Sequence record: OQ955832.1
Length of the DNA: 57,756 bases
Strand: one strand, 5' to 3'
Source: Escherichia phage vB_EcoS_PJ16
In this document: one piece after another, positions 1 through 57,756 of the stretch
Position numbering within the stretch: the first letter of the stretch is position 1
Layout of the letters: every line of letters begins with the position of its first letter
Position numbers and translations under genes: made by a program
The notes under the pieces: model-generated
Told to the model about the DNA's origin: nothing
Database searches by the model: none
Seen by the model: only the letters and a program-made list of their open reading frames with translations

Positions 1-206
1 TATCTTTTTATAGATAACATAGAAAACATAGATATAAAGAAGAAGTAGTATAGAAAGATAGAGATAGTACATATAGTGTATTAGCTGTAAATAGAGCTAA
101 AATAAAAGTCTGGGGGATACCTATTGTAATCTATGTTTTTATGCAAGTCTTTGAAATCATTGTGATTATGTGTTACGTATTTATGTATGTGATCGAAAAT
201 TAGTGC
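1..206. repeat. AT-rich non-coding repeat region (right half of hub A, continuing from the window end)
   Basis: No RBS-preceded ORF; short direct repeats (catagat, GCAYGTTGTG); positions 1-80 are homologous to 17749-17830. Confidence 0.6.
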
Positions 207-323
207 ATGTTGTGCACTAACTGTAAACTTAATACTAACATTGTATTAACTGTAAAACAGGGCGTGTGGACAACCCGTGGGTATCTGTGGGAAACTAATT
301 TAAAATTTATGGGAGACAAATTT

Positions 324-959
324 ATGAAAATTTCAGACCGGGCTAAAAGGGCTGCTCTGGAGTTAACAACCGATCAACTCCGTTTTGCTAACCTGTGGTT
401 AGATCGTGTCAATAACGGCTTCAGCAACGCTCAGTGCGTCTTACACGCTTATCCGGGACATAAAGACCCTGACGCAGCTAAAGTCACCGCACACCGCCTC
501 CTGTCGAATACGAAGGTGTTGAACTATCTGGACGCGATGGGAAGTCATGCGCTTGAATCTGTCGGGGAATCGTTAACGAGTCGTGTCGAGTGGTGGAAGC
601 GCGCGGCAAGCACGGCTGAAGAATTACTGGAACCGTACTGTCAGCGCGTCATCGTCCCTGGTGAAGACGATACAGAAGCGAAACACCTGTGGGTGAACAG
701 TACCGACGATATCCCCAGCCATCTGCAACAGTACGTAGTTTGCTACAAACGTTACATGCTGGGTGGATACATTCTGGTGACACGTGAACTGTTCGACCCG
801 AAAACTCGTGCAAAAGCGTCTGAACAACTGGATAAGATCACCGGGAACAGTATCGACCGTGTGGAATTGTCTGGCGTGGTTGGTAACGTGGTTCAGAGTG
901 TCCCTGAAGGTGCAACCATCGACGACATTGCGCAACTGTACCAGAAGGCGCTCAAATAA
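324..959 (+). CDS. Terminase small subunit (putative)
   Basis: Track ORF 207-959 trimmed to ATG 324 (GGGAGA 7 nt upstream); N-terminal ELTTDQLRFANLWL resembles TerS DNA-binding segment; terminator follows. Confidence 0.5.
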   Translation: MKISDRAKRAALELTTDQLRFANLWLDRVNNGFSNAQCVLHAYPGHKDPDAAKVTAHRLLSNTKVLNYLDAMGSHALESVGESLTSRVEWWKRAASTAEELLEPYCQRVIVPGEDDTEAKHLWVNSTDDIPSHLQQYVVCYKRYMLGGYILVTRELFDPKTRAKASEQLDKITGNSIDRVELSGVVGNVVQSVPEGATIDDIAQLYQKALK

Positions 960-1050
960 CGCCGGAAACCGTTTGCTTTTTCGATAAACAGGGTGGGGTG
1001 GTGCAAGTGTACTGGTGAAGGTGTTAAGTTCGTCAGAGAGCGTTTTAGAA

Positions 1051-1077
1051 AGCCCGGTTAATTCCGGGCTTTTTTTA
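1051..1077 (+). terminator. Rho-independent terminator
   Basis: Stem agcccgg/ccgggct, loop ttaatt, then T7 run. Confidence 0.7.
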
Positions 1078-1311
1078 GTAGAATGTTTTAGGTGCGGGAA
1101 GATTTGTATTAATGAAACTTTTCGCGTCATCAAGAGTTCTAAAGAAGCCATAATCTTTGTGATTCATTGTCACGTTGTATGGGTAATCACAGTTAAAACT
1201 TAAAGTCATAAAATAGATCCTGCCAATTTCTTTACCATTCTCAAAAATCGCAAGGTCTTTCGTAAGCAGTGAACCTGTTCCTAAAGCATATGCTGGTTCA
1301 AAAGTTTTCAT
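1075..1311 (-). CDS. Hypothetical protein (78 aa)
   Basis: Track ORF; start overlaps stop of upstream small ORF in ATGA arrangement. Confidence 0.4.
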   Translation of the reverse strand: MKTFEPAYALGTGSLLTKDLAIFENGKEIGRIYFMTLSFNCDYPYNVTMNHKDYGFFRTLDDAKSFINTNLPAPKTFY

Positions 1312-1460
1312 TTGAATTCATACTCCACAATACCAAATTCGTTAATAATTTGTGCTTTATAAAAACAACCTTTCGATGCCAGTTTATAGGCTTGTTCCAT
1401 AGTCATTTCACGATATTCAGCCATTGAATTTTCTGTTTCTAATATCATCAGTGTAACCAT
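1308..1460 (-). CDS. Hypothetical small protein (50 aa)
   Basis: Not in track; ATG with GAGGA RBS about 8 nt upstream; stop overlaps next start (ATGA). Confidence 0.35.
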   Translation of the reverse strand: MVTLMILETENSMAEYREMTMEQAYKLASKGCFYKAQIINEFGIVEYEFK

Positions 1461-1493
1461 TTTCCGGTTCCTCACAATTCGTTGTCTATGTGA

Positions 1494-1540
1494 GTAATTT
1501 ACACTTCCCTGTGTAATCCGTCAAGAATTATTTTAAATTT
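1494..1540 (-). promoter_or_regulatory. sigma70-type promoter with UP element (conserved family)
   Basis: Minus strand: UP AT-tract, -35 TTGACG (1519-1524), 17-bp spacer, -10 TAAATT (1496-1501). Confidence 0.65.
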
Positions 1541-1860
1541 TGTTTCAGTAACTTGTACGTTTCAGGACATTTACCGGATCCGCGTTCACGTTCATAAGCG
1601 GCACTAATAACGTCCCAGTTTTCAATCACACCTTTAAACGCCGGACACTTTTCAGCAATCAATGGAAAACTGTTTCTGATTTCCGGTACAGCTTCAACCA
1701 GGAACCAGCAACGGCGAAAATCGGAAACGTCAAGGGGTGCTCTAAACTCCCAGTCGTAACCCATTTCATTACCCGTGTGAATACAGACCATCGTTTTAGA
1801 ACTTAGTCCGGTTTCACCAGAACATAACCACTGAATAATACGTTCCTGTTCTGTTTTCAT
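1528..1860 (-). CDS. Hypothetical protein (110 aa)
   Basis: Track ORF; ATGA-coupled to upstream gene. Confidence 0.5.
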   Translation of the reverse strand: MKTEQERIIQWLCSGETGLSSKTMVCIHTGNEMGYDWEFRAPLDVSDFRRCWFLVEAVPEIRNSFPLIAEKCPAFKGVIENWDVISAAYERERGSGKCPETYKLLKQNLK

Positions 1861-2024
1861 TTCGTATCACCTATCATGAGCAAACAATCTGGTGTGTTAA
1901 TCCAGAAACGATCACCAACATCCGGGGAAGCATCCCAGGGCATCTTTTCAGTTACTTCCAGTTCAAGATCACCACGGGTATTTTCAGCGATAATTTTTAC
2001 AGGTACACCGTCATAGGTACTCAT
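1857..2024 (-). CDS. Hypothetical small protein (55 aa)
   Basis: Not in track; ATG overlaps RdgC stop (ATGA) and its stop overlaps next start. Confidence 0.4.
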
Positions 2025-2935
2025 CGTTTTGCCTCCCCGCCGAGTGCCACCACAAGTTGTTTAATCAGCGCCTGAAGTTCACCTGTCATTAGTACAAAAT
2101 CAGCGTCAAATCGTGCCAGAACATCTTCAAGGTCAATATCGTCATTCTGTCCGATCAGTCCATCACAGAACTTCACACGGTTTAATGTCATGCTGTCAGT
2201 TAGCGTAAACGTTACCCGCTGCTGCCAGTCCAGAGCCAGCTTTGTAACGACTTTCCCTGCTTCAATATGTGTGGCTATTTCATCACTGGTTAAATCCTGT
2301 TTTTTAACGCGTGCAACACCGCCGTCAGTCAGGATTGCTTTCAGTTCAGCAGCGTCACCCATTGTAAAACCTGTTGGCGCGTTTCCTGAACGTACCCACT
2401 CCGTTGTTGTCAGTTCAACAGGGTTTTCAGTTGTCAGTGGGACTACAGGCAGACTACCCAGGGATTTACGCAACAGCGCTAACGCATCTTCAGCCCGTTT
2501 AGCACTGGACGCATCAACCACGATTAACCCGTTAGTGATGTCGATCCATAACTGTGTACGACTGTTTTTAACGAACACCCGTGGTAACAGACTGTGTAAC
2601 ACTTCGTCTTTCAGCGCGTCTTTCTCTGTTTTCTTCAGTTTACGCGCCTGTTCAGCTTCCAGTTTGGCGATTCGCGCGTTCAGATGTTGTTTAATGACCG
2701 GGCCAGGAATAATCTTTTCCTGTTTCTGAATAGTCAGCAGATATTGCCCATTAGCCTGGTGAACCAGTGTATGATGTTGTTCAGTTGCCGGAATCCATCC
2801 AGTACGCGCCATATCCTGTGAACCGCACGGATTGAATTGAAACGCACACAGGCTGTCTTCCAGCGTTGGTAAATGGGCCATTAATTGCATCGGGTTAGTC
2901 AGGCGATAAATGATTGCGTTTTTAAAGAAGTTCAT
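2021..2935 (-). CDS. rdgC: Recombination-associated protein RdgC
   Basis: 304 aa; N-terminus FKNxxxYRL and long blocks ([53 protein letters not shown]) match enterobacterial RdgC as recalled. Confidence 0.85.
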
Positions 2936-3129
2936 AGTTCAATGTCCTGTGGTTTGATAGTAACTTTTCCGTCAAGAACAACAGTGTTTACACCACTTAG
3001 TTTTTGTTCTTCGTATAAATCAAGTTCAACATTAATTCCGACGATTGAGGCTTCGTGTATCGTGCTGTTTAACTGTTTAATAAGATCTAAAATTCTACGC
3101 TGATAATCTTGTGCTTCTGTTAGTTTCAT
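2932..3129 (-). CDS. Hypothetical protein (65 aa)
   Basis: Track ORF; ATGA-coupled chain. Confidence 0.5.
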
Positions 3130-3323
3130 ACACCACCTTCATTTTTAATATAGTCAGCAACTAAATCTTTGACTTCTACAATTTTAACAGCACCATTATA
3201 ATCAACCTCAATATGACAGTGACCATAACGCGCCGCTGTTAACCTGGCGTCGTTCAGTATTTTTAAATCTTTCAATACTTGTTCAATTGCTTGTTGTTTA
3301 ATTACAGATTCGTGCACAGTCAT
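3126..3323 (-). CDS. Hypothetical protein (65 aa)
   Basis: Track ORF; ATGA-coupled chain. Confidence 0.5.
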   Translation of the reverse strand: MTVHESVIKQQAIEQVLKDLKILNDARLTAARYGHCHIEVDYNGAVKIVEVKDLVADYIKNEGGV

Positions 3324-3475
3324 TTCCTGTTCCTTCTTTTCTTCGCCTCGCGTCGGGCTTTTGCAATACCTGTTTTACGATGTGGTTGTTTACGGTCAGT
3401 AATAAGTCGTTGTGGTGGAATACCCCACAATGTGTTAGTGGAACTTAACAGTTTAATCGCGTAATCAAGAATCAT
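3320..3475 (-). CDS. Hypothetical small basic protein (51 aa)
   Basis: Not in track; ATG overlaps upstream stop; Lys/Arg-rich C-terminus. Confidence 0.4.
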   Translation of the reverse strand: MILDYAIKLLSSTNTLWGIPPQRLITDRKQPHRKTGIAKARREAKKRRNRK

Positions 3476-3765
3476 ACGTTCACCACTTTTAAATCAGGTG
3501 TCAGGCTACGATGGTCATGATGACCGTTCATCGTAAACGAGAAAGTGTAATCGCACTGCTCACCGTCGAACGTGAAGGGGATTTGAAACCCTGTATCGTC
3601 AGTGATGCGAACTTTAACCGGGTATTCAGCTTGCGGATCGACTGCTACAACAGTGCCGAACGGTTGAGATTTGCGACGTGCGAGAATTTCTAACAGTCGT
3701 GGACTGGTGATTTCTACGTGTTGACCAGTTTTAAACATGGTGATAACTCCAGTTGTTTTACACAA
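3472..3765 (-). CDS. Hypothetical protein (97 aa)
   Basis: Track ORF; first gene downstream of promoter at 3794. Confidence 0.5.
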   Translation of the reverse strand: MCKTTGVITMFKTGQHVEITSPRLLEILARRKSQPFGTVVAVDPQAEYPVKVRITDDTGFQIPFTFDGEQCDYTFSFTMNGHHDHRSLTPDLKVVNV

Positions 3766-3768
3766 ACT

Positions 3769-3815
3769 GAAGTCTATCTGATAATGTGTAAACCGTCAAG
3801 AATTATTTTAAACTG
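3769..3815 (-). promoter_or_regulatory. sigma70-type promoter with UP element (conserved family)
   Basis: -35 TTGACG (3794-3799), 17-bp spacer, -10 TAGACT (3771-3776), AT-rich UP element. Confidence 0.55.
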
Positions 3816-3980
3816 TCCATCACTGTCTGCAGCGTAACAAATACCGTGACTGTAGATTGTCGCAGTTCGTGTAATGCGTTGATAGTCTGAGCATTGGTTA
3901 CGAACACGCAGGTCATACCCGGACTGTATGATTAGCCAGGTTGCAATGATGGCGAGTAATTTTAAAACGTATCTGAACAT
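3774..3980 (-). CDS. Hypothetical small membrane/secreted protein
   Basis: Track ORF 3774-3989 trimmed to ATG with AGGAG RBS; hydrophobic N-terminus; 3' end overlaps promoter. Confidence 0.4.
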   Translation of the reverse strand: MFRYVLKLLAIIATWLIIQSGYDLRVRNQCSDYQRITRTATIYSHGICYAADSDGQFKIILDGLHIIR

Positions 3981-4051
3981 GTTCCACACTCCTGTTTGAT
4001 AGTTTCAGGGTAGTGTGGAACTGGCGAAGATGGTATAGGATTTACGATAAT

Positions 4052-4441
4052 TTAACAGGGGTTTCGACTGGCATAAAACTTTGTACCGACTGGCATACGT
4101 TCCATGTTGAGTTTTCCACGTAGGTGTTTGTATGTTTCACCGGGAGAACGTAGTTCTGCTTCACACGGTCTTTCAACAATTTCACCCACGGGATCACCTA
4201 ACGCGCCTTTCCATCCTTCCCACATTGCAGTCATAGTGATAAACCAGACACTACCTAAACTGGCTTTCTTGTTCTCCCAGAACCAGTCTATGAACTCTAT
4301 CGACATTCCGTGCTGTTTTGCAATTTCATAACGGTCATCCACTTTTTTAACCCTCCACCCATATTTAGCACGATTCATAGCAGTCCGTTCATCATTCGTT
4401 GTGAACAGTACACGCCCGGATTTATGACAAATGTTCCACAT
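4052..4441 (-). CDS. Hypothetical protein
   Basis: Track ORF 4052-4474 (alternative GTG start); trimmed to first ATG; no recognisable motif. Confidence 0.4.
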   Translation of the reverse strand: MWNICHKSGRVLFTTNDERTAMNRAKYGWRVKKVDDRYEIAKQHGMSIEFIDWFWENKKASLGSVWFITMTAMWEGWKGALGDPVGEIVERPCEAELRSPGETYKHLRGKLNMERMPVGTKFYASRNPC

Positions 4442-4741
4442 TATAACTACCGCCTGAATAGTGATGTTTACCACACAACGATCTACTTACACGTTTCACA
4501 CTTGGCCCCTTCAGCCTTGTCTATTCCACACTGCAAATATTCATTTTCTTTTTGTTCTAATGTTTTTCCACGACACAAACCAACAGTGGTACTTTCTGGT
4601 GTCATTTTATATTTCTGATAGTTTGCTTCCAGTTGTCGAACACGGTGATAGTGTGCCGGATACATTGTGCGTAACATGTGGATTTCACCACCTGTCACCC
4701 GTGGTAAACTGTATAGAACAGTTACAAACGGACCGATAACC

Positions 4742-6505
4742 ATGAATAAGTTTACTGGAAATATTCATAATTACCCGCGCTGGCGTGATGCCTACGCAAA
4801 TGACGAACGTATCTGGCGAAAAGGTCAGCCACGACCAGATTACAAACAGTGTTACATTGACCGCATCAACCTGTTAAACCGTATGCGCACGGATCGGGCA
4901 ATTGTCCCGGTATTGAAAAAGTATTACGAAACAAACCCGGTAGCATTCATTCTCGACTGGGCGTTTACTTATGACCCGCGTAACGTCGGTACTGAGTACC
5001 CGCCTAACATGCCTTTCTGCCTTTTCGAACGTCAGATTGACATGGTTCAGTTTGTTTATGAAGCGCTTGAAGACAAAGAGAAAGGGCTTTGGGAAAAATC
5101 GCGAGACTATGGTGCGACCTGGGTAGCCTGTGGTTTGTCCGTGTGGGCGTGGCTGTATCGTCCCGGTTCTTCAGTTGGCTGGGGATCACGTAAAGAGCAG
5201 CTTGTTGATAAACTGGGCGACCCGGATAGTATTTTTGAAAAGATTCGCCAGATTATCCGCGCATTACCACCGGAATTACGTCCTGTTGGTCTGCGTGAAA
5301 AAGACCATCTGGTTTACATGAAATGTATCAACCCTGAAAACGGTGCAACAATTACTGGTGAAGCTGGCGATAACATCGGTCGTGGTGGTCGTAAATCTGT
5401 TTACTTTCTCGATGAAGCGGCACACGTAGATCGTCCTGAACTGATCGAAGCGTCGTTGTCAGCTAACACCAACGTCCGTATTGACATCAGTTCAGTTAAT
5501 GGCGTTGGTAACGTTTTTTATCGTAACCGTAAAGCGGGTCTGGAATGGGAACCGGGTAAGAAATTACCCCGTGGTAAATTGCGTGTCATGGTTCTGGACT
5601 GGCGTGATCACCCGGCTAAAGACGACGAATGGTATAAACGAGAAAAACAATCGTTCGCTGAAAAAGGTTTACAGCATATTTTTGCACAGGAAGTTGACCG
5701 CGATTATGCCGCTGCTGTTCAGGGTGTACTGATTAAAGCTGAATGGGTACGCGCTGCTTTTGACGCGTTCCGTGACACAGAATGGCGCAAAGCTAATGGA
5801 CTACTTACACCAACAGGTCAACGTATCGCCGGACAGGATGCCGCAGACGGTGGTGAAGACGCAAGCGCACTGGTAATTGCTCACGGTGTATTCCTGACAC
5901 ATCTGCAACTTGACCACAGGGGCGCTGAACTGGCTGCACCAGGAATGTTGACGATGGCTAATATGCTGGGTGTTGATGAATACTGGTACGAAGTTAACGG
6001 TGTTGGTACAGGCGTTAAAGTAGCGGCAAATGACCGAAAAGATACTTTACGCTTCCGTGTGCGTCCGTGGTTACCGAATGGAAAAGTTGTGGATCCGGGC
6101 GGTGATATTATCGGTGGTACGAAACCAGGTGACAAAGACCGTAAATCAAACAAAGATTATTTCTCAAATTATAAAGCACAGGCATCGTGGGCGTTACGCT
6201 TGCGTTGTCAGCGAATTTATAAATGGTATGTGGAAGGTCAACCACAGGATCCAGACGAAATCATTCTGATTGATCCATCACTGGAAAATGCACAACGGTT
6301 AGAAGCTGAGTTAAGCCAGCCAACGTATACCAGTAACGGTGCCGGGAAGATTGTGATCGACAAGAAACCAAACGGTAGTAAGTCACCAAACTTTTTCGAT
6401 GCTGCGGTTATTGCACTATCACCAAAACGTACCGAATTCGTTGAAGAACCGTTTACTGGCGGTGTGAATCCTGTTGGTACTCCTGAATACGGTGACATTT
6501 TTTAA
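4742..6505 (+). CDS. Terminase large subunit
   Basis: Track ORF 4667-6505, likely start ATG 4742; size and ATPase/nuclease-like organisation (DEAAH-like FLDEAAH) typical of TerL. Confidence 0.8.
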   Translation: MNKFTGNIHNYPRWRDAYANDERIWRKGQPRPDYKQCYIDRINLLNRMRTDRAIVPVLKKYYETNPVAFILDWAFTYDPRNVGTEYPPNMPFCLFERQIDMVQFVYEALEDKEKGLWEKSRDYGATWVACGLSVWAWLYRPGSSVGWGSRKEQLVDKLGDPDSIFEKIRQIIRALPPELRPVGLREKDHLVYMKCINPENGATITGEAGDNIGRGGRKSVYFLDEAAHVDRPELIEASLSANTNVRIDISSVNGVGNVFYRNRKAGLEWEPGKKLPRGKLRVMVLDWRDHPAKDDEWYKREKQSFAEKGLQHIFAQEVDRDYAAAVQGVLIKAEWVRAAFDAFRDTEWRKANGLLTPTGQRIAGQDAADGGEDASALVIAHGVFLTHLQLDHRGAELAAPGMLTMANMLGVDEYWYEVNGVGTGVKVAANDRKDTLRFRVRPWLPNGKVVDPGGDIIGGTKPGDKDRKSNKDYFSNYKAQASWALRLRCQRIYKWYVEGQPQDPDEIILIDPSLENAQRLEAELSQPTYTSNGAGKIVIDKKPNGSKSPNFFDAAVIALSPKRTEFVEEPFTGGVNPVGTPEYGDIF

Positions 6506-6511
6506 ACAGTG

Positions 6512-6545
6512 TGGCGGGATTATTCCCGCCCGTTTTCTTTTTAAT
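6512..6545 (+). terminator. Rho-independent terminator
   Basis: Stem ggcggga/cccgcc followed by T-rich tract. Confidence 0.65.
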
Positions 6546-6576
6546 TCTTGACAAATTACATTATAAATGTTTGTAA
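6535..6576 (+). promoter_or_regulatory. sigma70-type promoter (conserved family, -10 uncertain)
   Basis: TAATTCTTGACAAATTACA matches family consensus; -35 TTGACA 6548-6553; -10 position ambiguous. Confidence 0.45.
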
Positions 6577-6666
6577 ATTATCTGTTAGATTAATGTAACA
6601 CGTCTATACTCCTGCAGGTAACCAATCGGTTACAGTTAATTAACATTCTCTCACAGGAGTTTCAAC

Positions 6667-7365
6667 ATGTCTGACATGACTTTAGTTCCCACTGGCGGTT
6701 TCGGCGGTGAAGCTGGCGCGGCTGCACTTGGTGGTGGTATCGGCGGTCTTATCGGTTCCTGGTTCGGTAATGGCTGGGGTGGTGCCGGTGGTTGGGGTGG
6801 TCGTGGTATTGGTGCTGCTGAAGGTGTTGTTGTTCAGAACTCTCTGGATACTAACGCTATTCTTCAGGCTATTAATGCGGCGTCACTGGCTAACATTCAG
6901 GGTCAGAATGGTACTAACCTGACTGTTGAACGCTCAGCAGCTTCTACCTATAACGGTCTGACCCAACAAAACACACAAAACCTGCTGGCAAACGTTCAAG
7001 GTTTTGCAGGTCTGAACACTCAGATTCAGCAGGGTACTAACACGGTGACCAATGCGATCTGTGCGTCTGAAACTGCTGCACTGACTCGTTCTTTCCAGGC
7101 ACAGTTAGCGGCTGAGAAGTGTTGCTGTGAAACCAACCTGAATATCGAACGTCAGGCAGAAGCAACTCGTGCACTGATCCGTGATCAGTTCGCACAGTCT
7201 CAGGCTGTTCTGATTTGTGACCTGAAATCTCAGATTCAAACCCGTGACTTCCAGTTGTCTCAATTGTCACAAACGTCTCAGTTGGCGTGCAAAATTAACC
7301 AGGTCGATCAGCTTATTAACTTCAAGCTGCCTACTCCGCAAACTCCACCGACTGGCTGCTGCTAA
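6667..7365 (+). CDS. Glycine-rich protein with Cys clusters (unknown function)
   Basis: 232 aa; N-terminal GGxGG/GxxxG-rich tract, Q/N-rich middle, CCC and C-terminal GCC; good RBS AGGAG. Confidence 0.6.
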   Translation: MSDMTLVPTGGFGGEAGAAALGGGIGGLIGSWFGNGWGGAGGWGGRGIGAAEGVVVQNSLDTNAILQAINAASLANIQGQNGTNLTVERSAASTYNGLTQQNTQNLLANVQGFAGLNTQIQQGTNTVTNAICASETAALTRSFQAQLAAEKCCCETNLNIERQAEATRALIRDQFAQSQAVLICDLKSQIQTRDFQLSQLSQTSQLACKINQVDQLINFKLPTPQTPPTGCC

Positions 7366-7415
7366 TTGGTCAACTAAGCGCCTCTGTACGGGGCGCTTTA
7401 ACAGGAGATAAGAGT

Positions 7416-7775
7416 ATGCATTACAAACCGTATTACGTTATCAAAAAAGACGATGATGACGATGAAGAGGAAGATATAGAAATTCATCACCATCATCATT
7501 ATCACCACGGGCATCACCCGGACACGATGGGAGTATTTCATCATGATAGCTATGCTGGCGAACATGGTTCAGTTATGGCCCATGTTAAAGCACGTATGGA
7601 TAACCCTCCTTCGACTTGGGCGTCGTACCACGATAAGCCCGGCGGGATGATGTCCATTGTTGAAATGGAATATCGCGAACTGATGGAAGAAAAAACCGAA
7701 GGTTCGACGTCTGGTATTAAAAAAGAGCTAACGGATCTGGCTGCAGCCTGTATCCATGCACTTAAAAAGATGTAA
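7416..7775 (+). CDS. Acidic/His-rich protein (unknown function)
   Basis: 119 aa; DDDDDEEED followed by HHHHHYHHGHH; helical E-rich C-terminus. Confidence 0.6.
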   Translation: MHYKPYYVIKKDDDDDEEEDIEIHHHHHYHHGHHPDTMGVFHHDSYAGEHGSVMAHVKARMDNPPSTWASYHDKPGGMMSIVEMEYRELMEEKTEGSTSGIKKELTDLAAACIHALKKM

Positions 7776-7791
7776 CTAACAGGAAACCGAC

Positions 7792-8295
7792 ATGCAGAAT
7801 ATTAACGCAGGTATGGGTGTCACCCAGTTTAACGGTATGAAACCGCGAAGCACTATTAACATTGGTGGTGTGGAGTGGTCATTACGTCGGGATGCCACTG
7901 ACTCAACAACAATGTTTCCTCACCCGAAGGTAAGCTGGCTTAACGCTGGTTGTGAACCGATGGGTGATGGTCGTTTTCATTACTGTTGGATTTTGGGTGT
8001 AATTCCCCCGACACCGGGGACAATCGAACGACCTGTTAATGTGATGTATGTTGGTTTCCATCAATTTAAAATTAATATCGCACCTAATTCAATTAGTCAG
8101 GCTGATTTAGACAGGATGCATGTTTATGTCAGCGATACTTCTCATTTTGCTGGTGAATTTGTCAGTAAGTTTTTAGGTACAGAACCTGAACCTGTGGAAA
8201 CTCGTGAAAATATCAGCCCGTGGCCCCCGATGAATGATCCTCGTGAGCAACCAAAAGTAGCCAAAAATAAGGTAAACGAAGATGACGAAGAATGA
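7792..8295 (+). CDS. Hypothetical protein (167 aa)
   Basis: Track ORF with RBS. Confidence 0.55.
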   Translation: MQNINAGMGVTQFNGMKPRSTINIGGVEWSLRRDATDSTTMFPHPKVSWLNAGCEPMGDGRFHYCWILGVIPPTPGTIERPVNVMYVGFHQFKINIAPNSISQADLDRMHVYVSDTSHFAGEFVSKFLGTEPEPVETRENISPWPPMNDPREQPKVAKNKVNEDDEE

Positions 8296-8536
8296 AGGGG
8301 TAGACAAAGTAGTCGAAAGTCTGGGGTTACGCGCACACGTAATCGTAGACGAAGGTCACAGTCAAGAAGCGATCATGAAGTCGGCATTTAACGATTTTAA
8401 AGCGTTGGGTTCAATGAGTGGGATCATGGCAGTGATGACTACCGGGAAATTGAGCCAGCAACAGTTAGATCTGGCGCAACGTATCGCTGTGAAAGTAATT
8501 GCAGTTTTAGGTCTTAAAGAGTCAGAAAAAGCGTAA
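8282..8536 (+). CDS. Hypothetical protein (84 aa)
   Basis: Track ORF overlapping upstream gene end. Confidence 0.45.
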   Translation: MTKNEGVDKVVESLGLRAHVIVDEGHSQEAIMKSAFNDFKALGSMSGIMAVMTTGKLSQQQLDLAQRIAVKVIAVLGLKESEKA

Positions 8537-8549
8537 AAAGGGGGTTACT

Positions 8550-8714
8550 ATGTGTTGTAGAACATCGTGTTGTCTGGGAAGTCCTGCTACGCAATTTGGT
8601 CTTCTTCAGTCACAGATTGCACATACTCAGGCCGTTTTCAGAGGGTTTACCAGTCCGTTCATAGTACCATTACAGTTTTCCGCGTTCACGTTTAGACCTT
8701 TTGTATTTTACTGA
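8550..8714 (+). CDS. Cys-rich small peptide (54 aa, putative)
   Basis: Not in track; ATG 5 nt after AAGGGGG; begins MCCRTSCC; terminator follows. Confidence 0.3.
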   Translation: MCCRTSCCLGSPATQFGLLQSQIAHTQAVFRGFTSPFIVPLQFSAFTFRPFVFY

Positions 8715-8722
8715 TTGACTTT

Positions 8723-8748
8723 GCCCCGGAACTGTCCGGGGCTTTTTT
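8723..8748 (+). terminator. Rho-independent terminator
   Basis: Stem gccccgga/tccggggc then T6. Confidence 0.7.
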
Positions 8749-9023
8749 CAACGTCTGAAAGATGAAAGAACAGCGAGACTAACAGAACCTAAACCGAATA
8801 TGACGGCGTATGTTAGCTGATGTTGAAGTTTCACAAAACCGTAATAATCACTTTGTAATTCCACGATGTCAAAAGCAATTGAAAAACTGGTTACCAGCAA
8901 CATGATTGAAAGAACACGAATCAGAGCAACTGCTAACCCTATCACCCCTTGTTCTTTTTTCTCAGTTGTAATAACGACAACAATCATTAACAGAAGTGAA
9001 AAAGCAATGTACATATATTCCAT
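8748..9023 (-). CDS. Hypothetical membrane protein (91 aa)
   Basis: Track ORF; two hydrophobic helices. Confidence 0.5.
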   Translation of the reverse strand: MEYMYIAFSLLLMIVVVITTEKKEQGVIGLAVALIRVLSIMLLVTSFSIAFDIVELQSDYYGFVKLQHQLTYAVIFGLGSVSLAVLSSFRR

Positions 9024-9162
9024 AATGATTAGTCCCGATAAACTTCAGCACACCCGTAAATTTTACCAGGGTTGTAAGCCTGACACTGTTCGAACGTCAT
9101 GATACATTCTGTCACAGGTTCAATAGCCACACCATGCAGAACAAGCACTAGTACATAACCAA

Positions 9163-9492
9163 TTAACATTTTCTTAGAGTCTCCCGCCAGTTCAGCCCGT
9201 GTAGGTTTACTTTACATACAAGAATAAACGGAATATCAGGATCATACCACGAGCTACCGCTAATGTATGGGTCGTGTTCCCACGCGTAAACTTCACCATC
9301 AGCATCAGTAGTAATAACTGTATAGTTTTCTGGTATAGTTACTGACAATCCAAAATACATTACAGTTTTATAAAGATTCATTTTAACCAGTGTCATTTTA
9401 CAATCTGGTGCTTCTTCGTGGATATCCCACGATTTACCACAATGCGAACAATGATATTCATCATTACAGCGAATAGCGTTTACATGATTCAT
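9163..9492 (-). CDS. Hypothetical Cys-rich protein (109 aa)
   Basis: Track ORF; CxxC and HC pairs near N-terminus. Confidence 0.5.
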   Translation of the reverse strand: MNHVNAIRCNDEYHCSHCGKSWDIHEEAPDCKMTLVKMNLYKTVMYFGLSVTIPENYTVITTDADGEVYAWEHDPYISGSSWYDPDIPFILVCKVNLHGLNWRETLRKC

Positions 9493-9509
9493 GATTATTC
9501 TCCTGTTAT

Positions 9510-9710
9510 TCAGTTGACTAAGTAATAAATGTTATCACGGGCCAATTCATCAGCGTCTTCCTGACATTCGATTAAGGTGTTATCGTTACGCCATTCTTTA
9601 GCACATTCACGCGCTTGTTTACGACGTTTTTTCTTACTGTTACGAAGGTCTAAAAATATTTTTAATTCTTTATCATAAGCTCTTACCATACGTTTCATTG
9701 TACTTTTCAT
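9510..9710 (-). CDS. Hypothetical basic protein (66 aa)
   Basis: Track ORF. Confidence 0.45.
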   Translation of the reverse strand: MKSTMKRMVRAYDKELKIFLDLRNSKKKRRKQARECAKEWRNDNTLIECQEDADELARDNIYYLVN

Positions 9711-9713
9711 AAT

Positions 9714-9860
9714 TCAAAACCCCTTACTTTTAGCAATTTGTTGTGCACGTTTTTTAGTGTGACCAGCAGCAATTAAGCGTTTAATTTCGGCTTTACGGCG
9801 TACAAAGTGATCACTGCGTGAATTTTCAACCCACGACTGACTAATGTTTCTTGGATTCAT
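9714..9860 (-). CDS. Hypothetical small protein (48 aa), paralog of 10425-10625 C-terminus
   Basis: Not in track; shares about 35-nt repeat encoding KRLIAAGHTKKR; ATGA-coupled. Confidence 0.4.
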   Translation of the reverse strand: MNPRNISQSWVENSRSDHFVRRKAEIKRLIAAGHTKKRAQQIAKSKGF

Positions 9861-10195
9861 AATTCTATAGCCTTTGTCAGATATGAATGTTTCAGAACTT
9901 CACAAATTGTGTCATAATATTCAAATGTAACAGCAATAGTGTCAGCCGTTCGCTGATAGAAAAGAAAACCCTGATCATCCAATTGTTCAAGTATTTCAAT
10001 TTCTTCACTTGAACAATTACCGGAAATTATTTTCCCACCATTCAATACACAGTGAAGAATGAAAGGTAATAAACGTAACTCATGTTTGGTTAACTCGCGT
10101 TTAGTTTTAAACTGATATAATTGTTTCAGTTCATCGGTAACCATTCCACGGTGTTCTGGTTTTACTGGTATTAACATGTTCATCACTCCTTTCAT
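9857..10195 (-). CDS. Hypothetical protein (112 aa)
   Basis: Track ORF. Confidence 0.5.
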   Translation of the reverse strand: MKGVMNMLIPVKPEHRGMVTDELKQLYQFKTKRELTKHELRLLPFILHCVLNGGKIISGNCSSEEIEILEQLDDQGFLFYQRTADTIAVTFEYYDTICEVLKHSYLTKAIEL

Positions 10196-10424
10196 TTATA
10201 ATAAAGTTCTTTTTCAAGCCTGATGATTTGTTCTTTCAACCACGAAAGTTCTAAAAGAGTTTGTTTACCCCACGCCATCACTTCGGCATACCGTTTACAC
10301 TCATAACTGTGTTTTTTACGCTCGTAACAAGTAAGATGTCGCTGATGGCATGTGCTATTTAAAAGGTGAAACCTTATATTTACACTAACGCTGTTTTCAA
10401 TTAAATCATCATTTATGCAATCGT

Positions 10425-10625
10425 TTACATTGCGCCAGTCTTGTCGCGTTTTTTAGTGTGACCAGCAGCAATTAAGCGTTTTTCTACTTGGTCATTATAA
10501 GTTTTTAAAAGTTCGTCGCGCATTACTCGACATGTTTCACACGGGCATTTCATAACAGGTTCAGTACAAGCATTAGGATCTAATGACGCAATACCAAAAC
10601 CACTACCGTTGCCGTACATACTCAC
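10425..10625 (-). CDS. Hypothetical Cys-containing protein (66 aa)
   Basis: Track ORF; CPCETC motif; first gene after promoter at 10673. Confidence 0.45.
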   Translation of the reverse strand: MSMYGNGSGFGIASLDPNACTEPVMKCPCETCRVMRDELLKTYNDQVEKRLIAAGHTKKRDKTGAM

Positions 10626-10647
10626 TACTCCTGTTCAGTTGATGGTG

Positions 10648-10695
10648 AAAGCATAACTGCGTATCTGTAATCAGTCAAGAATTATTTTAACACCG
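10648..10695 (-). promoter_or_regulatory. sigma70-type promoter with UP element (conserved family)
   Basis: -35 TTGACT (10673-10678), -10 TATGCT-like, UP AATTATTTTAA. Confidence 0.5.
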
Positions 10696-10712
10696 TGCAA
10701 AAAAACCATCAC

Positions 10713-10721
10713 TGATATAAC
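10713..10721 (+). promoter_or_regulatory. Extended -10 element TGATATAAC (putative late promoter)
   Basis: TGnTATAAY without recognisable -35, about 40 nt upstream of portal start. Confidence 0.35.
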
Positions 10722-10760
10722 ATACGTTAAGAACCGTAAACCGTATGGAGCCTGTAGAAC

Positions 10761-12116
10761 ATGGCTGACCAACAATTCGAACAACTAGCCGTTGCCGGGT
10801 ACAGTCGAACAGGCAACCAGGTAAACGACGATTTTCTTCCTAAACTGAATGGTAAACAAGGCCGTCGTATTCTTCGTCAGATGGCTGAGAACGACGAAAC
10901 GATCGGTGGTGTACTGTTTGCTATGAGTAGCGTTTATCGTTCTGTACAGTGGATTTTTGACCCGTCTGACAAAGATGATCCAGAAGCTATCCGTTATTCA
11001 GAATGGTTACAGGATGCTATTGAAAATAAAATGGGTGATCCGCGTGGTGCACTCCCGGATGATACCTGGTCCGCGTTCGTTCAGACATGGACAGACGTTG
11101 ATGTATTCGGCTGGGGTTGGTATGACATCTGGGTCAAAGATCTTGATGACGGTACAGTGGGTATTGCCCGTCTGGTTCCTGTAGCACCTGAAACGCTTGC
11201 TGGCTGGGATATTGAAGAACCGACAGGTTATGTTCGTGGTATTTATCAATGTTCACCTAATCAGGGTACAACGACGTTAATCACACGTGACCGTTCGCTT
11301 CATTTGATTTCAAGTCCGAATAAAGGTAACCCGGAAGGTTTATCACTGCTGCGCACAGCTTATCGCCCGTGGTACTACAAAAAAGTGAATATGGAAATCG
11401 AATCCATACTTGCCGAACGTGGTACAGGGTTCCCGGTAATTACTGTCAACGCAGATATTAAGAAAGCGGCTAATGATCCTAATGTTCCTGAACAACAGCG
11501 TCAGGCAGCACAGGCGATGATTGATGACTATGAAAACATCGTCGCTAATATCAAACGCAATGAACAATCAGGACTGGTGATTTATTCTAAACCGTATATC
11601 ACGGGTTATGATAACGAAACAGGTGTTACTACGTACGGTGGTGAACAACAGGTGAAACTGGAATTCGTTACACCTAACCAGACCAGTTCTGTGGATATTG
11701 ACCGGACGATTAAACGCCTGGATACCAGTATTGCCCGTGCGTTACTGGCTGATTTTTTATTTTTTGGCAGTTCGGGTAATACAAGTAATGGTGCTAACCT
11801 GGGTAATCGTACTGAACTGTGGATCCGCGCAATGCAATCACGTATTGACAGCATTGTAGAATGTGTTAATCGTCAGTTGATACCGCAGTTATGGTCATTA
11901 AACGCATTTCCTGATGAATACCGCCCGTCGATTCGCGCCGGGTCGATCAGTAAAGACAGTATCGAGACGTTGACCACTGCACTTGCACGACTTGCACAAG
12001 CTGGTGCGCCTGTATTCCCGGATCCAGACCTTCAGGAATACGTGTATAAAGAGGCTGGTCTACCTATTACGGGGATTGATAAAGCCGGGGACGGATTACC
12101 GTCTATTGACGACTGA
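10761..12116 (+). CDS. Portal protein (putative)
   Basis: 451 aa; position and size between terminase and head morphogenesis gene; no motif confirmed. Confidence 0.5.
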   Translation: MADQQFEQLAVAGYSRTGNQVNDDFLPKLNGKQGRRILRQMAENDETIGGVLFAMSSVYRSVQWIFDPSDKDDPEAIRYSEWLQDAIENKMGDPRGALPDDTWSAFVQTWTDVDVFGWGWYDIWVKDLDDGTVGIARLVPVAPETLAGWDIEEPTGYVRGIYQCSPNQGTTTLITRDRSLHLISSPNKGNPEGLSLLRTAYRPWYYKKVNMEIESILAERGTGFPVITVNADIKKAANDPNVPEQQRQAAQAMIDDYENIVANIKRNEQSGLVIYSKPYITGYDNETGVTTYGGEQQVKLEFVTPNQTSSVDIDRTIKRLDTSIARALLADFLFFGSSGNTSNGANLGNRTELWIRAMQSRIDSIVECVNRQLIPQLWSLNAFPDEYRPSIRAGSISKDSIETLTTALARLAQAGAPVFPDPDLQEYVYKEAGLPITGIDKAGDGLPSIDD

Positions 12117-12119
12117 ATG

Positions 12120-12150
12120 AAAAAGGGACCGTTACTGGTCCCTTAATTTT
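12120..12150. terminator. Bidirectional rho-independent terminator
   Basis: Stem agggacc/ggtccct flanked by A-run and T-run between convergent genes. Confidence 0.65.
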
Positions 12151-12481
12151 ACTTAGTTTCAGGCTGCACGATTGACAGTAACTTACTCGCTTCATCAACC
12201 GCAGTCTGAATACGAGTCTGTAACGGATAACTGTTGTTGATCGCACGTTCCAGCGTTTTATCAAGCAGTTGCAGTTTGACTTCATCATCGCCAGTGAACG
12301 CGTACATGTCAGCGACAACTTCCTTAAACTGTGATGCTTGCTCAACAATAGTCGTGGTTACAATGTATTTCCAGACTTTGTTAAGTAGTTTAAATTTCAC
12401 TTCGTTGTCAGCAACTGCATCAACCAGAATTTCAGCAGCAGTCTTGTCATATTTAACAAGCTCAAGAATTTCAAAACGCAT
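12149..12481 (-). CDS. Hypothetical protein (110 aa)
   Basis: Track ORF. Confidence 0.5.
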   Translation of the reverse strand: MRFEILELVKYDKTAAEILVDAVADNEVKFKLLNKVWKYIVTTTIVEQASQFKEVVADMYAFTGDDEVKLQLLDKTLERAINNSYPLQTRIQTAVDEASKLLSIVQPETK

Positions 12482-12496
12482 TTAAGTCTTCTCCTG

Positions 12497-12841
12497 TCAG
12501 TTAACATACTTCGCGATCAGTTTATCACAATCCTCGCGACAGGTAGCATACTTAAACAGGTCACTGGCTGCTTCTGCGCGGTAGTCAGTATCAATGGTGT
12601 AATGTTCATTAACATAATTATAGGCTGCAAGGTAATTGCTGAACATCCCCGTGGTTACCACTTTCGGTTGTTCCCTTACGACCTTACCGTTAAACAGATG
12701 TGCGATTAGCAGAATCAGACCACCGATCACAGGACTTGTGAGAAATGCGATAAAGAACCATACACCAGGGTTACGACCTGTTTGTTTGGCAACACCCGCG
12801 ACAACCAGAGAGAAAAGAATCCATAAAATAGCGAATAACAT
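12497..12841 (-). CDS. Hypothetical membrane protein (114 aa)
   Basis: Track ORF; two N-terminal TM helices; strong RBS AGGAGG. Confidence 0.5.
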   Translation of the reverse strand: MLFAILWILFSLVVAGVAKQTGRNPGVWFFIAFLTSPVIGGLILLIAHLFNGKVVREQPKVVTTGMFSNYLAAYNYVNEHYTIDTDYRAEAASDLFKYATCREDCDKLIAKYVN

Positions 12842-12869
12842 GATTGTGTCCTCCTTTGTTTTGATGTTT

Positions 12870-12916
12870 GTAGGTTACACATCCTTGTGCAATCCGTCAA
12901 GAATTATTTTAGATTA
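12870..12916 (-). promoter_or_regulatory. sigma70-type promoter with UP element (conserved family)
   Basis: -35 TTGACG (12895-12900), 17-bp spacer, -10 TAACCT; leader nearly identical to promoter at 27470. Confidence 0.55.
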
Positions 12917-13152
12917 TCATAGACAGGCGGTAAACCCATTGCGGCCTGTACAGACCGTTTTTCGTATTCCTCCCGAAGTTTCTGAAGCTGTTCAATACCG
13001 ATGTCACAACCACGCATTATATCAGCGCACAGGTCGTTGTAGGTCGCTTCAGATTGTTTGCTGTGTGGGTAATCAACACAGGATGGATCTGCAATAATGA
13101 CTTTCGGCAGATACGCGACAGTATCGCCCATTGCGTTTTTAAATATCGTCAT
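12904..13152 (-). CDS. Hypothetical protein (82 aa)
   Basis: Track ORF. Confidence 0.45.
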   Translation of the reverse strand: MTIFKNAMGDTVAYLPKVIIADPSCVDYPHSKQSEATYNDLCADIMRGCDIGIEQLQKLREEYEKRSVQAAMGLPPVYDNLK

Positions 13153-13478
13153 AAGTACGATCCCACAATTGCAGCACAGTTGACGATCGCTAAACGCGTT
13201 GCTTTTTCACGGTCTTCTCCGTGGCTAACTGGTTGCTTATAACTAACGCCAGTATCAGGGTTATTAACCGTCACTTCGTTGTCACGAACATCCAGATCCA
13301 TGTACATGTTAACCATCAGACTGAAAGCATCCTCATTACGTGTAAGAGGGTTCCACAGGCGACCATTACCTATATCAATACCTTCGTTTATGTAACGTTC
13401 GTCGTACGCGATGTAATATTTACCCTGGATTTCAGCAGCCCGTGCTGCGTTGACTAATAAATCACGATTGTTCATCAT
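13149..13478 (-). CDS. Hypothetical protein (109 aa)
   Basis: Track ORF, ATGA-coupled. Confidence 0.45.
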   Translation of the reverse strand: MMNNRDLLVNAARAAEIQGKYYIAYDERYINEGIDIGNGRLWNPLTRNEDAFSLMVNMYMDLDVRDNEVTVNNPDTGVSYKQPVSHGEDREKATRLAIVNCAAIVGSYL

Positions 13479-13978
13479 ACCCGTCCTGTTGATCCAAACC
13501 CGCCATTACGCTGACTATCAACATCTGGTAATTCTTCCACTTCAACCAGGTTAACAGGTTCGACACGTTCAACCATAAGCTGACAAACGCGTTCACCGTC
13601 TGCGATGGTCTGTAATTTCTGCCCGTGGTTAGTCAGCGTAACGTAGTATTCTTCTTTGTAATCACGATCACCGATACCCACACAGTTGATCAGTGACAAA
13701 CCGTGTTTAAGACTCATGCCGGAACGTGGATAGAATTTAATGCAATATCCGCTATCAACTGACATTTTCAAACCAGTGGGGATCATAGCGCGGTCGCCGG
13801 GCCATAATGCGATTGTTCCTGCAACAACCGGACGTTCCACTTTAGCGCCTGATTCTGTGAATATAGTTACCGATTCTTCCCACAGGCAAGCACGAACGTC
13901 TAACCCGGCGCTGTCCGGTGTTGCACGTGTCGGAAGTTCAGCGCGGGGTGTTAGTTTTTTGATATACAGGTTAGTCAT
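13475..13978 (-). CDS. dut: dUTP diphosphatase (dUTPase)
   Basis: All five dUTPase motifs: SAGLD, PRSG, GIGDRDYK, GERVCQL, RNGGFGSTGR. Confidence 0.85.
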   Translation of the reverse strand: MTNLYIKKLTPRAELPTRATPDSAGLDVRACLWEESVTIFTESGAKVERPVVAGTIALWPGDRAMIPTGLKMSVDSGYCIKFYPRSGMSLKHGLSLINCVGIGDRDYKEEYYVTLTNHGQKLQTIADGERVCQLMVERVEPVNLVEVEELPDVDSQRNGGFGSTGRV

Positions 13979-14010
13979 TGTTTGATTCCTCAGTGTGTTT
14001 CGTTCGTGAC

Positions 14011-14058
14011 AAATGTTAGTGTTACTGCTTGCAATGTGTCAAGAATTATTTTAAACTT
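14011..14058 (-). promoter_or_regulatory. sigma70-type promoter with UP element (conserved family)
   Basis: -35 TTGACA (14037-14042), 18-bp spacer, -10 TAACAT (14013-14018). Confidence 0.55.
14029..14057 (+). promoter_or_regulatory. Putative divergent plus-strand promoter overlapping the minus-strand element
   Basis: TTGCAA-17 bp-TAAACT on plus strand; same arrangement recurs at 44612. Confidence 0.35.
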
Positions 14059-14085
14059 CTGTCAACGTTAACCAATGAGGAATAA

Positions 14086-14745
14086 ATGATGCGTAACTTT
14101 AACTGGAGTGAAGCACCTAACTGGGCTACATGTGTTGTTAAACCGAAAATTAAAGAACTCAGTGATGATTATCACTGGTCAGAAGAACCCTGTGCATCTG
14201 CACGCGTGATGAGAATTGAAACAGGTATTGGATTTACAATGAACTGTGAAAATTTCTGGGAAATCGTTGAAAAACGCCCTGTAGGTTCACCACGGGATGT
14301 AACGGTTACTCGTGTTAACGACGACCAGTTAGTCAAATATGGTTATACTATTCATACCAATGATAAAATAGCAAAATATGAACAACCATCAACAGTAACC
14401 CGTGCGTCTAGACCAACACCACCGTCAAATTGTCGGTGTACATTCACCCCTGTTCAACAACCATCAACAGCGTCTGACTTGCTGAAACAGGCTGAACAGC
14501 TACTGACAGAACGTGGTAAGCAGTACGACACGTCTGGTCAGGAACGTTCGTCAGCTAAAATCGTTGCTGCGTTTAACGCAATTACCGGGCGCGACTTAAC
14601 ACCGGGTGAAGGGTGGTTGTTTCTGATGTTGTTAAAAGCGGTTCGTTTCTATTCCAATACTGAAACACCACATCGTGACAGTCTGGAAGACCTGATCAGC
14701 TATGCTGCATTACATGCAGAGGAATATCTTAACGATGAACGGTGA
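14086..14745 (+). CDS. Hypothetical protein (219 aa)
   Basis: Track ORF; Cys-containing N-terminal half, helical C-terminal half. Confidence 0.5.
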   Translation: MMRNFNWSEAPNWATCVVKPKIKELSDDYHWSEEPCASARVMRIETGIGFTMNCENFWEIVEKRPVGSPRDVTVTRVNDDQLVKYGYTIHTNDKIAKYEQPSTVTRASRPTPPSNCRCTFTPVQQPSTASDLLKQAEQLLTERGKQYDTSGQERSSAKIVAAFNAITGRDLTPGEGWLFLMLLKAVRFYSNTETPHRDSLEDLISYAALHAEEYLNDER

Positions 14746-14917
14746 ACAAGCATTCGACCTTCTGGTTAAATACGACATTATTGTTATTCACTGTGACCGT
14801 GAACAAATCGTTTTCACAGACGATCTTCGTTATGAAGAACCTTATGACGGTGATAAACGGTCTGCCACGATTCGGTTAATCGAACGTGTGGCACGTGACA
14901 GAGGGGAACTATTATAA
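14735..14917 (+). CDS. Hypothetical protein (60 aa)
   Basis: Track ORF 14702-14917 trimmed to ATG 14735. Confidence 0.4.
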   Translation: MNGEQAFDLLVKYDIIVIHCDREQIVFTDDLRYEEPYDGDKRSATIRLIERVARDRGELL

Positions 14918-15111
14918 TGGTTCAAACTATTTCTGAATTACTACCCACCGTTTATGGCAACGTGACAGAACTTGCCAGGCGGATTGGGTGTAACAAAGCG
15001 ACAGTTTATAAATATATGGATGACACCAACGGTGAATTTCACGCAGTGGTGAATGGTAAGTTGATGGTCAGACCCGGTTTTAAAGGACGTTATAATCGTG
15101 ACAAAAGATGA
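14917..15111 (+). CDS. Hypothetical protein (64 aa)
   Basis: Track ORF. Confidence 0.4.
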   Translation: MVQTISELLPTVYGNVTELARRIGCNKATVYKYMDDTNGEFHAVVNGKLMVRPGFKGRYNRDKR

Positions 15112-15245
15112 AAAATTATTACGTGAACTTGAAATAGACTACGAACGAGCACAAAAAGCGTTACAGTTTCTGGAAGAACAGATCCGCGAAGTTAAGAATC
15201 GCATTCAGGGAACTGAAAAACGTAATCTTCCACGCCCGTAACACG

Positions 15246-15254
15246 TGATATAAT
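15246..15254 (+). promoter_or_regulatory. Extended -10 element TGATATAAT (putative late promoter)
   Basis: TGnTATAAT with no clear -35, immediately upstream of hairpin and head gene. Confidence 0.4.
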
Positions 15255-15256
15255 CG

Positions 15257-15283
15257 GCCTCAGTGTGTTAACTGAGGCTTTTT
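15257..15283 (+). terminator. Hairpin plus T5 (terminator and/or RBS-sequestering leader)
   Basis: Stem gcctcag/ctgaggc; right arm contains the GAGG SD of the 15284 gene. Confidence 0.5.
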
Positions 15284-16243
15284 ATGGCTACTAAAGACCC
15301 ATACCCGGATATTTCAGACAAGTATGACGCTCGCATTCGCGAAGCACTTGACGTTGTGTGGGAAAACGTGCGTCGTAGTGAGTCGTTAGCCAACCTGGAA
15401 TACATCATTGAAACTCAGGGTATTGCCGGATTACTCCCCATTCTTGAAACACTCCCTGATGAACTTAGTGCACAGTTGCGCCCGGTTATTGAAGATGCGA
15501 TCGCCGAATCAGGTCGTGTAGTCGTTCAGGTTTTACCGAAAGCGGCTGTAACAGGTCCGGTTGTGTTTAGTCTGGTCACCCCACAGGTCAGCACATATAT
15601 CAACAACTATGTCGGACAACTGATCCGTGAAGTCAGTGACGAAACAGTCAAAGCTGTTCAGATTGCTGTTAACCAGGGTGTGGTAACCGGACGAAATCCG
15701 CGTCAGATAGCCCGTGATTTTCGATCGTCAATAGGGTTAACCACACGGCAGGAAATGACGGTTCAACGTCTGCGATCAGCACTGGAAAAAGGTGAAGCAG
15801 GTTATGTGAACAGTCTGACCACTGTTACAGACAGTGGGAAGAACGCTGTAAGTGCCGGGAAACTATCACAGGCGAAGATTGACCAGATAATCGAACAGAC
15901 ACGCTTGCGTTACGTAAAACAGCGTACAGAGACAATAGCGCGTACTGAATCACTTCGTGCTGTATCAGTTGGTCAGGATCAGGCAATACGTCAGGGACAG
16001 ATTACCGGGGCTATTAGTAATGAATTGCTGAAGCGCTGGTTATACAGAAAGGATGGTCGGACACGTGATGCGCATATTTCCACGGGTGAAACGAATGGCT
16101 GGATACCAATGAACAGACCGTTTTCAACGCCGTTAGGACCACTTATGTTTCCTCGTGATCCTAACGGTAGTGCAGCGAATGTGATTAATTGCCGTTGCCG
16201 GGTACAGTACAGTTTGCCGGAAGATATAGGTTCGTTGGGTTAA
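15284..16243 (+). CDS. Head morphogenesis protein (Mu F / SPP1 gp7-like, putative)
   Basis: 319 aa; position after portal; C-terminal region resembles minor head protein family. Confidence 0.55.
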   Translation: MATKDPYPDISDKYDARIREALDVVWENVRRSESLANLEYIIETQGIAGLLPILETLPDELSAQLRPVIEDAIAESGRVVVQVLPKAAVTGPVVFSLVTPQVSTYINNYVGQLIREVSDETVKAVQIAVNQGVVTGRNPRQIARDFRSSIGLTTRQEMTVQRLRSALEKGEAGYVNSLTTVTDSGKNAVSAGKLSQAKIDQIIEQTRLRYVKQRTETIARTESLRAVSVGQDQAIRQGQITGAISNELLKRWLYRKDGRTRDAHISTGETNGWIPMNRPFSTPLGPLMFPRDPNGSAANVINCRCRVQYSLPEDIGSLG

Positions 16244-16470
16244 TCAGGTTCACGCCAGTCAAGAGGTCGCACATCACATAACAGACGAACATTATCTTCA
16301 AATTTTATGTTTATCCTGTGATGTGCAGTATCATTTTCATAAACAGAAGGCCATATTTCATAACCCTGAACAGTTCGTGCCACCCACTTGTTAATGCTTG
16401 CCAGATGGATCAACACTTCACAACCAACTGGAGGGAGGTTTTTACCATCCCAAATCTGTTTCATTCCCAT
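16240..16470 (-). CDS. Hypothetical protein (76 aa)
   Basis: Track ORF. Confidence 0.45.
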   Translation of the reverse strand: MGMKQIWDGKNLPPVGCEVLIHLASINKWVARTVQGYEIWPSVYENDTAHHRINIKFEDNVRLLCDVRPLDWREPD

Positions 16471-16679
16471 TATTTGCGCAACTCCTGTTTAACTGCATTT
16501 TCAATATCATCTAATGCTTTAATCTCGTGATCCCAGTACAAACGGTCATCGGTTCCTTCTACTATATCTGGTGGGTTTGCGTGTTCACGAGCGATTTTCA
16601 AAGCATCACGCCAGTTTTCAATATGAGTACTGATCATATCAGCGAGATTTGAATGACCTTTGTAATCTACGTTTTTCAT
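16470..16679 (-). CDS. Hypothetical protein (69 aa)
   Basis: Track ORF 16470-16859 trimmed to internal ATG with AAGGA RBS. Confidence 0.4.
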   Translation of the reverse strand: MKNVDYKGHSNLADMISTHIENWRDALKIAREHANPPDIVEGTDDRLYWDHEIKALDDIENAVKQELRK

Positions 16680-16926
16680 TATTTTCAGAATCCTTAATTT
16701 CTTGTAAAAGTTTGAAACCGTAATCGCCCATTTTTCGATCAAACCACGGTTTCTGTGTTTTAGCATAGGTATATGCTTTTTTGCCGTATACGTAGTGTGC
16801 GCCATAACTACCGAACTGACATTTCGGACAACCAACACCCGTGTTAAAAATCCATTCACAGGAGGCGCACACTCTTAGTTTAGCTGTCATAGTGGTTACT
16901 CCTGTTTCTCCCCGCAGAACGGACAA
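16639..16926 (-). CDS. Hypothetical zinc-ribbon protein (95 aa)
   Basis: Track ORF; CxxC...CxxC pairs. Confidence 0.45.
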   Translation of the reverse strand: MSVLRGETGVTTMTAKLRVCASCEWIFNTGVGCPKCQFGSYGAHYVYGKKAYTYAKTQKPWFDRKMGDYGFKLLQEIKDSENNEKRRLQRSFKSR

Positions 16927-17171
16927 TAAGACATTTTGATGTTGGTTTCCAGGCGTGTGAAGTTCTTCGCCAATTCACCGTTTTTCTTTTTAGCACGGTA
17001 TGCAAGACGATATTTCAACATAACGTGAATTTTACCAGACGTCAGACCGAAACACTGATTATCCCAGCCAACTTTATCAAACAGGTTAGTGCTGACTTCC
17101 GAACCTACTGGTACTTTTTCCATCAGACGTTTTTGAAGTTCGTCACCAACTTTTTTCATACAGTCACACAT
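16896..17171 (-). CDS. Hypothetical Cys-containing protein (92 aa)
   Basis: Track ORF 16896-17180 trimmed to ATG; CDC and CPFC motifs. Confidence 0.45.
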   Translation of the reverse strand: MCDCMKKVGDELQKRLMEKVPVGSEVSTNLFDKVGWDNQCFGLTSGKIHVMLKYRLAYRAKKKNGELAKNFTRLETNIKMSYCPFCGEKQE

Positions 17172-17545
17172 TACGCGCACCTCGATAGTCGTCTTAATTT
17201 AACGATCAACCTTGTGACTTTACTCCAGTCAGATTCAGTAAAGTCGTCCACATCTTTAGCCCATAACTCATTAACATGTCGTGGGTTATATGGTTCTTTC
17301 TTAACTGGCTATTTCCGTTTCTTTTTACCCATAGGTTATAACCCAAGTAAAAGTTTAAGCGCACATTTACGAGCATCGTTGACCATTTTTAATAATTCTT
17401 GTGTATCAATGGTGCGATCAGCGTGTTTAATCAGTTCATTCATACTATTAACCTCTTACTATTCCTACGACCACAGGTGCTGCGAAAATCATGAAAGCCA
17501 GTATGTAGTAAATCATCGCATGTCTCCTTTTTCTTCCTGTTAACC

Positions 17546-17592
17546 ACAGGGTAGTTGTGTCGGTGTAATTTGTCAAGAATTATTTTAAAGAT
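17546..17592 (-). promoter_or_regulatory. sigma70-type promoter with UP element (conserved family), left arm of divergent pair
   Basis: -35 TTGACA (17571-17576), 17-bp spacer, TACCCT; inverted copy of promoter at 17898. Confidence 0.55.
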
Positions 17593-17880
17593 ACAGCTAA
17601 TACAGAACGTGTACTAACTGCACATATTTCTACATAGGTTTCATGATTTTGAGTTGCAGCTAATACAGAACGTGTATTAGTAGATCATAGATTCATAGAT
17701 TTCGTCATGTTTATTTTTTAACCAACCTCTCTCTATCTTATTCTTTTTATTATCTTTTTATAATAAAAAGATAATAAACATAATAAACATAGATAAATAG
17801 AAGAGTAGTATAAGTAGTATAAGTTGCTGCAAGTAGGAGAGGTTTAAAAGGTATAGGGAGTCGCATACTTCCCATGAATC
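17581..17880. repeat. AT-rich non-coding repeat hub B
   Basis: No ORFs; direct repeats cagctaatacagaacgtgta x2, catagat repeats; homologous to window-end/start region. Confidence 0.65.
17746..17778. repeat. Perfect palindrome (16-bp arms, 1-nt centre)
   Basis: tttttattatctttttat a ataaaaagataataaaa read directly; core TTATCT...AGATAA also present at window junction. Confidence 0.8.
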
Positions 17881-17928
17881 TATACGTAAAATAATTCTTG
17901 ACGGATTACACCGACACAAATACCCTGT
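17880..17928 (+). promoter_or_regulatory. sigma70-type promoter with UP element (conserved family), right arm of divergent pair
   Basis: TAAAATAATTCTTGACGGATTACACC; -35 17898-17903, TACCCT at 17921-17926. Confidence 0.55.
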
Positions 17929-17956
17929 GGTTAAGAAAACAAGAAGGGTTGAATGT

Positions 17957-18304
17957 ATGAATCCGAACATCAGAGTTGCTACAGACGAATTCATTCGTCG
18001 CGCCCGTAAAGTTCACGGTGATCGTTACGACTACTCATTCAGCATTGTTGAAGATAGTTCCAGCACAGTGGTTATTATTGACTGTGAAACTAACACAGTG
18101 TTTTTCCAGGTTGTCGCTGAACATCTGGACGGTGTTGAACCAGTAACGACTGCTGTTGAACCAGTAACGACTGCTGTTGAATCGATCAAGAATCTTTCTG
18201 AGACATTCGGTAACGTTGCAAACAGCGTGTATCACCAGTGCAATTATTCATCTGAAATGTTAGAATTTAGTCATGTTGAAACAATACGAGGACAATCCCC
18301 GTGA
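17957..18304 (+). CDS. Hypothetical protein with degenerate zinc-ribbon-like N-domain and VEPVTTA repeat
   Basis: Track ORF 17927-18304 trimmed to ATG 17957; DEFIRRARKVHGDRYDYS matches N-domain of 26624-27235 protein but lacks Cys ligands. Confidence 0.45.
   Translation: MNPNIRVATDEFIRRARKVHGDRYDYSFSIVEDSSSTVVIIDCETNTVFFQVVAEHLDGVEPVTTAVEPVTTAVESIKNLSETFGNVANSVYHQCNYSSEMLEFSHVETIRGQSP
18134..18175 (+). repeat. 21-bp tandem repeat x2 (in-frame, VEPVTTA)
   Basis: gttgaaccagtaacgactgct repeated exactly. Confidence 0.8.
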
Positions 18305-18711
18305 TTAACGTAAAAGTTAATAAGGTTGACAACTCACTACGTATGGTATTCGGTTGGGGTAGTATCTGTAAAAAACGTAATCAGGAGACAGGTCAGTTAG
18401 AAATTTACACAGACACGGACAACGAGCAATTTCCCGAGGATGTCACTCTGAAAGCATGGCTGGACTTTATGAATTCTGACCAGCGCATCATGGACAATAT
18501 GCACAATGAACAACCTGTTGGGAAAGTTGTGTTTGCGTTCCCGATGACTGAAGACATTGCGGCAAGTTTTGGGCTGGTTGATAAACTGGATCAGACAGGC
18601 GTCATTGTTGGTACGTTGATAACTGATGACGAAGTTTTGAAAAAGTTTCAGACTGGTGAATATACGGGATATAGTATCGGTGGAACTGCATATTATGAGG
18701 ATGTGGAATAA
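18301..18711 (+). CDS. Hypothetical protein (possible prohead protease)
   Basis: Track ORF with GTG start overlapping upstream stop; location before scaffold-like gene; no catalytic motif confirmed. Confidence 0.35.
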   Translation: MINVKVNKVDNSLRMVFGWGSICKKRNQETGQLEIYTDTDNEQFPEDVTLKAWLDFMNSDQRIMDNMHNEQPVGKVVFAFPMTEDIAASFGLVDKLDQTGVIVGTLITDDEVLKKFQTGEYTGYSIGGTAYYEDVE

Positions 18712-19970
18712 TGCGTACAGATGGTACTAATCATTTACGCCGCGCTAAATCGATGAAGATCGGTTTTCTGTCCGGCGTGACAAAACCTGCTCACGAGGGA
18801 GCAAATGCTCTTGTTCTTAAATCACATTCAGAACCGCCTGCCGTTGCTCTTTTAAAGTCAACATTCAGTGCAGCACTGGCTGAAAAAGAACTTGAACAGA
18901 AAGTTCGCGATTTCCTCTCTAATTCGTGGATGTTGAACGATGCGCTTTATGAAGCAGCAGAGGATATTGCAAAAGATGATTCTATTACCGATAAACAAGC
19001 AGCATTGCGTGACGCGGTAATAGAATATATTATAACGTTGCAACAGGCCGCTGGTATTTCGATGAATAAAGCGAAAGGTGGTAAAACTGAAGACGGTGAA
19101 GTTTTCCCGGCATCTGATTATGCATATGTACCAGATCCAGAAAAACCTTCAACCTGGAAACTTCGTTTAACAGCTACCCCTGGCGGTGAACCTGATGCGC
19201 GTATTGTAGGCGCTGCACTTGCTGCATTAGGTCCGGGTTATCGCGGTAACAAAGTTGAAATCCCTGACGCCGATTTAGCAGGTGTGAAAAACAAAGTCCG
19301 ATCCGCGTGGAAAAAATTACACCCGGACCAGGAAGTACCTCAAGTTTTAAAAACGGCAGAGGAAATCGAAATGTCCGAACTGGAAAAATACAAAGCCCTG
19401 GCTGAGATGAACGACGTCCATAAGGCGTATCATAATTCTCTGCCTGAATCTGATCAGGAAGCATTCCGTAAAATGGATGCGACTGCTCGCGATGCCCTCG
19501 TGACGATGGCTAAACAGGCTGATGAATCGTTTACCACGATTGCGGGTCAGGTTGTTCAGAAATCTGTAGCTGGTCCGATGTATGACGTTCTGAAATCTCA
19601 GGACGAACAACTTCGCAAAGCACAGACTGAAGCGGCACTAGCGAAAGCTAAAGAAACCGTGAACGCTGATTTCGCACATATTCCGGGTGAAATGGTACAG
19701 AAAACCCAGATGGTCATGACTCTTGAGCGTTTACCGGAAGCGGATCGTAACTTCCTGGTTGAAAAACTCAAACAGGCCGATGAACTCTGGAAAGCACGTA
19801 AAGAGCCAGCAGCGCCGAATGGCAGTGGTAAAGGTTCCAGTGCACTGGAAGACATGATCAACGAATGGCTGAAAGCAAATCCGGGTAAAACACGCACCCA
19901 GGCTATGCAGGCCGTTTCTGCAACTAAAAAAGGTCAGGAAGCAATCGAAGCGATGCGAGGTGACGAATAA
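18711..19970 (+). CDS. Capsid scaffolding protein (putative)
   Basis: 419 aa, helical and rich in A/E/K, immediately upstream of decoration-like and capsid genes. Confidence 0.45.
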   Translation: MRTDGTNHLRRAKSMKIGFLSGVTKPAHEGANALVLKSHSEPPAVALLKSTFSAALAEKELEQKVRDFLSNSWMLNDALYEAAEDIAKDDSITDKQAALRDAVIEYIITLQQAAGISMNKAKGGKTEDGEVFPASDYAYVPDPEKPSTWKLRLTATPGGEPDARIVGAALAALGPGYRGNKVEIPDADLAGVKNKVRSAWKKLHPDQEVPQVLKTAEEIEMSELEKYKALAEMNDVHKAYHNSLPESDQEAFRKMDATARDALVTMAKQADESFTTIAGQVVQKSVAGPMYDVLKSQDEQLRKAQTEAALAKAKETVNADFAHIPGEMVQKTQMVMTLERLPEADRNFLVEKLKQADELWKARKEPAAPNGSGKGSSALEDMINEWLKANPGKTRTQAMQAVSATKKGQEAIEAMRGDE

Positions 19971-20380
19971 TGGCTAAGAACAGCAAAATCTACTGGAACT
20001 ATGAGCGCCCGACCCGTGCCGTTGCATCCGTGGCTATTTCGGCAGGTGTTGGTCTTGTTCTGGATACCAGTTTAGGTGACACTAACCAATGTGTACCTAA
20101 ATACAAACTCCCAACGGCTGGCGGTCGTATTGACGGTGTGGCTGTTGATGATGTCGCAGCAGGTGTATTCTTTGATCTGGTGAATGAAAAAGAAAAATTC
20201 GTACCAGTAAAAGCCGCTGCAACGTTCGCCACAGGTGTTGAGCTTGCTGTTGGTGCTGACGGACGATTCCAGACCGCTACTGCTGAACAACTGGTTGTGG
20301 CTATTTCTCAAACTGGTGCCACTGCTGAAAACCAGGTAGTTACCGCATTACTTATTGCACCGTATTCTAAAGGAGCATAA
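19970..20380 (+). CDS. Head decoration-like protein (putative)
   Basis: 136 aa, Ala/Gly/Val-rich, directly upstream of major capsid gene. Confidence 0.35.
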   Translation: MAKNSKIYWNYERPTRAVASVAISAGVGLVLDTSLGDTNQCVPKYKLPTAGGRIDGVAVDDVAAGVFFDLVNEKEKFVPVKAAATFATGVELAVGADGRFQTATAEQLVVAISQTGATAENQVVTALLIAPYSKGA

Positions 20381-20383
20381 CCG

Positions 20384-21403
20384 ATGAGTTACAAACAGAA
20401 TTTTCGCGACGTTGGCGCACCAGATACATTCCTGTCTAACTTTTCTGTAAGTTACTGGCAGGATACATCACTGTTTGTTGGTACTCGTTATTTCCCGGTA
20501 GTTCCTGTTAATCAGGCTGCTGGTAAGTTTCTGACTTACCCGAAAGGTTATTTCGGTCGTCCGGTTAACTCCAAACGTGCCGAAGATGGTGTTGCTAACA
20601 CTATTGGTTACAAAACCAAAAACCAGGGTTACACCGTTGATGACGATGCGATCCGTATCTTCATTTCTGACAAAAAACGTGCAAACGTTCAGAACGGTCA
20701 GCAACTGGATATGGAAGCGTCTGCAGTAACCACAGATGCGTTACTGATCAATAAAGAAGTGGATTTTGCTGAAAAATTCCTGACCGCTGGTAAATGGGGT
20801 CTTGATTTCCAGGGTAAAGACACGTCTCCGTCCACGGGTCAATTCCTGAAATGGTCTAATGCGAATGCCGATCCGATTGGTGATATCCTGTCACGTCGTG
20901 TTGCGTTCTCTCTGGCATCCGGTGGTCGCCGCTGGAATAAAGCACTGATGACGCTGGACGTGTATGACGCACTGACCCGTAGCCCGGCTGTTATTGACCG
21001 CATTAACGGTGGTTCTACCACTCAGAATCCGGGGATCGTGACTAAACAGGCACTGGCTGCACTGCTGGAAGTTGACGAACTGGAAATCATGCAGTCCGTG
21101 GTTAACATGGCTGCTGATGGCGTTGAAGACGGTGACGGCAATCCGCTGTCAGACTTCCAGTTTGCTAAAACTGGTGTGCTGATGCTCAACTATGTCGAAC
21201 CGACTGTTGGTAATATGAAACCTGTTGCGGCTGCGGGCTTCGTGTGGAACGAGTTCATCGGTCTGGGTGTTAACAACGGTCCGTCTATCCGCACCTATCC
21301 GGGTGTTGAAGGTCGTCGTGGTAATTTCGTTGAAGCGGAATTTGCCATTGATGTTCAGATGGTTGCACCTGACCTGGGCGTTCTGTTCTACGACGCGGTT
21401 TAA
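20384..21403 (+). CDS. Major capsid protein (putative)
   Basis: 339 aa; strong RBS; position after scaffold; followed by terminator. Confidence 0.6.
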   Translation: MSYKQNFRDVGAPDTFLSNFSVSYWQDTSLFVGTRYFPVVPVNQAAGKFLTYPKGYFGRPVNSKRAEDGVANTIGYKTKNQGYTVDDDAIRIFISDKKRANVQNGQQLDMEASAVTTDALLINKEVDFAEKFLTAGKWGLDFQGKDTSPSTGQFLKWSNANADPIGDILSRRVAFSLASGGRRWNKALMTLDVYDALTRSPAVIDRINGGSTTQNPGIVTKQALAALLEVDELEIMQSVVNMAADGVEDGDGNPLSDFQFAKTGVLMLNYVEPTVGNMKPVAAAGFVWNEFIGLGVNNGPSIRTYPGVEGRRGNFVEAEFAIDVQMVAPDLGVLFYDAV

Positions 21404-21423
21404 TAACAACTGTGGTATTATTA

Positions 21424-21451
21424 AGGGGTGGCTTATGCTGCCCCTTTTTTT
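21424..21451 (+). terminator. Rho-independent terminator
   Basis: GC stem ggggtggc...gctgcccc then T7. Confidence 0.65.
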
Positions 21452-21466
21452 CATGAGGTTAAAATC

Positions 21467-21820
21467 ATGCGTAATTCATATGATCCGTCACTGAAATATG
21501 TTTTCACCCGTCCGATGCTGTGGAATGGTAAACAGATGTCCGCTGGCGATAAAGTATCAACATCAAAAGCTATCCCGGCTGTTTTAAATGCCCTTGTGCG
21601 TATGCGCCACATTGAACCAGCTACTGCGACCGTTGAAGAACCAGTGACTGTAGCAACCGAAGAATCGGTATCAACCACAGCTGCTGAAATCCGACGTGAC
21701 GCGCCAAAAACCTATAACGTTTATGTTATGGGTATGCCGATGAATTCAGAATCATTCAGCAGTAAAAGTGCCGCTGCTGAATGGTGTGAATCTCAAGGCT
21801 TGACATATAACTATTCTTGA
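21467..21820 (+). CDS. Hypothetical protein (117 aa)
   Basis: Track ORF 21428-21820 trimmed to ATG 21467 with GAGG RBS. Confidence 0.45.
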   Translation: MRNSYDPSLKYVFTRPMLWNGKQMSAGDKVSTSKAIPAVLNALVRMRHIEPATATVEEPVTVATEESVSTTAAEIRRDAPKTYNVYVMGMPMNSESFSSKSAAAEWCESQGLTYNYS

Positions 21821-22573
21821 CCTATTGTTAGTTGTAGATAGTTTTCGTGGCGACTTTGCGGACTTTTTAGAAACTGACCACAAAGATAAATGCAAACGAA
21901 GAACGTTTTCTGATGGCGGCGTAATAGCCTGTAAGTCAGCAAGGTCTTCCGATTCCTTGTAAATAAATTCGGCGCACTGGCCCGGTGTGATTAATAATGG
22001 GCACCCACGAATGAGAGTATTGTGATTGATCGTCGTTCTTGCGCGCAAAGTCTGCTCGAAGACAGTATTCTCATTCGTGGGTAACAACGGGCGTGTCGCC
22101 TTAGTAAATCCCTCAAGGGTGCAGCGAATAATCCGGTAATGTCGTTGCCGTAAGCCGCACGAAACGTGGCACACAACAGGTAAGAGCATTTGGTCAATGC
22201 GAAGTTATTCGCGCAGACGTAAGGCCTAATTGTCGGCAGTGCTCTTATCGTTGTGGTGAATTGCAGTTCTCAGAAACAACCAGAAGATAAGCGTCTGGCA
22301 CCACAACACAAACACTCGCTGATAAGGAGGTGATCCTTATCTTGCTGGCGGGAAAGCCGCAAATCGTGGGTAAAGCATGTTGTGAAACATCCTGAACTGC
22401 GTGTCGTTTTACATAACTGGTTATTCACGTGTCACGCATAGGGGTATGTTGGGACGTCAGGTGTGGATGACCAGTTATGTAAAACCCTCATTATCACCCA
22501 GAGCCATTTGCCGTCTGTTTAAGACGGCTTTTTTCGTGCTAATATAACGAAAACATTTCTCACAGGTGATCAC
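21821..22573. other. ORF-free structured intergenic region (about 750 bp)
   Basis: All plus frames closed; minus ORFs lack RBS; long hairpins, palindromes and a terminator at its 3' end. Confidence 0.6.
22510..22534 (+). terminator. Rho-independent terminator
   Basis: Stem gccgtct/agacggc then T6. Confidence 0.7.
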
Positions 22574-22984
22574 ATGGCTATTACAGTTGAAGGTATTCGT
22601 TATTTGATCAGTGTCCCTGATGTTACTGATGAACAAATTCAGTGGTACATTGACAACGGTTATACAAATCCTCTCAGTATTTGCGTTGCTCTCTGTGATT
22701 ATATGGCGTCTATCGCCAGCAACGATACTGATATTAAAGTAGGTCCGATCTCACTCAGCAGTAGTCAGTCAGCAGACGCCTGGAATAAACTTAAAAAAGA
22801 TTTTATTTTACGTATTAATACTGGCGCTGATTCAGGTGGTGGTTTGTTAGGTAGTTTTATGGGTGTTGGTGGAGCTACATTAACTGGCGCTGGTATGCAA
22901 CCTGCTATTCAACGTGGTCAGTTCGACAACCCACCTGTAACACTTGAAAGCGGTGGTCGTGCACTTAACGAGGGTGAACGGTGA
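22574..22984 (+). CDS. Head-tail connector protein (putative)
   Basis: 136 aa; first gene of tail-proximal block. Confidence 0.4.
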   Translation: MAITVEGIRYLISVPDVTDEQIQWYIDNGYTNPLSICVALCDYMASIASNDTDIKVGPISLSSSQSADAWNKLKKDFILRINTGADSGGGLLGSFMGVGGATLTGAGMQPAIQRGQFDNPPVTLESGGRALNEGER

Positions 22985-23358
22985 TGGCAGACAAACGTCA
23001 AAGTGTCCTGAAAGGTGTTACTCGTGCACTTGCTGAAGTAGGTGAGGATTTGACGGTAAAACGTGTGACAACAGTTCCCAACCCGTCTAATCCTACATTA
23101 CCGGGTACAACCGTTACTGAATCACACACCTGTCGTGGTTATATTTACCCATTAGAAAAATGGGATCCGACTACTATGACCAGGATAACTACGACGATGG
23201 TAATTATGGATAGTCAGAGTTTTGAACCACGATTCGTTCCCGATCGGGGGGATGTTGTGGTTGATGAACGTGGTAAAGAATATCGCCTTCTTGATCGTCA
23301 AAACCCACGATTGTTAGGTGATGATATGGCGTTTATTCACCCTGTTGGAGCTGCCTGA
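22981..23358 (+). CDS. Head-tail joining protein (putative)
   Basis: 125 aa, start overlapping upstream stop. Confidence 0.4.
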   Translation: MMADKRQSVLKGVTRALAEVGEDLTVKRVTTVPNPSNPTLPGTTVTESHTCRGYIYPLEKWDPTTMTRITTTMVIMDSQSFEPRFVPDRGDVVVDERGKEYRLLDRQNPRLLGDDMAFIHPVGAA

Positions 23359-23359
23359 T

Positions 23360-23791
23360 ATGGCTAAGGCTAACGTTAACGATATAAACCGGATAACAGG
23401 TGTCTTTAAAGACATTAAAGCTGACTTGCGAGATTTTACCGATCGTGAAGTCATCCGGTATGTCCTGACGTTACGTAATATTCTTGTCAGTGAACCACCT
23501 GACGGTACACCTGTGGATACAGGCTGGGCAAGTAACAACTGGTGGTTCGATCAGGGGCAACCCGCTAATAGTCCTGATACACCAACAGGTAATGTTGAAG
23601 CCAGTAAAGCACGTATCGAACAGGATACGGTCACTATCAGCAGTATTAAAGTTAATGGTCAGGAACTGCATATTACTAACAACGTTCCTTACATTGGGGT
23701 TCTCAATGGTGGTAGCAGTACACAGACACCTTCCGGGTTTGTCGAACGTGCTATATTAAAAGCCGGAATAATGGTGAGGTTTAATCAGTGA
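23360..23791 (+). CDS. Neck/tail completion protein (putative)
   Basis: Track ORF 23318-23791 trimmed to ATG 23360 (GGAG RBS). Confidence 0.4.
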   Translation: MAKANVNDINRITGVFKDIKADLRDFTDREVIRYVLTLRNILVSEPPDGTPVDTGWASNNWWFDQGQPANSPDTPTGNVEASKARIEQDTVTISSIKVNGQELHITNNVPYIGVLNGGSSTQTPSGFVERAILKAGIMVRFNQ

Positions 23792-24213
23792 TGACACTCT
23801 CAGATGTTTCAGGAATTGTTTATAATCGCGTTCTGGCGAATCTTCCCGTGGAAATTACACCTGACCGATTTACAATCGCTTCTGGTCAACTCCCTGATGA
23901 CACTACAGAAAAACCAGGTTTGATTCTGACACACAATCCCGGCCCGCGGACAATAACCACGCTGGGTGGGGAAGGTGTTTGTCGTCGTCGTTTAAGAACA
24001 GGAAACGTTTTTTTACAGGTACGCACACCTGCTCAGTATGGTATGGACACTTTGAGTATTGATATTGCGGATCGGCTTGCAAAATTATTTGAAGGTGTCT
24101 GGCAGGACCGCCCGTTAATTTACACGAGTGTTGATATTCGTCATCAGGGTCGTGATAACGCGTGGTTTTTAACGAACGTCGTACTTAGTTACGAATACGA
24201 AGAAATATATTAA
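23788..24213 (+). CDS. Tail terminator-like protein (putative)
   Basis: 141 aa, immediately upstream of major tail protein. Confidence 0.4.
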   Translation: MMTLSDVSGIVYNRVLANLPVEITPDRFTIASGQLPDDTTEKPGLILTHNPGPRTITTLGGEGVCRRRLRTGNVFLQVRTPAQYGMDTLSIDIADRLAKLFEGVWQDRPLIYTSVDIRHQGRDNAWFLTNVVLSYEYEEIY

Positions 24214-24249
24214 ACTACGAATGATTGCAATCAAACGAGGCTTAGAACA

Positions 24250-25707
24250 ATGGCTGAATCAATTTTTAAATGTTCGCAAACACCTGCGGCTGACGTAAAC
24301 GCAACACGACTCAGTGTGGCAAAAGTCTGTGAACCTGTTTCTGGTACACCCTGGACGGTTCAACAACCGAATGAAATCAGTTCTTACAGTGCTGATATTA
24401 CAAAGACTCAGCGTACACCGATCAGTACGGACCGATCTGCACGTAAAGGCACAGTAACTAACGTTGAAGTTGCACCGGGTTTTCAGACAGACCTGACACT
24501 TGATACGTTCCGCTACTGGGGTGACGGATTCCTTTACAGTAAATGGGTCGGTGCTGGTGCAATTGATATTGACGTTACCAGTGTTGGCGGTGACGCTTAT
24601 AACGTTACTACTCTTGATGCGGCATTACCTGAAGGTTCTCTTGTTTATGCGACAGGTTTTACACTGGCTGCAAACAACGGTTTGAAAACTGTAGGCGCTG
24701 ATAGTACCACTACAGCTATCAACGTGTCAGGGCTTACTGCCGAAGCGTCACCGCCTGCTGAAGCTCGTTTGTATCTCGTGGGCTATGCAGCAACGTCTGG
24801 TGATATCGCTGTTAACAGTAATGGTCAGTTGACGTCTACCACCCTGGATTTTTCCACACTGGGTTTAGTACCTGGTCAGTATATTTATATTGACGGTCTA
24901 ACACAGTCGGTTACCAGTAAAATGGCCCGCGTGACTATGGTTGGTGATCATGTTCTGACTCTCGCTAACAGTGAATTCACCACTGAAGAAGGTACGGGTA
25001 AAACTGTACGTTTATTTGTTTCCAGTTTTGTTCGAAACGTTCCTGTTGACTCTGCAGAGTTCGTTAAAACTGAATACACAATGGAAGCACGTTACAACAC
25101 GACACCTGTCATTTATGAATATGCGCGTGCTGTAGCTGCAAATCAGATGACGATCAACGCGCCGTTGACTGAAAAAATGACAATGGATCTGACGTTTGTC
25201 GCACAAGACTTGTCAGCACCGTCAGAAACCGCGTTACCGGGTTCCGGGTATATTGAATTCGTGGCTAACGAAGCGTACAACACCGTAACGAACCTGAACC
25301 GTGTACGACTGACCGGGATTGATGATAGTGGACTCAGTACGTTCCTGAAAGACGTTACTGTCTCCGTGAATAACAACGTGTCAGGTGAAAACGTGCTGGG
25401 CGTGATGGGTGCTGCGTTTACCAACATCGGTAACCTGGAAATCACGATGGAAACTGAAACGGTGATGACGGATGGTGCTGTATTGGCTGCGATCCGTAAC
25501 AACGCGACCGTTAACTTCGAACTTGCTGGGGTAAACGGTGATGGTGCAATCGTGGTTAACATTCCTGCGATGACACTGGGCGACGGTTCTAAGAACCTGG
25601 CAACTGGCGAAAAAGTGAAAGTTACTGTCAGTGGTAATGCTCACGAAGAAGAATCGATCGGCTTTATGATTGGTTTCAGCTTGTTCCCGTACTTGCCTAC
25701 AGCATGA
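24250..25707 (+). CDS. Major tail (tube) protein (putative)
   Basis: 485 aa, Thr/Val/Gly-rich; position before chaperone pair and tape measure; terminator follows. Confidence 0.55.
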   Translation: MAESIFKCSQTPAADVNATRLSVAKVCEPVSGTPWTVQQPNEISSYSADITKTQRTPISTDRSARKGTVTNVEVAPGFQTDLTLDTFRYWGDGFLYSKWVGAGAIDIDVTSVGGDAYNVTTLDAALPEGSLVYATGFTLAANNGLKTVGADSTTTAINVSGLTAEASPPAEARLYLVGYAATSGDIAVNSNGQLTSTTLDFSTLGLVPGQYIYIDGLTQSVTSKMARVTMVGDHVLTLANSEFTTEEGTGKTVRLFVSSFVRNVPVDSAEFVKTEYTMEARYNTTPVIYEYARAVAANQMTINAPLTEKMTMDLTFVAQDLSAPSETALPGSGYIEFVANEAYNTVTNLNRVRLTGIDDSGLSTFLKDVTVSVNNNVSGENVLGVMGAAFTNIGNLEITMETETVMTDGAVLAAIRNNATVNFELAGVNGDGAIVVNIPAMTLGDGSKNLATGEKVKVTVSGNAHEEESIGFMIGFSLFPYLPTA

Positions 25708-25727
25708 CATGGTGGATGGTAGTGATT

Positions 25728-25751
25728 GCCCGGTTAACGCCGGGCTTTTTT
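25728..25751 (+). terminator. Rho-independent terminator
   Basis: Stem gcccgg/ccgggc then T6. Confidence 0.7.
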
Positions 25752-25812
25752 GTTGCGTAATTTGTACAGAACTATTATTATCTAATCGTCTAATACATAA
25801 AAGGTAAAAACC

Positions 25813-26235
25813 ATGTCAAAGTTTGACCATCTGAAAAAAGCACTTTCCCCATTAGTGCTGAAGTCTTCTGCTGAACTGATTTTAAATGAAAATTTCAGTA
25901 TCACTGTGTTGAACCTGAACACCGCTAATCAGGTATATAACGTAACAGTCGCGGACTATGTAAAACAAAACGGTGTGTTGTCTGAAAACTTCTTTGAAAA
26001 ACTGTGGAATCAGGAATATACACCAGAAGGTGTTAAGTTCGTGGCTAACGTTCTTATGCTGGACTGGAAACTGATTGGTGAAGATGACAAACCGGAACCA
26101 TTCAGTGTTGAAGAAGCTATTGAACTGTTAAGTGATGAACGTTTTGGTCAGGTGATCTACAGTCGTGTTATTCAGTTCGCAATTAATTCCGCATTCTTCA
26201 AGGACGAATGGGAAAAACAGATTGAAAAAAACTGA
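25813..26235 (+). CDS. Tail assembly chaperone (G-like)
   Basis: 140 aa, acidic; ends with slippery heptamer A_AAA_AAC just before stop. Confidence 0.6.
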   Translation: MSKFDHLKKALSPLVLKSSAELILNENFSITVLNLNTANQVYNVTVADYVKQNGVLSENFFEKLWNQEYTPEGVKFVANVLMLDWKLIGEDDKPEPFSVEEAIELLSDERFGQVIYSRVIQFAINSAFFKDEWEKQIEKN

Positions 26236-26531
26236 TCGACTTCCTCTTGTGGAACGATAAGACAGACGGGGACGACCTGGACTGGGTTACACAAGGGGCG
26301 GCTGCACGTGGTATATCTGTTCCGGTTGTTGTACAGAAACGACCTAGATTGCGACCTGATGCTATATTTTTTTGGAATGCTTACGTGGATCTGATGGAAG
26401 CTGATTGGGTTGCTTGTGAGCGATATGCACGGGTGTATAACGTTGATGTACAATTCCTATGGAAATTATTGGTAGCGTTGCGGTCTGCACGTGTTGTCGA
26501 GATGAAGAAAAATAAACACAAGCCCGGTTAG
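26226..26531 (+). CDS. Tail assembly chaperone -1 frameshift extension (GT-like)
   Basis: -1 frame opens at 26226 within the heptamer and runs to 26531; track ORF 26247-26531 is the same frame. Confidence 0.5.
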   Translation, partial: KKLIDFLLWNDKTDGDDLDWVTQGAAARGISVPVVVQKRPRLRPDAIFFWNAYVDLMEADWVACERYARVYNVDVQFLWKLLVALRSARVVEMKKNKHKPG

Positions 26532-26544
26532 TTCCGGGCTTTTT
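26519..26544. terminator. Bidirectional rho-independent terminator
   Basis: Stem agcccgg/ccgggct with U-rich tracts on both strands between convergent genes. Confidence 0.65.
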
Positions 26545-26623
26545 CATTTATGTAGTCGAGGATTGCAGGAGAGTATTTAAACCACTCTGTAGCACCGTCA
26601 AAACCTTTAAGACGCGCGTTAAG

Positions 26624-27235
26624 TTAATGATAGACCTTGTGTACCTCTTGTTCCAGTTTATACGCGTCGGCGCCTTGTGGGAACGGATACGACACGAGTT
26701 TAACCACGGGGTGTGGAGTTCGTCGTTGTAGTTGTCGTAGTCGCTGTTTTAAGTCGTTTGTAATACCAACTTTAAGCAGAGTAGGACACTGTTTATCGTC
26801 AGTTAACACGTAGAGCGTTCCGTGTTCTGACGGGTTAAAACCTGTTTCAGCGCACTGGGGGCAACCTTGTTTCATTGAAGTGTGATTGTTCGGAGTCTGT
26901 TCAAACACACCGTGTTCTGAACAAATGATTTTCACAGGAGTACACCGATTAACATACTCCACCAACGAATAGTCGTAACGGTCCCCGTGAACTTCACGGG
27001 CGCGTGTAATAAACTCTTCTGTGGTTAAACGTTGTTGCTTAACTGCACATTGGGGACAACCTCTCCCGCGAACATGATTATTAGGAATCTGTTCAAACAC
27101 ACCATGTTCAGGACAGGTGATCTTCACAGGAGTACACCAATTCACATACACCACTAGCGAGTAATCGTATTTGTGCCCATGAACTTCACGGGCACGTGTG
27201 ATAAATTCTTCTGTGGTTAAACGTTTCCTACTCAT
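26624..27235 (-). CDS. T5orf172 (GIY-YIG-like) domain protein with duplicated zinc-ribbon domains
   Basis: Two tandem copies of EEFITRAREVHG-YDYS...GCPQCA; C-terminal GTLYVLTDD...KVGIT...EQEVH resembles T5orf172 domain. Confidence 0.55.
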   Translation of the reverse strand: MSRKRLTTEEFITRAREVHGHKYDYSLVVYVNWCTPVKITCPEHGVFEQIPNNHVRGRGCPQCAVKQQRLTTEEFITRAREVHGDRYDYSLVEYVNRCTPVKIICSEHGVFEQTPNNHTSMKQGCPQCAETGFNPSEHGTLYVLTDDKQCPTLLKVGITNDLKQRLRQLQRRTPHPVVKLVSYPFPQGADAYKLEQEVHKVYH

Positions 27236-27236
27236 C

Positions 27237-27416
27237 TTATTTGTCGCTTTTTAACACAGCCCAGATTAACGCACCTAACCAACCGACGAATGTCCAACCC
27301 GCAAAGATGTTAAGTAAAATAATTGCTGTTTGTTGTTTATGTTTAATGTTAATCGCGATGAGTGCTGGGATCAGATATACAGCAGCGATTAAGAAAAGAA
27401 TGATGAAAGTAGCCAT
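27237..27416 (-). CDS. Small membrane protein, superinfection-immunity-like (59 aa)
   Basis: Not in track; strong RBS GGAGGG; NIFAGWTFVGWLGALIWAV resembles Imm-type motif. Confidence 0.45.
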   Translation of the reverse strand: MATFIILFLIAAVYLIPALIAINIKHKQQTAIILLNIFAGWTFVGWLGALIWAVLKSDK

Positions 27417-27444
27417 TTTGTAACCCTCCGTTGTTTTGTTGATT

Positions 27445-27492
27445 GTAGGTTACACGTCTTTGTGTAATCCGTCAAGAATTATTTTAAACGTT
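27445..27492 (-). promoter_or_regulatory. sigma70-type promoter with UP element (conserved family)
   Basis: -35 TTGACG (27470-27475), 17-bp spacer, TAACCT; leader paralogous to 12895 promoter. Confidence 0.55.
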
Positions 27493-27550
27493 TGTCGCTT
27501 TTTAGACCCGTGTTAAACTGTGTACATGCTTCGTGAAAAGGTTAACCACA

Positions 27551-30118
27551 ATGGCACAGTATCCGATTGATATAAAAATAGACACTGGTAACGCTGACAG
27601 AAATCTTAACAGTCTTAATAACCAGTTAGACCAAACAGCTAATTCTGCAAAATCTGCTGCACAAGCGGCAAACACTTTATCAAAAAGTGAACAGCAAGCT
27701 GCAAAATCTGCACAAGTAATGGCGTCAAATACTGGTAACGCTACATCATCTTTAAAGACGATGGCATCTGGCGTAAATCTTGCAACAAACGCCGTTCGTG
27801 GTTTTATGGCAATAGGTGCGGTGTCTTCTGCTATTGAGTTAGGAAAAGCGTTTATTGTTGCGGGTGATGCAGCTAATCAACTCGAAGCTCGTATTGCAAG
27901 ATTGACCGGGAGTACATCATCAGCCAAACAAACATTTCAAACACTCGCGGATATTGCCTCTAAAACAGGTGGTGGTCTTGCTGATACTGAACGTTTATGG
28001 GAAACCTTATCATCATCATTAAAGGATAGCGGTGCAACAAACGATCAGATATTACGATTAACTGAAACACTTCAAAAAATAGGTCGTGTTGGTGGTTCAT
28101 CTGCTGAAGAAATGTCTAACGCATTACGTCAGTTTGGTCAGTCAATTTCATCTGGTGTAGTTCGTGCAGAAGAATTTAACAGCATTGTTGAACAGATGCC
28201 AGAACTGGCAAGACAGATGGCTGCTGGTTTAGGTATTTCAATGGGTGAGTTACGTCAGCAAATGCTGAATGGTGAACTTACAGCGGAACAAGCATTGAAC
28301 GCTATCATTCGTCAAACGCAAAATGTTGATGAAGAATTTAGCAAATTGCCACGGTCTTTAGATCAGGCCACAAATTCGTTATCTGTATCGTTAGCCACGT
28401 TTGTTGCAAGCATGAATGATGTGACTGGAGCATCAAATCTTGCTGTAGACGCTATTGATACACTTACAGGTTTCATCAATAAATTAGGCGATGATTCAAC
28501 AACAACTGCTGATAAATTGTGGTCAATAGCTGGCGTAATATCTAAGTTACAACCTGGTGCTATCGGAGCATCCCTTGCCGATCTGGTCTGGTCAAATGAT
28601 GATGTAAATAATGCAAAAGCGTACAATGACCAGGTTGATAGATTTGTTAAAGCATCTGCTGCTGGATACGAACAAGCTAAAAAAAACCGTGATGCTACAA
28701 AACCTATTTCTATAAAAGGGACAAATGCATCAGACGCGGAAGCACAAAAACAGATTAAAAACCTAAAAGAACAGATCACTTACACCCAGGCGCTTGCTGA
28801 CGGTAACTATGAACTGGCAGCAAGTCAGAAACTGGGTAACAAAGCAACAAAGGAACAGATTGCAGACTACGCCGCGTTGTTGAAACAACAGGCAGAATAT
28901 AAAGAAAATCAAAAAAACCAGAAGAAATCAGCGAGTGCTGAAGCATCTGCTGCTAAACGTGCACAGAAAGAACTGGAACGTAATCAGGCTGCTAACCAGA
29001 AATACCTGAAAACGCTTCAGGATAAAATCAATGCTGGTAATTATGATGTTCAGTTAGCCCGCGAACAGGTTCAGATTGCTTTAACACAGGGATCGTCTGT
29101 TGAGCAACTTACAGCAACGTATCAGAAAGAATATCAGGTACGTCAACAGTTAACGCTGGCATCACAACAGGCAGAAGCACAGTCACGACTGAATAAAGAC
29201 GCGACTGATGCTGAACGTGCTGCCGTTGATGCGCATGTGGCTGCGTTGCAACGTCAACAGCAGATAGCACAGTTAAGCGCAGATGTAAAACAAGTTGACA
29301 TTGATGTGAAAGCACAGTTGAACCCGTATCAATCACAAATTGATCAGGTTAATCAACAGGAAGCAACACGTCTTAGTATTACCCAAGCTGCCCGTGAACA
29401 AGATTTAATCAACGAGCAACAATACCAGGATATGAAAACGCAGATTCAACAGGCTGGTGAACAAGCCCGTACGAATCTTGCAAATGCTAACTACAGCTTG
29501 TTGCTACAATCCAGTGCTGATTTTTTGGGTCAAATGGCTGCTGGTCTGGCACAATCTAAAGGTGAGCAATCAAACGCGTATAAAGCGATGTTTGCACTGT
29601 CTAAAGCCTTTAGTATTGCACAGGCAAGCATTAACCTGTGGACAGCAGTTAGCCAGGCTATGGCGTTGCCGTTCCCGGCGAATATTCCATTCATTGCACA
29701 GGCTTTAGCATACGGAACAAGCGTGTTAGGTAATATTCAGTCTGTGGCTGCAACAGGTTTTGCAACGGGTGGTTATGTTAAAGGACCGGGTACAGGTCAG
29801 AGTGACAGTATAAACGCACGTTTGAGTAATGGTGAATTTGTCAGCACCAAACAGGCTACCAGTCGTTATCGTAGCACTCTGGAAGCAATGAATCGTGGGA
29901 CATACACCCCCGGGTCTGAAGGTGGTTCATCACCTAATATTCAGGTTCATAACTACGGTGGTGAACGTGTTCAGGTGAAACAAGGATTAACACGGGATGA
30001 TGTAGTGCTTATCATAGGTGAAGAATTCCCACGACAATCAGCGGCACAATGGAATGACCCGTACAGTCAGACGAATAAAGCATTCAGGTCTAACTATGAT
30101 GCGAACAGGAAAATATAA
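27551..30118 (+). CDS. Tail tape measure protein
   Basis: Track ORF 27533-30118; 856-861 aa, helical, Q/A-rich; position after chaperone pair. Confidence 0.8.
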   Translation: MAQYPIDIKIDTGNADRNLNSLNNQLDQTANSAKSAAQAANTLSKSEQQAAKSAQVMASNTGNATSSLKTMASGVNLATNAVRGFMAIGAVSSAIELGKAFIVAGDAANQLEARIARLTGSTSSAKQTFQTLADIASKTGGGLADTERLWETLSSSLKDSGATNDQILRLTETLQKIGRVGGSSAEEMSNALRQFGQSISSGVVRAEEFNSIVEQMPELARQMAAGLGISMGELRQQMLNGELTAEQALNAIIRQTQNVDEEFSKLPRSLDQATNSLSVSLATFVASMNDVTGASNLAVDAIDTLTGFINKLGDDSTTTADKLWSIAGVISKLQPGAIGASLADLVWSNDDVNNAKAYNDQVDRFVKASAAGYEQAKKNRDATKPISIKGTNASDAEAQKQIKNLKEQITYTQALADGNYELAASQKLGNKATKEQIADYAALLKQQAEYKENQKNQKKSASAEASAAKRAQKELERNQAANQKYLKTLQDKINAGNYDVQLAREQVQIALTQGSSVEQLTATYQKEYQVRQQLTLASQQAEAQSRLNKDATDAERAAVDAHVAALQRQQQIAQLSADVKQVDIDVKAQLNPYQSQIDQVNQQEATRLSITQAAREQDLINEQQYQDMKTQIQQAGEQARTNLANANYSLLLQSSADFLGQMAAGLAQSKGEQSNAYKAMFALSKAFSIAQASINLWTAVSQAMALPFPANIPFIAQALAYGTSVLGNIQSVAATGFATGGYVKGPGTGQSDSINARLSNGEFVSTKQATSRYRSTLEAMNRGTYTPGSEGGSSPNIQVHNYGGERVQVKQGLTRDDVVLIIGEEFPRQSAAQWNDPYSQTNKAFRSNYDANRKI

Positions 30119-30621
30119 TGAGCAATACAGATGATTTACCACGGCTTGAGTACGGCGCGAAAATGGTGTTACCTGAGCGTGATAATTACAGTTACAGTCC
30201 ACCGTGGGGCGTAACTAAATCTGATATTTCCGGTACGTTATCACGGTTGGGTCGTAGTGCCTTTGGTGGTCCTGCTCAGGTATCGTGTACAATTCAGTTA
30301 TATAGTCCTGCGATGCTTCAGTGGTGGGACGATTTTTATAATCTGGAAATCGCTGAAGGTAGTAAGCGGTTTGTGATGCAACTGTTTGTGAACGGTTTGA
30401 TTCAGGAACACGTTGTTCAGATTGTCAGTAACCCGTCATCCTCTGTTGTAGGATGGAAAGGATCTGTCGATCTACAGTTGCAAGCTGTTCCTGTAATCGA
30501 CCGTTGCGCAATGGCATCACGATTGTTAATCACTAAATGCCAGGGTGATTACGCTGCTTGTTACCTTAAAGAAATTATTGATACTGGCCTACTCTTAAAT
30601 AACGCGTGGACACCAGAATGA
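30118..30621 (+). CDS. Minor tail protein (M-like, putative)
   Basis: Position directly after tape measure. Confidence 0.4.
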   Translation: MSNTDDLPRLEYGAKMVLPERDNYSYSPPWGVTKSDISGTLSRLGRSAFGGPAQVSCTIQLYSPAMLQWWDDFYNLEIAEGSKRFVMQLFVNGLIQEHVVQIVSNPSSSVVGWKGSVDLQLQAVPVIDRCAMASRLLITKCQGDYAACYLKEIIDTGLLLNNAWTPE

Positions 30622-31124
30622 AAGACGAACTGCGTGAATTATTAACGGTCGCGACAACAGGTAAAGGTGTTGTTGACGGTGTGAAACTGAATCATAGTTC
30701 ATGGCCCAATCCGCTATACATCACCAGTGTTTATCCGGGATTTATCGCGGTGCATGAAGACGGTAAGGAATATGAGTACGAGTATGTTCCGATGTCCGTC
30801 AAGAAGGCGAATAAACAAAACGATTTATCACAGGATTATTCATTCACTATTCAGGATTTGAATGAAGTTGTTGGTGTGTATCTGGACTTAATTCCTCTTG
30901 ACAGTAATGAAAAACCATCTGTTGAGTTGCGAACGTTTGTTTACCGTGAAGATGGTTCCATGTCTGATATTCAGGATGGACCATATCTTCTGGAATCTGG
31001 CGATATTACTACTGAACCACAGGGTTGTACGTTTACAGCGTCACCACCTATTACAAACTTTGCCGGGACAGGTGAACTATATACGTTTGAACGTTTTCCC
31101 ACTCTACTGGCGTATGCAACATGA
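30606..31124 (+). CDS. Minor tail protein (L-like, putative)
   Basis: Position in lambda-like tip module. Confidence 0.4.
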   Translation: MDTRMKDELRELLTVATTGKGVVDGVKLNHSSWPNPLYITSVYPGFIAVHEDGKEYEYEYVPMSVKKANKQNDLSQDYSFTIQDLNEVVGVYLDLIPLDSNEKPSVELRTFVYREDGSMSDIQDGPYLLESGDITTEPQGCTFTASPPITNFAGTGELYTFERFPTLLAYAT

Positions 31125-31480
31125 TCGGTGATCGCTATGATATTGACAAATGGAATTGTACACACGAGGTTAGTCAGTGGTATCAGGTCCACAACTACCC
31201 ACACGTATTGAAAACTGTTTCAGGTGATGAATGGGATATTGCGTTTGTCAGATGGATGCGAAAACGTTTTTCATCAATTACCACACCGGAACAAGGCGCG
31301 CTTGTACTGATGAAGAACAGATATTCAGGCGGTTTTCACGTTGGTGTGTGGGATTGTGGAATGGTTCATCATTGTTATCAGCCACCTGGTGATTCACCAG
31401 GACAGACAATCAGATCACCTTTAAGTATAATCAAGACAGCACATAAAGAAATCACGTTCTGGAGAATGAAAAGTGTCTAA
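31121..31480 (+). CDS. Tail assembly protein with NlpC/P60-like features (K-like, putative)
   Basis: 119 aa; conserved Cys and His (NCTHEV, VHH) in a K-like position. Confidence 0.4.
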   Translation: MIGDRYDIDKWNCTHEVSQWYQVHNYPHVLKTVSGDEWDIAFVRWMRKRFSSITTPEQGALVLMKNRYSGGFHVGVWDCGMVHHCYQPPGDSPGQTIRSPLSIIKTAHKEITFWRMKSV

Positions 31481-34001
31481 AGTCATCTATCACACTAATC
31501 CTGTTGAACACGCTGATAACGTTGACTTTGGTGAATGGATGCTGAAACGCTGGCCCGTGGGTACTGTTCGCCCGCGTGGGTTACTGATTTATAAAAACGA
31601 CGAAAACATTACCCAGAAATGGGTCACTGACCCCAGCGTATTAACTGATCCTGATGCTGTTTATCACATTTATGAATTACCAAAAGGTGGGGTGATTAGT
31701 GCAATAACGAAAGTTATTAGCACAATTCTAAACCCCATTTTAAAATTGTTCATGCCGAATACCAGTGCGTCGGCTAATCTTAAGAACTCACGTTCAGCGT
31801 CGTCTAACAACGCGCTTCAGGGGCGTACCAACGCTTCACGACCGGGTGAACGTATTTCTGATATCCGTGGTCGTGTACTGGCATATCCTGATCTGTTAAT
31901 GGACTACCGAATCTTTATTGACCGAACAGAATATGAAGTTCAGTTCCTGTGTCTGGGCGCTGGTGAATACGAAGTCGAAGACGTTCGTGACGGTATTACA
32001 CCTGCGGTAAATATAAGTGGTGAAAAATTAGACTTTTATAAAAAAGGTAATGCACCAGGGTATGGTTCTCCATATATGAATATCGGTGGTGCAATTGATA
32101 TTAACACTTTTCCGATCATGGTTGCTAAGTCATCGAACGAAGCAGACGGATCTGAAGTTAAGCCACCAAACTATGCTGATATTAGTAAAGCAAGTTTTAA
32201 AATTTACAGCACAGGTGAAATTGATACTACGATTTCCAGCGATGATAACACTACTATTGACTGGTCGGAACGTGCACCAATCGGTAGTAAAATACGTTTA
32301 TCGCAATTTTACAGTTTTACACCTAATACTTTACCGTTAAACACGTATGTACGTAATGACCTGTCCGGTGATTACGATGTTATTTATGCAGGTGAGAATA
32401 CGTTAATCATTGATACTAATGGTCGTGATGGTTGGGATGCTCTGTCTGAAAGTGGTCAGGCTGCGTATACACAGGCTTACTTGCGAAATGACGGTTACTG
32501 GGAATTTGAAACCACTGAAGGAAGTGGAAGTTTTTTATACAAATTTTCACCATCTCTTGACAGCACTATGCCGTATATTGTCGGACCTTATCTGATCGAT
32601 AGTGCGGATAAGCTGATGATCAACCTTTATGCACAGAATGGTGTGTATAAAACTGATGGTGATATTTATCCGTTTACCTGTGACTTCCAGGTAGTCTTGT
32701 CAGACCCGAACGGTGTAAAAGCGAATGTGACACACTCTATGTCTGTCAGTGGTCGCTATACAGAAGCTGTAGGCAGTTCATTAATTGTGGATAATCCTTT
32801 TGACGGTCCTGTCAATGTGTCTGTAAGACGACTGTCAAACACAGATAAAGATTTCGAAGGGTCTGTTGTTGACAACATCAAGTGGCGCGATTTATACGCT
32901 ATAACGAACGTTTCTCCGCGTTCCTATGGTGATGTGACATTGATTCATACAGTGACAAAAGCAACAAACGCGGCACTGAAACAAAAAGAACGTAAATTAA
33001 ACATGATTGCAACACGCGTGTATAACGATGTTGCAAGTAGTAATTTTGCAGATGTTGTAATGTCAATGCACACAGATCCTTTATTTGGTCGTCGCACATT
33101 GGACACTATTGATCGCGATGCTTTATATGCTGTTCAGGAACAACTTCTTGAATATTTTGGTGACCAACGAGCAATTGAAGTTGGCTATACGTTTGATAAT
33201 AACAGTACGACGTACGAAGAAGGATTGGACACTATCTGTAACACGGTGAATGTTAAACCGTATCAGATCGGTAGTGTATTGTATTTCTGGCCTGAATTAC
33301 CGCAAGACCAGTCTGCAATGCAGTTTGGTCATGCGTTTAAAATTCCTGACAGTGATAAACGCACACGTTCTTTTGCACCACCTAAAGAATATACTGGTGT
33401 TCAGGTTAAATATTTCGACCACGATGAAAAATCATATTTATATGTTACTAAAGGCGAAGAAACAAACCTTAATAAAATAGACCTTGTTGCATGTCAGTCG
33501 CGATACCTTGCAAACATCCGTGCTAATCGTGAGATGAATAAATTACGTTACCAGCGTATTACTCACGAGTGCACAGCACTTAGTATCGGGTTACAGGCTA
33601 CCCCGGGTATGCGTGTGGATATGATTGACAATACCCGTATGAAACAACACGAAGGTGTTGTTGTCGATGTTGACGGTTTAACACTTATTCTCAGCGATCC
33701 TGTTACATTCACCACGGGTAATACATACAGCATAACGTTAACACACCGACTGGGAACACTTGAAAACATTCCTGTAACTGCCGGGGATGATGAATTTTCA
33801 GTGGTAATGGCTTATCAACCATCTGAAGAAATTTACACGGGGTGGTTGCGTGACCGTACCGCATACGTGATCCGTACTGATGATGAAAGAAGTAAATTAG
33901 CAATGCTTGTTCAGAACATGGAACCGTCAGGAAGGGATAATAACTATCAGGTAGGTTTAACGTGCATCAATTACGATGCACGTTATTATCAGGATGATTA
34001 A
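31473..34001 (+). CDS. Tail tip / host specificity protein (I/J-like)
   Basis: 842 aa; last gene of tail module. Confidence 0.55.
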   Translation: MSKVIYHTNPVEHADNVDFGEWMLKRWPVGTVRPRGLLIYKNDENITQKWVTDPSVLTDPDAVYHIYELPKGGVISAITKVISTILNPILKLFMPNTSASANLKNSRSASSNNALQGRTNASRPGERISDIRGRVLAYPDLLMDYRIFIDRTEYEVQFLCLGAGEYEVEDVRDGITPAVNISGEKLDFYKKGNAPGYGSPYMNIGGAIDINTFPIMVAKSSNEADGSEVKPPNYADISKASFKIYSTGEIDTTISSDDNTTIDWSERAPIGSKIRLSQFYSFTPNTLPLNTYVRNDLSGDYDVIYAGENTLIIDTNGRDGWDALSESGQAAYTQAYLRNDGYWEFETTEGSGSFLYKFSPSLDSTMPYIVGPYLIDSADKLMINLYAQNGVYKTDGDIYPFTCDFQVVLSDPNGVKANVTHSMSVSGRYTEAVGSSLIVDNPFDGPVNVSVRRLSNTDKDFEGSVVDNIKWRDLYAITNVSPRSYGDVTLIHTVTKATNAALKQKERKLNMIATRVYNDVASSNFADVVMSMHTDPLFGRRTLDTIDRDALYAVQEQLLEYFGDQRAIEVGYTFDNNSTTYEEGLDTICNTVNVKPYQIGSVLYFWPELPQDQSAMQFGHAFKIPDSDKRTRSFAPPKEYTGVQVKYFDHDEKSYLYVTKGEETNLNKIDLVACQSRYLANIRANREMNKLRYQRITHECTALSIGLQATPGMRVDMIDNTRMKQHEGVVVDVDGLTLILSDPVTFTTGNTYSITLTHRLGTLENIPVTAGDDEFSVVMAYQPSEEIYTGWLRDRTAYVIRTDDERSKLAMLVQNMEPSGRDNNYQVGLTCINYDARYYQDD

Positions 34002-36037
34002 ATCAATCCATAAATGGCATTGTGTATTACGACACCCCCAACAACAGAGGAAACATTGAAATTAATTTCAGCTTTGTAAGCTCCTGGTGGAACACAATCT
34101 ACCAAAGCATAAAAATTGAACGTGCCTCCTGCTGAGATGTTATATCCCATGGAGTCCGCGACAGCATTTCCTTGTTGGTCAAGGAACCTAAGTGACGCCA
34201 GGGTGGTTGTTGTATTTTTAGCCCAAAAACCAAGCTGAAAATAACGACCTGGCTCACAATCAATGATTGTTTGGGTGAAATTAGCTGCTGCGTCAGATGA
34301 TGGTACAGATAAAACAAAAGAAGTTGAAAACATTAAATCATTAGGAACATCGTTTGTTGTAGTAGCAGTGACAACTCCTGTTCCAGTTTGCGAGAGTGTC
34401 CAGTTAGATATGTTTAAAAACTGTCCTGAGCCATTACTGATGCTATTAATATAAGGGCTTACAATGCTCCCTAAATTCCAGTTACTTGTGATAAATCCTG
34501 CCCGTGGATAGCACCCTCTGGACATTACTTTTTTGCTCGCGCCACCTATCAACTGTCTTGTGGGAAATCCGGTAGCAATCGTTGTATTCCCATAGAGGGG
34601 TAACGAGCAATTATTTAGGCTAACAACCCCATCGCCGTTGCTAACAATAGGTACACTGGTATACCCGTCTGGGAGTAGTATCGTCGAATTACTGACGGTT
34701 AATCGTGAACTGCCATCCACAGTAAACCCAACGAAACTCTGACCAGGTTGGTACTCAATGTTACCGTTTGTGAAAACCACTGTTGCGTTATCTGATAACG
34801 CAACAGTAGGGTCAAAATATCCTGATTTTTTACCTGCCGGTAGAGAGCAGCTATCGAATATAAATTGACCATTAACAAACGTGAAAGGTCCACCGTTGTC
34901 AACCATCCAGCAGTGATTAAATTTTATAACCTCACCGGAATTCGCTGGTGAATTGAAAATAGCAGAATTTGTAAAACTTCTGGACAACGCGCATTTATCA
35001 AAAAGAATACGATATGCATTATCAAGAAACTCAATTCCGGCAGTTGAGATAAACCCACTATTAGATATTCTTAACTCTGATACTACACCACTGGTAGAGC
35101 CACCGATAGCCAATTTCCTGGAACCTTTTCCGACGAATGACACACCACTCATCAAAGCAGTTGCGTTAACTGCATCTCTGTTAATGTAATCCGCGCCTGT
35201 ATTAATAATGGTTAGGTAGTAGTCACCGGTTACAGATGCAGTTTCTGTTAAAGTACATTTATTTTTTCCAATAAGTGCGCCTTTTGCTATGTCGAAAATA
35301 ATCGGTGTTGTTATCTCACCAGAAACAGGAACCACACAGTCAAATCCGGCAGCGTTTATTTTGTTGATGAATACCGCCAAATCTTCGGTTCCAGTATAAC
35401 CAGCATCATACACGTCCACGGTGCCGTTGAAGAATTTTCTTTTCCATACCACACCGTTTCCGGGGAAGGTAACAATATTGTCTACAGTAGTAGTCGCGCT
35501 AACAGCTACCATAATACCACCACCAAAATTAAACCCGCTCACATACGAATCAAGAATTATGGAATCACCAATTGATCCTGATATCGATGATAACTCAGAA
35601 ACTGATGATACAGTCCCTATATAAGACAAACCATTTGATTTGTTTAAATCAGAACGTAACATTAAATCCGTCTGATTAACCCAGTGTGTAGCATCAATAC
35701 CACCCGTAGTTGCAGGTGTTGAACCAGGTGGAACAATTTTAGGCAACATACCCATCCACTGGTAATAATTACCTTCTGATTCATATAGTAGTGTTTCCCA
35801 ACGATGGTTAATAGTACTACCGCCTTCAAACGAACCGTCTGCAGGTTTAAAACCAACTGAACTAAAAAAACCATCCAGTGTTTTGTTAGTAACTGATTCG
35901 CCACGGATTGTATCGGTTGCTTCCAGTGCAGGTTTACCGGTAGCGTCACGACTTTTTGCAACGTGTTCAATATGTAAAATCGCTTGTTTGCCTGTTTTCA
36001 AATCATCAGCACTGATATAATCGTTACAGTTAGCCAT
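33998..36037 (-). CDS. Tailspike / receptor-binding protein with beta-helix-like repeats
   Basis: Track ORF 33998-36064 trimmed to ATG 36037 (GGAG RBS); Gly/Ser/Thr/Asn-rich repetitive beta-strand pattern. Confidence 0.6.
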   Translation of the reverse strand: MANCNDYISADDLKTGKQAILHIEHVAKSRDATGKPALEATDTIRGESVTNKTLDGFFSSVGFKPADGSFEGGSTINHRWETLLYESEGNYYQWMGMLPKIVPPGSTPATTGGIDATHWVNQTDLMLRSDLNKSNGLSYIGTVSSVSELSSISGSIGDSIILDSYVSGFNFGGGIMVAVSATTTVDNIVTFPGNGVVWKRKFFNGTVDVYDAGYTGTEDLAVFINKINAAGFDCVVPVSGEITTPIIFDIAKGALIGKNKCTLTETASVTGDYYLTIINTGADYINRDAVNATALMSGVSFVGKGSRKLAIGGSTSGVVSELRISNSGFISTAGIEFLDNAYRILFDKCALSRSFTNSAIFNSPANSGEVIKFNHCWMVDNGGPFTFVNGQFIFDSCSLPAGKKSGYFDPTVALSDNATVVFTNGNIEYQPGQSFVGFTVDGSSRLTVSNSTILLPDGYTSVPIVSNGDGVVSLNNCSLPLYGNTTIATGFPTRQLIGGASKKVMSRGCYPRAGFITSNWNLGSIVSPYINSISNGSGQFLNISNWTLSQTGTGVVTATTTNDVPNDLMFSTSFVLSVPSSDAAANFTQTIIDCEPGRYFQLGFWAKNTTTTLASLRFLDQQGNAVADSMGYNISAGGTFNFYALVDCVPPGAYKAEINFNVSSVVGGVVIHNAIYGLI
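36013..36021 (+). promoter_or_regulatory. Extended -10 element TGATATAAT (putative late promoter for lysis cassette)
   Basis: Third copy of TGATATAAY motif, 43 nt upstream of 36064 ATG, embedded in tailspike 5' end. Confidence 0.35.
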
Positions 36038-36063
36038 CTTTAAGTCTCCAGGAGTGTAGAACA

Positions 36064-36387
36064 ATGTCTGATAACCCAGTGTTGAGGTATTGGCCTATAA
36101 TAGCATTTGTTGCCACGGGGTTGGTAGGTTACGGGGTAACTCAAAACCAAATCAATTCTAATGAAAAAGATATTGCAGATGCAAAAACCTATGCGCATGA
36201 GGCGCTTAATCTGGCAAAGCGAGTGGAATCCCGAGTGGATGTCCACGACATCAAAATCGAATATCAGGCAACACAGAACGCTGAAATCCTCACCAGTGTT
36301 AAAGAGCTAACACAGTCAACAAATGACCTGAAAGTTGTTATTGAAGGTTTGAAAGCGGAACAACGTAAAACCGGGAGTAAGCAATGA
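36064..36387 (+). CDS. Membrane protein with N-terminal TM helix and coiled coil (lysis-associated, putative)
   Basis: 107 aa; AGGAG RBS; first gene of lysis cassette. Confidence 0.5.
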   Translation: MSDNPVLRYWPIIAFVATGLVGYGVTQNQINSNEKDIADAKTYAHEALNLAKRVESRVDVHDIKIEYQATQNAEILTSVKELTQSTNDLKVVIEGLKAEQRKTGSKQ

Positions 36388-36773
36388 GTAACTTTAAATT
36401 CAGTCAGAGAAGTGAAAATAATCTGAAAGGGGTTAACCCGGATCTTGTGAAAATCGTGCGTCGGGCACTTCAGTTATCACCCGTTGATTTCGGTATCACA
36501 GAAGGTTTACGAACTGTTGAACGACAACGACAACTGGTTGCTGCAGGTAAAAGTCAGACGATGAACAGTCGCCATATTTCAGGCCATGCCGTGGATGTAT
36601 TCGCATATCCTACACCTGCTGGGTCGTGGGAATGGAAATACTATGAACAAATTGCCACTGCATTTAAACAGGCTGCAAAAGAACTGAACATCCCTGTTGA
36701 ATGGGGTGGTGACTGGAAAACCCTGAAAGATGGTCCACACTTCCAGTTACCACATGCAAAATATCCGGCGTGA
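36384..36773 (+). CDS. Endolysin, peptidase M15 family
   Basis: SRHISGHAVDV and DGPHFQL zinc-binding motifs. Confidence 0.8.
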   Translation: MSNFKFSQRSENNLKGVNPDLVKIVRRALQLSPVDFGITEGLRTVERQRQLVAAGKSQTMNSRHISGHAVDVFAYPTPAGSWEWKYYEQIATAFKQAAKELNIPVEWGGDWKTLKDGPHFQLPHAKYPA

Positions 36774-36783
36774 GATAACTGTC

Positions 36784-37014
36784 ATGGACAAGTTCAGCAT
36801 ATTACGTAACACAACCGGGGGGATTTCTTTAAGCCGCGCACAAGCGGCTTTAGGCTTCCTCGTGGTAACAGGCATTCTGATTTACCAGGCCGTGGATCGT
36901 ACACTTGATGATACAGTGCTGTTAACCTATTTCGGTTTCTGTATAGGTCAGTATGTTGGTGCTAAAAAAATCGCTGTAGATAAACAACGAGGTACGCCAA
37001 ATGACAACCCGTAG
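36784..37014 (+). CDS. Holin (putative, two TM helices)
   Basis: Track ORF 36730-37014 trimmed to ATG 36784; two hydrophobic helices. Confidence 0.45.
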   Translation: MDKFSILRNTTGGISLSRAQAALGFLVVTGILIYQAVDRTLDDTVLLTYFGFCIGQYVGAKKIAVDKQRGTPNDNP

Positions 37015-37399
37015 TGTGTTAATCACCGTTGTTGCAACCGTTCTTGTGTTAAGCATAGGTGCGTATACGTGTTACCACGCTGGGTATAAAGCACGGGTAA
37101 ATGAAGAACATCAGGAACGTTTAGACGATGCACAACGGGAACAACAACGGTTAAAGGCACAACAGGAACTGGCAGATGATGTACTTCGTGGTTTAGCTGA
37201 CTGGTCGCAGAATACTAAAATCGTGGAAATACGACATGAAAAGACTAATACTGTTTTTCGTAACGAGTGTCTTACTTCTGAATATCAACGCTTGTACAAC
37301 GAACGAGTTACCGAAGCAGAAGCCCGTTTATCAGGCCGCATTAGTTCAGAAGTGTCAGACCGAAAACCTTCCACGGCTGAACGGTCTGACAGGAAGTGA
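37001..37399 (+). CDS. i-spanin (Rz-like)
   Basis: N-terminal TM helix then charged coiled coil. Confidence 0.55.
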   Translation: MTTRSVLITVVATVLVLSIGAYTCYHAGYKARVNEEHQERLDDAQREQQRLKAQQELADDVLRGLADWSQNTKIVEIRHEKTNTVFRNECLTSEYQRLYNERVTEAEARLSGRISSEVSDRKPSTAERSDRK

Positions 37400-37484
37400 T
37401 TCAACAGATGTTAATGACCAGTGGTTAGATATTTATTTCAAATGTGCAACTATTCACAACGCATTAGTAGACAGTCTTCAGTAA
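37236..37484 (+). CDS. o-spanin (Rz1-like lipoprotein)
   Basis: Out-of-frame overlap with i-spanin; signal peptide with lipobox-like INAC. Confidence 0.5.
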   Translation: MKRLILFFVTSVLLLNINACTTNELPKQKPVYQAALVQKCQTENLPRLNGLTGSDSTDVNDQWLDIYFKCATIHNALVDSLQ

Positions 37485-37697
37485 ATCTTCAACCGATACT
37501 TCAATCCACGATGCGGGAACCGGATATTCAGTCCGGTACATGAACAAGGATGTTCCTATCAACCCGTGTGGATCTGTTTTAATCCCTCGCATGTTCAACA
37601 ATGGAAAAAACTGTTCGCGTGTTTGTGGCAACCGTGCAAAGCGTCCTGTCGGGCGTTTAGCAGGATCCATAGGGTTGAATTCAACGATTGTGGACAT
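37464..37697 (-). CDS. Hypothetical protein (77 aa)
   Basis: Track ORF; last gene of leftward replication operon. Confidence 0.4.
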   Translation of the reverse strand: MSTIVEFNPMDPAKRPTGRFARLPQTREQFFPLLNMRGIKTDPHGLIGTSLFMYRTEYPVPASWIEVSVEDLLKTVY

Positions 37698-37703
37698 AGT
37701 GAG

Positions 37704-38144
37704 TTACTCCAGTGAATAGATTGTAATTTCGCAATCAATGTTGTTCAATTTTTCATAAATCAAAGGTCTGACTACTGACCATGATAAACCACCATTTGAA
37801 CAACCTAATCGTGGTAATGAAACTGAACGTATTTTAAAGTGTCTGATGACTTTTATAAGATCGTCCAAACCATATTCAATCCATTGTAATTGTGAAGGAT
37901 TACACCAATGCTCTTTAGTTGGAAAATTAATAATTATCTGATTGTTTTCAGATGTGACAAACATTTTTCCAACTTTTACATGGTGTTGTTCACACGCTTT
38001 TCGGTACTGTTTAAAATTGTCAGGAAAGGTTCTTTTAAACGCTAAAGCAATACCTTTACCCATTACACCAACGCAATTCACCGTGTTTACTAGAGCATGT
38101 GAATTGCTTTTAAGAAGGTCCCCCGTGACTTCTATTACTGACAT
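37704..38144 (-). CDS. Macrodomain protein, TARG1/DarG-like
   Basis: GDLLxxNSHALVNTVNCVGVMGKGIALAFK and PRLGCSNGGLSW resemble TARG1-type macrodomain signature. Confidence 0.7.
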   Translation of the reverse strand: MSVIEVTGDLLKSNSHALVNTVNCVGVMGKGIALAFKRTFPDNFKQYRKACEQHHVKVGKMFVTSENNQIIINFPTKEHWCNPSQLQWIEYGLDDLIKVIRHFKIRSVSLPRLGCSNGGLSWSVVRPLIYEKLNNIDCEITIYSLE

Positions 38145-38649
38145 AACAATAACTCCTGTACGCTTGTCGTTTTATTTTCTGATAGTCGGAAACTTTTACA
38201 GATCTCGTTTTACATTCACCGATACGATATGGGTCGAAAACAAACATCACCTGTGAACGGTCATTTCCTCCTGCTGGTAACCTGGTGTCAGGATCTACAA
38301 ACGCTATACGACCTTTAAACACCCATAGTTCCGAACAATGTGTCAGTGCTTTGTGAAACCAGTCTGCAGACGTCATAGCGTTCACGAGTAATAACGAACC
38401 AGTTCCTTGATGAACAGTGGTTATTATTTTATTAACCCATGGAGACGGATCGCTGTATGGTGGATTACACCAGACGAACCCACCACCATTACTTTGAACA
38501 ATCGAATTCCAGTCTTTATTCAGACTATCAGTGATAAACAACGAACATTTAGCGTTAGAACCATCGGTACACACATCAAGAACAAGTGGGAATTCACGAG
38601 AAACGTTATCAATAAAATCCCACGGTGTTTCCCAGTTGTCTTTAGCCAT
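38110..38649 (-). CDS. DNA N6-adenine methyltransferase (phage Dam type)
   Basis: Track ORF 38110-38766 trimmed to ATG 38649 (GGAGAG RBS); WETPWDF, VLDVCTD, NPPY motifs. Confidence 0.7.
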   Translation of the reverse strand: MAKDNWETPWDFIDNVSREFPLVLDVCTDGSNAKCSLFITDSLNKDWNSIVQSNGGGFVWCNPPYSDPSPWVNKIITTVHQGTGSLLLVNAMTSADWFHKALTHCSELWVFKGRIAFVDPDTRLPAGGNDRSQVMFVFDPYRIGECKTRSVKVSDYQKIKRQAYRSYCYVSNRSHGGPS

Positions 38650-38995
38650 GTTCCGGTACGCTCTCCACGCTGTAATAAACGGGGATACCCAGACGTTCAG
38701 CTTCTGCAATTTCCGCAATAGTCCCGGACGAACGACGATAATCAGGAAGCACCAGAACAGCGTCACAGCGGCGCATAATTTCTAACGTGCCTGACAGGTA
38801 GTATTCAGGTTGTATATTGCGTAAACCTCCGTCAAAGTCCCACAATTCGGTGTTCTTGTGAGGGATAACAGGGAACCACCCCGGACGTTGTAAAGCAAGT
38901 CGTTTACCTGCCTGTTCAGCGCGTGACACGTTACGGGATGTTTTAAGCGCACAGTCAGCACGATAAGGCCCGGCAATGTAACAGAGTTTAATCAT
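38642..38995 (-). CDS. Nucleoside 2-deoxyribosyltransferase-like protein
   Basis: Track ORF 38642-39085 trimmed to ATG 38995; IAGPY start and DAVLVLPDYRRSSGTIAEIAEAERLGIPV resemble the fold signature. Confidence 0.5.
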   Translation of the reverse strand: MIKLCYIAGPYRADCALKTSRNVSRAEQAGKRLALQRPGWFPVIPHKNTELWDFDGGLRNIQPEYYLSGTLEIMRRCDAVLVLPDYRRSSGTIAEIAEAERLGIPVYYSVESVPEHG

Positions 38996-39219
38996 GGTTG
39001 TTTTCCTGCATCTGTATAATGAGCTATGATTTCTTCCAAACAATTTATTGTGAAGAGAAATTTTAAACCAACCCGACATTCCCAAATATGTTCTCTCAGA
39101 TCTCTTGGGTCGGTGTACCCTCCGACAATAATAAAATTTTTAATCTCTTGTTTATATTTATCGGGAACGAAGTTGAAAAAGTCACGTTTAGTCTTAATTT
39201 CCCGACTGAATCTACTCAT
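38992..39219 (-). CDS. Hypothetical protein (75 aa)
   Basis: Track ORF, ATGA-coupled. Confidence 0.4.
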   Translation of the reverse strand: MSRFSREIKTKRDFFNFVPDKYKQEIKNFIIVGGYTDPRDLREHIWECRVGLKFLFTINCLEEIIAHYTDAGKQP

Positions 39220-39748
39220 GACGATTCATTCCTTCTAACATATCCCAGATAAGCGCAACACGACGCGGGTCAGTGCTGATAGTGTGTAAAGTTTCACATC
39301 CGTAATGCCATCCCCAGCGAACGGATAATTCTGACAGCAGATAACCACGGGAGTTAGCCAGTTCAGCCAGTTCACCAGGTTTGAACGTTGTTGTGTTAGG
39401 TTCTGTAAGAACACGAGTACCACAGATAGCGTCACTGATGCGCCACGGTTTCATCAGGTCATCAACTTTGTACCAGTTACTGATACTGATTTCAGACGTT
39501 CCCCAGCGTGCAGCCAGTTTCAGACGTTCCTGACGGGCCGGGAACATTGGCATTTGTGGTAAACGCAGTTGGGTCTGTTCTGCAGGTTCGAACATGTCAT
39601 CGTCTGTTAAACGAAATTCACCACGGTCATCAATATAAAAACCACGGGAACGACCATCACGGGTGAACCCGTCAACACGGTTGTAAATTTTACCGGGAGT
39701 AAAGACACCAATCGGTGAACCAGCTACAAATTTGTGTGAAGTATGCAT
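39212..39748 (-). CDS. Hypothetical protein (178 aa)
   Basis: Track ORF. Confidence 0.5.
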   Translation of the reverse strand: MHTSHKFVAGSPIGVFTPGKIYNRVDGFTRDGRSRGFYIDDRGEFRLTDDDMFEPAEQTQLRLPQMPMFPARQERLKLAARWGTSEISISNWYKVDDLMKPWRISDAICGTRVLTEPNTTTFKPGELAELANSRGYLLSELSVRWGWHYGCETLHTISTDPRRVALIWDMLEGMNRHE

Positions 39749-39787
39749 TGTTATCGCCTCAATAAGTTTTAAATAATTCTATACGGT

Positions 39788-41644
39788 TTACCGAAGTGGT
39801 GCAACGAGTTTTTCAGCTTCTTTGATGTAAAAATCATAATTGAGTGTTGCCCGGTTAAAACGTTTCATGTCGTTACATTCCGTGGTCAACCAACCTTTAC
39901 ACACGGACATGCGGCGTTCAGGCGCGTCAGGGTTCAGTTTCAGTGATTTTGCCAGCGGTGGCATGACTTTTGTCAACGGTGCACCATCTGTACTGACGTA
40001 ATAACGGGTAATGTTCTGAACCTGTTTATCACCCCATAATAACTTGCTGTTACGCGGTACTTTCGTCACCAACATAAAATCGTGAATGTCTTCGTGTGAT
40101 GTTATAAAATCACGAATGTCTTTATTGTGTACCAGTGCTGCTTCAGCCGCTTTTGCGACAACCTGCATACTGTGGTTTTGATGCCAACCAAGGTCAACAC
40201 TGTGGCAATAAGCACCTTTACGTTTAACTTTCTTACCACCTTCATAAACAGCGATGTAGTTATTTACATCGCGGATAAACATCACGTCATAAATCGCTTC
40301 TTCAAGCTGGAGTCTGGTTAATTTTTCCCACGCGTGACGAACCTGTTCTACTTGTCCGATAAATACTCGTGGTACGTAAACAGTAAGACCATCTGTGTTA
40401 GCCTGAATCATGGATAAACCAGGGATTTTCAGAAGTTCTTCAGCCAACATGCACAAAAGTAACTGTCCATTAATCGTAATAGCCATTGTATAAGCAGGAT
40501 CGTAGAATGGACTGTATACGTTATTACTGTCACCATACACACCGTTTAATGCCAGTTTTAACATTGCATTTTCTGGTGTACCTTTCGGGTAACTGGAACG
40601 CATGTCATAAACATTTTTATAAATGGTGCAAAATTGTTTTCCCAAATGTGCAGGGTAAAGTTCATTACTAATCGCAAGGTTTGGATAAAAACTGGCAACA
40701 TCCAAATCGATGATCACATAATTTTCAGTGGACCTTATAGTTTGAGATTCAATAGACCCGTGGATACCACCCGTACCAAAATCAAACGAGAACCCGTTAA
40801 TATCTGCGCTTAAATCAGTAAACACACCTTTTGTTTCAGTGATGACCTGTTGACGTAACCAGTTAAGAACACGATTAAATTCAGGCTGTTCAAAACGGAC
40901 ATAAGGGAAAATCACGCTGTTCAATGCGATTGATAGTCTGTGCGTCTGTCGTGGTTTTCTGCTACCCGGTTCGAAACATTGAATACCTGATTTTTCAAGT
41001 TCCATAATGAAATAGTCTTTACCGATTTTCGTGTCATTATGGTTCATGAAATTACGACCGTATTTAGCAGAAAGTTCACGACGAAAATCTATCAGCTTTT
41101 TACTGTGTTTATAAAACATCAAAGTCGCTTTCAAATCGTGTATCAGATATTGACGAAGCGTATCAATTTGAGAATTGGTTAAATAAGTCCCTGGTGTAAA
41201 CGGGAGGTCTTCAATGTTTTCCATTCTCATATTGAATTCAAGTGTTTTCAGACTTGTTCGTTTTGCCTGATTGTCGAAATGATGAATTTTATACAAATCA
41301 AGCTGGGGAACTATCCAGTCTTTTTCCCACACCATATGAGCAAAACGATTTTCATCACCAGCGTTAATTATCGAATCACCTTTTTTGTAAATGTCTGCGT
41401 TGGTGATATACATGATGTTGTTCAAAATAGAATGCTGAACAGGATAGTCGTAACCCAGATTGTTATAACCAACTTCTTCAGCACGATGTTCACGCAAATA
41501 TTCTGTGAACAGGTAAAAAGCCTGACGATCGTCGCGACGATGTGAAATCTCAAAAATATAAGGTGTTTCAGTTAATGCGTGAATAGCACCGAACAGGAAA
41601 ACATTAGGATAGTTTTCAATATCGTGAACGTAAGCATCTGACAT
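39788..41644 (-). CDS. DNA polymerase, family B-like (compact)
   Basis: 618 aa; motif A DLDVASFYPNL, motif B KLALNGVYG, motif C-like ANTDGL, exo I-like HDIEN. Confidence 0.75.
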   Translation of the reverse strand: MSDAYVHDIENYPNVFLFGAIHALTETPYIFEISHRRDDRQAFYLFTEYLREHRAEEVGYNNLGYDYPVQHSILNNIMYITNADIYKKGDSIINAGDENRFAHMVWEKDWIVPQLDLYKIHHFDNQAKRTSLKTLEFNMRMENIEDLPFTPGTYLTNSQIDTLRQYLIHDLKATLMFYKHSKKLIDFRRELSAKYGRNFMNHNDTKIGKDYFIMELEKSGIQCFEPGSRKPRQTHRLSIALNSVIFPYVRFEQPEFNRVLNWLRQQVITETKGVFTDLSADINGFSFDFGTGGIHGSIESQTIRSTENYVIIDLDVASFYPNLAISNELYPAHLGKQFCTIYKNVYDMRSSYPKGTPENAMLKLALNGVYGDSNNVYSPFYDPAYTMAITINGQLLLCMLAEELLKIPGLSMIQANTDGLTVYVPRVFIGQVEQVRHAWEKLTRLQLEEAIYDVMFIRDVNNYIAVYEGGKKVKRKGAYCHSVDLGWHQNHSMQVVAKAAEAALVHNKDIRDFITSHEDIHDFMLVTKVPRNSKLLWGDKQVQNITRYYVSTDGAPLTKVMPPLAKSLKLNPDAPERRMSVCKGWLTTECNDMKRFNRATLNYDFYIKEAEKLVAPLR

Positions 41645-41724
41645 AATAAAATCCTGATAAGTAAATGGGGCGCTATGGCCCCATGTCTGTTTAAAGCGGT
41701 ATGTCGTCCCAGTTCCAGTAACTA

Positions 41725-42588
41725 TCAGTAACCGTTACCGTTGAGAAAATTAGGGGCCGGGGTGGTCATTACCATATAACCGTTAGCGATCAGTTGTTCA
41801 TCGTTCCAACCTTGCGCAATAAACTGTTCGTAAGTTGCACCACCTGCTTTTTCAGTCATTACCTTCACAGGCGCTGCTACAGGTGCTGCCGCTGGTGTAG
41901 GCGCTGCTACAGGTGCTGCCGCTGGTATAGGCGCTGCTACAGGTGCTGCCGCTGGTGTAGGCGCTGCTACAGGTGCTGCCGCTGGTGTTACGCCGATCGG
42001 ACGTGCACCTTCAGGCATTGCAGGTGCAGCACCGAACACAGAGGCCGGAGCCGGACCGGAAATGATTTCTTCACCTGCATAAAGCAATTGCGCCATTTCC
42101 ATATTGATATACACACCAGCCTGATTACCTGTACGACCGTTTGCAACAGATGACCCGCTGATACGGTAGTAATACCCTTTTTTCGCCAGATTTTTATCAA
42201 TAACTGGCTGGTACGCTGCGTTATAAACAGGACACGCGTCAATAGCCACGTTGCGTGAGAAACCAATAACCCAGTGACCAGCATAACCCGTTTTACTCGC
42301 ATGTTTCGGATCGTCACCGTTAATAATTTTCCATGCGAAAGTTGGTTGTTGTGGTTCGCCGTTCACATAGTGTGAGTTAGCCGCTCGCATGATCGCCTGG
42401 AATACCGTACCCAGTTCACCTTGTTCTTCCCACCAGTTCGCCGCTGTTTTAGGAAACGCCAGACCAACCCACCAGTTATGTTTTTCAGGTGCTAACGGTT
42501 TATTTTCGTGGTCATGAGTGTTGATGTCGAAAAAAGAACCGCCAACCAGACGACCAACCGGAGTTACAAAAGATTCTTTCTGTGCCAT
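41725..42588 (-). CDS. ssDNA-binding-like protein (DUF2815-like, putative) with Pro/Ala repeat linker
   Basis: N-terminal VTPVGRLVGGSFF pattern; four PTPAAAPVAA repeats; sits between nuclease and polymerase. Confidence 0.4.
   Translation of the reverse strand: MAQKESFVTPVGRLVGGSFFDINTHDHENKPLAPEKHNWWVGLAFPKTAANWWEEQGELGTVFQAIMRAANSHYVNGEPQQPTFAWKIINGDDPKHASKTGYAGHWVIGFSRNVAIDACPVYNAAYQPVIDKNLAKKGYYYRISGSSVANGRTGNQAGVYINMEMAQLLYAGEEIISGPAPASVFGAAPAMPEGARPIGVTPAAAPVAAPTPAAAPVAAPIPAAAPVAAPTPAAAPVAAPVKVMTEKAGGATYEQFIAQGWNDEQLIANGYMVMTTPAPNFLNGNGY
41871..41990 (-). repeat. 30-bp tandem repeat x4 (in-frame, Pro/Ala-rich)
   Basis: gcgctgctacaggtgctgccgctggtgtag repeated with 1-2 substitutions. Confidence 0.85.
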
Positions 42589-42603
42589 GTTATTAACCTT
42601 CTT

Positions 42604-43749
42604 TTAAAGTGGACGTGCGCCAGTCGGCATCGTCACGGGTTTATTAAAAACAGATTCTGCCAGTGTGCTGTGACCTTTACGCGGGTCACTGTCAGGTACT
42701 AAAACTGGCTGACCTTCTGGTTTTGTAGTACACATGTCAACAAGTGCCGGGGGCAGTGATTTTTCCAGTGTTGACAACGGTTTTAATTTACGTTCGTACA
42801 ATGTTTCAGGGTTTACACCAAACATGGGTGCAGCACCGATCAGTTTTCCTTCGTCCGTAAGCTGACGTCGGGTTTGCTTTGTTGCGAGTTTAAAACCCGG
42901 TAAAGCCTTACCCATGCGAACAAAATGTAACCCCTGAGTATGTAACGCTGTTTTTGCTTCAGAAGAACGCGTATACAGTTCTTCAAGAAGTGCCAGACGA
43001 CGCGCTACTTCTTCTGGCGTAAGTGATGCTGGTGCATCAAGAACAGTAGCCAATTCTAAAACCCTCTCATACATCGCCGGACACATACCACGCGCCGGAC
43101 AGTAATGACAATGACTACCAACATTTAACGGTGCGTCTGGTTTATGTGCTTCGTTAAACCCGTGTTTAAATCGTTCAACCCAGTCCATCAATGTCACCCG
43201 GTTAAACTCCCATCGTCTTACAGGTCCGAGTGGGTGATAAGCCCGTGGCTGAACGATTGTGAACACAACACGCTTAACAGTATCAATACAACGTTGATCC
43301 AGTGCGTAATAGATCCCCTGTGAGTTATCAACTGCTTCAACTGCAACATGACCGTATTTATAATCCCATACGTAAAGCGTATCAGTATTAAAGTCATACC
43401 AGCGATAATCACAGGTTCCGTACTGACCGGGTAACAACCAGTCAATGTGAATGCGAACTTCTGAAAACAGCGGATCGAGTTTCGCACCAACTGAAAGAAC
43501 ATCTGCTATAAAGTCATCCGCGTAAATGTGCATGTCTTCAGTAACCTGAACACCGTTAGGAGCAAGACACGGCATTAATGGCGGTTTACCTTTAATCTTC
43601 TGTTCTAACACCCAGTGCCCGGCTGTACCTTCTTCAGCACTGGGTGACGATGGTTCTACATAGTCAATCCGCTGTGACAGTTGAACGCTACCCGGACAAG
43701 CTAACCAACGTTTTGATCCACTGGCACTAAAGGTAGCGTGACTTGTCAT
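42604..43749 (-). CDS. PD-(D/E)XK nuclease, DUF2800 (Cas4-like) family
   Basis: N-terminus HATFSASGSKRWLACPGS and C-terminal Cys cluster CHYCPARGMC. Confidence 0.65.
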   Translation of the reverse strand: MTSHATFSASGSKRWLACPGSVQLSQRIDYVEPSSPSAEEGTAGHWVLEQKIKGKPPLMPCLAPNGVQVTEDMHIYADDFIADVLSVGAKLDPLFSEVRIHIDWLLPGQYGTCDYRWYDFNTDTLYVWDYKYGHVAVEAVDNSQGIYYALDQRCIDTVKRVVFTIVQPRAYHPLGPVRRWEFNRVTLMDWVERFKHGFNEAHKPDAPLNVGSHCHYCPARGMCPAMYERVLELATVLDAPASLTPEEVARRLALLEELYTRSSEAKTALHTQGLHFVRMGKALPGFKLATKQTRRQLTDEGKLIGAAPMFGVNPETLYERKLKPLSTLEKSLPPALVDMCTTKPEGQPVLVPDSDPRKGHSTLAESVFNKPVTMPTGARPL

Positions 43750-44501
43750 CAGAATGCCCCACCCATTTGTTTAACAGACTCAGCCTGACCGACAATATTT
43801 TCAGCATCAGCAGGGGCAGCGTTGATACGTTCAATCAGTTCGATGATAGATTTCAGTTTCACCGGGTCATCAATTTGCATCACGTTCTGAGTTTCATACA
43901 GTCCCATGATTCGCTGACTTAACGGCGCAGCACGGTCACCCGTAATTTGTCCAAACATCTGCATCAGTGCTGACTGAAGAACCTGGGTGTTATAAACTTT
44001 AGCCGGATCCGTGGTTACAGGTTGCTCAGCAGGCGCGACTGGTGCTGCTGGTGCTGCTGGTACAACTGGAGCTACCGGAGCGGCAGGAACCGCTGGAGCA
44101 GGATCAACAGGTGCTACATAACCCGGTGCAAGTTCTGCAGGTCCAGTATAACGCCCTGCTTCAACTGCTTCAGCGATAAGTTCACGTTTAACACCGTCAA
44201 CAAACGCTTCATCCAGTTTTTTCTTCTGACGCCACAGACCGTCACCTTTGTTCAGGGATTTACTGTCAGTGTGGATACGCGGATCATGACGCAAACCCCA
44301 TTTGTCGAACTCTTCAGTGCTGGTTTCGTTATCGTCAACATCTTCAGTTGGTGCAGATACAACAGGTAGTGATTCAGCAACGACAGAAACGATTTCTTCT
44401 TTCGTAATCGGTGAGACACTTTTACCAGCAATCGCCGCTGCCAGATTGTTGATCGCAGTTTCCAGACCCGGAGCAGTTACAAGTAATTTAACTTCGAACA
44501 T
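43749..44501 (-). CDS. Hypothetical protein with Pro/Ala-rich linker (250 aa)
   Basis: Track ORF; first gene after promoters 44557/44620. Confidence 0.5.
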   Translation of the reverse strand: MFEVKLLVTAPGLETAINNLAAAIAGKSVSPITKEEIVSVVAESLPVVSAPTEDVDDNETSTEEFDKWGLRHDPRIHTDSKSLNKGDGLWRQKKKLDEAFVDGVKRELIAEAVEAGRYTGPAELAPGYVAPVDPAPAVPAAPVAPVVPAAPAAPVAPAEQPVTTDPAKVYNTQVLQSALMQMFGQITGDRAAPLSQRIMGLYETQNVMQIDDPVKLKSIIELIERINAAPADAENIVGQAESVKQMGGAF

Positions 44502-44531
44502 TACATTTTCCTCTTGTTGTTTGGTTGTCGC

Positions 44532-44578
44532 TAACTTTAAAAGGTGTTGTGTAATCTGTCAAGAATTATTTTACACTC
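44532..44578 (-). promoter_or_regulatory. sigma70-type promoter with UP element (conserved family)
   Basis: -35 TTGACA (44557-44562), 17-bp spacer, -10 TAAAGT (44534-44539). Confidence 0.6.
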
Positions 44579-44593
44579 ACCTTTCGTTGATGC

Positions 44594-44641
44594 AGATGTT
44601 AGAGGAATAAGTTGCAATGCGTCAAGAACTATTTTAAACTT
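44594..44641 (-). promoter_or_regulatory. sigma70-type promoter with UP element (conserved family), tandem second copy
   Basis: -35 TTGACG (44620-44625), 18-bp spacer, -10 TAACAT. Confidence 0.55.
44612..44640 (+). promoter_or_regulatory. Putative divergent plus-strand promoter
   Basis: TTGCAA-17 bp-TAAACT; 37 nt upstream of helicase GTG start. Confidence 0.4.
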
Positions 44642-44676
44642 TTTTCACGATTCGATATTAGCTGAAGGAAAGATAC

Positions 44677-47355
44677 GTGAGTCAACAACCACTTCGTTAT
44701 TACCAACAAGATGCAGTTAACAACGTGCGCCAGGCATGGTCGAACGGTGCTAATGACGTGATTCTTGTGCTTCCCACTGGCTGTCATGCTAAAGACAGTG
44801 AAATTCTTATGTACAACGGTGATGTTATAAAAGTACAGGATGTTTTACCTGGTGATTTATTGATGGGTCGTGATTCATTACCACGAACCGTGTTAGCGTT
44901 AGCTCGTGGCAGAGAAGAAATGTTTGAAATCATCCCAGTCAAAGGGTCACCTTTCCGTGTAAATAAAAATCACATATTACATTTGATACATACTGAATCA
45001 AAAGAAGAAATAGACATTTCTGTAAGTGATTACTTACAGAAATCAAATTATTTCAAACATTGCCACAAGTTGCTTCGTACGGGGGTTGATTTCGAATATC
45101 GCGAACCACCGACTTTAGACCCGTGGTTTGCCGGGATTATGATCGGTGATGGTAGTTACAAATCAGGTACACCACGTCTGACAAATGCAGACTCAAGTAT
45201 TTTAGAAAAGGCTACTTTTTACGCAAACCTTTTTGGATGTGTCTGCAAAGATGTAAAAGGTAACAACTGTGTTACACGTTATTTCGGTTATCCCGGGTCA
45301 TCGCGTTCGGTTAGTAACCCGTTGAGCGATGCGATGAAATCTGATGGATTGTGGGGGAAAATCGCACATGAAAAATCAATACCTGATGTGTATAAAAAAG
45401 GAAGCAGAAACACACGTTTAAACGTTCTGGCAGGATTAATTGATAGCGACGGATATATTTCACATAAGGGCGTTGATTTTGTGTCCAAATCACAGCAGTT
45501 AGCCGCTGATTTAGTGTTCGTTGCAAGAAGCCTGGGGAAAGCCGCGTATTACAAAGCCTGTGTTAAATCATGTCAAACGGGTAATGCAAACATTTACTAC
45601 AGAGTGAGTATTAGTGGCGATTTAAGCGATGTACCATTCGTTAGAAAACATGGTGATTTAACGAGAAAGCAGAAGAAAAATCATTTAGTAACGGGCTTTT
45701 CTGTTCGGTCTGTTGGTGAAGATAATTTTTATGGTTTTATGGTTAACGGTGACAATCTTTATCTTACGTCAGACTTCATCATCCATCATAACAGTGGTAA
45801 AACACGTACTATGGCTGAACTACTAAAATCCGACGGTGTAAAAGTCATCCAGGCACACCGCAAAGAACTAGTTAGTCAAATCGCAATGGCTGTTGCTCGC
45901 CAGGGGTTAGCACACAGATTTATAGCGCAAAAAGATACTGTTAAGTTTGCAACTAATCAGCAGATGAAAACGCTTGGTTACAGTACCTATTCCCCCGGTG
46001 CTGACATCGTTATTACCAGTTCACAAACGTTAAGAACAAAACAGTACGAACGATGGTACAACGACGTGTCTCTTGTATTCAGCGACGAAGCGCATCACCT
46101 GGTGCGTGGCACACAGTGGGGAGACTGCCGGGAAAAATTCCCTAACGCTAAAGGTCTGGGTGTTACAGCCACACCGATCCGTGCTGACGGTAAAGGCCTG
46201 GGTCGTCATGCATCAGGTTACGCAGATCAGATGATCATTGGTCCGTCAATGCGTGAATTAATCAGTCAACAACACCTGGCTGATTATCGTCTGATCATGG
46301 CTGAAACAGACCTGGAATTAACCGCAGAAATGATTTCTCATACGACGGGTGATTACAAACCATCTGCGTTAAAAAAAGCGATGGAAGATTCAAACATTGT
46401 TGGTGATACCGTTAGTACGTGGAAAACGTATGCAGATGGTTTACTCACTGTTGTGTTTACGTGTGATGTGGATTCTGCTGAAGCACTTGCAAAAGAATTT
46501 CGCGATGCTGGCATTCCTGCAGAGGCGATCAGTTCACGAAACAGTAATCAGGAACGAGCGGATATTCTGGAACGTTTTGAACGACGTAAAACACTCGTGC
46601 TATGTAACAACGATTTATTCGGTGAAGGATACGACTGTCCGGCAATGGAATGTGCAGTAATGGATCGCCCCACAGAATCTTACTCTTTGTTTGTACAACA
46701 AATGGGTCGACCATTGCGTTTCAAACCCGGTAAAAAAGCACTGATTATTGATAAAGTCGGTAATGTTCGTCGATTTCTGGCCCGTGGTTTTCCACTTCCT
46801 GATCAGCATTACAACTGGTCTTTAGATGACCGTGACCGTCGTTCATCTAACAGCAGTGGGAACAGTAATACAACATGTACAAACAAGGGTGATCCTGATA
46901 ATGGTATTCCACCGTGTCTGAAGCCTTATCCGTCTGGTCTTCCGTGCTGCCCGTATTGTGGTCATGTTCCTGAAAAAGCCGAACGCTCAGGCCCGGATCG
47001 TGTAGAAGGTAATTTACGTGAACTGACACCTGAAGAACTGGAAGAATTACGCCGGGCAGTGGTGATAATCGACCGTGACCCTGTTGCAGTAAAAGAACAA
47101 ATGTTAAACGCGGGTGCACCCCCTGTTGCAGCTTACAGTGCAATGAAAAACATTCAGGCAATGAACGATGCACAGCGTAAGTTACGCAGCATGATCACCA
47201 CATGGGCAGGTATTCAGCGTGATAAAGGTATACCCGTTGATGACGCTTACAAGATGTTTTACAGGGTGTTTGGTGTTGATGTACTTAGTGCACAGGGCTT
47301 ACGTACTCGTGAAGCTAATGAACTCGCCGCAAGGGTTGCAAGTTCATTAATCTGA
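44677..47355 (+). CDS. SF2 DEAH-type DNA helicase, intein-containing precursor
   Basis: GTG start with AAGGA RBS; Walker A split as LPTG / SGKT by intein; DEAHH, TATP, QQMGRPLR motifs; C-terminal CxxC zinc ribbon. Confidence 0.85.
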   Translation: MSQQPLRYYQQDAVNNVRQAWSNGANDVILVLPTGCHAKDSEILMYNGDVIKVQDVLPGDLLMGRDSLPRTVLALARGREEMFEIIPVKGSPFRVNKNHILHLIHTESKEEIDISVSDYLQKSNYFKHCHKLLRTGVDFEYREPPTLDPWFAGIMIGDGSYKSGTPRLTNADSSILEKATFYANLFGCVCKDVKGNNCVTRYFGYPGSSRSVSNPLSDAMKSDGLWGKIAHEKSIPDVYKKGSRNTRLNVLAGLIDSDGYISHKGVDFVSKSQQLAADLVFVARSLGKAAYYKACVKSCQTGNANIYYRVSISGDLSDVPFVRKHGDLTRKQKKNHLVTGFSVRSVGEDNFYGFMVNGDNLYLTSDFIIHHNSGKTRTMAELLKSDGVKVIQAHRKELVSQIAMAVARQGLAHRFIAQKDTVKFATNQQMKTLGYSTYSPGADIVITSSQTLRTKQYERWYNDVSLVFSDEAHHLVRGTQWGDCREKFPNAKGLGVTATPIRADGKGLGRHASGYADQMIIGPSMRELISQQHLADYRLIMAETDLELTAEMISHTTGDYKPSALKKAMEDSNIVGDTVSTWKTYADGLLTVVFTCDVDSAEALAKEFRDAGIPAEAISSRNSNQERADILERFERRKTLVLCNNDLFGEGYDCPAMECAVMDRPTESYSLFVQQMGRPLRFKPGKKALIIDKVGNVRRFLARGFPLPDQHYNWSLDDRDRRSSNSSGNSNTTCTNKGDPDNGIPPCLKPYPSGLPCCPYCGHVPEKAERSGPDRVEGNLRELTPEELEELRRAVVIIDRDPVAVKEQMLNAGAPPVAAYSAMKNIQAMNDAQRKLRSMITTWAGIQRDKGIPVDDAYKMFYRVFGVDVLSAQGLRTREANELAARVASSLI
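44782..45792 (+). mobile_element. Intein with double-LAGLIDADG homing endonuclease in helicase P-loop
   Basis: Begins with Cys after LPTG, ends HN before Ser; LAGLIDSDG and FAGIMIGDG motifs; 337 codons in frame. Confidence 0.8.
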
Positions 47356-47396
47356 TGGTAATCTGCATAGAAATATTTTAAACGTAAGGAACTGTA

Positions 47397-47888
47397 ATGA
47401 CAACGCTTGAACAATGGGCGATTCGTCACGGTATTAGTCAGATGGCGTTGTACGAGTTATACGCTCTTTATCAGCCTGACGGAACACCACACGAAGACGG
47501 TGTAAGTGAAAGCGCTACCAGTAAAGAGTGTGAACTGATTGCAGCACGTGCCGGGCAACGTATCTGGCGTAATAACTCAGGTGCTCTGAAAAACGAAAAA
47601 GGAATGATGGTTCGTTATGGTCTTGGTAACACCAGTGCGAAAATCAACGCTGTTATGAAGTCAAGCGACTACATCGGCATTAAAACCAAAATCGTTACAC
47701 CGGATATGATCGGTTCGAAAGTGGGCGTCTTTATTGCTGCCGAAATGAAACGCCCTGACTGGTACATGACCCCGAGTGACAGACATGCACAAGCACAGGC
47801 CACTTTCGGTGCGATTGTTGAAAACGCAGGTGGTGAATTTCGTTTCATCACTCATCCTTCACAATTTGAAAAATGGATTAAACAATGA
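47397..47888 (+). CDS. VRR-NUC domain nuclease
   Basis: RNNSG, D-Y-IG, E-K and QAQ elements in order. Confidence 0.6.
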   Translation: MTTLEQWAIRHGISQMALYELYALYQPDGTPHEDGVSESATSKECELIAARAGQRIWRNNSGALKNEKGMMVRYGLGNTSAKINAVMKSSDYIGIKTKIVTPDMIGSKVGVFIAAEMKRPDWYMTPSDRHAQAQATFGAIVENAGGEFRFITHPSQFEKWIKQ

Positions 47889-48160
47889 ATAAAAAATCTT
47901 TAATCGCAACAATTGTAAGTCCTGAATACAAACAAAAACGTGAATCAATAACGTCTGAAATTGTTTCTGAATTTGATGACGTTAAAAAAACAAACCAACG
48001 CGTATCACGTCTGCAAAAACTGATTGATAACCACGGTATTGAAGCTGTTGCTAAACGTCTGAACGTTACTGAAATTCATGTTAAACGTAATCTGCTTACC
48101 GGGCGATCTGCTATCAACCTGGTCAAACTGATGGCTGCTGAACGTCAGTTCGGAGCGTAA
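47885..48160 (+). CDS. Hypothetical protein (91 aa)
   Basis: Track ORF. Confidence 0.45.
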   Translation: MNKKSLIATIVSPEYKQKRESITSEIVSEFDDVKKTNQRVSRLQKLIDNHGIEAVAKRLNVTEIHVKRNLLTGRSAINLVKLMAAERQFGA

Positions 48161-48163
48161 ATT

Positions 48164-50518
48164 ATGAAAGGGTTACTGAACCGTAAACAGTGGGTCATGT
48201 GGCGGCTTGAGACAGTCGCCGATCGTCCAAAACCAACAAAAGTACCATATAGCCCGGTACACGGTTATAAAGCCAGTACCACTAACCCTAACGACTGGTC
48301 TGACTATCACACCGCGTTAGGTATGGCGCAAATGTACGGTATGTCCGGCGTTGGTTTTGTATTCACAGAAAATGACCCTTATTTCTTTATCGATGTTGAT
48401 AACTGTCTGGTAGATCAGGCAACAGCTACGTGGTCACCTCTGGCGCATGAATTCGTAAACCGTTTCCCAAATGCTTACACTGAAGTAAGTCAGTCAGGAA
48501 CAGGTTTACATATCATCTGTGCTTATACCAGCATGCCGGAAGGTTTTAACAGTCTGAACGACCAGAAAACCGGGTTGGAAATGTACTGGCGTGATCGTTT
48601 CGTCGCGATGACGCTCACGGGGAATGGTGATGTTGATATTGATTATACCCAGGGCATTCATGATTCTATTGCCCGGTATGGTCGTATCCGTTCAGACCGT
48701 TCCGCACGCTGGACAACAGCACCCTGTGATGACTGGTCAGGTCCGACAGACGACGATGAACTGATTAAAATGGCGTTAAATTCGTCCAGTGCTGCTTCAG
48801 TATTTGGCAATAAAGCGTCATTTGCGGATCTGTGGAATGCAAACGTTGAACGCCTGTCTGTGTCATATCCCAGCGACCAGGGAAAAGACTACAATGCATC
48901 TGCCGCTGATGCTGCCCTGTGTTCACACCTTGCATTCTGGACTGGGAAAGATTGCGAACGCATTGAACGGTTGTTTAACCGTTCCGGGCTGGTTCGTGGT
49001 AAATGGACAGATCGTCAGGATTACCGTGAAAACACAATTCTGGGCGCTGTGGAACGTTGTGATACTGTGTATCGTAGTCAACCGACACTGACACCAGAAC
49101 TGATGAAAGCAGTCACACCAGCGCCTACCATCGTTCCTAACGGTGGAACACCTGCGTACATGAGTGTGAAACCCGGTGAAGGTGCATATGGTTCAAACCA
49201 CACAGTTAACGCATCCACTTTCGTTAATAACTATTATCCGAACAACACATTGATTTTCGTCCAGCAACAGCCGTACCGGTTTAACGGTCGTGTATGGGAA
49301 CGTGTGAGTGAAGATGAACTGAAACATCAGATATCTATGGCAATGCTCGCCAGCGAACCAAAAGCTGACGTGATTAATGGTACGTACAAGGTATTGTCGT
49401 ATTTATTCACACGGGCTGATCGTGAGCTTGGAACATGGCCCGGCGTTGATGTGTCACACTACATTGTATGTCAGAATGGGATACTGGATGTACACACGGG
49501 TAAATGTGATGCACACAACCCGGATTTCTTTACAACCAGTATTTTACCGTATAGCTACGATCCGTTTGCCCGTGCACCAGCGTTTGAACAGTTTCTTAAT
49601 ACAACTCTGGAAGGTGATCAGGAACGTATCGCACTGTTGCAGGAATGGCTGGGTTACATGCTTGTCAACTCGTATGACTATCAGAAAGCGATGCTGTTGA
49701 TTGGTGCACCACGTTCCGGTAAAGGTACGATTGGTCGCATCATTCAGGCACTGGTAGGTGATGAAGCGTATGCAGGGATCACACTAGAGGGTTTAGCCAG
49801 TGATGCGGTACTTGAAACTGTGCTGGATAAATCTGTGCTGTTTATTGGTGATGCTCACAGTGTGTCCGGGCCTGATCGCAACCGAATTCTGGACCGTTTC
49901 AAATCTATTACAGGTTGTGATGCGATTCCGGTTAATCGTAAGTATAAAGGTGCATGGAACGGTCGTTTACCTGGACGTATGACACTGGCTGCTAACAACA
50001 TACCGGCATTTGCTGATGATTCAGGTGCAATGGCTAACCGTTTACTGATCCTACCATTCAACATTTCGTTCCTGGGTCGTGAAGATACCACTCTGGAAGC
50101 ACGACTGATGAAAGAACTACCTGGGATCTGTAACTGGGCGATTGAAGGTTTACAACGGTTACGTGCAAACGGACGGTTTACTGAACCAAAAGCAAGTCTG
50201 GAAGAACGTCAGGAAATTATGGACCAACAATCACCACTTAGAAGTTTTATCAGAGATTGTTGCGAATTGGTATCTGATGGTGAGGTGCACACTGAAGAAC
50301 TCTATGGTCGTTATCGTCTCTGGAAAACACAGGAAGGTGGTCCAGCAATGACTAAAACTGCATTTAGTCGGGCGTTTAAATCCACCCTTCGTGGTAAAGT
50401 GAAAAAAGACGTTGTTAATATAAATAACGTTCGACTAAACGGTTTCAGGGGTATTCGTCTTCTCCCTTTTCAGTCAACAGCTAATATAGTGCCTTTCCCA
50501 CCTGCGAGTAATGGTTAG
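48164..50518 (+). CDS. Primase-polymerase / P4-D5-type helicase
   Basis: 784 aa; N-terminal prim-pol-like region (FIDVD), C-terminal Walker A GAPRSGKGT. Confidence 0.75.
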   Translation: MKGLLNRKQWVMWRLETVADRPKPTKVPYSPVHGYKASTTNPNDWSDYHTALGMAQMYGMSGVGFVFTENDPYFFIDVDNCLVDQATATWSPLAHEFVNRFPNAYTEVSQSGTGLHIICAYTSMPEGFNSLNDQKTGLEMYWRDRFVAMTLTGNGDVDIDYTQGIHDSIARYGRIRSDRSARWTTAPCDDWSGPTDDDELIKMALNSSSAASVFGNKASFADLWNANVERLSVSYPSDQGKDYNASAADAALCSHLAFWTGKDCERIERLFNRSGLVRGKWTDRQDYRENTILGAVERCDTVYRSQPTLTPELMKAVTPAPTIVPNGGTPAYMSVKPGEGAYGSNHTVNASTFVNNYYPNNTLIFVQQQPYRFNGRVWERVSEDELKHQISMAMLASEPKADVINGTYKVLSYLFTRADRELGTWPGVDVSHYIVCQNGILDVHTGKCDAHNPDFFTTSILPYSYDPFARAPAFEQFLNTTLEGDQERIALLQEWLGYMLVNSYDYQKAMLLIGAPRSGKGTIGRIIQALVGDEAYAGITLEGLASDAVLETVLDKSVLFIGDAHSVSGPDRNRILDRFKSITGCDAIPVNRKYKGAWNGRLPGRMTLAANNIPAFADDSGAMANRLLILPFNISFLGREDTTLEARLMKELPGICNWAIEGLQRLRANGRFTEPKASLEERQEIMDQQSPLRSFIRDCCELVSDGEVHTEELYGRYRLWKTQEGGPAMTKTAFSRAFKSTLRGKVKKDVVNINNVRLNGFRGIRLLPFQSTANIVPFPPASNG

Positions 50519-50529
50519 TCGTTGCACAA

Positions 50530-50577
50530 GGACGTGTAAAATAATTCTTGACGAATTACAGATATGTGCGCTATAGT
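50530..50577 (+). promoter_or_regulatory. sigma70-type promoter with UP element (conserved family)
   Basis: TAAAATAATTCTTGACGAATTACA; -35 50548-50553, -10 TATAGT 50572-50577. Confidence 0.55.
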
Positions 50578-50608
50578 CTGTACATCAAGTGAACAAGGAG
50601 TGATTGTT

Positions 50609-50821
50609 ATGAAACCACGCTACCGATTAATGAGACTTTCACAGTGTCCTAACGGAACACGGTTTTATTTTTATCGTCTGAAGCAACTATTACCTTTCAC
50701 GTTAATTGCTAACAGCTTCAAGAAACACGAAAGTATTTATCACGAGGGTCATGATTTTAATATAACCGCGCGAAAATACAGAACGTCTATTTATAAACTT
50801 GTGTGGGCTAAGGTGAACTAA
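50609..50821 (+). CDS. Hypothetical protein (70 aa)
   Basis: Track ORF 50564-50821 trimmed to ATG 50609 (AAGGAG RBS), downstream of predicted TSS. Confidence 0.4.
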   Translation: MKPRYRLMRLSQCPNGTRFYFYRLKQLLPFTLIANSFKKHESIYHEGHDFNITARKYRTSIYKLVWAKVN

Positions 50822-50822
50822 A

Positions 50823-51020
50823 ATGAAAAACATATTTGACCGTTTAATTACTGCTATTATTTTCCTTGTATCCATAACACTCGCTTCTTGTATTGTCGGA
50901 CTAATGACCCGTGGTAATCATGCGGAAACACCGTGGTGGTTTCTGGCGGGTCTTGGATTATTAGCGGCTGCTGCATCAATTGGCGCGTGTATGTGGGGAG
51001 TGAAAAACGATCATGACTGA
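50823..51020 (+). CDS. Small membrane protein (65 aa)
   Basis: Two hydrophobic helices. Confidence 0.45.
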   Translation: MKNIFDRLITAIIFLVSITLASCIVGLMTRGNHAETPWWFLAGLGLLAAAASIGACMWGVKNDHD

Positions 51021-51228
51021 GTTCGGTGCTGTAATCAAAAAAGAAGACCGTTATGCACATATTGATACCCGGATTACCTGGGTTGATATCAGTGAAGCTA
51101 CTCTGTTCAGTTCAACTTACATGGCTGGTGTTGCACTTAAAGCACTTCGTGATCAAGGTTTCAATTGCAGAAAAGTAACAATCGCGCCTGTTAAAATCAC
51201 ACGAATTGTCGAGGAGACAGAAGGATGA
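51013..51228 (+). CDS. Hypothetical protein (71 aa)
   Basis: Track ORF. Confidence 0.4.
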   Translation: MTEFGAVIKKEDRYAHIDTRITWVDISEATLFSSTYMAGVALKALRDQGFNCRKVTIAPVKITRIVEETEG

Positions 51229-51905
51229 AAGTCGTCTGGTCGTTATTCGATGGTTCCGGGATTATGGGTTTACCGTGGGCTAAGGCTGGCTATCAGGTTT
51301 ATTGCTTTAATGCTGATTCCGGTAATCACGGGGAATATTTTATTAAAGCTGATCACCCCAATCTTCATTACGTTAATCAATGGATTGATCCACAGTTTGC
51401 AATTAAGCAGGAAATACTGGGAACACCTTTACCGTCAATTATTTTTGGTTTTCCGGATTGCACCCTGTTTGCTCAAAGCGGTTCGCAACATAACCGGGAT
51501 GACGCTGAACTACAGTATGCACTGGCAAACGCAAAACTGATCCGGGAACTCGGAGAACGTTATAACGTACCCTGGATGGTGGAAAACCCTGTCGGTGCTT
51601 TATCGCGTCCTGAAATGATGGGGACACCTGACGCTTATTTTCATCCGTGGGAATATGGCGGTTATATGACAACAGATGATAAACCTTTTCACCCTAAAAT
51701 GCCGATGTTTGACGGATACACGAAGAAAACATGTCTGTGGTTCGGTAACGGTTTCAGAATGCCTGAAAAACGTCCCGGACCGATTAATATTGGTTTCTTC
51801 TGGGGCTGGAAATATCTGGGTGGTAAATCTGAAACAACTAAACAGTTACGTTCATTAACCCCGCGTGGCTTTGCTCGCGCTGTATTTGAGGCTAATAAAC
51901 AATGA
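51225..51905 (+). CDS. C5-cytosine methyltransferase-like protein (short, atypical)
   Basis: Motif I-like LFDGSG, motif IV-like GFPDC, motif VI-like ENPVG; only 226 aa, no obvious target-recognition domain. Confidence 0.5.
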   Translation: MKVVWSLFDGSGIMGLPWAKAGYQVYCFNADSGNHGEYFIKADHPNLHYVNQWIDPQFAIKQEILGTPLPSIIFGFPDCTLFAQSGSQHNRDDAELQYALANAKLIRELGERYNVPWMVENPVGALSRPEMMGTPDAYFHPWEYGGYMTTDDKPFHPKMPMFDGYTKKTCLWFGNGFRMPEKRPGPINIGFFWGWKYLGGKSETTKQLRSLTPRGFARAVFEANKQ

Positions 51906-52297
51906 TAATAGTCGTTACAGGCGGTCGTGACTTCAACGACAGAACAGCGGTATTTTCAGCATTAGGGTTACTTCACAAACAATTCCCGGTTACCGAACTG
52001 ATTGAAGGCGGTGCATCAGGTGTTGATAACCTGTGTAAGCAATGGGCGCAATTACACGGTATTCCTGTACGTAGTTGCCCGGCAGCATGGGACGATCTGA
52101 CTGTACCAGGTGCGGTTGTAAAACAGGGTAAGCATGGGCCTTATAACGCTGTTGCAGGTCATCAACGTAATCAGGCAATGTTAGAGGGTGAACCACGCCC
52201 TACATACGGTGTTGTGTTCCCCGGTGGGCGTGGTACTGCCGACATGCATCGTCGTATGTTGAAAGCTGGTTTAACTGTGTGGGTTCCATATCCTTAA
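51902..52297 (+). CDS. SLOG/LOG-like Rossmann-fold protein (DUF2493-like)
   Basis: VVTGGRDF, GGASGVD and PGGRGTADM motifs. Confidence 0.5.
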   Translation: MIIVVTGGRDFNDRTAVFSALGLLHKQFPVTELIEGGASGVDNLCKQWAQLHGIPVRSCPAAWDDLTVPGAVVKQGKHGPYNAVAGHQRNQAMLEGEPRPTYGVVFPGGRGTADMHRRMLKAGLTVWVPYP

Positions 52298-52334
52298 AAT
52301 AATTCTTGACAGATTACCAACCTCCCCCGATAAT
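52290..52334 (+). promoter_or_regulatory. sigma70-type promoter with UP element (conserved family)
   Basis: TAAAATAATTCTTGACAGATTACC; -35 52306-52311, 17-bp spacer, -10 GATAAT 52329-52334. Confidence 0.6.
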
Positions 52335-52357
52335 TAGCCTCAGTTAACACACATGAG
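52335..52357 (+). promoter_or_regulatory. 5' leader hairpin overlapping SD (inverted version of hairpin at 15257)
   Basis: Stem gcctcag/gaggc; right arm contains GAGG SD of the 52369 gene. Confidence 0.45.
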
Positions 52358-52368
52358 GCTAAACACAA

Positions 52369-53136
52369 ATGGCTAACATTAACTCCCTTCGCAAGCTGTC
52401 TGATACCGATAAAACCAACGTAAAACGTGGTAATGCGTATCGTATTGATCCGCGTATTATCAAGATTCGTCCAGGACATAACCCACGCGGTGTGTTTACC
52501 GACAACTACTGGGAAACTGAAGCAGCACTGGCACACATTGAAAACTTTCGTCAGGCTTATACTAACGGCGATTTCGTTCCACCCATCGTGGTACAGGTTG
52601 TTGACGGTGTTCCGTATGTCCAGGATGGTGAGCATCGTTTACGTGGTGTATTGGCAGCTATTGACGCCGGGACGCCGATTCTGACAGTAGACGTTGTTGA
52701 ATCGTCCGGTGACGAACTACAACAGACCCTGACACTGTTAAAAGGTAATGAAGGTAAACCGTGGTCCCCTGTTGAACGTGCTGTTATTTACGGTCGTTTC
52801 CGTTCATATGGCATGAGTGTTGAGCAGATCGCTACACAGGTCGGTAAAACCGTTCAGCACGTTTACGAACAACTGAATATTCTTGATATGCCGCTGGAAC
52901 TTAAACGTCGTATTCAGAACGGCGAAATCAGCGCGTCAGCAGCCATTCGCCAGTTTAAAGCAGGTGATAAAGAACCAGTAGTAACGCGTCGTCCGCCTGC
53001 TAAACTGGTACGGTCTGCAGTGGAAGCAATCCGTGGTGAATGGTCTGTAACCCGTTCGGAAGGTGGTAAAGTCCTGGTTGAACTTACCGCTGAACAGTTT
53101 GAAGCGTTAAAAGCACTGAAGGAGCACCAGTTATGA
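52369..53136 (+). CDS. ParB-like nuclease domain protein
   Basis: KIRPGHNPRG and DGEHRLRGVLAA resemble ParB/sulfiredoxin N-domain motifs. Confidence 0.65.
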   Translation: MANINSLRKLSDTDKTNVKRGNAYRIDPRIIKIRPGHNPRGVFTDNYWETEAALAHIENFRQAYTNGDFVPPIVVQVVDGVPYVQDGEHRLRGVLAAIDAGTPILTVDVVESSGDELQQTLTLLKGNEGKPWSPVERAVIYGRFRSYGMSVEQIATQVGKTVQHVYEQLNILDMPLELKRRIQNGEISASAAIRQFKAGDKEPVVTRRPPAKLVRSAVEAIRGEWSVTRSEGGKVLVELTAEQFEALKALKEHQL

Positions 53137-53312
53137 AAAACCGTAAAGCAAAGATTCTGTTAGTTCGTAGAAACGCTCCTGGCGTCTGGCAGTGGGTGAG
53201 ACTCAGCAACCGACGGATGGGGTTGATGAAATATTACGGGATGATGGATTGCAGTTTTTGCAAAAAAACCCAGCGCGGCGCAAAACCGCTGGAAAAACCA
53301 CTTTCGCATTAA
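53133..53312 (+). CDS. Hypothetical small basic protein, tandem paralog 1 (59 aa)
   Basis: Not in track; ATGA-coupled to ParB-like gene; NRKAKILLVRR...WVRLSNRRM shared with next gene. Confidence 0.35.
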   Translation: MKNRKAKILLVRRNAPGVWQWVRLSNRRMGLMKYYGMMDCSFCKKTQRGAKPLEKPLSH

Positions 53313-53323
53313 AGGAGAGTGAT

Positions 53324-53521
53324 ATGGCAACCAACAATCGTAAAGCCAAGATGCTTATTTCCCGTGTATACAGCCGTTGCTATCCCAGCCAGTGGTTGAG
53401 AGTTAGCAATCGCCGTATGGTGTTGTACTTATATTCTGGAATTGCCAGAGATGGAATCAAAGATAAGCGTAGCGCGGCGCAAAACCGCTGGAAAAACCAC
53501 TTGCGTACTAAAGGAGAGTGA
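53324..53521 (+). CDS. Hypothetical small basic protein, tandem paralog 2 (65 aa)
   Basis: Track ORF 53192-53521 trimmed to ATG 53324 after AGGAGAG RBS. Confidence 0.4.
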   Translation: MATNNRKAKMLISRVYSRCYPSQWLRVSNRRMVLYLYSGIARDGIKDKRSAAQNRWKNHLRTKGE

Positions 53522-53522
53522 T

Positions 53523-53786
53523 ATGGCAACTTTAACAAAAAAAGAACGGGCATGGTTGAATGAATTACAGGACGTTCTTGATCGCTGCCCATCACCGAAA
53601 AAAATTGGTTTTTACACCATTGGCGATAAAAGCATTTACCTGTATGACCTACGCCGCATGGATGAAATCATGGAGGCTCTTGATAATCGTTCGTCGGTGG
53701 ATTGGTGTGTTGCTGTCCATGATATGAATGCCGGATTTGATGAAAAGATTTTGTTCCCCTCATCAGTTGAAAGCACTGCGGGTTAA
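53523..53786 (+). CDS. Hypothetical protein (87 aa)
   Basis: Track ORF 53442-53786 trimmed to ATG 53523 after repeated RBS element. Confidence 0.45.
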   Translation: MATLTKKERAWLNELQDVLDRCPSPKKIGFYTIGDKSIYLYDLRRMDEIMEALDNRSSVDWCVAVHDMNAGFDEKILFPSSVESTAG

Positions 53787-53796
53787 GGAGTAACAC

Positions 53797-54465
53797 ATGA
53801 CCACTATTACCAAAGAGCGACTGCTGACAATCAGGCAATGGCGCGAAACATACGGACCTGGTAGCAATGTTGTACTGCCAGCAGAAGAAGCGGAAGAACT
53901 GGCACGAATTGCTCTGGCATCGCTGGAAGCAGAACCAGTTGCTTATATTTTCAAACATCCGGCCGGGAAATTATTCTGGGCTTTAACGGATGAAAGCAAT
54001 AAAGAGCAACCGGACGTTATTCCTGTTTATGCTGACTCACCTGCGCCGGTTGTGCCGGATGAAATAGACGTAAACGATGTACCAAGGGCGGTGACATATT
54101 TCAAGACACACAGAGATTGTTACGCAGATGGCTGGAACGCCTGCCGCGCCGCCATGCTTCAGTCCGGAAACTTTCGGGAAAACAAGAATTCGTCAACCAA
54201 TAATTTTCGGGAAATCGCGGAAACGTCAACCAACTATCCGGTAATTCCTAGTGAGGTGTTGTCCGCAATCCTGAAGGTTGCCAAGATTCGTGCCGATTTC
54301 GATGATTTTGACGGTGACAGGCGAGGTATCGGTGATTGTCTGGATGAGGCTGAGCAAGAGCTTATCGTTACCATTAACAAATATGCCAGTCAGTTAGCAG
54401 CAGAACCGATAGCGACTAATGAAAATCGTTGGGTTGCCAAACTAACCGGGAGTAAAAAGAAATGA
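53797..54465 (+). CDS. Hypothetical protein (222 aa)
   Basis: Track ORF. Confidence 0.5.
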   Translation: MTTITKERLLTIRQWRETYGPGSNVVLPAEEAEELARIALASLEAEPVAYIFKHPAGKLFWALTDESNKEQPDVIPVYADSPAPVVPDEIDVNDVPRAVTYFKTHRDCYADGWNACRAAMLQSGNFRENKNSSTNNFREIAETSTNYPVIPSEVLSAILKVAKIRADFDDFDGDRRGIGDCLDEAEQELIVTINKYASQLAAEPIATNENRWVAKLTGSKKK

Positions 54466-54632
54466 CTAAAATCTACATTACAAAATATGCATTAACAACT
54501 GGTGTTTTCAGTGTAGATGCTAAAATAAAATCAGATGGTACAAGTGCAACTTTCTACGACAAAAGAAACATACGACAGTTTGTTTATGGTAAAGATTTTT
54601 GGTTGACACCGGAAGAGGCTTTTATTGATTGA
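54462..54632 (+). CDS. Hypothetical small protein (56 aa)
   Basis: Not in track; ATGA-coupled. Confidence 0.35.
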   Translation: MTKIYITKYALTTGVFSVDAKIKSDGTSATFYDKRNIRQFVYGKDFWLTPEEAFID

Positions 54633-54721
54633 GAGCGTCGTCGAATAAACAAATTAAAATCTCTGGAGAAACAGAAACAAAAAATCGAAAGTTTAAACTT
54701 TCAAATTATTAAGGAACATTT

Positions 54722-54946
54722 ATGACTATCCGACTGATGAATCCAACCGTTGCCCGTGATATTAAACCGGGTGACAAGATTGAAGTATTTAACGAATGGT
54801 ACTGGGTACGTTATATCAATTACCACGGGGCAACACTTACGCTTCGCTTACAACCGGAAGATGAACCGCTATCACCATTTTTCGAAAACGACCGCGTTGT
54901 GGTGACAGTACCAGAAGATCTAATGATTGATGTCGAGGTGCGTTAA
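54722..54946 (+). CDS. Hypothetical protein (74 aa)
   Basis: Track ORF with AAGGA RBS. Confidence 0.45.
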   Translation: MTIRLMNPTVARDIKPGDKIEVFNEWYWVRYINYHGATLTLRLQPEDEPLSPFFENDRVVVTVPEDLMIDVEVR

Positions 54947-55270
54947 ATGACTGTATATGAAATGGAAGGTTTTCTTCGTGGTAAATGTGTTCCGGGTGAT
55001 CTGAAAGTTAACGAAACAAACGCTGAATATCTTGTCCGTAAGTTCGGTGAACTTGAAAATAAATGTGCGGCGCTGGCTGAGGAGAATGTTCGACTTAAGT
55101 CAGGTATAGCTGGCCTGATACATCTCGGTATTCGATACGCAGATGTTGATGTAATGAAAATTGCTGGAGATGCACAGCTTTCTACCCCATGCACTGATGA
55201 CATCATAAACAGCATTATCCAAAAAGAAACCAGTGATAAACGTGCACAAGCACAAAATGTTCCCTCGTAA
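54947..55270 (+). CDS. Hypothetical protein (107 aa)
   Basis: Track ORF. Confidence 0.45.
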   Translation: MTVYEMEGFLRGKCVPGDLKVNETNAEYLVRKFGELENKCAALAEENVRLKSGIAGLIHLGIRYADVDVMKIAGDAQLSTPCTDDIINSIIQKETSDKRAQAQNVPS

Positions 55271-55499
55271 CGGTTTGAAGTGGTCCGCACGAGATCTGGC
55301 GTTATTAAAAATTAATGCAGGAAAGATCAGTGCGGATGAAATAGCGTATTACCTTCGCCGGGACGTTGAAGCGGTACACATTAAAGCGTCACGTCTCGGT
55401 ATATCACTGGTAACCAATAAATGTAAACGTGGTCATGCGCGAGTTTACAAAAAAGGTAGATGGCGCTGTCCTGAGTGTAGAAAATTAAAAGGGTATTAA
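55257..55499 (+). CDS. Hypothetical zinc-finger protein
   Basis: Track ORF 55233-55499 trimmed to ATG; C-terminal CKRGH...CPEC. Confidence 0.4.
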   Translation: MFPRNGLKWSARDLALLKINAGKISADEIAYYLRRDVEAVHIKASRLGISLVTNKCKRGHARVYKKGRWRCPECRKLKGY

Positions 55500-55501
55500 A
55501 T

Positions 55502-56071
55502 ATGACACCTGAACAATTCGCAACAGCAGCACACGGTGATCAACTTCGTAAGTATACCAACGACCCATATGTGAACCACTGCCGGAACGTTGCTGAACTG
55601 GTTAAACGCTATGGTGGTACGCCGGATATGGTTACCGCTGCCTGGCTGCATGACGTCGTTGAAGATACGCCCGTGACCGTGGGTGATGTGTGTTCGCAGT
55701 TCGGTGAGACTGTGGCACGTTATGTTGATCAGCTTACTGATGTGAGTCGTCCACACCACGGCAACCGTGTTAAGCGTAAAGCACGGGACATCGACCATTT
55801 ATCACGGGCTGAACCTGTGGTGAAAACTATAAAACTGTGTGATCTGCTGGATAACACATCTTCAATTGACCGACACGATCCGAAGTTTGCTGTAACATAC
55901 CTGGCTGAAAAACAACTCATGCTTGCTCACCTGTCAGACGCCAGTAATCAGGAGTTATACGCGCTTGTTGAGCGTGAATTGTTTAAAGCCAAATACAAAC
56001 TAACGAACGTCCAGTTAACCGCGTTTGACAAACACTACGACGCACTGGTTAAAGCGATGGGGGAGTTGTGA
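55502..56071 (+). CDS. HD-domain phosphohydrolase, SpoT/RelA-hydrolase-like
   Basis: AAHGDQLRK, H-x3-VA and AAWLHDVVEDT match the (p)ppGpp-hydrolase HD signature. Confidence 0.65.
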   Translation: MTPEQFATAAHGDQLRKYTNDPYVNHCRNVAELVKRYGGTPDMVTAAWLHDVVEDTPVTVGDVCSQFGETVARYVDQLTDVSRPHHGNRVKRKARDIDHLSRAEPVVKTIKLCDLLDNTSSIDRHDPKFAVTYLAEKQLMLAHLSDASNQELYALVERELFKAKYKLTNVQLTAFDKHYDALVKAMGEL

Positions 56072-56295
56072 TTATGATTGCAGATCAACTACTGTGTAAA
56101 CTACGCGCGGACCTGATTAATAAAAAGTTTTGTCGTGATATAAACAAACCACTGGCATTTGTAAAAGTGCTCAACGTCTACAGAGCAGGTCGTGGTTTTA
56201 AGGTCATGTTCAGATACGGTGATGACGGTCCTGTCGTATATTGTGGTTACACCAATTTTTTGAAACGTTACCCGGAGGAACTAACACATGAATAA
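56068..56295 (+). CDS. Hypothetical protein (75 aa)
   Basis: Track ORF. Confidence 0.45.
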   Translation: MIMIADQLLCKLRADLINKKFCRDINKPLAFVKVLNVYRAGRGFKVMFRYGDDGPVVYCGYTNFLKRYPEELTHE

Positions 56296-56542
56296 AGCAT
56301 CACCTGTAGAAATACGCAAATGTCTTGAAATGGCAAACAGTCTTGCACATGCAGGGATTAGATTTGTCCCTGTACCGGTAACCAGTGATGATGAATTTAA
56401 TTCGCTGGTTTCTCATTCTTACGGGATACTGGACAAAATAGCAGACGATTGTGATACGACTAACCGCCAGTTCGAAAGCCTCAGCAACCACAAACATCAC
56501 TTCATCAACGGCACTTGCGTAGAGTGCCTGAAAAGTGAATAA
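56288..56542 (+). CDS. Hypothetical protein (84 aa)
   Basis: Track ORF; terminator follows. Confidence 0.45.
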   Translation: MNKASPVEIRKCLEMANSLAHAGIRFVPVPVTSDDEFNSLVSHSYGILDKIADDCDTTNRQFESLSNHKHHFINGTCVECLKSE

Positions 56543-56565
56543 CTACCCGTTCATATTAATTATCA

Positions 56566-56590
56566 GTGCGCTCTATGTGGCGCACGTTTT
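56566..56590 (+). terminator. Rho-independent terminator
   Basis: Stem gtgcgc/gcgcac then GTTTT. Confidence 0.55.
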
Positions 56591-56640
56591 CTATGAGGTG
56601 TACCGATGACTATAAGACGTGTTGTGTGTGCAGAAACTGA

Positions 56641-56672
56641 CTAAAAAGCGGGGCTAATTACCCCGCTATCTT
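56641..56672. terminator. Bidirectional terminator hairpin
   Basis: Stem agcgggg/ccccgct; T-run on minus strand side after the 56672-57475 gene. Confidence 0.6.
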
Positions 56673-57475
56673 TATTGACCCATCATATCTTTATACATCA
56701 TCAAAACAACATCATCCGGCATATTATCTACATCGCAATGCGGGTTATGTGATAACGCATACAGTCTGATTTTCTCCTTCAAATCGCTGACATCGACTAC
56801 AGGTGCTTCCACTCGTGTTACAGGTGCTTCCACTCGTGATACAGATGCTTCCACTCGTGCTACAGGTGGTTCCACTCGTGCTACAGGTGGTTCCACTCGT
56901 GCTACAGGTGGTTCACAAACCATCACGTTAAACGGTGTTCCGGTGCCTTCGTATTTTTCAAGCAAATCGACCATTACGTTTACACATTCCGGGATCCAGC
57001 CCCGGCGCAAACCATTCTGAATCCAACTGTCAGTAATTGTGTGTTCGTTTAAATTCCTGCGTAACACGTATCTTGCACATTCAAAATTACCGCACATCGC
57101 CTCAAACCGTGTCCACACGTCGTGACCGTGAACAGCTTCCAGGATCTGTGAATCAACGTATCTGACACGTTGCCAGTAGTTATTAGCAAAACGCCTGTGT
57201 GGTAATTTCTGACGCAGTTCGGTAACCGGTATTGTGTGTTTAAGAACAATGTTTTCGTCAGAATGTTGTACTGTCAAGGGTGACAGTGTGAAGTCAGTAA
57301 TCTCTTCAAGAATAATACTGATCGTTTCATATTTAGGATGAAACCTACCGCTTAACCATTGATTGTAACGACCAACAGTTACCTTAACACCTCGACGATT
57401 AAGGTATTCAACAGCATTTTGTACCCCGCCTTTTAAATCTATCAATTCGTCTAAAAGGTTCTTTTTCATTATCAC
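56672..57475 (-). CDS. Hypothetical protein with VEPPVAR heptad tandem repeats (267 aa)
   Basis: Strong RBS AGGAGGGG; 21-bp in-frame repeats near C-terminus. Confidence 0.55.
   Translation of the reverse strand: MIMKKNLLDELIDLKGGVQNAVEYLNRRGVKVTVGRYNQWLSGRFHPKYETISIILEEITDFTLSPLTVQHSDENIVLKHTIPVTELRQKLPHRRFANNYWQRVRYVDSQILEAVHGHDVWTRFEAMCGNFECARYVLRRNLNEHTITDSWIQNGLRRGWIPECVNVMVDLLEKYEGTGTPFNVMVCEPPVARVEPPVARVEPPVARVEASVSRVEAPVTRVEAPVVDVSDLKEKIRLYALSHNPHCDVDNMPDDVVLMMYKDMMGQ
56799..56916 (-). repeat. 21-bp tandem repeat, about 5.5 copies (in-frame)
   Basis: acaggtgcttccactcgtgtt and variants, read directly. Confidence 0.85.
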
Positions 57476-57756
57476 CCCTCCTTATTCAACCACGGGTAAA
57501 GCATAACTCGTGTTGGCAGCTAGTGCAAGATGTGCTTTATATGTTAGTGTATTTACACCTAATGCATGTTGTGCTTTAGCAGCTAGTGCAAGATGCACGT
57601 TGTGTATTAGCTGTTAGTGCACGTTGTGTATCTATGTTGGTACAGCTAATGCACGTTGTGAATTATATAGTGCATATAGTGCATTAAAGTTATACTTAAC
57701 ATAGATTTCGTCATGTTTATTTTTTGATCAACCCCTCATTATCTTTTTATAGATAA
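57476..57756. repeat. AT-rich non-coding repeat region (left half of hub A)
   Basis: Direct repeats GCACGTTGTG x3 plus variants, agctagtgcaagatg x2; 57700-57756 homologous to 17690-17760. Confidence 0.65.
57498..57530 (-). promoter_or_regulatory. Putative sigma70 promoter for 56672-57475 gene
   Basis: Minus strand TTGCAC-17 bp-TATGCT followed by leader ACCCGTGGTT similar to hub B promoters. Confidence 0.4.

What the first reader, a model, noticed from the sequence alone, without database searches (positions are those of the whole stretch)
41871..41990. 30-bp tandem repeats encoding a PTPAAAPVAA linker in the SSB-like protein
Four nearly identical 30-bp units form a Pro/Ala-rich flexible linker before the C-terminal tail of the putative ssDNA-binding protein. 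The neighbouring gene (43749-44501) also has a PAxPVAP-rich segment.
Basis: seen in the sequence. Interest (0 to 1): 0.4.

Follow-up and report, generated by a model that had tools for sequence, protein, structure and literature searches.

The report
Variable-length linker repeat in phage SSB
Four in-frame 30-bp repeats encode a floppy proline/alanine spacer in a phage single-stranded-DNA-binding protein; related phages carry from about 1.5 to 10 copies, which makes this an ordinary length-variable linker already flagged in sister genomes.

Summary
Four 30-bp units lie at 41870-41989 with 2 mismatches in 120 bases. TRF scores them 233, against at most 66 in 80 shuffles. They sit in frame in the minus-strand gene 41725-42588 (287 aa).

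Residues 1-190 model as a T7 gp2.5/Enc34-type OB fold, and the repeats form a low-confidence Pro/Ala segment. The window is the genome of Escherichia phage vB_EcoS_PJ16 (Sashavirus-like).

In relatives the flanks are almost constant, but the linker ranges from 15 to 97 aa through in-frame gain and loss of identical-codon units, so this is a coding VNTR. GenBank already marks it "direct tandem repeat region" in phages Sasha and Sergei, and RefSeq already names the protein a Gp2.5-like SSB.

One correction: the C-terminus is not the acidic tail typical of SSBs. It is a conserved 34-aa predicted beta-alpha-alpha-beta mini-domain followed by a short peptide ending in Tyr. This mini-domain has no Pfam or NCBIfam model and no structural match. 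It occurs in at least 1000 protein clusters, mostly phage SSB tails, sometimes in 2-4 copies.

The repeat is low in interest; the mini-domain is moderately interesting.

The parts
41725..42588 (-). Gene for the 287-aa T7-gp2.5-type ssDNA-binding / annealing protein (WKV24577.1 of Escherichia phage vB_EcoS_PJ16, annotated there as 'hypothetical protein').
   Evidence: ORF list. PHROG 7011 at E 8e-98. Pfam PF10991 Enc34_ssDNA-bd at 25.6 bits against a cut-off of 26. Foldseek hits to 4jg2, 4klk, 5odj and 1je5. Exact-sequence look-up.
41992..42588 (-). Residues 1-199. This is the OB-fold DNA-binding domain (about 1-175) plus a conserved post-OB segment, EIISGPAPASVFGAAPAMPEGARPIG.
   Evidence: pLDDT of 90-98 for residues 1-190 with an OB-like strand pattern. 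Invariant and near-invariant columns R13, G17, K47, F84, K87, D92, G178, F185, P192 and G194 in 89 homologues.
41869..41991 (-). Residues 200-240: the Pro/Ala linker encoded by the four 30-bp tandem units (array 41870-41989).
   Evidence: TRF. Pattern search. Codon table. Block pLDDT of 54/46/46/65 for residues 201-240. Composition A20 P12 V5 T3 I1.
41767..41868 (-). Residues 241-274, VKVMTEKAGGATYEQFIAQGWNDEQLIANGYMVM. This is a conserved C-terminal mini-domain with predicted beta-alpha-alpha-beta topology.
   Evidence: pLDDT of 94-97 in the full-length model and 91-95 in a domain-only model. Invariant G10, Y13, G20, W21 and G30 in 31 diverse copies. Present in 104 of 121 homologues by a local HMM. 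At least 1000 representative proteins match at E<=1e-3.
41728..41766 (-). Residues 275-287, TTPAPNFLNGNGY. This is a short, low-confidence C-terminal peptide with the motif P-x-P-x-F-L-x-G and a terminal Tyr.
   Evidence: pLDDT below 50 for residues 282-287. The motif is conserved in the Sashavirus/9NA group at the C-terminus. In many distant homologues it lies inside the linker, e.g. PNPAFLAGPGG.
41665..41684 (-). Terminator-like GC hairpin 40 bases downstream of the SSB stop codon.
   Evidence: Consensus scan. The Sasha, Sergei and AVIO78A records annotate a terminator at the equivalent place.
42604..43749 (-). Upstream gene in the same transcription direction: a DUF2800 / PD-(D/E)XK exonuclease, the likely partner nuclease of the annealing protein.
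   Evidence: Pfam DUF2800 at 1.9e-56 and PDDEXK_1 at 4.6e-6. PHROG 69 'exonuclease'.
43749..44501 (-). Neighbouring 250-aa gene of unknown function (phrog_27827). It has its own Pro/Ala/Val-rich segment at 44016-44114 (residues 130-162), with small 9-bp copy-number differences among relatives.
   Evidence: TRF 44039-44061, period 9.
39788..41644 (-). Downstream DNA polymerase gene. Literature places the basal polymerases of this phage clade in family B. It is a candidate partner of the SSB tail.
   Evidence: PHROG 1252 'DNA polymerase' at 4e-214. PMC11348598 on the Sashavirus/Nonanavirus clade.

Best explanation
The 30-bp array is a protein-coding variable-number tandem repeat. It encodes an uncharged, disordered Pro/Ala spacer in the C-terminal tail of the phage's T7-gp2.5-type ssDNA-binding/annealing protein. 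The spacer joins the DNA-bound OB domain to a small conserved C-terminal mini-domain and a short peptide ending in an aromatic residue.

By analogy with the tails of T7 gp2.5 and E. coli SSB, this C-terminal unit most likely recruits or regulates replisome or recombination partners. That step is inferred, not shown. The spacer sets how far the C-terminal module can reach from ssDNA-bound protein.

The units are perfect 30-bp copies with identical codons. They are therefore gained and lost in frame by replication slippage or unequal annealing and recombination. Selection tolerates a wide range of lengths (15-97 residues) as long as composition and reading frame are kept.

Shown: the repeat, its frame, the OB fold (predicted), the low-confidence linker, the length polymorphism, and the conservation of the mini-domain. 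Inferred: flexibility, the slippage mechanism, and the partner-binding role of the C-terminal module.
For: The repeat is real and in frame.

The fold is of the T7 SSB type.

The linker has pLDDT of about 46-54, while both flanks exceed 90.

In 11 complete genomes the 199-aa N-terminal part and the 47-aa C-terminal part keep their length and are near-identical. The linker is 21, 23, 27, 37, 41, 57, 59, 65, 85, 97 or 97 aa. Every difference is in frame and uses the same codons, CCT ACA CCA GCG GCA GCA CCT GTA GCA GCG. A wider sample adds lengths of 15, 17, 35, 47, 51 and 87 aa.

Phage 9NA has 7.0 perfect copies of a different 30-bp unit encoding ATPAPVAAPV at the same place. Other lineages have 17-aa, 12-aa, 7-aa or 5-aa units, or no repeats.

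Across 173 homologues the linker is 0-145 aa (median 58), with P 30.5%, A 26.9%, V 9% and G 8.3%. Tails are only 3.6% acidic, and only 12 of 173 linkers are tandemly repetitive. Composition is therefore conserved, not the DNA repeat.

The mini-domain is conserved and predicted to fold on its own. It occurs in 1-4 copies separated by further P/A linkers. In some proteins it is followed by the canonical SSB tip ...DDLPF or DDEIPF, which places it in the partner-recruiting part of SSB tails.

Literature: T7-type SSB tails interact with polymerase and helicase (PMC5686142). E. coli SSB consists of an OB domain, a 56-aa disordered linker and a 9-residue tip that binds partners (PMC7145534).
Against: No experiment shows that this protein binds ssDNA, that the linker is flexible, or that the C-terminal module binds anything.

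The Pfam PF10991 score is just under the gathering threshold (25.6 against 26).

Some copy-number differences could be short-read assembly errors. Many database entries for this protein are 'partial' and break at the repeat.

A wide tolerated length range fits a passive spacer, but it does not exclude length-dependent tuning.
Confidence: 0.78

Rival explanations
1. The linker length is an adaptive tuning knob (a contingency-type locus). Rapid gain and loss of units changes SSB reach, cooperativity or condensation. Alternatively it helps the phage match different host replisome factors or escape host defences that sense phage SSBs. Copy number would then be under diversifying selection rather than drifting.
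For: Length variation is extreme (15-97 aa) among phages whose flanking protein sequence is about 99% identical. Repeat arrays have arisen independently, with different units, in several lineages of the family. The same phage genus carries a second coding VNTR in another gene. In E. coli SSB the disordered linker affects cooperativity and condensation (10.1101/2022.01.17.476650 and PMC12143593).
Against: There is no phenotype data. Only 12 of 173 homologues have repetitive linkers, so repetitiveness is not a conserved property. Perfect 30-bp repeats are expected to be unstable without any selection.
Confidence: 0.12
2. The repeats act at the DNA level as iterons of a replication origin (or another protein-binding array) embedded in a replication gene. 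Phage lambda is the model: its ori iterons lie in the linker-coding part of gene O.
For: The array consists of directly repeated 30-bp units (about three helical turns) inside a replication-module gene, in a part of the protein that tolerates sequence change. No origin has been mapped for these phages, as far as I could find.
Against: The unit has no internal dyad, and there are no inverted repeats within 500 bp. There is no AT-rich unwinding region next to it: the lowest GC nearby is 0.35-0.36 against a genome mean of about 0.44, and the array itself is 65% GC. The 30-mer occurs nowhere else in the genome. Copy number ranges from about 1.5 to 10. 9NA, with the same replication genes, has a different 30-bp unit. 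Most homologues have non-repetitive linkers of the same composition. Cumulative GC skew follows transcription direction and shows nothing specific at this site.
Confidence: 0.03
3. The Pro/Ala repeat is itself the functional element, not a spacer. It would be a multivalent binding or condensation sequence that contacts partner proteins directly, as proposed for PxxP motifs in the E. coli SSB linker.
For: The composition is strongly conserved across 173 homologues. Literature debates a direct partner-binding role for the E. coli SSB linker (PMC7145534 and PMC10164576).
Against: The unit PTPAAAPVAA contains no PxxP spacing; prolines are 2 or 4 residues apart (sequence). Linker sequence and length are not conserved, and some homologues have almost no linker. 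The cited E. coli studies largely find that the tip, not the linker, binds partners (abstracts).
Confidence: 0.07

Closest known systems
T7 gp2.5 / Enterobacter phage Enc34 ORF6 (T7-type SSBs, Pfam PF10991 = DUF2815)
   Same: The predicted OB-fold variant is the same (Foldseek probability 1.00 to 1je5, 5odj, 5odl, 4klk and 4jg2). It falls in the same PHROG family label. The genomic setting is also the same: next to a nuclease, a DNA polymerase and a helicase.
   Different: [quoted passage not shown] Here the tail is 88 residues with 4 acidic residues. It consists of an uncharged Pro/Ala repeat, a folded mini-domain and a Tyr-terminated peptide. Sequence identity to the solved structures is only 14-18%.
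E. coli SSB C-terminal tail (56-aa intrinsically disordered linker plus 9-residue acidic tip)
   Same: The logic is the same: an OB domain on DNA, a low-complexity disordered linker of loosely constrained sequence, then a conserved terminal element ending in an aromatic residue (PMC7145534). Some proteins that carry the same mini-domain end in DDLPF or DDEIPF, the canonical tip.
   Different: The OB family is different. The linker is Pro/Ala/Val-rich rather than Gly/Gln/Pro-rich and is built from perfect tandem units. A folded mini-domain sits between the linker and the terminus, and there is no acidic tip in this phage.
'Direct tandem repeat region' annotated in Salmonella phages vB_SenS_Sasha (NC_047786, 39904-40074) and vB_SenS_Sergei (KY002061, 42836-42946)
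   Same: This is the orthologous gene with the same 30-bp unit and the same codons. It is the same locus in sister genomes.
   Different: Copy number differs: the linker is 57 aa in Sasha, 37 aa in Sergei and 41 aa here. The window has a Thr-to-Ile change in unit 3 and an extra VAAP at the end. The records give no interpretation of the repeat, and I found no paper that discusses it.
Ala/Pro-rich inter-domain linkers of 2-oxo-acid dehydrogenase E2 chains (own knowledge, not tested here)
   Same: These are uncharged (Ala, Pro)-rich segments of 20-30 residues. They act as extended, flexible tethers that let a small folded domain swing between partners.
   Different: The proteins are unrelated. 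The E2 linkers are not perfect DNA-level tandem repeats and are not known for large copy-number polymorphism.
Lambda ori iterons inside gene O
   Same: Both are direct repeats located in the linker-coding part of a replication gene.
   Different: There is no dyad symmetry, no adjacent AT-rich region, no conservation of the DNA unit in 9NA, and highly variable copy number.

Membership tests
T7-type SSB (gp2.5 / Enc34 ORF6 / DUF2815, PF10991) | OB-fold variant structurally similar to gp2.5 and Enc34 ORF6 | tested here: met
   AF2 model pLDDT above 90 for residues 1-190. Foldseek against the PDB: 4jg2 at 1e-8, 4klk at 1.3e-7, 5odj at 3.3e-7, 1je5_B at 4.1e-7, all probability 1.00, TM (target-normalised) 0.56-0.74. 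This is a prediction, not a solved structure.
T7-type SSB (gp2.5 / Enc34 ORF6 / DUF2815, PF10991) | Sequence match to the family profile above the curated threshold | tested here: inconclusive
   Pfam PF10991 scores 25.6 bits against a gathering score of 26 (E 1.1e-5, residues 63-187). PHROG 7011 matches at E 8.3e-98 over residues 2-274. There is no NCBIfam hit. Several homologues carry a precomputed PF10991 hit.
T7-type SSB (gp2.5 / Enc34 ORF6 / DUF2815, PF10991) | Long acidic C-terminal tail (stated for all four solved members in PMC5686142) | tested here: not met
   The tail (residues 200-287) has 4 Asp/Glu and 2 Lys/Arg in 88 residues. Tails of 196 homologues average 3.6% acidic. This is a divergent subgroup, not a canonical member in this respect.
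T7-type SSB (gp2.5 / Enc34 ORF6 / DUF2815, PF10991) | Preferential binding of ssDNA; strand annealing | not testable with these tools
   Needs EMSA and annealing assays with purified protein.
Protein-coding VNTR (length-polymorphic tandem repeat) | Head-to-tail units of high identity, unit length a multiple of three, in frame | tested here: met
   There are 4.0 units of 30 bp at 97% identity, in frame in the ORF.
Protein-coding VNTR (length-polymorphic tandem repeat) | Copy number differs among close relatives while the flanks are conserved | tested here: met
   Linkers span 15-97 aa in Sashavirus-like sequences, with a constant 199-aa N-part and 47-aa C-part. Caveat: some values come from short-read assemblies.
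Intrinsically disordered inter-domain linker | Low-complexity composition, no predicted structure, length and sequence not conserved while the flanking domains are | tested here: met
   pLDDT of about 46-54. 78% Pro+Ala. Length 0-145 aa across 173 homologues with conserved composition. Actual disorder was not measured.
Iteron-type replication origin | Repeats conserved as DNA among relatives with the same replication proteins; adjacent AT-rich unwinding element; often internal dyads | tested here: not met
   9NA has a different 30-bp unit. There are no inverted repeats. No AT-rich flank is present. Binding by an initiator cannot be tested here.
LysM or other known beta-alpha-alpha-beta / helix-hairpin domains (considered for the C-terminal mini-domain) | Profile or structural match to the family | tested here: not met

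The most novel reading that the evidence does not exclude
The repeat tethers a previously undescribed, autonomously folding module of about 32 residues (consensus xxMTxKAxGATYEQFIAxGWTDxxLxAxGxM). In a large clade of T7-type phage SSBs this module replaces the 'universal' acidic SSB tail. The same module also occurs in DUF669-type SSBs and in at least two other families of phage replication-module proteins, in 1-4 copies strung on Pro/Ala linkers. On this reading it is a new, portable recruitment or self-association domain of phage replisomes. The VNTR would be how these phages adjust its reach.
Probability: 0.4. Interest if true: 0.55.

Novelty: new member of a known kind. Interest (0 to 1): 0.27.

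Why it matters
The repeat itself matters little. It is a textbook coding VNTR in a disordered linker, already flagged in sister genomes.

It has three practical consequences:

- It breaks or collapses short-read assemblies of these phages. Many database copies of this protein are 'partial' at exactly this point.
- It offers a simple PCR typing marker for Sashavirus-like therapeutic phage candidates.
- It is a natural linker-length series (15-97 residues) for asking how far an SSB tail must reach.

The more interesting by-product is that this clade of T7-type SSBs lacks the acidic tail regarded as characteristic of bacterial and phage SSBs. Instead it carries a conserved mini-domain with no family assignment. 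If that module is the partner-binding element, it defines a different way for phage SSBs to organise their replisomes.

Tried and rejected
1. Origin or iteron reading. Rejected on the absence of dyads, AT-rich flank and dispersed copies, and on the different unit in 9NA.

2. Chi-like reading. The unit contains GCTGGTGT, a 7/8 match to Chi, but there is no exact Chi site anywhere in the window. The near-match is simply the reverse complement of the codons Thr-Pro-Ala.

3. Identifying the mini-domain. All attempts failed:
- Pfam at E<=10 and NCBIfam.
- A word-indexed profile search, which returned only 30-81-aa fragments. Most are C-terminal pieces of such SSBs called from an internal Met.

4. 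My first guess that the proteins ending in DDLPF are DUF669 SSBs was wrong. They have no Pfam hit, and their N-domains fall in PHROGs 862 and 6599 of unknown function. DUF669-type SSBs with the mini-domain are other proteins (P0269, P0285).

5. A by-eye resemblance between a motif in the neighbouring gene (FDKWGLRHDPRIHTDSKSLNKGDGLWRQKKK) and a motif in mini-domain-bearing proteins P0215, P0229, P0254 and P0304 was not supported by BLASTP. A homologue search of the neighbour returned only relatives of at least 89% identity among the 120 listed, so the link could not be tested.

6. The genomic context of P0215 (locus L012) showed a phage replication module but gave no functional clue.

7. A sequence search of the PDB found only chance low-complexity matches (Bcl-2 loop) and a weak 4jg2 hit.

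8. No paper discussing this repeat was found.

Full report
**Observation**

Tandem Repeats Finder reports one array at 41869-41988: period 30, 4.0 copies, 97% matches, no indels, score 233. That is the best score in the window. A pattern search with the unit GGCGCTGCTACAGGTGCTGCCGCTGGTGTA finds exactly four hits, at 41870, 41900, 41930 and 41960, with 0/1/0/1 mismatches. There are none elsewhere, and none in 100 shuffles. In 80 shuffles of my own the best TRF score was 66.

The array lies in the minus-strand ORF 41725-42588 (287 aa). It is in frame and encodes VTPAAAPVAA-PTPAAAPVAA-PIPAAAPVAA-PTPAAAPVAA-P, residues 200-240.

**Identity of the window and the gene**

The exact protein is WKV24577.1 of Escherichia phage vB_EcoS_PJ16. 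Its contig is 57,756 bp, the length of the window. The closest phage records are Sashavirus members: BDX09P1, Solent, Sergei, Sasha, Bas82, AVIO78A and PDP46. Klebsiella phages and Salmonella phage 9NA are more distant.

The evidence for the SSB assignment is as follows:
- PHROG 7011 'Gp2.5-like ssDNA binding protein and ssDNA annealing protein' matches at E 8e-98.
- Pfam PF10991 (Enc34_ssDNA-bd, formerly DUF2815) scores marginally: 25.6 bits against a cut-off of 26.
- An AlphaFold2 model built on 89 homologues has pLDDT of 90-98 for residues 1-190.
- The nine significant Foldseek PDB matches are all T7-type SSBs: 4jg2, 4klk, Enc34 ORF6 (5odj/5odk/5odl) and T7 gp2.5 (1je5), with E from 1e-8 to 8e-6 and probability 1.00.

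The gene sits in a minus-strand block. In order:
- a promoter-like site at 44562-44534;
- a 250-aa protein of unknown function (phrog_27827);
- a DUF2800 / PD-(D/E)XK exonuclease;
- the SSB;
- a terminator-like hairpin at 41665-41684;
- the DNA polymerase.

**The repeat is a coding VNTR**

I extracted the orthologue from ten related complete genomes. The N-terminal 199-200 residues and the C-terminal 47 residues keep their length and are nearly identical. The segment between '...PIG' and 'VKVMTEK...' has these lengths:
- 21 aa in 536P12
- 23 aa in BDX09P1
- 27 aa in Solent
- 37 aa in Sergei
- 41 aa in the window
- 57 aa in Sasha
- 59 aa in phi_KPN_H2
- 65 aa in Carvaje
- 85 aa in PDP46
- 97 aa in Bas82 and in AVIO78A

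Every unit uses the same codons, CCT ACA CCA GCG GCA GCA CCT GTA GCA GCG. All differences are in frame. Most are whole 30-bp units; some are 12-bp (PVAA) or 6-bp sub-units. Members of the 90%-identity clusters add lengths of 15, 17, 35, 47, 51 and 87 aa.

AVIO78A carries an internal A/T marker pattern across ten units that assembly collapse cannot produce, so at least part of the variation is real. One caveat remains: many database entries are 'partial' and break at the repeat. Short-read assemblies therefore struggle here, and some low counts may be collapsed.

GenBank already annotates this array as a 'direct tandem repeat region' in Sasha and Sergei. RefSeq already names the Sasha and 9NA proteins Gp2.5-like SSBs. 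I found no paper that discusses the repeat.

**What is conserved is composition, not the repeat**

Phage 9NA gp66 has 7.0 perfect copies of a different 30-bp unit, GCGACACCTGCGCCTGTAGCCGCTCCTGTT, encoding ATPAPVAAPV, at the same position. Other lineages show other units or none:
- a 17-aa unit, APGGVPAPAAMAPVTPP, in four copies;
- a 12-aa unit, PPAAPAPAAYAP;
- a 7-aa unit, QQQAPVT;
- a 5-aa unit, AAPVA;
- no repeats at all.

I then examined 173 homologues that have both the OB domain and the C-terminal module. The linker runs from 0 to 145 aa, with a median of 58. Its composition is P 30.5%, A 26.9%, V 9.0% and G 8.3%. Only 12 of the 173 have an exact tandem of at least 2.5 copies. Tails average 3.6% acidic and 2.4% basic residues. 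In the model the repeat is the only internal low-confidence stretch, with block pLDDT of 54/46/46/65. This is the signature of a disordered spacer whose length and sequence drift, with occasional local expansion by slippage.

**What the linker connects to**

It is not the acidic tail that the Enc34 structure paper describes as characteristic of all bacterial and phage SSBs and of all four solved T7-type SSBs (PMC5686142). The 88-residue tail has 4 acidic and 2 basic residues.

Residues 241-274 (VKVMTEKAGGATYEQFIAQGWNDEQLIANGYMVM) are predicted with pLDDT of 94-97 in the full-length model. In a domain-only model the score is 91-95, with strand-helix-helix-strand topology. Thirty-one diverse copies share invariant G10, Y13, G20, W21 and G30. 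A local HMM finds the module in 104 of 121 homologues, twice in six of them. An exhaustive profile search of 1.84 billion representatives gives at least 1000 proteins at E<=1e-3 and 277 at E<=1e-10, many with 2-4 copies.

Among the 139 newly returned best hits, 77 have the same OB domain by my local HMM. Of the 42 longer hits without it:
- 15 match PF10991, and 5 match DUF669, an SSB family in PHROGs 6015 and 378;
- some have N-domains of unknown function (PHROGs 862, 6599 and 27714);
- some of these end in the canonical SSB tip ...DDLPF.

The last 13 residues, TTPAPNFLNGNGY, are low-confidence. They carry a P-x-P-x-F-L-x-G motif that lies inside the linker in many distant homologues. The terminal aromatic recalls the essential C-terminal Phe of T7 gp2.5 and of the E. 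coli SSB tip (own knowledge; PMC7145534).

**Mechanism proposed**

- Shown or predicted: OB domain on ssDNA, then an uncharged extended P/A spacer of variable length, then a mini-domain plus an aromatic-ended peptide.
- Inferred: the distal module recruits or regulates a replisome or recombination partner, and the spacer sets its reach. Candidates are the adjacent polymerase, helicase, exonuclease or the SSB itself.
- Inferred: copy number changes by slippage or by annealing between perfect 30-bp units, and a broad range is tolerated.

**Rivals**

A DNA-level role such as iterons is unlikely, for these reasons:
- there are no dyads;
- there is no AT-rich flank, and the array is a local GC peak at 0.65;
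- there are no other copies in the genome;
- the unit differs in 9NA;
- most homologues have non-repetitive linkers.

An adaptive 'tuning knob' reading cannot be excluded and is the main alternative. A direct binding role for the P/A sequence is weakened by the lack of PxxP spacing and of sequence conservation. Chi mimicry was checked and dismissed.

**The neighbouring gene**

Its Pro/Ala/Val-rich segment (residues 130-162, window 44016-44114) is real. It shows small 9-bp (APV) copy differences among relatives. The protein has no Pfam domain. Its 'helicase' and 'TonB receptor' labels in some records are not supported.

**Verdict**

This is a further member of an already annotated kind, of low interest in itself. 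The moderately interesting by-product is the non-acidic SSB tail with its unclassified mini-domain.

Noticed in passing
window 44782-45774 (within helicase gene 44677-47355, + strand): The DEAD/SNF2-type helicase carries a 331-aa intein with Hint and LAGLIDADG homing-endonuclease domains. It starts with Cys after LPTG and ends with His-Asn before SGKT, so it is inserted in the Walker A loop. All ten related phages compared, and 9NA, have the uninterrupted 553-aa helicase.
   Followed up: partly
window 56797-56914 (gene 56672-57475, - strand, phrog_25538, unknown function): This is a second coding VNTR: 5.6 copies of a 21-bp unit encoding PPVARVE/APVTRVE heptads. The orthologous gene spans 741, 762, 783, 804, 888 and 972 bp in relatives, in steps of 21. 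It is also annotated 'direct tandem repeat region' in Sasha and Sergei.
   Followed up: partly
window 44039-44061 (gene 43749-44501, - strand): A small 9-bp repeat (2.6 copies) lies inside the neighbour gene's Pro/Ala/Val segment. Relatives differ by single APV units. The 250-aa protein is labelled 'helicase' in PJ16, AVIO78A and PDP46 and 'putative TonB receptor' in Solent, but it has no Pfam domain at all. These labels look like annotation errors.
   Followed up: partly
proteins P0189-P0327; e.g. P0194, P0245, P0269, P0317; locus L012 6001-7152: The SSB's C-terminal mini-domain is a mobile module. It occurs in 1-4 copies in DUF2815-type and DUF669-type SSBs. It also occurs in proteins with N-domains of PHROGs 862, 6599 and 27714 (unknown function), some ending in the canonical SSB tip DDLPF. 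OB-less proteins such as P0215 carry it too, and P0215 sits in a PolA/SNF2-helicase replication module. No family model exists for it.
   Followed up: partly
window 41728-41760 and homologues P0013-P0119: A short motif P-x-P-x-F-[LA]-x-G (PAPNFLNG here) is at the extreme C-terminus in the Sashavirus/9NA group. In many distant homologues it lies in the middle of the linker, before the mini-domain (PNPAFLAGPGG), as if the order of tail elements had been permuted.
   Followed up: partly
database entries P0452-P0475: Many public copies of this SSB are 'partial' proteins of 200-252 aa or 44-51-aa fragments. They end or start at the repeat, which shows that short-read assemblies often break or collapse here.
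   Followed up: no
window 18133-18181: A perfect 21-bp tandem repeat (2.3 copies, TGTTGAACCAGTAACGACTGC, TRF score 98) was not examined further.
   Followed up: no
window 39788-41644 (- strand): The 618-aa DNA polymerase has no Pfam-A or NCBIfam hit and is recognised only by PHROG profiles. Literature places the Sashavirus/Nonanavirus clade among phages whose basal polymerases belong to family B, within a clade that shows polymerase swapping.
   Followed up: no

What the first reader, a model, noticed from the sequence alone, without database searches (positions are those of the whole stretch)
44782..45792. Intein with LAGLIDADG homing endonuclease splitting the helicase Walker A motif
The helicase reads ...VILVLPTG then Cys at 44782, and resumes SGKTRTMAELL after ...FIIHHN at 45792, so the spliced P-loop is LPTGSGKT. 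The 337-aa insert has intein block A (Cys1), two LAGLIDADG motifs and the terminal HN followed by Ser. P-loops of replication ATPases are classic intein insertion sites.
Basis: partly seen in the sequence, partly recalled or inferred. Interest (0 to 1): 0.65.

Follow-up and report, generated by a model that had tools for sequence, protein, structure and literature searches.

The report
Mobile intein splitting a phage helicase P-loop
A phage replication helicase gene is interrupted, inside its ATP-binding loop, by a typical self-splicing protein element (intein) carrying a homing endonuclease; this is a known kind of selfish element, and here the flanking DNA still shows the scar of its recent arrival.

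Summary
ORF 44677..47355 (+) encodes an 892-aa SF2 helicase precursor. Codons 36-372 (44782-45792, 337 aa) are a PI-SceI-type intein: a Hint splicing domain with a nested double-motif LAGLIDADG endonuclease. It starts with Cys1, ends His-Asn, and is followed by Ser. It sits between G and S of the Walker A motif PTG|SGKT.

Eleven Sashavirus relatives (about 95% DNA identity) have the same gene without these 1011 nt. The AlphaFold model (pLDDT 95.6) matches DNA-bound PI-SceI (TM 0.83).

Two 9NA-like Salmonella phage helicases carry the same intein at the same site (89% aa identity). Synonymous divergence is 0.35 in the intein against 1.26 in the helicase, and dN/dS is 0.15 in the endonuclease domain. 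This points to horizontal transfer and a functional element.

The window's helicase equals phage PDP46 in all 501 body residues. A sharply bounded mosaic tract flanks the intein (121 nt upstream, 39 nt downstream). It changes the RBS and start codon, and it changes residue +1 from Ala, which cannot splice, to Ser. I read this as a co-conversion scar.

The site lies three residues upstream of the "classic" GK|T P-loop site. Verdict: a real, ordinary intein and a new member of a known kind.

The parts
44677..47355 (+). Helicase precursor gene: 892 codons plus stop, GTG start. Predicted 99.2 kDa precursor, giving a 61.7 kDa helicase and a 37.6 kDa intein.
44665..44669 (+). Likely ribosome-binding site AAGGA, 7 nt before the GTG start. 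It lies inside the replaced tract.
   Evidence: (sequence)
44677..44781 (+). N-extein, 35 codons, ending ...VLPTG (first half of Walker A).
44782..45792 (+). Intein, 337 codons, Cys1 to Asn337. GC 0.391, against 0.461 in the helicase body.
44782..45096 (+). N-terminal lobe of the Hint splicing domain (residues 1-105). Block A is CHAKD at 44782-44796. Block B is NKNHILHL at 44962-44985, with N61 and H64.
45097..45681 (+). LAGLIDADG homing-endonuclease domain (about residues 106-300). Motif 1 is at 45127-45156 (Asp123). Motif 2 is at 45427-45456 (Asp223). The Lys aligned with PI-SceI K301 is in HEKSIP at 45367-45384.
45682..45792 (+). C-terminal lobe of the Hint domain (residues 301-337). Block F is FYGFMVNGDNLYL at 45727-45765. 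Block G is FIIHHN at 45775-45792.
45793..45795 (+). +1 nucleophile codon AGT (Ser). Intein-free Sashavirus alleles have GCA (Ala) here.
45793..47355 (+). C-extein: SGKT... then the rest of the ResIII and Helicase_C domains and the C-terminal region. From about residue 52 of the spliced protein it matches PDP46 at 501/501 aa.
44661..44781 (+). Upstream replaced (co-conversion) tract, 121 nt. It is 61% identical to PDP46, against about 97.5% outside the tract. The 5' half is 9NA-like and the 3' half is Sasha-like with extra changes.
45793..45831 (+). Downstream replaced (co-conversion) tract, 39 nt including a 3-nt indel. It is 9NA-like (SGKTRTMAELLKS).

Best explanation
The 1011-nt insert is a class-1, PI-SceI-type intein. 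It consists of a Hint protein-splicing domain with a two-motif LAGLIDADG homing endonuclease nested in it. It interrupts the Walker A loop (PTG|SGKT) of the replication-module SF2 helicase of a Sashavirus phage.

Inferred mechanism. The 99-kDa precursor is translated whole, and the helicase cannot bind ATP until the intein removes itself. Cys1 makes the N-S acyl shift, helped by block-B His64. Ser+1 attacks to form the branched intermediate. Asn337, helped by His336, cyclises to release the 37.6-kDa intein. An O-N shift then gives the 61.7-kDa helicase with an intact P-loop.

The freed intein is expected to act as a site-specific endonuclease. During mixed infection it would cut intein-less helicase alleles near the PTG/xGKT codons. 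Repair from the intein-bearing copy then copies in the intein together with short flanks.

This phage most likely acquired the element that way, from an unsampled relative. The intein arrived with about 121 nt of upstream and 39 nt of downstream donor sequence. That sequence replaced the RBS and start codon and converted residue +1 from Ala to the obligatory Ser.

Shown by the sequence: the anatomy, the absence from orthologues, the fold, the conserved catalytic residues, purifying selection, the intein/extein discordance and the mosaic tract. Inferred only: that splicing occurs, that the endonuclease cleaves, and that the endonuclease (rather than general recombination) started the transfer.
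For: Anatomy and domains.

Fold: the AF2 model has pLDDT 95.6 and pTM 0.93. Foldseek gives PI-SceI as top hit (1lwt, TMq 0.83, E = 5e-23), then VMA inteins, Prp8 inteins and I-DmoI.

Catalytic residues: in a 60-sequence family alignment C1, H64, D123, H336 and N337 are invariant, N61 and D223 are at least 90% conserved, and all are present here. The alignment to PI-SceI places D123, D223 and the Lys of HEKSIP on D218, D326 and K301 (PI-SceI residue roles from my own knowledge).

Absence from orthologues: 11 Sashavirus-type phages at about 95% identity have the gene in two pieces missing exactly this segment. The protein alignment is colinear, LVLPTG|AGKT.

Close copy elsewhere: P0122 and P0245, 9NA-like helicases, carry the same intein at the same site with 299-301 of 337 aa identical. 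DNA identity to locus L012 is 89.8% in the intein and 80% in the helicase body.

Selection and timing: dS is 0.35 in the intein and 1.26 in the C-extein. dN/dS is 0.16 overall and 0.15 in the endonuclease domain.

Sporadic presence: intein-free alleles (P0243, 96-97% identical extein) sit in the same 90% cluster as P0122.

Scar: the mismatch profile against PDP46 and Sasha shows a background of 0-3 mismatches per 60 nt, except from 44661 to 44781 and from 45793 to 45831.

Direction of the event: the helicase body matches PDP46 at 501/501 aa, which is closer than Sasha (496/501). The window is therefore nested inside intein-free Sashavirus diversity.

Composition: GC is 0.391 in the intein and 0.461 in the helicase body.
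Against: No experiment: splicing and DNA cleavage are inferred from conserved residues only. The direct donor has not been found. The best copy of the intein is only 90% identical in DNA, and the flanking tract is a mosaic that matches neither L012 nor PDP46 fully. The intein-less Sasha-type target differs from the window's spliced junction at 12 of 36 positions, mostly on the 3' side, so it is uncertain that the endonuclease cuts that allele. The low GC of the intein is not extreme: 6% of 1011-nt windows in this genome are as low or lower.
Confidence: 0.88

Rival explanations
1. The intein is real, but it entered this phage by ordinary homologous or mosaic recombination between co-infecting phages. 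No double-strand break was made by its own endonuclease.
For: The replaced tract is patchy. Its 5' half is 9NA-like: 74% identical to L012 and 44% to PDP46. Its 3' half is Sasha-like: 81% to PDP46 and 54% to L012. The Sasha-type target differs at 12 of 36 positions from the intein-bearing junction. The same genome shows other short replaced or deleted segments just downstream, at about 47380 and 47860-48040, so mosaic exchange is common here.
Against: The exchanged segment is tightly centred on the intein, with only 121 and 39 nt of flank. This is the expected shape of break-initiated gene conversion. The endonuclease domain is under purifying selection (dN/dS 0.15) and keeps its catalytic residues. 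Presence is sporadic in two phage lineages.
Confidence: 0.2
2. The intein and its 9NA-like flanks are ancestral in Sashavirus. The other members lost the intein when the region was replaced by an intein-free, Ala+1 allele.
For: The Sasha-type tract is more divergent from 9NA (43% upstream, 60% downstream) than the gene body is (77%). The window's tract (62% and 74%) is nearer to the body value. SGKTR-type P-loop flanks are widespread among more distant homologues.
Against: The window's helicase body is identical to PDP46 (501/501 aa) and closer to it than Sasha is. The window is therefore nested among intein-free phages, so this scenario needs several independent, identical losses. The MKAR...AGKTF N-terminus is shared with a separate 80%-identical lineage, P0124, and with a 197-member cluster, P0121. 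Intein dS (0.35) is far below extein dS (1.26), which argues for transfer rather than long co-descent with the 9NA lineage.
Confidence: 0.06
3. The splicing domain is active, but the endonuclease is no longer mobile. The element would then be inherited only vertically, or retained as a post-translational switch on helicase activity.
For: The literature argues that some P-loop inteins may be retained for regulation (PMC4760082; conditional DnaB intein splicing in PMC6195587 and PMC7360933). No cleavage data exist for this element.
Against: Both catalytic Asp residues and the K301-equivalent Lys are conserved. dN/dS is 0.15 in the endonuclease domain. There is evidence of recent horizontal movement and of a local conversion tract.
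Confidence: 0.1
4. The segment is a native, non-splicing accessory domain of the helicase, or it is a group I intron carrying a LAGLIDADG ORF.
For: None beyond the presence of a LAGLIDADG domain, which also occurs in intron ORFs.
Against: The segment is absent from 117 of the 120 listed helicase homologues and from 11 near-identical phages. It would leave the Walker A loop split by 337 residues. It has a Hint domain with all splicing residues. The reading frame is continuous with both exteins. There is no group I intron or any other credible Rfam match in 44300-46300.
Confidence: 0.01

Closest known systems
Intein of the 9NA-like Salmonella phage helicase P0122 (NCBI HFW5086742.1, 'Hint domain-containing homing endonuclease', contig DBAJVO010000021.1 of GCA_044191755.1) and P0245 (ENA)
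   Same: Same host protein family, same insertion point (PTG|C...HHN|SGKT) and same length (337 aa). Identity is 88.7-89.3% aa and 89.8% DNA. All catalytic residues are shared.
   Different: The host helicase belongs to a different phage lineage: the body is 80% identical in DNA and 88% in aa. The flanking extein codons differ. That locus keeps the Rv2179c-like exonuclease gene downstream, which the window lacks.
PI-SceI, the Saccharomyces cerevisiae VMA1 intein (PDB 1vde, 1lwt, 1dfa)
   Same: Bipartite architecture: a Hint domain with a nested double-LAGLIDADG endonuclease. It is the best sequence match in the PDB (E = 1e-17) and the best structural match (TMq 0.83). It shares the CxAKG N-terminus, the NxxH block B, the LAGLIDSDGY motif, the K301-equivalent Lys and the terminal HN.
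   Different: Only about 20% identity. This intein has 337 aa against 454: the region between residues 60 and 108 is about 97 aa shorter than residues 59-202 of PI-SceI. From my own knowledge, that stretch holds PI-SceI's extra DNA-recognition region. Residue +1 is Ser rather than Cys. The host is a phage helicase P-loop rather than a eukaryotic V-ATPase subunit.
Phage helicase inteins at the classic GK|T P-loop site (Klebsiella phage JD001, Escherichia phage Bas95 'similar to intein', Salmonella phage St162 'putative intein-containing helicase', Vibrio phage 393E50-1)
   Same: Same intein family (39-44% aa identity over the full length). Three of the four (JD001, Bas95, Vibrio phage 393E50-1) have host helicases of the same kind (36-40% full-length identity; St162 27%), and all four are interrupted in the Walker A motif.
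   Different: They are inserted three residues downstream (..GxGK|C...THN|T), with Thr at +1. They form a separate site-specific clade in a neighbour-joining tree: 6 site changes, against 32.5 expected with shuffled labels.
P-loop inteins of cellular and phage ATPases (DnaB-b, MCM-a, RFC-a, mycobacteriophage TerL1-a/b) as surveyed in PMC4760082 and PMC5050341
   Same: They follow the same general rule: an intein inside the ATP-binding loop of a replication or packaging ATPase. Relatives of this intein occur in AAA, RecA, DnaB and T2SSE ATPases at the same two registers.
   Different: Different host proteins. The register described as 'classic' is K|T (PMC5050341), whereas this one is G|S.

Membership tests
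Intein (class 1 protein-splicing element, Hint fold) | In-frame insertion in a conserved site of a host protein; orthologues lack it and are colinear across the junction | tested here: met
   11 phages at about 95% identity lack exactly these 1011 nt. The alignment reads LVLPTG|AGKT in them and LVLPTG|intein|SGKT here. 117 of the 120 listed helicase homologues are intein-free.
Intein (class 1 protein-splicing element, Hint fold) | N-terminal nucleophile (Cys/Ser, block A) and the block B His | tested here: met
   Cys1 (TGT, 44782) and N61-x-x-H64 are present. C1 and H64 are invariant and N61 is at least 90% conserved in the 60-sequence family alignment.
Intein (class 1 protein-splicing element, Hint fold) | C-terminal His-Asn (block G) followed by a Cys/Ser/Thr +1 residue | tested here: met
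   The sequence reads ...FIIHHN|S. H336 and N337 are invariant in the family. Residue +1 is Ser (AGT, 45793-45795).
Intein (class 1 protein-splicing element, Hint fold) | Hint fold | tested here: met
   Pfam PF05203, E = 3e-14, above the cut-off. The AF2 model (pLDDT 95.6) superposes on PI-SceI, the TliVMA and PhoVMA inteins and Prp8 mini-inteins.
Intein (class 1 protein-splicing element, Hint fold) | Protein splicing demonstrated (precursor gives ligated exteins plus free intein) | not testable with these tools
   Requires expression and a Western blot or mass spectrometry.
LAGLIDADG homing endonuclease (monomeric, double-motif, intein-borne) | Two LAGLIDADG motifs, each with the catalytic acidic residue | tested here: met
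   FAGIMIGD123G and LAGLIDSD223G. They align to D218 and D326 of PI-SceI. D123 is invariant and D223 is at least 90% conserved.
LAGLIDADG homing endonuclease (monomeric, double-motif, intein-borne) | Endonuclease fold | tested here: met
   Pfam PF14528 (3e-9) and PF05204 (2e-6), both above the cut-offs. Foldseek matches the PI-SceI endonuclease domain, I-DmoI and I-Tsp061I.
LAGLIDADG homing endonuclease (monomeric, double-motif, intein-borne) | Site-specific cleavage of the intein-less allele | not testable with these tools
   Requires a purified protein and target DNA. Candidate targets are listed.
LAGLIDADG homing endonuclease (monomeric, double-motif, intein-borne) | Population signature of mobility: sporadic presence, intein/extein discordance, flanking conversion tract | tested here: met
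   Present in 1 of 12 Sashavirus genomes and in some members of a 9NA-like cluster. dS is 0.35 in the intein and 1.26 in the extein. A sharply bounded replaced tract flanks the intein.
'Classic' P-loop intein insertion (between the Lys and Thr/Ser of GK|T) | Insertion immediately after the invariant Walker A lysine | tested here: not met
   The insertion is between G and S of PTG|SGKT, three residues upstream. It belongs to the site-a (G|[S/T/C]GK) clade of the family.
Group I intron with LAGLIDADG ORF | Structured self-splicing RNA; ORF not required to be in frame with the exons; no Hint domain | tested here: not met
   No group I intron match in Rfam at E <= 1. The frame is continuous with both exteins. 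A Hint domain is present.

The most novel reading that the evidence does not exclude
This reading has two parts. First, the window may record how a homing intein invades an allele that should be refractory. The standard Sashavirus P-loop codon at +1 is Ala, which cannot act as the splicing nucleophile, and it was converted to Ser together with the intein by co-conversion. If so, Ala/Gly at this Walker A position (90 of 117 homologues) would be a population-level 'immunity' state that the intein overcomes through flank conversion. Second, one intein family occupies two registers of the same Walker A loop (G|SGKT and GK|T) in related phage helicases, which implies rare register-hopping (6 inferred switches).
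Probability: 0.3. Interest if true: 0.4.

Novelty: new member of a known kind. Interest (0 to 1): 0.3.

Why it matters
This is a clean, correctly spotted intein. It appears to be the first in a Sashavirus among the records searched. It is a compact (337 aa) PI-SceI-type element, and both intein-bearing and intein-free natural alleles are available in cultivable E. coli and Salmonella phages. That makes it a convenient natural system for measuring intein homing, co-conversion tract length and the cost of a split P-loop in phage crosses. It could also supply another Cys1/Ser+1 intein and a LAGLIDADG nuclease for engineering. It does not change any concept: inteins in ATPase P-loops and their homing are textbook knowledge. 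For annotation, the gene should be labelled as an intein-containing helicase precursor, not as an 892-aa helicase or a 'homing endonuclease'.

Tried and rejected
1. The first protein search, with residues 1-420, listed nothing above 49% identity, and I provisionally concluded that the intein was an orphan. That was wrong. A second search with the spliced helicase found P0122, whose intein is 89% identical. It was not among the 120 hits listed (281 passed the threshold), so I cannot say whether it was missed outright or ranked lower.

2. No further close copy turned up. IMG/VR gave at best 43% identity. The E. coli complete genomes gave none by blastn. blastn-distant with the intein DNA against the phage collection gave none. 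JGI metagenome contigs gave at best 43%. GTDB genome contigs gave none. The direct donor remains unsampled.

3. An exact look-up of the 892-aa product found no record.

4. Group I intron reading: the Rfam scan gave only a chance snoRNA hit at 29 bits against a cut-off of 100. Rejected.

5. I considered 9NA itself as the donor of the flanks and rejected it. The tract is only 62-74% identical to 9NA and is a mosaic.

6. GC content as proof of foreign origin is only weakly supportive, since the intein falls at the 6th percentile of windows.

7. Literature searches for inteins in Sashavirus, Nonanavirus or Jedunavirus found nothing specific.

8. The first neighbour-joining tree attempt timed out. 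It was redone with a precomputed distance matrix.
Full report
**1. The observation**

ORF 44677..47355 (+ strand) encodes an 892-aa protein. It starts at GTG, 7 nt downstream of AAGGA. Its first 35 residues end in ...DVILVLPTG. Codon 36 is TGT (Cys) at 44782-44784. Residue 372 is the Asn of ...FIIHHN, ending at 45792. The next codons are AGT GGT AAA ACA = SGKT. The insert is 1011 nt (337 codons), in frame, and has no stop codon.

**2. What the parts are**

- The outer protein is an SF2 helicase. Pfam finds ResIII (E = 3e-16) and Helicase_C (1e-10), and NCBIfam finds RadD-like similarity.
- Pfam places three domains in the 337 residues, all above the curated cut-offs. They are Hom_end_hint (residues 1-81, E = 3e-14), LAGLIDADG_3 (212-280, 3e-9) and Hom_end (2e-6).
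- The best solved relative by sequence is PI-SceI, the yeast VMA1 intein (E = 1e-17), followed by fungal Prp8 inteins.
- An AlphaFold2 model built on a 60-sequence family alignment is very confident (pLDDT 95.6, pTM 0.93).
- The best structural matches are PI-SceI (1lwt, TM 0.83 normalised to the query, E = 5e-23), archaeal VMA inteins, Prp8 mini-inteins and the free-standing LAGLIDADG enzymes I-DmoI and I-Tsp061I.
- In the family alignment, C1, H64 (block B), D123 (LAGLIDADG motif 1), H336 and N337 are invariant. N61 and D223 (motif 2) are at least 90% conserved. This sequence has all of them.
- The alignment to PI-SceI puts D123, D223 and the Lys of HEKSIP on PI-SceI D218, D326 and K301. The roles of those PI-SceI residues are from my own knowledge.
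- The region between the N-terminal Hint strands and the endonuclease is about 97 residues shorter than in PI-SceI, so this is a compact version of that architecture.
- An Rfam scan of 44300-46300 found no group I intron.

**3. Intein-free orthologues**

The window is a Sashavirus genome. Its closest record is Sashavirus BDX09P1, at 96-97.5% identity over 83-87% of 50 kb.

Megablast of the helicase region finds 11 records that align in two pieces and skip the insert. They include PDP46, AVIO78A, Sergei, Solent, Sasha, Bas82, BDX09P1, 536P12 and SP-062/SP069. Identity is about 95% for nine of them and 90.5% for SP-062/SP069.

Their 553-aa helicases read LVLPTG|AGKTFCMSELVKT... and are colinear with the window protein once residues 36-372 are removed. 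Among the 120 best helicase homologues in the large protein collection, 117 are intein-free.

**4. The site**

Related inteins (39-44% identity) occur in helicases of Klebsiella phage JD001, Vibrio phages, Escherichia phage Bas95 and Salmonella phage St162. Some of these are already annotated as intein-containing.

In those phages the intein sits three residues downstream (GxGK|C...THN|T). This is the 'classic' P-loop site described in the literature (PMC5050341; P-loop clustering in PMC4760082).

A junction table of 120 family members shows two registers:
- Site a is G|[S/T/C]GK[S/T], with inteins beginning CHAKG... and ending ...HHN or ...THN.
- Site b is GK|[T/S].

On a neighbour-joining tree the two registers are strongly clustered: 6 inferred switches, against 32.5 with shuffled labels. 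The window's intein falls among the PTG|SGK helicase inteins of site a. The family also occupies AAA, RecA, DnaB and T2SSE ATPases.

**5. A close copy, and evidence of horizontal movement**

My first search listed nothing above 49% identity. A search with the spliced helicase then found P0122. It is an 891-aa protein recorded as NCBI HFW5086742.1, on a 59-kb contig of a Salmonella assembly. Its cluster-mate P0245 turned up as well.

These are 9NA-like helicases with the same intein at the same site: 299 and 301 of 337 residues identical.

| Comparison, window vs locus L012 | Intein | Helicase |
|---|---|---|
| DNA identity | 89.8% | 80% (body) |
| Synonymous divergence dS | 0.35 | 1.26 (C-extein) |

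So the intein moved between the two phage lineages well after their helicases diverged.

dN/dS is 0.16 for the whole intein and 0.15 for the endonuclease domain, so both activities have been under purifying selection.

The same 90% cluster also holds intein-free 554-aa alleles. P0243 is 96-97% identical to spliced P0122. Presence is therefore sporadic in that lineage too.

**6. The scar**

With the intein removed, the window differs from PDP46 and Sasha by 0-3 mismatches per 60 nt. The exception is two blocks abutting the intein, 44661-44781 and 45793-45831. Outside these blocks the helicase matches PDP46 at 501/501 residues and Sasha at 496/501. The window is thus nested within intein-free Sashavirus diversity, which favours gain here rather than loss elsewhere.

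The replaced tract changes several things:
- the RBS;
- the start codon (GTG-SQQPL..., as in 9NA, instead of ATG-KA...);
- residue +1 of the intein (AGT Ser instead of GCA Ala);
- the next dozen codons (SGKTRTMAELLKS instead of AGKTFCMSELVKTR).

The tract is itself a mosaic. Codons 1-15 and the downstream block are 9NA-like. Codons 16-35 are Sasha-like with three substitutions. The direct donor is therefore an unsampled relative, not L012 or 9NA. Searches of IMG/VR, JGI metagenomes, GTDB genomes, E. coli genomes and the phage collection found no closer copy.

Ala cannot serve as the +1 nucleophile (established intein chemistry). The intein could therefore only be viable in a Sashavirus helicase if the adjacent codon was converted with it. 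Among 117 intein-free homologues this Walker A position is Ala in 62, Gly in 28 and Ser in 27.

**7. Mechanism**

*Shown:* the anatomy, the fold, the conserved catalytic residues, the absence from orthologues, purifying selection, the intein/extein discordance and the local replaced tract.

*Inferred:*
- The 99.2-kDa precursor splices by the standard class-1 pathway. Cys1 makes the acyl shift, Ser+1 carries out the trans-esterification, and Asn337 cyclises. The products are a 61.7-kDa helicase with an intact PTGSGKT loop and a 37.6-kDa intein.
- The free intein cuts intein-less alleles.
- Break repair copied the intein plus 121 and 39 nt of flank into this phage.

The main uncertainty is whether the endonuclease itself started the event. 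The Sasha-type empty site differs from the occupied junction at 12 of 36 positions, and this genome shows other mosaic exchanges nearby.

**8. Comparison and novelty**

This is a member of the intein family, with all the sequence and structure criteria met. It is a member of the PI-SceI-type, LAGLIDADG-bearing subgroup. It is not at the classic GK|T register.

It is a new member of a known kind. An 89%-identical copy already sits in public data, annotated only as a 'Hint domain-containing homing endonuclease'. No paper in the searchable library links inteins to Sashavirus or Nonanavirus.

Interest is modest. The identification is correct and the co-conversion scar is a tidy natural example, but nothing here challenges current understanding.

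Noticed in passing
window 47356-47396 (between the helicase stop and the ORF at 47397..47888): The window lacks a gene of about 507 nt that follows the helicase in Sasha (gp67), PDP46, 9NA (gp71) and locus L012. In Sasha it encodes an Rv2179c-like 3'-5' exoribonuclease domain protein (PF16473, E = 1.8e-48). The alignment shows a clean gap of about 503 nt here.
   Followed up: partly
window 47860-48040 (ORF 47885..48160, 91 aa): This short segment just upstream of the primase gene is replaced relative to PDP46 and Sasha, which have a 57-aa ORF (Sasha gp69). There are 109 mismatches in 180 nt, with identical DNA on both sides. Neither ORF has a Pfam hit.
   Followed up: partly
loci L003 (JD001), L004 (Vibrio phage 393E50-1), L005 (Bas95), L006 (St162); proteins P0001-P0120: One intein family (about 41% identity between groups) occupies two registers of the Walker A loop, G|[S/T/C]GK and GK|[T/S]. 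It does so across helicases and AAA, RecA, DnaB and T2SSE ATPases. The registers are largely clade-specific, with about 6 inferred switches. Both registers occur within the same phage helicase family (P0122 at site a, P0171 at site b).
   Followed up: partly
protein searches: Method caveat. P0122, whose intein is 89% identical and which shares long exact words with the query, was not among the 120 hits listed for residues 1-420; 281 hits passed the threshold. It was found only with the spliced helicase as query. Statements of the form 'no close relative' based on one such search are unsafe.
   Followed up: yes
window 44020-44080, within ORF 43749..44501 (-): A local cluster of 11 mismatches in 60 nt relative to PDP46. 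It falls in the Pro/Ala/Val-rich repetitive stretch (PAPAVPAAPVAPVVPAAPAAPVAP) of the 250-aa protein encoded upstream of, and divergently from, the helicase. It is probably repeat-length or sequence variation.
   Followed up: no
window about 9100-10650 and about 16950-18100: These are the lowest-GC stretches of the genome (0.35-0.36, against a mean of 0.436). They hold small ORFs of unknown function on the minus strand. They may be accessory gene clusters and were not analysed further.
   Followed up: partly
locus L012 (GCA_044191755.1, contig DBAJVO010000021.1, 59 kb): A complete-looking 9NA-like phage genome sits as a contig in a Salmonella enterica assembly. It carries the intein-bearing helicase, and NCBI names the whole 891-aa precursor 'Hint domain-containing homing endonuclease', which hides the helicase.
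   Followed up: partly

What the first reader, a model, noticed from the sequence alone, without database searches (positions are those of the whole stretch)
51225..53136. Clustered C5-methyltransferase-like, SLOG-domain and ParB-like nuclease genes: possible DNA-modification or nucleotide-interference module
Three adjacent early genes encode a short atypical C5-MTase-like protein (motifs I, IV as PDC rather than PC, VI as ENP; no obvious TRD), a SLOG/LOG-like Rossmann protein and a ParB/sulfiredoxin-fold nuclease-domain protein. The combination is not a standard restriction-modification layout. It could be a DNA-modification pathway, an anti-restriction module, or a nucleotide-signal sponge. 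The conserved strong promoter sits between the SLOG and ParB genes.
Basis: partly seen in the sequence, partly recalled or inferred. Interest (0 to 1): 0.7.

Follow-up and report, generated by a model that had tools for sequence, protein, structure and literature searches.

The report
Three unlinked accessory phage early genes
The three neighbouring genes are real and correctly named (a small cytosine DNA methylase, a SLOG nucleotide-binding protein and a ParB-like DNA-binding protein), but related phages gain and lose them separately, so they are ordinary accessory genes and not a new DNA-modification module.

Summary
The window is a 9NA-like/Sashavirus siphophage, about 96% identical to phages BDX09P1, PDP46 and Sasha. 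GenBank records of these relatives already name the three genes. All three ORFs and the promoter between the second and third are confirmed.

ORF1 (226 aa) has a C5-cytosine methyltransferase fold; its best structural matches are DNMT3B, DNMT3A and M.HhaI. It is 43% identical to a Warwickvirus gene with the length and catalytic residue numbers published for the phage K42 "Dcm". That enzyme, expressed alone, puts 5mC into DNA and triggers retron Ec86.

ORF2 is a standard stand-alone DUF2493/YAcAr SLOG protein.

ORF3 is an orphan ParB homologue with an N-terminal domain and an HTH. Nothing points to a nuclease.

The module idea fails on comparative evidence. Among 15 9NA-like loci, 10 have the methylase, 14 the SLOG and 14 an intact ParB. 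In 80 other viral loci for the methylase and 80 for the SLOG, the partner genes appear together only in 9NA-like phages.

The most likely reading is three independent accessory genes in a mosaic early region. This is already known and of low interest. The SLOG's biochemical role and the ParB's role remain open.

The parts
50537..50577 (+). Upstream copy of the conserved promoter: the box TAAAATAATTCTTGAC followed by TTGACG-18-TATAGT. It is the likely start of the transcript that carries the small ORFs, the methylase and the SLOG gene.
   Evidence: Promoter scan, (10 of 12 matches). The shared 26-nt box is shown. The box is present at the equivalent place in 13 of the 14 related loci; the exception, L005, begins downstream of that position.
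51225..51905 (+). Orphan Dcm-like C5-cytosine DNA methyltransferase, 226 aa, with a minimal target-recognition region.
51902..52297 (+). Stand-alone SLOG protein of the DUF2493/YAcAr family, 131 aa.
52295..52334 (+). Conserved promoter in front of the ParB-like gene: the box TAAAATAATTCTTGAC, with TTGACA-17-GATAAT at 52306-52334.
   Evidence: It is conserved in 9NA, Sasha-like and Klebsiella relatives, while the sequence just upstream of it differs between phages.
52335..52361 (.). Palindrome TAGCCTCA-N11-TGAGGCTA between the -10 hexamer and the parB start codon. The right arm contains the Shine-Dalgarno GAGG. It is a candidate operator or a translation-control hairpin.
   Evidence: Sequence. 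The arms are invariant and the loop varies in seven relatives. No further copies of the palindrome occur in the window. Its function is inferred only.
52369..53136 (+). Orphan ParB-like protein, 255 aa: a divergent ParB/Srx-type N-terminal domain with GEHRxR in place of GERRxR, followed by a ParB HTH. No parA gene lies beside it.
   Evidence: phrog_1033, E 5e-59. PF17762, 28.9 bits. The family profile matches T. thermophilus Spo0J at E 7.6e-10 over profile positions 54-210, and also ParB, Noc and KorB. DGEHRxR is conserved across the family.

Best explanation
These are three independent accessory genes sitting side by side in the mosaic rightward region downstream of the primase/helicase gene of a 9NA-like virulent siphophage. 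They are not a pathway.

(1) ORF1 is an orphan, stand-alone C5-cytosine DNA methyltransferase of the widespread phage 'Dcm-like' family. It most likely methylates phage and host DNA after replication, so that progeny DNA escapes some cytosine-sensitive restriction enzymes. The cost is that it can set off retron Ec86/Eco1. The fold and the homology are shown here. Activity is shown only for a homologue. The target sequence and the protective role are inferred.

(2) ORF2 is a DUF2493/YAcAr SLOG protein. It most likely binds or cleaves a nucleotide-derived small molecule, probably an NAD+/ADP-ribose derivative, as a counter-measure to host signalling immunity. This function is inferred.

(3) ORF3 is an orphan ParB-type DNA-binding protein with its own conserved promoter. 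It most likely acts as a sequence-specific regulator or organiser of phage DNA, and it is dispensable for growth. This role is inferred.
For: Identity of the phage and existing annotation.

Methylase:
- The fold search returns only C5-MTases at the top.
- The catalytic Cys79, Glu120 and Lys167/168 align with C82, E128, K175 and K176 of the K42 Dcm family member.
- That enzyme, expressed alone, raised 5mC in msDNA by LC-MS and triggers retron Ec86.
- The family occurs in 1490 of 50,697 phage records, across Drexlerviridae, Dhillonvirus, Phapecoctavirus and Klebsiella phages.

Independence of the three genes:
- 9NA has the methylase and ParB but no SLOG.
- Bas82, AVIO78A, VLCpiS10a and L088 have the SLOG and ParB but no methylase.
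- 536P12 has the SLOG with only an internally deleted ParB remnant.
- Inserts between the genes differ: an HNH gene in Sasha, a NADAR gene in AVIO78A and a 231-nt ORF in PDP46 and Bas82.
- Outside 9NA-like phages there is no co-location.

SLOG: family, fold and invariant pocket residues. A NADAR domain gene (E 1e-22) directly follows it in AVIO78A. This matches the published SLOG-NADAR-Macro association and the predicted action on ADP-ribose signals (PMC9503650).

ParB. It has its own promoter, and the mosaic breakpoints fall just upstream of that promoter.
Against: - The SLOG-then-ParB order is kept in 13 of the 15 9NA-like loci with both genes intact, and in 536P12 with only a ParB remnant. 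The methylase stop and the SLOG start overlap in the window. A functional link inside this phage group therefore cannot be excluded.
- Phage ParB homologues are now known to activate DNA-modifying 5mYOX dioxygenases (PMC13229309), which is a precedent for a ParB-modification partnership.
- The window enzyme has D instead of P directly before the catalytic Cys, and Y-x-K-K-T where canonical enzymes have Q-x-R-x-R. Its activity and target site are untested.
- No member of DUF2493 has been characterised biochemically.
- In other phages the SLOG sits among replication and recombination genes, which would also fit a DprA-like role on DNA.
Confidence: 0.65

Rival explanations
1. An integrated DNA-modification module. 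The ParB-like protein loads on phage DNA and directs or activates the methylase, which has almost no recognition domain, much as phage ParB homologues activate 5mYOX thymine dioxygenases. The SLOG protein supplies or senses a nucleotide cofactor.
For: - The methylase has only about 35-40 residues where a target-recognition domain should be, and its closest structures are DNMT3A/B, which work with partner proteins.
- ParB-dependent DNA-modifying enzymes exist in phages.
- ParB-methyltransferase fusions are common in phages.
- The three genes are adjacent in 9 of 15 9NA-like loci.
Against: - The K42 family member methylates DNA when expressed alone in E. coli.
- 69 of 80 viral loci carrying this methylase have no ParB homologue within 6 kb.
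- ParB is kept in five phages that lack the methylase.
- ParB has its own promoter, and mosaic breakpoints separate it from the upstream genes.
- The 5mYOX-associated ParBs lack the HTH that this protein has.
Confidence: 0.06
2. A SLOG-ParB functional pair. The SLOG protein senses a nucleotide signal and modulates the ParB-like DNA-binding protein. The methylase is an unrelated passenger.
For: - SLOG and an intact ParB co-occur in the same order in 13 of 15 9NA-like loci, including Klebsiella relatives only about 70-80% identical to the window.
- Published surveys note sporadic SLOG fusions to HTH and other DNA-binding domains (PMC9503650).
Against: - 9NA has ParB without the SLOG.
- 536P12 keeps the SLOG while ParB is deleted.
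- A promoter and variable inserts (HNH, NADAR, a 231-nt ORF) separate the two genes.
- None of the 73 SLOG loci outside 9NA-like phages has this ParB within 5 kb.
Confidence: 0.1
3. The SLOG protein works on DNA, like DprA (single-strand DNA binding and recombinase loading) in phage replication or recombination, and not on small-molecule signals.
For: - In 73 other viral loci its recurrent neighbours are an SF2 helicase, a Cas4-like nuclease, a beta clamp and a DNA polymerase.
- In ICP1 a DUF2493 domain is fused to an SF1B helicase.
Against: - The invariant residues cluster in the glycine-rich nucleotide loops typical of ligand-binding or enzymatic SLOG proteins.
- It is adjacent to a NADAR gene in AVIO78A.
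- It is only 131 aa, without the extra domains of DprA.
- 9NA does without it.
Confidence: 0.15

Closest known systems
Phage K42 / KarlJaspers (Drexlerviridae) 'Dcm', the trigger of retron Ec86/Eco1 (bioRxiv 10.1101/2023.08.16.553469)
   Same: Both are stand-alone proteins of about 230 aa. The window ORF is 43% identical (E 9e-60) to the Warwickvirus tonn gene, which has the published gene length and residue numbering. Motif I (SLFDGSG), the catalytic Cys, the ENP motif, the KK pair and the C-terminal RSLTPRGFARAVFE are shared.
   Different: The window protein has F-P-D-C where K42/tonn has F-H-P-C. It sits in a different phage family and genome context. Its activity, target site and retron triggering have not been tested.
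DNMT3A/DNMT3B catalytic domain and bacterial type II C5-MTases (M.HhaI, M.HaeIII, prophage 3g7u)
   Different: There is no significant sequence match: Pfam PF00145 gives 11.1 bits against a cut-off of 22, and PDB profile E-values are about 1. Motif VIII reads Y-x-K-K-T instead of Q-x-R-x-R. The target-recognition region is reduced to about 35-40 residues. No cognate endonuclease is present.
SLOG superfamily: DUF2493/YAcAr, YpsA, LOG phosphoribohydrolases, the ThsA SLOG domain, DprA
   Same: It passes the Pfam YAcAr threshold, has the Rossmannoid fold and carries the conserved glycine-rich loops.
   Different: No member of DUF2493 has a demonstrated ligand or reaction. This subgroup carries a 17-residue insert (aa 64-80) that is absent from most members.
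Chromosomal and plasmid ParB/Spo0J, Noc and KorB (CTP-dependent DNA clamps)
   Same: The N-terminal ParB domain plus the HTH align over about 150 residues. Box II G-E-x-R-x-R and the Asn of box III are kept.
   Different: There is no adjacent parA. Box II is GEHR and box III is GNEGK instead of ENLQR. Pfam ParBc is not detected in any of 21 family members. The host is a virulent phage, and a natural deletion exists in 536P12.
Phage ParB homologues that activate 5mYOX thymine dioxygenases (PMC13229309), and ParB-methyltransferase fusions in phages (bioRxiv 10.1101/2025.10.10.680097)
   Same: In each case an orphan ParB-fold protein is encoded near a DNA-modifying enzyme in a phage.
   Different: Those ParBs lack an HTH and are consistently co-located with their enzyme. 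Here the ParB has an HTH, and its presence is independent of the methylase.

Membership tests
C5-cytosine DNA methyltransferase | Class I Rossmann-type methyltransferase fold with C5-MTase topology | tested here: met
C5-cytosine DNA methyltransferase | Motif I, F-x-G-x-G (AdoMet binding) | tested here: met
   F8-D9-G10-S11-G12 is invariant in close homologues. The wider family reads LFDxTG.
C5-cytosine DNA methyltransferase | Motif IV, Pro-Cys with the catalytic cysteine | tested here: inconclusive
   Cys79 is invariant in 66 diverse members. The residue before it is D here, giving P-D-C. The family shows PPC, PDC, PSC, PVC and PEC.
C5-cytosine DNA methyltransferase | Motif VI, E-N-V (the glutamate that protonates cytosine N3) | tested here: met
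   E120 and P122 are invariant and N121 is at least 90% conserved. ENP occurs in 109 of 127 cluster representatives.
C5-cytosine DNA methyltransferase | Motif VIII, Q-x-R-x-R | tested here: not met
   The equivalent position reads Y165-T-K167-K168-T169, with Y, K167 and T169 invariant. The KK pair was among the residues mutated to inactivate K42 Dcm.
C5-cytosine DNA methyltransferase | A sizeable target-recognition domain between motifs VIII and IX | tested here: not met
   Only about 35-40 residues (aa 175-208) lie between strand 169-174 and the C-terminal helices.
C5-cytosine DNA methyltransferase | Pfam PF00145 at the gathering score | tested here: not met
   11.1 bits against a cut-off of 22. 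Only 2 of 66 family members reach E <= 0.01.
C5-cytosine DNA methyltransferase | Formation of 5-methylcytosine in DNA | not testable with these tools
   Shown by LC-MS for the K42 homologue only. I did not see the K42 sequence; the link rests on the matching gene length and residue numbers in tonn.
Phage Dcm-like minimal MTase family (phrog_757) | Full-length similarity to the family profile and to a member matching the characterised enzyme | tested here: met
   phrog_757, E 8.6e-80 over residues 1-225. 43% identity, E 9e-60, to the tonn 236-aa protein with C82, E128, K175 and K176.
SLOG superfamily, YAcAr/DUF2493 family | Pfam PF10686 at the gathering score | tested here: met
   70.4 bits against a cut-off of 28.2. 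All 120 listed homologues carry PF10686.
SLOG superfamily, YAcAr/DUF2493 family | SLOG Rossmannoid fold with glycine-rich nucleotide loops | tested here: met
SLOG superfamily, YAcAr/DUF2493 family | Binding or cleavage of a nucleotide ligand | not testable with these tools
   No biochemical study of DUF2493 was found.
ParB/Spo0J family | ParB-type HTH DNA-binding domain | tested here: met
   PF17762, 28.9 bits against a cut-off of 22.6. All 21 family members match.
ParB/Spo0J family | N-terminal ParB/Srx (CTPase-fold) domain with box II GERRxR and box III ENLQR | tested here: inconclusive
   The family profile aligns to Spo0J from residue about 54, through boxes II and III (E 7.6e-10). However, box II is GEHRLR, box III is GNEGK, and Pfam ParBc is not detected. 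TIGR00180 gives 36 bits against a cut-off of 58.
ParB/Spo0J family | A partner ParA ATPase and repeated parS sites (a partition system) | tested here: not met
   No parA-like gene flanks it in the window or in annotated relatives. The promoter-proximal palindrome has no further copies in the window.
ParB-like nuclease | Demonstrable nuclease domain or activity | not testable with these tools
   No nuclease family was matched in Pfam, NCBIfam or PADLOC. The 'nuclease' label is only the historical Pfam name of the ParB N-terminal domain.
Restriction-modification system | A cognate restriction endonuclease next to the methylase | tested here: not met
   The neighbours are small ORFs, the SLOG and ParB. 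PADLOC gives only weak MTase_II hits, E >= 1e-3.

The most novel reading that the evidence does not exclude
In 9NA-like phages the orphan ParB-like HTH protein loads at specific sites on phage DNA and targets or activates the methylase, which lacks a recognition domain, in the way ParB homologues activate phage 5mYOX dioxygenases. The SLOG protein tunes this through a nucleotide ligand. That would be a ParB-guided, locus-specific cytosine methylation system in a virulent phage.
Probability: 0.05. Interest if true: 0.6.

Novelty: already known. Interest (0 to 1): 0.17.

Why it matters
It matters little as a discovery. Near-identical genes are already annotated in public phage genomes; PDP46, for example, lists a 'cytosine specific methyltransferase', a 'SLOG cluster4 family protein' and a 'ParB-like partition protein'. 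The methylase family already has a characterised member.

There are two practical consequences. Phages carrying this methylase are predicted to be sensitive to retron Ec86/Eco1 and to methyl-dependent restriction, which is relevant when choosing therapeutic 9NA-like phages. The natural set of variants (with and without the methylase, the SLOG, NADAR and ParB) is also a ready-made panel for finding out what phage DUF2493 SLOG proteins and orphan ParB proteins do. Both questions are still open.

Tried and rejected
- Sequence searches of ORF1 against solved structures gave nothing significant, with the single sequence (M.HaeIII, E 0.28) or with a 66-member profile (DNMT2 0.8, HaeIII 1.1). Only the fold comparison settled it.
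- NCBIfam gave no hit for ORF1 or ORF2. PADLOC gave only marginal MTase_II hits and nothing for the SLOG.
- The SLOG profile against PDB sequences gave only chance-level hits. My recollection that its H-Q-R-N..M and PGGxGTADM motifs mirror the LOG motifs MH(E/Q)RK and PGGxGTxxE therefore remains an untested lead.
- The search for related loci with the diverse alignment A1 failed because no stretch was conserved enough. I repeated it with closer sequences.
- The main genomics paper on 9NA-like phages (PMC6819911) is not held in the library.
- I looked for further copies of the promoter-proximal palindrome as possible parS sites. There are none beyond a single half-site.
- I considered reading the methylase target from oligonucleotide bias. 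CCWGG has observed/expected 0.69 and CCGG 1.4, while most palindromes are depleted. This is not interpretable without methylome data.
- I rejected 'ParB nuclease' and the PHROG label 'GTP-binding domain' for the SLOG, because no result supports either.
- I rejected a restriction-modification system because there is no endonuclease partner.
Full report
**What the window is.** The region 50800-53400 is 95-96% identical to Sashavirus BDX09P1, Escherichia phage PDP46 and Salmonella phages Sasha, Sergei and Solent, and 83% identical to Salmonella phage 9NA. The window is therefore a 9NA-like (Nonanavirus/Sashavirus) virulent siphophage. In PDP46 the three genes are already annotated as 'cytosine specific methyltransferase', 'SLOG cluster4 family protein' and 'ParB-like partition protein'. 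They lie on the + strand downstream of a 784-aa primase/helicase gene at 48164-50518, which matches NrS-1 polymerase-like, D5_N and DUF5906 domains.

**Checking the observation.** The three ORFs are at the stated coordinates. A near-consensus sigma-70 site, TTGACA-17-GATAAT, sits at 52306-52334 between the SLOG and ParB genes. Its 26-nt upstream part, TAAAATAATTCTTGAC..ATTAC, is repeated at 50537-50559 (+), in front of the small ORFs that precede the methylase, and near 44550-44576 on the minus strand. The box is found before parB, or before the extra ORF that precedes parB, in 13 of the 14 related loci. The exception is AVIO78A, whose record annotates a one-mismatch promoter at that position.

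**ORF1 (51225-51905).** Sequence methods alone are weak. Pfam DNA_methylase gives E 0.26, below threshold, M.HaeIII gives E 0.28, and a 66-member profile finds nothing significant in the PDB.
- The protein belongs to a very large family of stand-alone 200-260-aa proteins: 893 clusters at 50% identity, phrog_757 at E 9e-80, and tblastn hits in 1490 of 50,697 phage records.
- Cys79, Glu120, Pro122, Tyr165, Lys167 and Thr169 are invariant across the family.
The diverse representatives mostly have PPC, and PSC, PVC and PEC also occur.
- Canonical motif VIII (QxRxR) is replaced by YxKKT, and only about 35-40 residues stand where a recognition domain would be.

**A characterised relative of ORF1.** The retron Ec86 study (bioRxiv 10.1101/2023.08.16.553469) identified a 711-bp 'dcm' gene in the Drexlerviridae phage K42.
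- The authors modelled it on DNMT3A and named C82, E128, K175 and K176 as catalytic or substrate-binding residues.
- Expressed alone in E. coli, it raised 5mC in msDNA by LC-MS.
- Escape mutants of the phage had lost the gene.
- The CCWGG specificity was assumed by analogy with host Dcm. It is supported only indirectly, by mutation of the msDNA site.

I did not see the K42 sequence. However, the corresponding 711-bp gene of the related Warwickvirus tonn encodes 236 aa with exactly C82, E128, K175 and K176. It is 43% identical (E 9e-60) to ORF1 over the full length, with all of these residues aligned. ORF1 is therefore a member of a known, active, orphan phage C5-MTase family. Its own activity and target site are inferred.

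**ORF2 (51902-52297).** Pfam YAcAr/DUF2493 gives 70.4 bits against a cut-off of 28.2. There are 807 homologues, all carrying PF10686, in phages and bacteria.
- The AF2 model has pLDDT 96.4.
- The invariant residues sit in the glycine-rich loops GGR, GGAxGxD, AGxxRNxxM and FPGGxGTADM.
- No biochemical study of this family was found.
- Published comparative genomics predicts that viral YpsA-like SLOG proteins bind or process NAD+/ADP-ribose-derived immune signals, and notes their association with NADAR and Macro domains (PMC9503650; PMC7824862). In line with this, in the relative AVIO78A the SLOG gene is directly followed by a NADAR gene (PF08719, E 1.4e-22).

**ORF3 (52369-53136).** It matches PF17762 (ParB HTH) above threshold. 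Spo0J, ParB, Noc and KorB structures align over residues of about 54-210, at E 4e-7 with the single sequence and 7.6e-10 with the family profile.
- The N-terminal domain is divergent. Box II is GEHRLR, conserved across the family. Box III is GNEGK. Pfam ParBc is not detected in any of 21 members.
- The family is narrow, with 29 clusters.
- There is no parA neighbour and no sign of a nuclease.
- A palindrome, TAGCCTCA-N11-TGAGGCTA, lies between the -10 hexamer and the start codon. Its arms are invariant in relatives, and it has no other copy in the window.

**Is it a module?**

| Test set | Result |
|---|---|
| 15 distinct 9NA-like loci | methylase in 10, SLOG in 14, intact ParB in 14, all three in 9 |
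| 80 IMG/VR loci with the methylase family | SLOG within 6 kb in 6, all 9NA-like; any ParB homologue in 11 |
| 80 IMG/VR loci with a DUF2493 SLOG | methylase family in 6 and this ParB family in 7, all 9NA-like |

- Within the 9NA-like group, 9NA lacks the SLOG. Bas82, AVIO78A, VLCpiS10a, L088 and 536P12 lack the methylase.
- In 536P12 the ParB gene is reduced to a 48-codon remnant that joins residues of about 30-41 to 224-255.
- The material between the genes also varies: an HNH gene, a NADAR gene, a 231-nt ORF or a 194-nt gap.
- Sequence similarity between relatives breaks immediately upstream of the parB promoter.
- Recurrent SLOG neighbours in the other viral loci are replication and recombination genes.
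- Bas82, which has the SLOG and ParB but no methylase, is reported as markedly sensitive to restriction-modification systems (PMC11990801).

The comparative evidence therefore argues against a dedicated three-gene system.

**What keeps the rival readings alive.** Phage ParB homologues can activate DNA-modifying 5mYOX enzymes (PMC13229309), and ParB-methyltransferase fusions are common in phages. A ParB-methylase partnership is conceivable for an enzyme with almost no recognition domain. Against it, the K42 homologue works alone, most phages with this methylase have no ParB nearby, and ParB persists without the methylase. I give that reading about 5%.

**Verdict.** These are three ordinary, independently mobile accessory genes of known families, already annotated in near-identical genomes. 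The open points are the ligand or reaction of the DUF2493 SLOG protein and the role of the orphan ParB. I set interest at 0.17.

Noticed in passing
window 55502-56071 (+): A 189-aa ORF with an HD_4 domain (PF13328, E 1.5e-15), the RelA/SpoT-type hydrolase fold. It is a possible small alarmone (ppGpp) hydrolase in the same rightward gene block. PDP46 and Bas82 annotate the equivalent gene as a RelA/SpoT family protein or a metal-dependent phosphohydrolase.
   Followed up: partly
window 53133-53530: A tandem duplication of about 200 bp just downstream of parB (copies 53272-53331 and 53471-53530 are 95% identical). It gives two paralogous small ORFs sharing the motif NRKAK...W.RVSNRRM. The first copy (53133-53328) is 97% identical to sequence in Stx-converting prophages and in the P1-like phage RCS47.
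   Followed up: no
window 56776-56935, inside the minus-strand ORF 56672-57475: About seven tandem copies of a 21-nt unit. They encode heptad repeats (EPPVARV / EAPVTRV) in a 267-aa protein of unknown function. The Sasha record annotates a 'direct tandem repeat region' at the equivalent position.
   Followed up: no
window 57513-57673: Four diverged copies of a repeat of about 35 nt (core TGCA(A/C)G(A/T)TGTG) in the non-coding right end of the window. They could be binding sites for a regulator or for an origin or packaging protein.
   Followed up: no
window 52335-52361: A perfect 8-bp inverted repeat, TAGCCTCA-N11-TGAGGCTA, between the parB promoter -10 hexamer and the start codon. The right arm contains the Shine-Dalgarno GAGG. 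The arms are invariant and the loop varies among 9NA-like phages. It could be an operator or a hairpin that masks the ribosome-binding site.
   Followed up: partly
L166 (Escherichia phage AVIO78A) 1903-2713: In this relative the methylase is absent and the SLOG gene is followed, with overlapping ends, by a 140-aa NADAR-domain gene (PF08719, E 1.4e-22). The GenBank record mislabels that gene 'ParB-like protein' and labels the SLOG 'swarming motility protein'.
   Followed up: yes
L167 (Sashavirus 536P12) 3650-3796: The ParB-like gene is reduced to a 48-codon ORF by an internal deletion of about 180 codons, and the methylase is also missing. This suggests that ParB is dispensable for propagation, if the assembly is correct.
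   Followed up: partly
whole window: Many 6-bp palindromes are strongly depleted (CCCGGG 3 observed against 20.8 expected, GGTACC 0 against 12.6, AAGCTT 0 against 9.1, CAGCTG 1 against 15.1), and CTAG, AGCT and GGCC are depleted. CCGG is the only 4-bp palindrome that is clearly over-represented (206 against 147). CCWGG has observed/expected 0.69.
   Followed up: no

What the first reader, a model, noticed from the sequence alone, without database searches (positions are those of the whole stretch)
53133..53525. Tandem duplication of a small basic gene with frame-shifted C-termini
Two adjacent ORFs (53133-53312, 53324-53521) share NRKAK..L..R...QW.R.SNRRM and each ends in a copy of the roughly 60-bp element gcgcggcgcaaaaccgctggaaaaaccac...aaaggagagtgatATG. 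That element contains a hairpin (ccagcg...cgctgg) and supplies the RBS and start of the next gene. The two copies read the element in different frames, indicating recent duplication followed by divergence.
Basis: seen in the sequence. Interest (0 to 1): 0.45.

Follow-up and report, generated by a model that had tools for sequence, protein, structure and literature searches.

The report
Paired small phage genes, one frameshifted
Two old, diverged versions of a small, very basic phage gene of unknown function sit side by side, probably joined by recombination at a shared gene-end sequence, and the first copy carries a one-base insertion that changes its tail; this is ordinary phage mosaicism, not a recent duplication.

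Summary
ORF1 (53133-53312) and ORF2 (53324-53521) are homologous, and each ends in a 60-nt element (57/60 identical, 199 nt apart) that holds the gene tail, the Shine-Dalgarno site and the next ATG. The copies are two old subtypes (A and B) of an uncharacterised enterobacterial phage and prophage family (phrog_1380). Their bodies are near saturation at synonymous sites (pS about 0.65). Each has 96-100% identical counterparts elsewhere, often as a single copy. The same A-B-next-gene module occurs in a sibling 9NA-like phage and in about 57-kb plasmids.

The frame difference comes from one extra A in ORF1. This genome, Escherichia phage vB_EcoS_PJ16, has AAAAAAA at 53262-53268 where relatives have AAAAAG. 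Removing one A restores a 62-aa protein with the conserved tail SAAQNRWKNH.R.KGE. The A7 allele has 0 exact matches in three public collections; the intact allele has 171. The insertion may be a real mutation or a sequencing error.

The hairpin exists in copy 1 only. Tandem pairs are common in the family (63 of 165 arrays). The protein function stays unknown: there is no Pfam, NCBIfam, PADLOC or PDB match. Interest is low.

The parts
52306..52334 (+). Sigma-70-like promoter (TTGACA-17-GATAAT, 11/12) upstream of the parB-like gene. It is the likely promoter of the operon that contains the pair.
   Evidence: A promoter is annotated at the equivalent position in AVIO78A. This is a consensus match only.
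52369..53136 (+). ParB-like gene (255 aa). Its TGA stop overlaps the ORF1 ATG (ATGA), and AAGGAG lies 8 nt upstream of that ATG.
   Evidence: HTH_ParB, E 1.3e-6; sequence.
53133..53312 (+). ORF1 as it reads in this record (59 aa). It is the A-type member of family phrog_1380. The first 45 residues are normal and the last 14 (TQRGAKPLEKPLSH) are out of frame. It equals GenBank WKV24590.1 of phage vB_EcoS_PJ16.
   Evidence: (matches only positions 1-46 of the 62-position profile).
53262..53268 (+). A7 run, the site of the one-base insertion. Relatives have AAAAAG (6 nt) here.
   Evidence: The A7 allele has 0 exact matches in viral, genome and metagenome collections. The intact allele has 110 + 61 matches.
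53269..53322 (+). Remainder of the ancestral ORF1 reading frame (+1 relative to ORF1 as called). It encodes PSAAQNRWKNHFRIKGE*.
   Evidence: The repaired 62-aa protein matches phrog_1380 over 1-62/62 with E 3e-39. It is the same length as the L020 gene and 97% identical to it (2 substitutions: A15D, S41G).
53272..53331 (+). Copy 1 of the 60-nt element: gene tail, AGGAG, stop, and the first 8 nt (ATGGCAAC) of ORF2.
53324..53521 (+). ORF2 (65 aa), the intact B-type member of phrog_1380 with the MATNN-type start.
   Evidence: 2-62/62, E 1.5e-31. The identical protein P0001 is on 120 contigs.
53471..53530 (+). Copy 2 of the 60-nt element: ORF2 tail, AGGAG, TGA, and the first 8 nt (ATGGCAAC) of the next gene.
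53523..53786 (+). Downstream gene (87 aa, phrog_1714, function unknown). It is the third gene of the 669-nt module shared with the plasmids.
   Evidence: E 2.7e-50; window 53136-53804 is 97.6% identical to pHB37-3.

Best explanation
The window is Escherichia phage vB_EcoS_PJ16, a virulent 9NA-like siphophage. ORF1 and ORF2 are two long-diverged subtypes (A and B) of one family of 58-65-aa, strongly basic accessory proteins (phrog_1380; 933W L0068 and phiV10 p50/p51 are members). Family members share a conserved head (MKNRKAK or MATNNRKAK), a highly variable middle, and a tail (SAAQNRWKNHLRTKGE*) that is almost invariant even at the nucleotide level.

The tail runs straight into a Shine-Dalgarno site, a stop and the next ATG (AAAGGAGAGTGAT(A/G)TG). 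This junction is reused in front of at least eight different downstream genes.

Inferred step: this conserved gene-end cassette, together with homology inside gene A and in the downstream gene, served as the substrate for homologous recombination. That recombination placed B behind A and moved the A-B-phrog_1714 module between about 57-kb plasmids and 9NA-like phages. This would explain why only the 60-nt tails of the two copies are nearly identical.

Shown: ORF1 of this genome has one extra A in a homopolymer, so its last 14 codons are read out of frame and it stops 10 nt early. It still stops inside the Shine-Dalgarno region of ORF2, so coupling to ORF2 should survive. The insertion is either a recent real mutation (I estimate about 65%) or a sequencing error (about 30%).

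The protein function is unknown. My best guess is nucleic-acid binding, based on the net charge of about +13 in 65 residues.
For: Identity of the window: the ORF1 protein equals WKV24590.1 on a 57,756-bp contig; the accession OQ955832.1 is given in PMC12137930.

Family membership: ORF2 and the repaired ORF1 match phrog_1380 end to end (E 1.5e-31 and 3e-39), while ORF1 as called matches only positions 1-46 of 62.

Old divergence: pS is 0.64 in the head, 0.68 in the middle and 0.20 in the tail, and pN/pS is about 0.5.

A and B exist separately elsewhere. A alone occurs in AVIO78A, 933W and RCS47; B alone occurs in Sasha and Stx2a phages.

The same tandem with an intact A occurs in a sibling phage contig, L020, where the extra A is the only indel in 1804 aligned nt. 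It also occurs in pHB37-3-type plasmids at 97.6% over window 53136-53804.

The window's gene A is itself mosaic: AVIO78A/933W-like up to 53216 and plasmid-like from 53252.

The tail and junction are conserved across six core types and many downstream genes.

Tandem pairs are common in the family: 63 of 165 arrays.

Rarity of the frameshift: 0 exact matches against 171 for the intact allele. Its exact protein is on 1 contig, while intact forms are on at least 1000 contigs.

Coding status: third-position changes are seen in the conserved SNRRM core, AGGAG lies 6-8 nt upstream of each ATG, and 22 of 23 distinct members have intact frames.
Against: No recombination event was observed. Breakpoints are inferred from a handful of informative sites. 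Loss of B from an A-B ancestor by recombination between the two 60-nt repeats would explain the single-copy relatives just as well.

The low synonymous divergence of the tail could also reflect an unknown nucleotide-level function or gene conversion.

No read data were available, so a real mutation cannot be told from a sequencing error.

There is no expression or proteomic evidence for either ORF.

The structure model is weak (pLDDT 64.9, pTM 0.29) and found no fold match, so the nucleic-acid-binding guess rests on charge alone.
Confidence: 0.8

Rival explanations
1. Recent in-situ tandem duplication of one gene in this phage, followed by divergence that included a change of reading frame in the tail.
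For: There are two adjacent homologous ORFs with a 95%-identical 60-nt repeat at the same relative position. The closest annotated phage, AVIO78A, has one copy and is shorter by exactly one 199-nt unit.
Against: The bodies are 54-77% identical, with synonymous sites near saturation. ORF2 is 100% identical to a protein on 120 other contigs, and ORF1 is 96-97% identical in DNA to genes of 933W and RCS47. The same pair exists in L020 and in plasmids. The frame change is a single-base insertion absent from all of them.
Confidence: 0.03
2. The frame difference is an artefact. The true PJ16 sequence has six bases (A6 or AAAAAG) at 53262-53268, ORF1 is an intact 62-aa gene, and the extra A is a homopolymer sequencing or assembly error.
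For: The insertion lies in a homopolymer. It is unique to this record, with 0 matches against 171 for the intact allele, and the protein is on 1 contig. Removing it restores a perfect family match.
Against: Across 44 kb aligned to AVIO78A, the other net frame-changing indels map mostly to intergenic or terminator regions. Two of them (AVIO78A 7154 and 23344) fall within annotated CDS coordinates and were not resolved. The assembly therefore does not look riddled with homopolymer errors in genes. The site also carries a G-to-A substitution, and a second substitution lies 9 nt upstream. Similar +1 alleles occur independently in other records.
Confidence: 0.3
3. Programmed recoding. The A7 run is a slippery site where +1 ribosomal slippage, or RNA-polymerase slippage that drops one A, yields both the 59-aa product and the full 62-aa product.
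For: A +1 shift of tRNA-Lys on AAA_AAA_A re-pairs perfectly and gives exactly ...CKKPSAAQNRWKNHFRIKGE*. A stable hairpin starts 2 nt after the run. At least three other members carry independent +1 homopolymer insertions into the same alternative frame.
Against: The two-frame layout is not conserved: the intact single-frame gene is the rule in 171 loci and on at least 1000 contigs. Each shifted allele is on 1-4 contigs and sits at a different run. From general knowledge, seven A's is short for efficient slippage. No product data exist.
Confidence: 0.05
4. The 60-nt element is a functional nucleic-acid element in its own right (a regulatory RNA hairpin, a terminator or a protein-binding site), which would explain its nucleotide-level conservation.
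For: Tail pS is 0.20 against about 0.65 elsewhere. The core CAAAACCGCTGGAAAAACCAC is almost invariant across core types. The copy 1 region folds better than shuffles (z -3.0 for 70 nt).
Against: Copy 2 does not fold better than shuffles (z +1.45). Left-arm variants (GTAGCG, GAAGCG, CAAGTG, ACACCG) are not compensated in the invariant right arm. There is no U-run, so it is not an intrinsic terminator, and the scan found nothing beyond chance on the + strand. Rfam gave no match at E up to 1. Protein constraint, the SD/start signals and frequent recombination are enough to explain the conservation.
Confidence: 0.1

Closest known systems
phrog_1380 family of uncharacterised small prophage proteins (933W L0068, VT2-Sakai p08, phiV10 p50/p51, Sasha gp78, AVIO78A_092)
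   Same: ORF2 and the repaired ORF1 match the profile end to end. They share the MKNRKAK/MATNNRKAK head, the SN(R) core and the AAQNRWKNH tail. They have the same early or accessory-region context next to Ea22-like, DUF551 and phrog_1714 genes. phiV10 and RCS47 also carry tandem pairs.
   Different: In most tandem pairs (62 of 63 surveyed) the upstream copy has a diverged tail (..QNRRKKGYAVR*) that overlaps the next ATG. Here both copies keep the full conserved tail and junction, an arrangement otherwise seen only in L020 and the pHB37-3-type plasmids. ORF1 here is frameshifted.
Short conserved boundary (linker) sequences at module junctions of mosaic phage genomes, proposed as sites of homologous recombination (concept as summarised in PMC3029335, citing earlier lambdoid-phage work)
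   Same: A short, nearly invariant sequence sits at the gene boundary. It is flanked by unrelated or highly diverged sequence on both sides. The one-copy/two-copy difference between AVIO78A and this phage is bounded exactly by it.
   Different: Here the conserved stretch is partly coding (a conserved protein tail) and also carries the translation signals for the next gene. Its conservation may therefore be selected for those reasons, not for recombination. No recombination was demonstrated.
Homopolymer frameshift alleles: pseudogenes or contingency-type variants, and dnaX-type or IS-type recoding sites on A-runs (from general knowledge)
   Same: A one-base change in an A-run switches the reading frame near the 3' end of a gene. 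The run could in principle allow tRNA-Lys or RNA-polymerase slippage.
   Different: The run is not conserved and is created by a private change (AAAAAG to AAAAAAA). There is no evidence of two products. The frequency in the family is well under 1%, as expected for sporadic mutation or error.

Membership tests
phrog_1380 (small basic prophage protein, function unknown) | Full-length match to the 62-position profile | tested here: met
   ORF2 matches 2-62/62 with E 1.5e-31. ORF1 with one A removed matches 1-62/62 with E 3.3e-39. ORF1 as called matches only 1-46/62.
phrog_1380 (small basic prophage protein, function unknown) | Conserved head (N)RKAK and core SN(R) | tested here: met
   R6, K7, A8, K9, S28 and N29 are invariant in the 17-sequence alignment, and both window ORFs have them.
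phrog_1380 (small basic prophage protein, function unknown) | Conserved tail SAAQNRWKNH.R.KGE in frame with the head | tested here: inconclusive
   Met for ORF2. For ORF1 the tail is present only in the +1 frame after the A7 run. Whether that is real depends on the accuracy of the sequence.
Recent tandem gene duplication | Copies similar along their whole length, with low synonymous divergence | tested here: not met
   Overall nucleotide identity is 68%. pS is 0.64-0.68 outside the tail and 0.20 in the tail only.
Recent tandem gene duplication | Each copy closest to the other rather than to genes elsewhere | tested here: not met
   ORF1 is 96-97% identical to 933W and RCS47 genes. ORF2 is 100% identical to P0001 on 120 contigs. 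ORF1 and ORF2 are 53% identical as proteins over 38 aa.
Programmed frameshift or transcriptional slippage site | Slippery homopolymer at the frame junction | tested here: met
   AAA_AAA_A lies at 53262-53268, and a +1 re-pairing gives the exact family tail.
Programmed frameshift or transcriptional slippage site | Slippery site and two-frame layout conserved in homologues | tested here: not met
   There are 0 exact matches to the A7 allele and 171 to the intact one. All 22 other distinct members examined are single-frame.
Programmed frameshift or transcriptional slippage site | Two protein products detected | not testable with these tools
   No proteomic or ribosome-profiling data were available.
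Intrinsic terminator or structured RNA element | Conserved stem supported by covariation, plus a U-run for a terminator | tested here: not met
   The stem forms in copy 1 only. Left-arm variants are not compensated. There is no U-run. Rfam gives no match.
Conserved boundary sequence of mosaic phage modules | The same short sequence at junctions between otherwise unrelated neighbours | tested here: met
   AAAGGAGAGTGAT(A/G)TG occurs 221 times in 1.4 Mb of related loci. Of these, 175 follow the family tail and 46 follow other genes, and at least 8 different genes lie downstream.
Conserved boundary sequence of mosaic phage modules | Recombination breakpoints map to the sequence | tested here: inconclusive
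   The AVIO78A-versus-window indel (one 199-nt unit) is bounded by the repeat. Other breakpoints lie inside gene A (53217-53251) and near 53790-53810.

The most novel reading that the evidence does not exclude
phrog_1380 genes may be swappable cassettes. In this reading the nearly invariant head and tail act as recombination handles that let phages, prophages and plasmids exchange and stack hypervariable cores. The core diversity would be driven by an arms race with a host target or defence. The A/T runs in and just before the tail would act as slippage-prone switches that repeatedly toggle the protein between the conserved basic tail and a short alternative tail (..AKPLEKPL(S/A)H). At least four independent +1 alleles enter that same frame.
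Probability: 0.1. Interest if true: 0.5.

Novelty: new member of a known kind. Interest (0 to 1): 0.2.

Why it matters
The main value is as a correction. What looks like a fresh duplication with frame divergence is a pair of old paralogues joined through a conserved gene-end cassette, plus a single-base frameshift that should be checked against the reads of OQ955832.1.

It also gives a clean small example of gene exchange between a virulent phage lineage and resident plasmids or prophages through short conserved junctions. It flags a widespread, completely uncharacterised family of small basic proteins, found on thousands of enterobacterial contigs, that has conserved ends and a hypervariable centre. 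Finally, it shows that public annotations of this family are inconsistent: genes are over-extended in some records and missing in others.

Tried and rejected
Function searches all failed.
- Pfam gave only a sub-threshold ClpX zinc-finger hit on the frameshifted ORF1.
- NCBIfam, PADLOC, a PDB sequence profile search and Rfam gave nothing.
- AlphaFold2 with a 17-sequence alignment gave a weak alpha-beta3-alpha model (pLDDT 64.9, pTM 0.29). Foldseek against the PDB returned nothing better than E 2.4. I considered an AP2-like or integrase-arm-like fold from the topology and dropped it for lack of any match.
- An exhaustive profile search of 1.84 billion representative proteins found only 44 relatives. 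All are short enterobacterial proteins or fusion artefacts with no informative domain.

Other leads that went nowhere:
- A literature search for 933W L0068 found nothing.
- The 9NA-like genomics paper (PMC6819911) is not held.
- A gapped pattern for the two-tail tandem found nothing in viral contigs or genome contigs.

Ideas rejected:
- That ORF2's ATGGCAAC start was borrowed from the downstream gene. MATNN is a common start variant of both A and B types elsewhere.
- A minus-strand terminator-like hit at 53289-53275. It is at chance level: 7 found against 5.5 expected.
- The apparent co-variation between CACTTG/GAGAGTGA and CACCTG/GAGACTGA. It does not preserve pairing, so I treated it as haplotype linkage.

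Full report
**What is in the sequence.** The window carries two adjacent ORFs on the + strand, 53133-53312 (59 aa) and 53324-53521 (65 aa). They are homologous: BLASTP gives 20/38 identical residues, E 4e-8. Each ends in a copy of a 60-nt element, at 53272-53331 and 53471-53530. The copies are 57/60 identical and 199 nt apart. No shuffled control of the window gave such a match.

The element contains the last 15-17 codons of the gene, an AGGAG Shine-Dalgarno site, the stop codon and ATGGCAAC, the first eight bases of the next gene. Because 199 is 1 mod 3, the two ORFs read the element in different frames: QRGAKPLEKPLSH* and SAAQNRWKNHLRTKGE*.

The exception is the hairpin. CCAGCG/CGCTGG forms in copy 1 (-11.3 kcal/mol, z -1.9). 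In copy 2 the left arm is GTAGCG, and the region folds no better than shuffles (z +1.2).

**What genome this is.** The exact ORF1 protein is GenBank WKV24590.1 of Escherichia phage vB_EcoS_PJ16, on a contig of 57,756 bp, the length of the window. The accession OQ955832.1 is given in PMC12137930. PJ16 is a virulent 9NA-like (Nonanavirus/Sashavirus) siphophage. Its closest annotated relatives are AVIO78A, PDP46 and Sasha, at about 96% identity.

The pair lies in a rightward operon of small early or accessory genes. The order is a promoter-like site at 52306-52334, a parB-like gene at 52369-53136 whose stop overlaps the ORF1 start, then ORF1, ORF2 and a phrog_1714 gene at 53523-53786.

**Why the frames differ.** ORF1 has AAAAAAA at 53262-53268. 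AVIO78A, 933W, RCS47, pVP441, the pHB37-3-type plasmids and a sibling phage contig (L020) all have AAAAAG there. They read on as ...CKKPSAAQNRWKNH.R.KGE*.
- Deleting one A from the window gives a 62-aa protein that matches profile phrog_1380 over all 62 positions (E 3e-39). ORF1 as called matches only positions 1-46.
- Over 1804 nt aligned between the window and L020 (96.7% identical), this A is the only indel.
- Exact-pattern scans found the A7 allele 0 times in the viral, genome and metagenome collections. The intact allele was found 110 + 61 times.
- The frameshifted protein is on one contig. Intact forms are on at least 1000 contigs.

So the frame-shifted C-termini are a private one-base insertion in ORF1, not divergence between duplicates.

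**Is the insertion real?** I cannot decide between a real mutation and a sequencing error. Favouring a real change: across 44 kb aligned to AVIO78A, the other net frame-changing indels map mostly to intergenic or terminator regions. Two of them (AVIO78A 7154 and 23344) fall within annotated CDS coordinates and were not resolved. The record therefore does not look riddled with homopolymer errors in genes. The site also carries a G-to-A substitution, which by itself is synonymous (AAG to AAA) and lengthens the run. Favouring an error: it is a homopolymer and the allele is unique to this record.

**The copies are old paralogues, not a recent duplication.** With the frame repaired, a Nei-Gojobori count between the two copies gives pS 0.64 (head), 0.68 (middle) and 0.20 (tail), with pN/pS about 0.5. 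The conserved QW.R.SNRRM.L core shows third-position changes (AAC/AAT, CGA/CGC, CGG/CGT), as expected of real coding sequence.

Each copy has near-identical counterparts elsewhere:
- The A type (ORF1) is 96-97% identical in DNA to single-copy genes of Stx phages such as 933W and of P1-like RCS47.
- The B type (ORF2) is 100% identical to a protein on 120 contigs. It is the single copy at this very locus in Salmonella phage Sasha.

The same parB-A-B-phrog_1714 layout, with A intact, occurs in a 57,365-bp metagenomic 9NA-like contig (L020). A 669-nt A-B-phrog_1714 module (window 53136-53804, 97.6% identical) occurs in about 57-59-kb StbB/HicAB plasmids of E. coli and Klebsiella.

**The family.** phrog_1380 has no Pfam, NCBIfam or PADLOC model. 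It is confined to enterobacterial phages, prophages and plasmids. Members are 58-65 aa and strongly basic; ORF2 has 16 K/R and 3 D/E residues.

They share an invariant head (MKNRKAK or MATNNRKAK), an SN(R) core and an A.QNR..N tail, around a middle that differs almost completely between at least six types. The tail is nearly invariant even at the nucleotide level (core CAAAACCGCTGGAAAAACCAC), whatever the core type and whatever gene follows.

The following junction, AAAGGAGAGTGAT(A/G)TG, occurs 221 times in 1.4 Mb of fetched related loci. Of these, 175 follow this tail and 46 follow other genes. At least eight different genes lie downstream.

Tandem pairs are common. Among 165 arrays in loci retrieved by an A-type pattern (a biased sample), 63 were pairs. 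In 62 of them the upstream copy has a diverged tail (..QNRRKKGYAVR*) overlapping the next ATG. Only one, a pHB37-3-type contig, had two full tails like the window.

**How the arrangement most likely arose (inference).** The pattern of conserved ends and a variable centre, the exact bounding of the one-copy/two-copy difference by the 60-nt repeat, and mosaic breakpoints inside gene A all point to repeated homologous recombination. Gene A of the window is AVIO78A/933W-like up to 53216 and plasmid-like from 53252. L020 switches earlier, between 53139 and 53167.

This fits the idea of short conserved boundary sequences at mosaic junctions (PMC3029335). I cannot tell whether B was inserted into an A-only phage or lost from an A-B ancestor. 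AVIO78A has a different tail variant (HCRINKEN*), so it is not a simple deletion derivative of the window type.

**Consequence of the frameshift.** ORF1 as written loses the most conserved part of the protein. It still terminates at the TAA inside TAAAGGAG, 11 nt before the ORF2 ATG, so translational coupling to ORF2 should persist (read directly from the sequence).

A +1 slip of tRNA-Lys on AAA_AAA_A would restore the exact family tail. Three other members carry independent +1 homopolymer insertions into the same alternative frame:
- L197, also with an AVIO78A-type tail: CAAAAC to CAAAAAC.
- L158: GAAAAAC to GAAAAAAC.
- P0076: T5 to T6.

Each is on only 1-4 contigs. I therefore regard them as sporadic mutations or errors, and I give programmed recoding about 5%.

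**Function.** It remains unknown. AlphaFold2 with 17 sequences gave a low-confidence alpha-beta3-alpha model (pLDDT 64.9, pTM 0.29). It had no PDB fold match better than E 2.4 and no PDB sequence match. An exhaustive profile search found only 44 relatives, none informative. Nucleic-acid binding is a guess from charge alone.

**Verdict.** This is a new instance of a known kind of thing: mosaic phage accessory genes plus a homopolymer frameshift. Interest is low. It has a modest side interest in the architecture of the family and in the exchange of a three-gene module between virulent phages and plasmids.

Noticed in passing
window 54169-54233: A 33-nt imperfect direct repeat (78% identical) lies inside the 222-aa ORF 53797-54465. 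It gives a repeated NFRE...STN peptide.
   Followed up: no
window 52291-52294 (versus L001 1008-1426): PJ16 and the sibling contig L020 lack the roughly 420-nt gene that lies between the YAcAr-like gene and parB in AVIO78A (AVIO78A_090) and Sasha (gp76, annotated HNH endonuclease). This is a presence/absence polymorphism typical of a free-standing homing endonuclease.
   Followed up: partly
window 53136-53804; L006, L007, L011, L012-L019, L021: Circular StbB/HicAB 'plasmids' of about 57-59 kb from E. coli and Klebsiella (pHB37-3 CP053083, CP124823, CP101793 and many draft contigs) share this three-gene module at 97.6% with virulent 9NA-like phages. This implies recent exchange between a lytic phage lineage and resident elements.
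   Followed up: partly
L003 1619-1906 (933W ST933Wp08); L002 1599-1871 (phiV10p51); L004 1501-1689 (RCS47): Public annotations handle this family inconsistently. Two downstream genes are extended N-terminally through the preceding tail in another frame, and RCS47 leaves its intact A-type gene unannotated.
   Followed up: partly
L197 (- strand 2352-2531), L158 2858-3037, protein P0076: Independent +1 insertions in other A or T runs of A-type genes all shift into the same alternative frame and give 59-aa products ending ..PLSH..PFAH or ..PLAH. Each is on only 1-4 contigs.
   Followed up: partly
L010 1490-1525 and 46 other junctions in the fetched loci: Ea22-like genes upstream of MATNN-type members end in CGCTGGCATTCGCATCAAAGGAGAGTGAT. 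This looks like a remnant of the family tail with a 10-nt deletion, and suggests past fusions or deletions at this junction.
   Followed up: no
L001 1007-2268 (AVIO78A_090 and _091): In AVIO78A the label 'ParB-like protein' sits on the gene that Sasha calls an HNH endonuclease, while the true ParB homologue is labelled hypothetical. This is a likely annotation slip.
   Followed up: no
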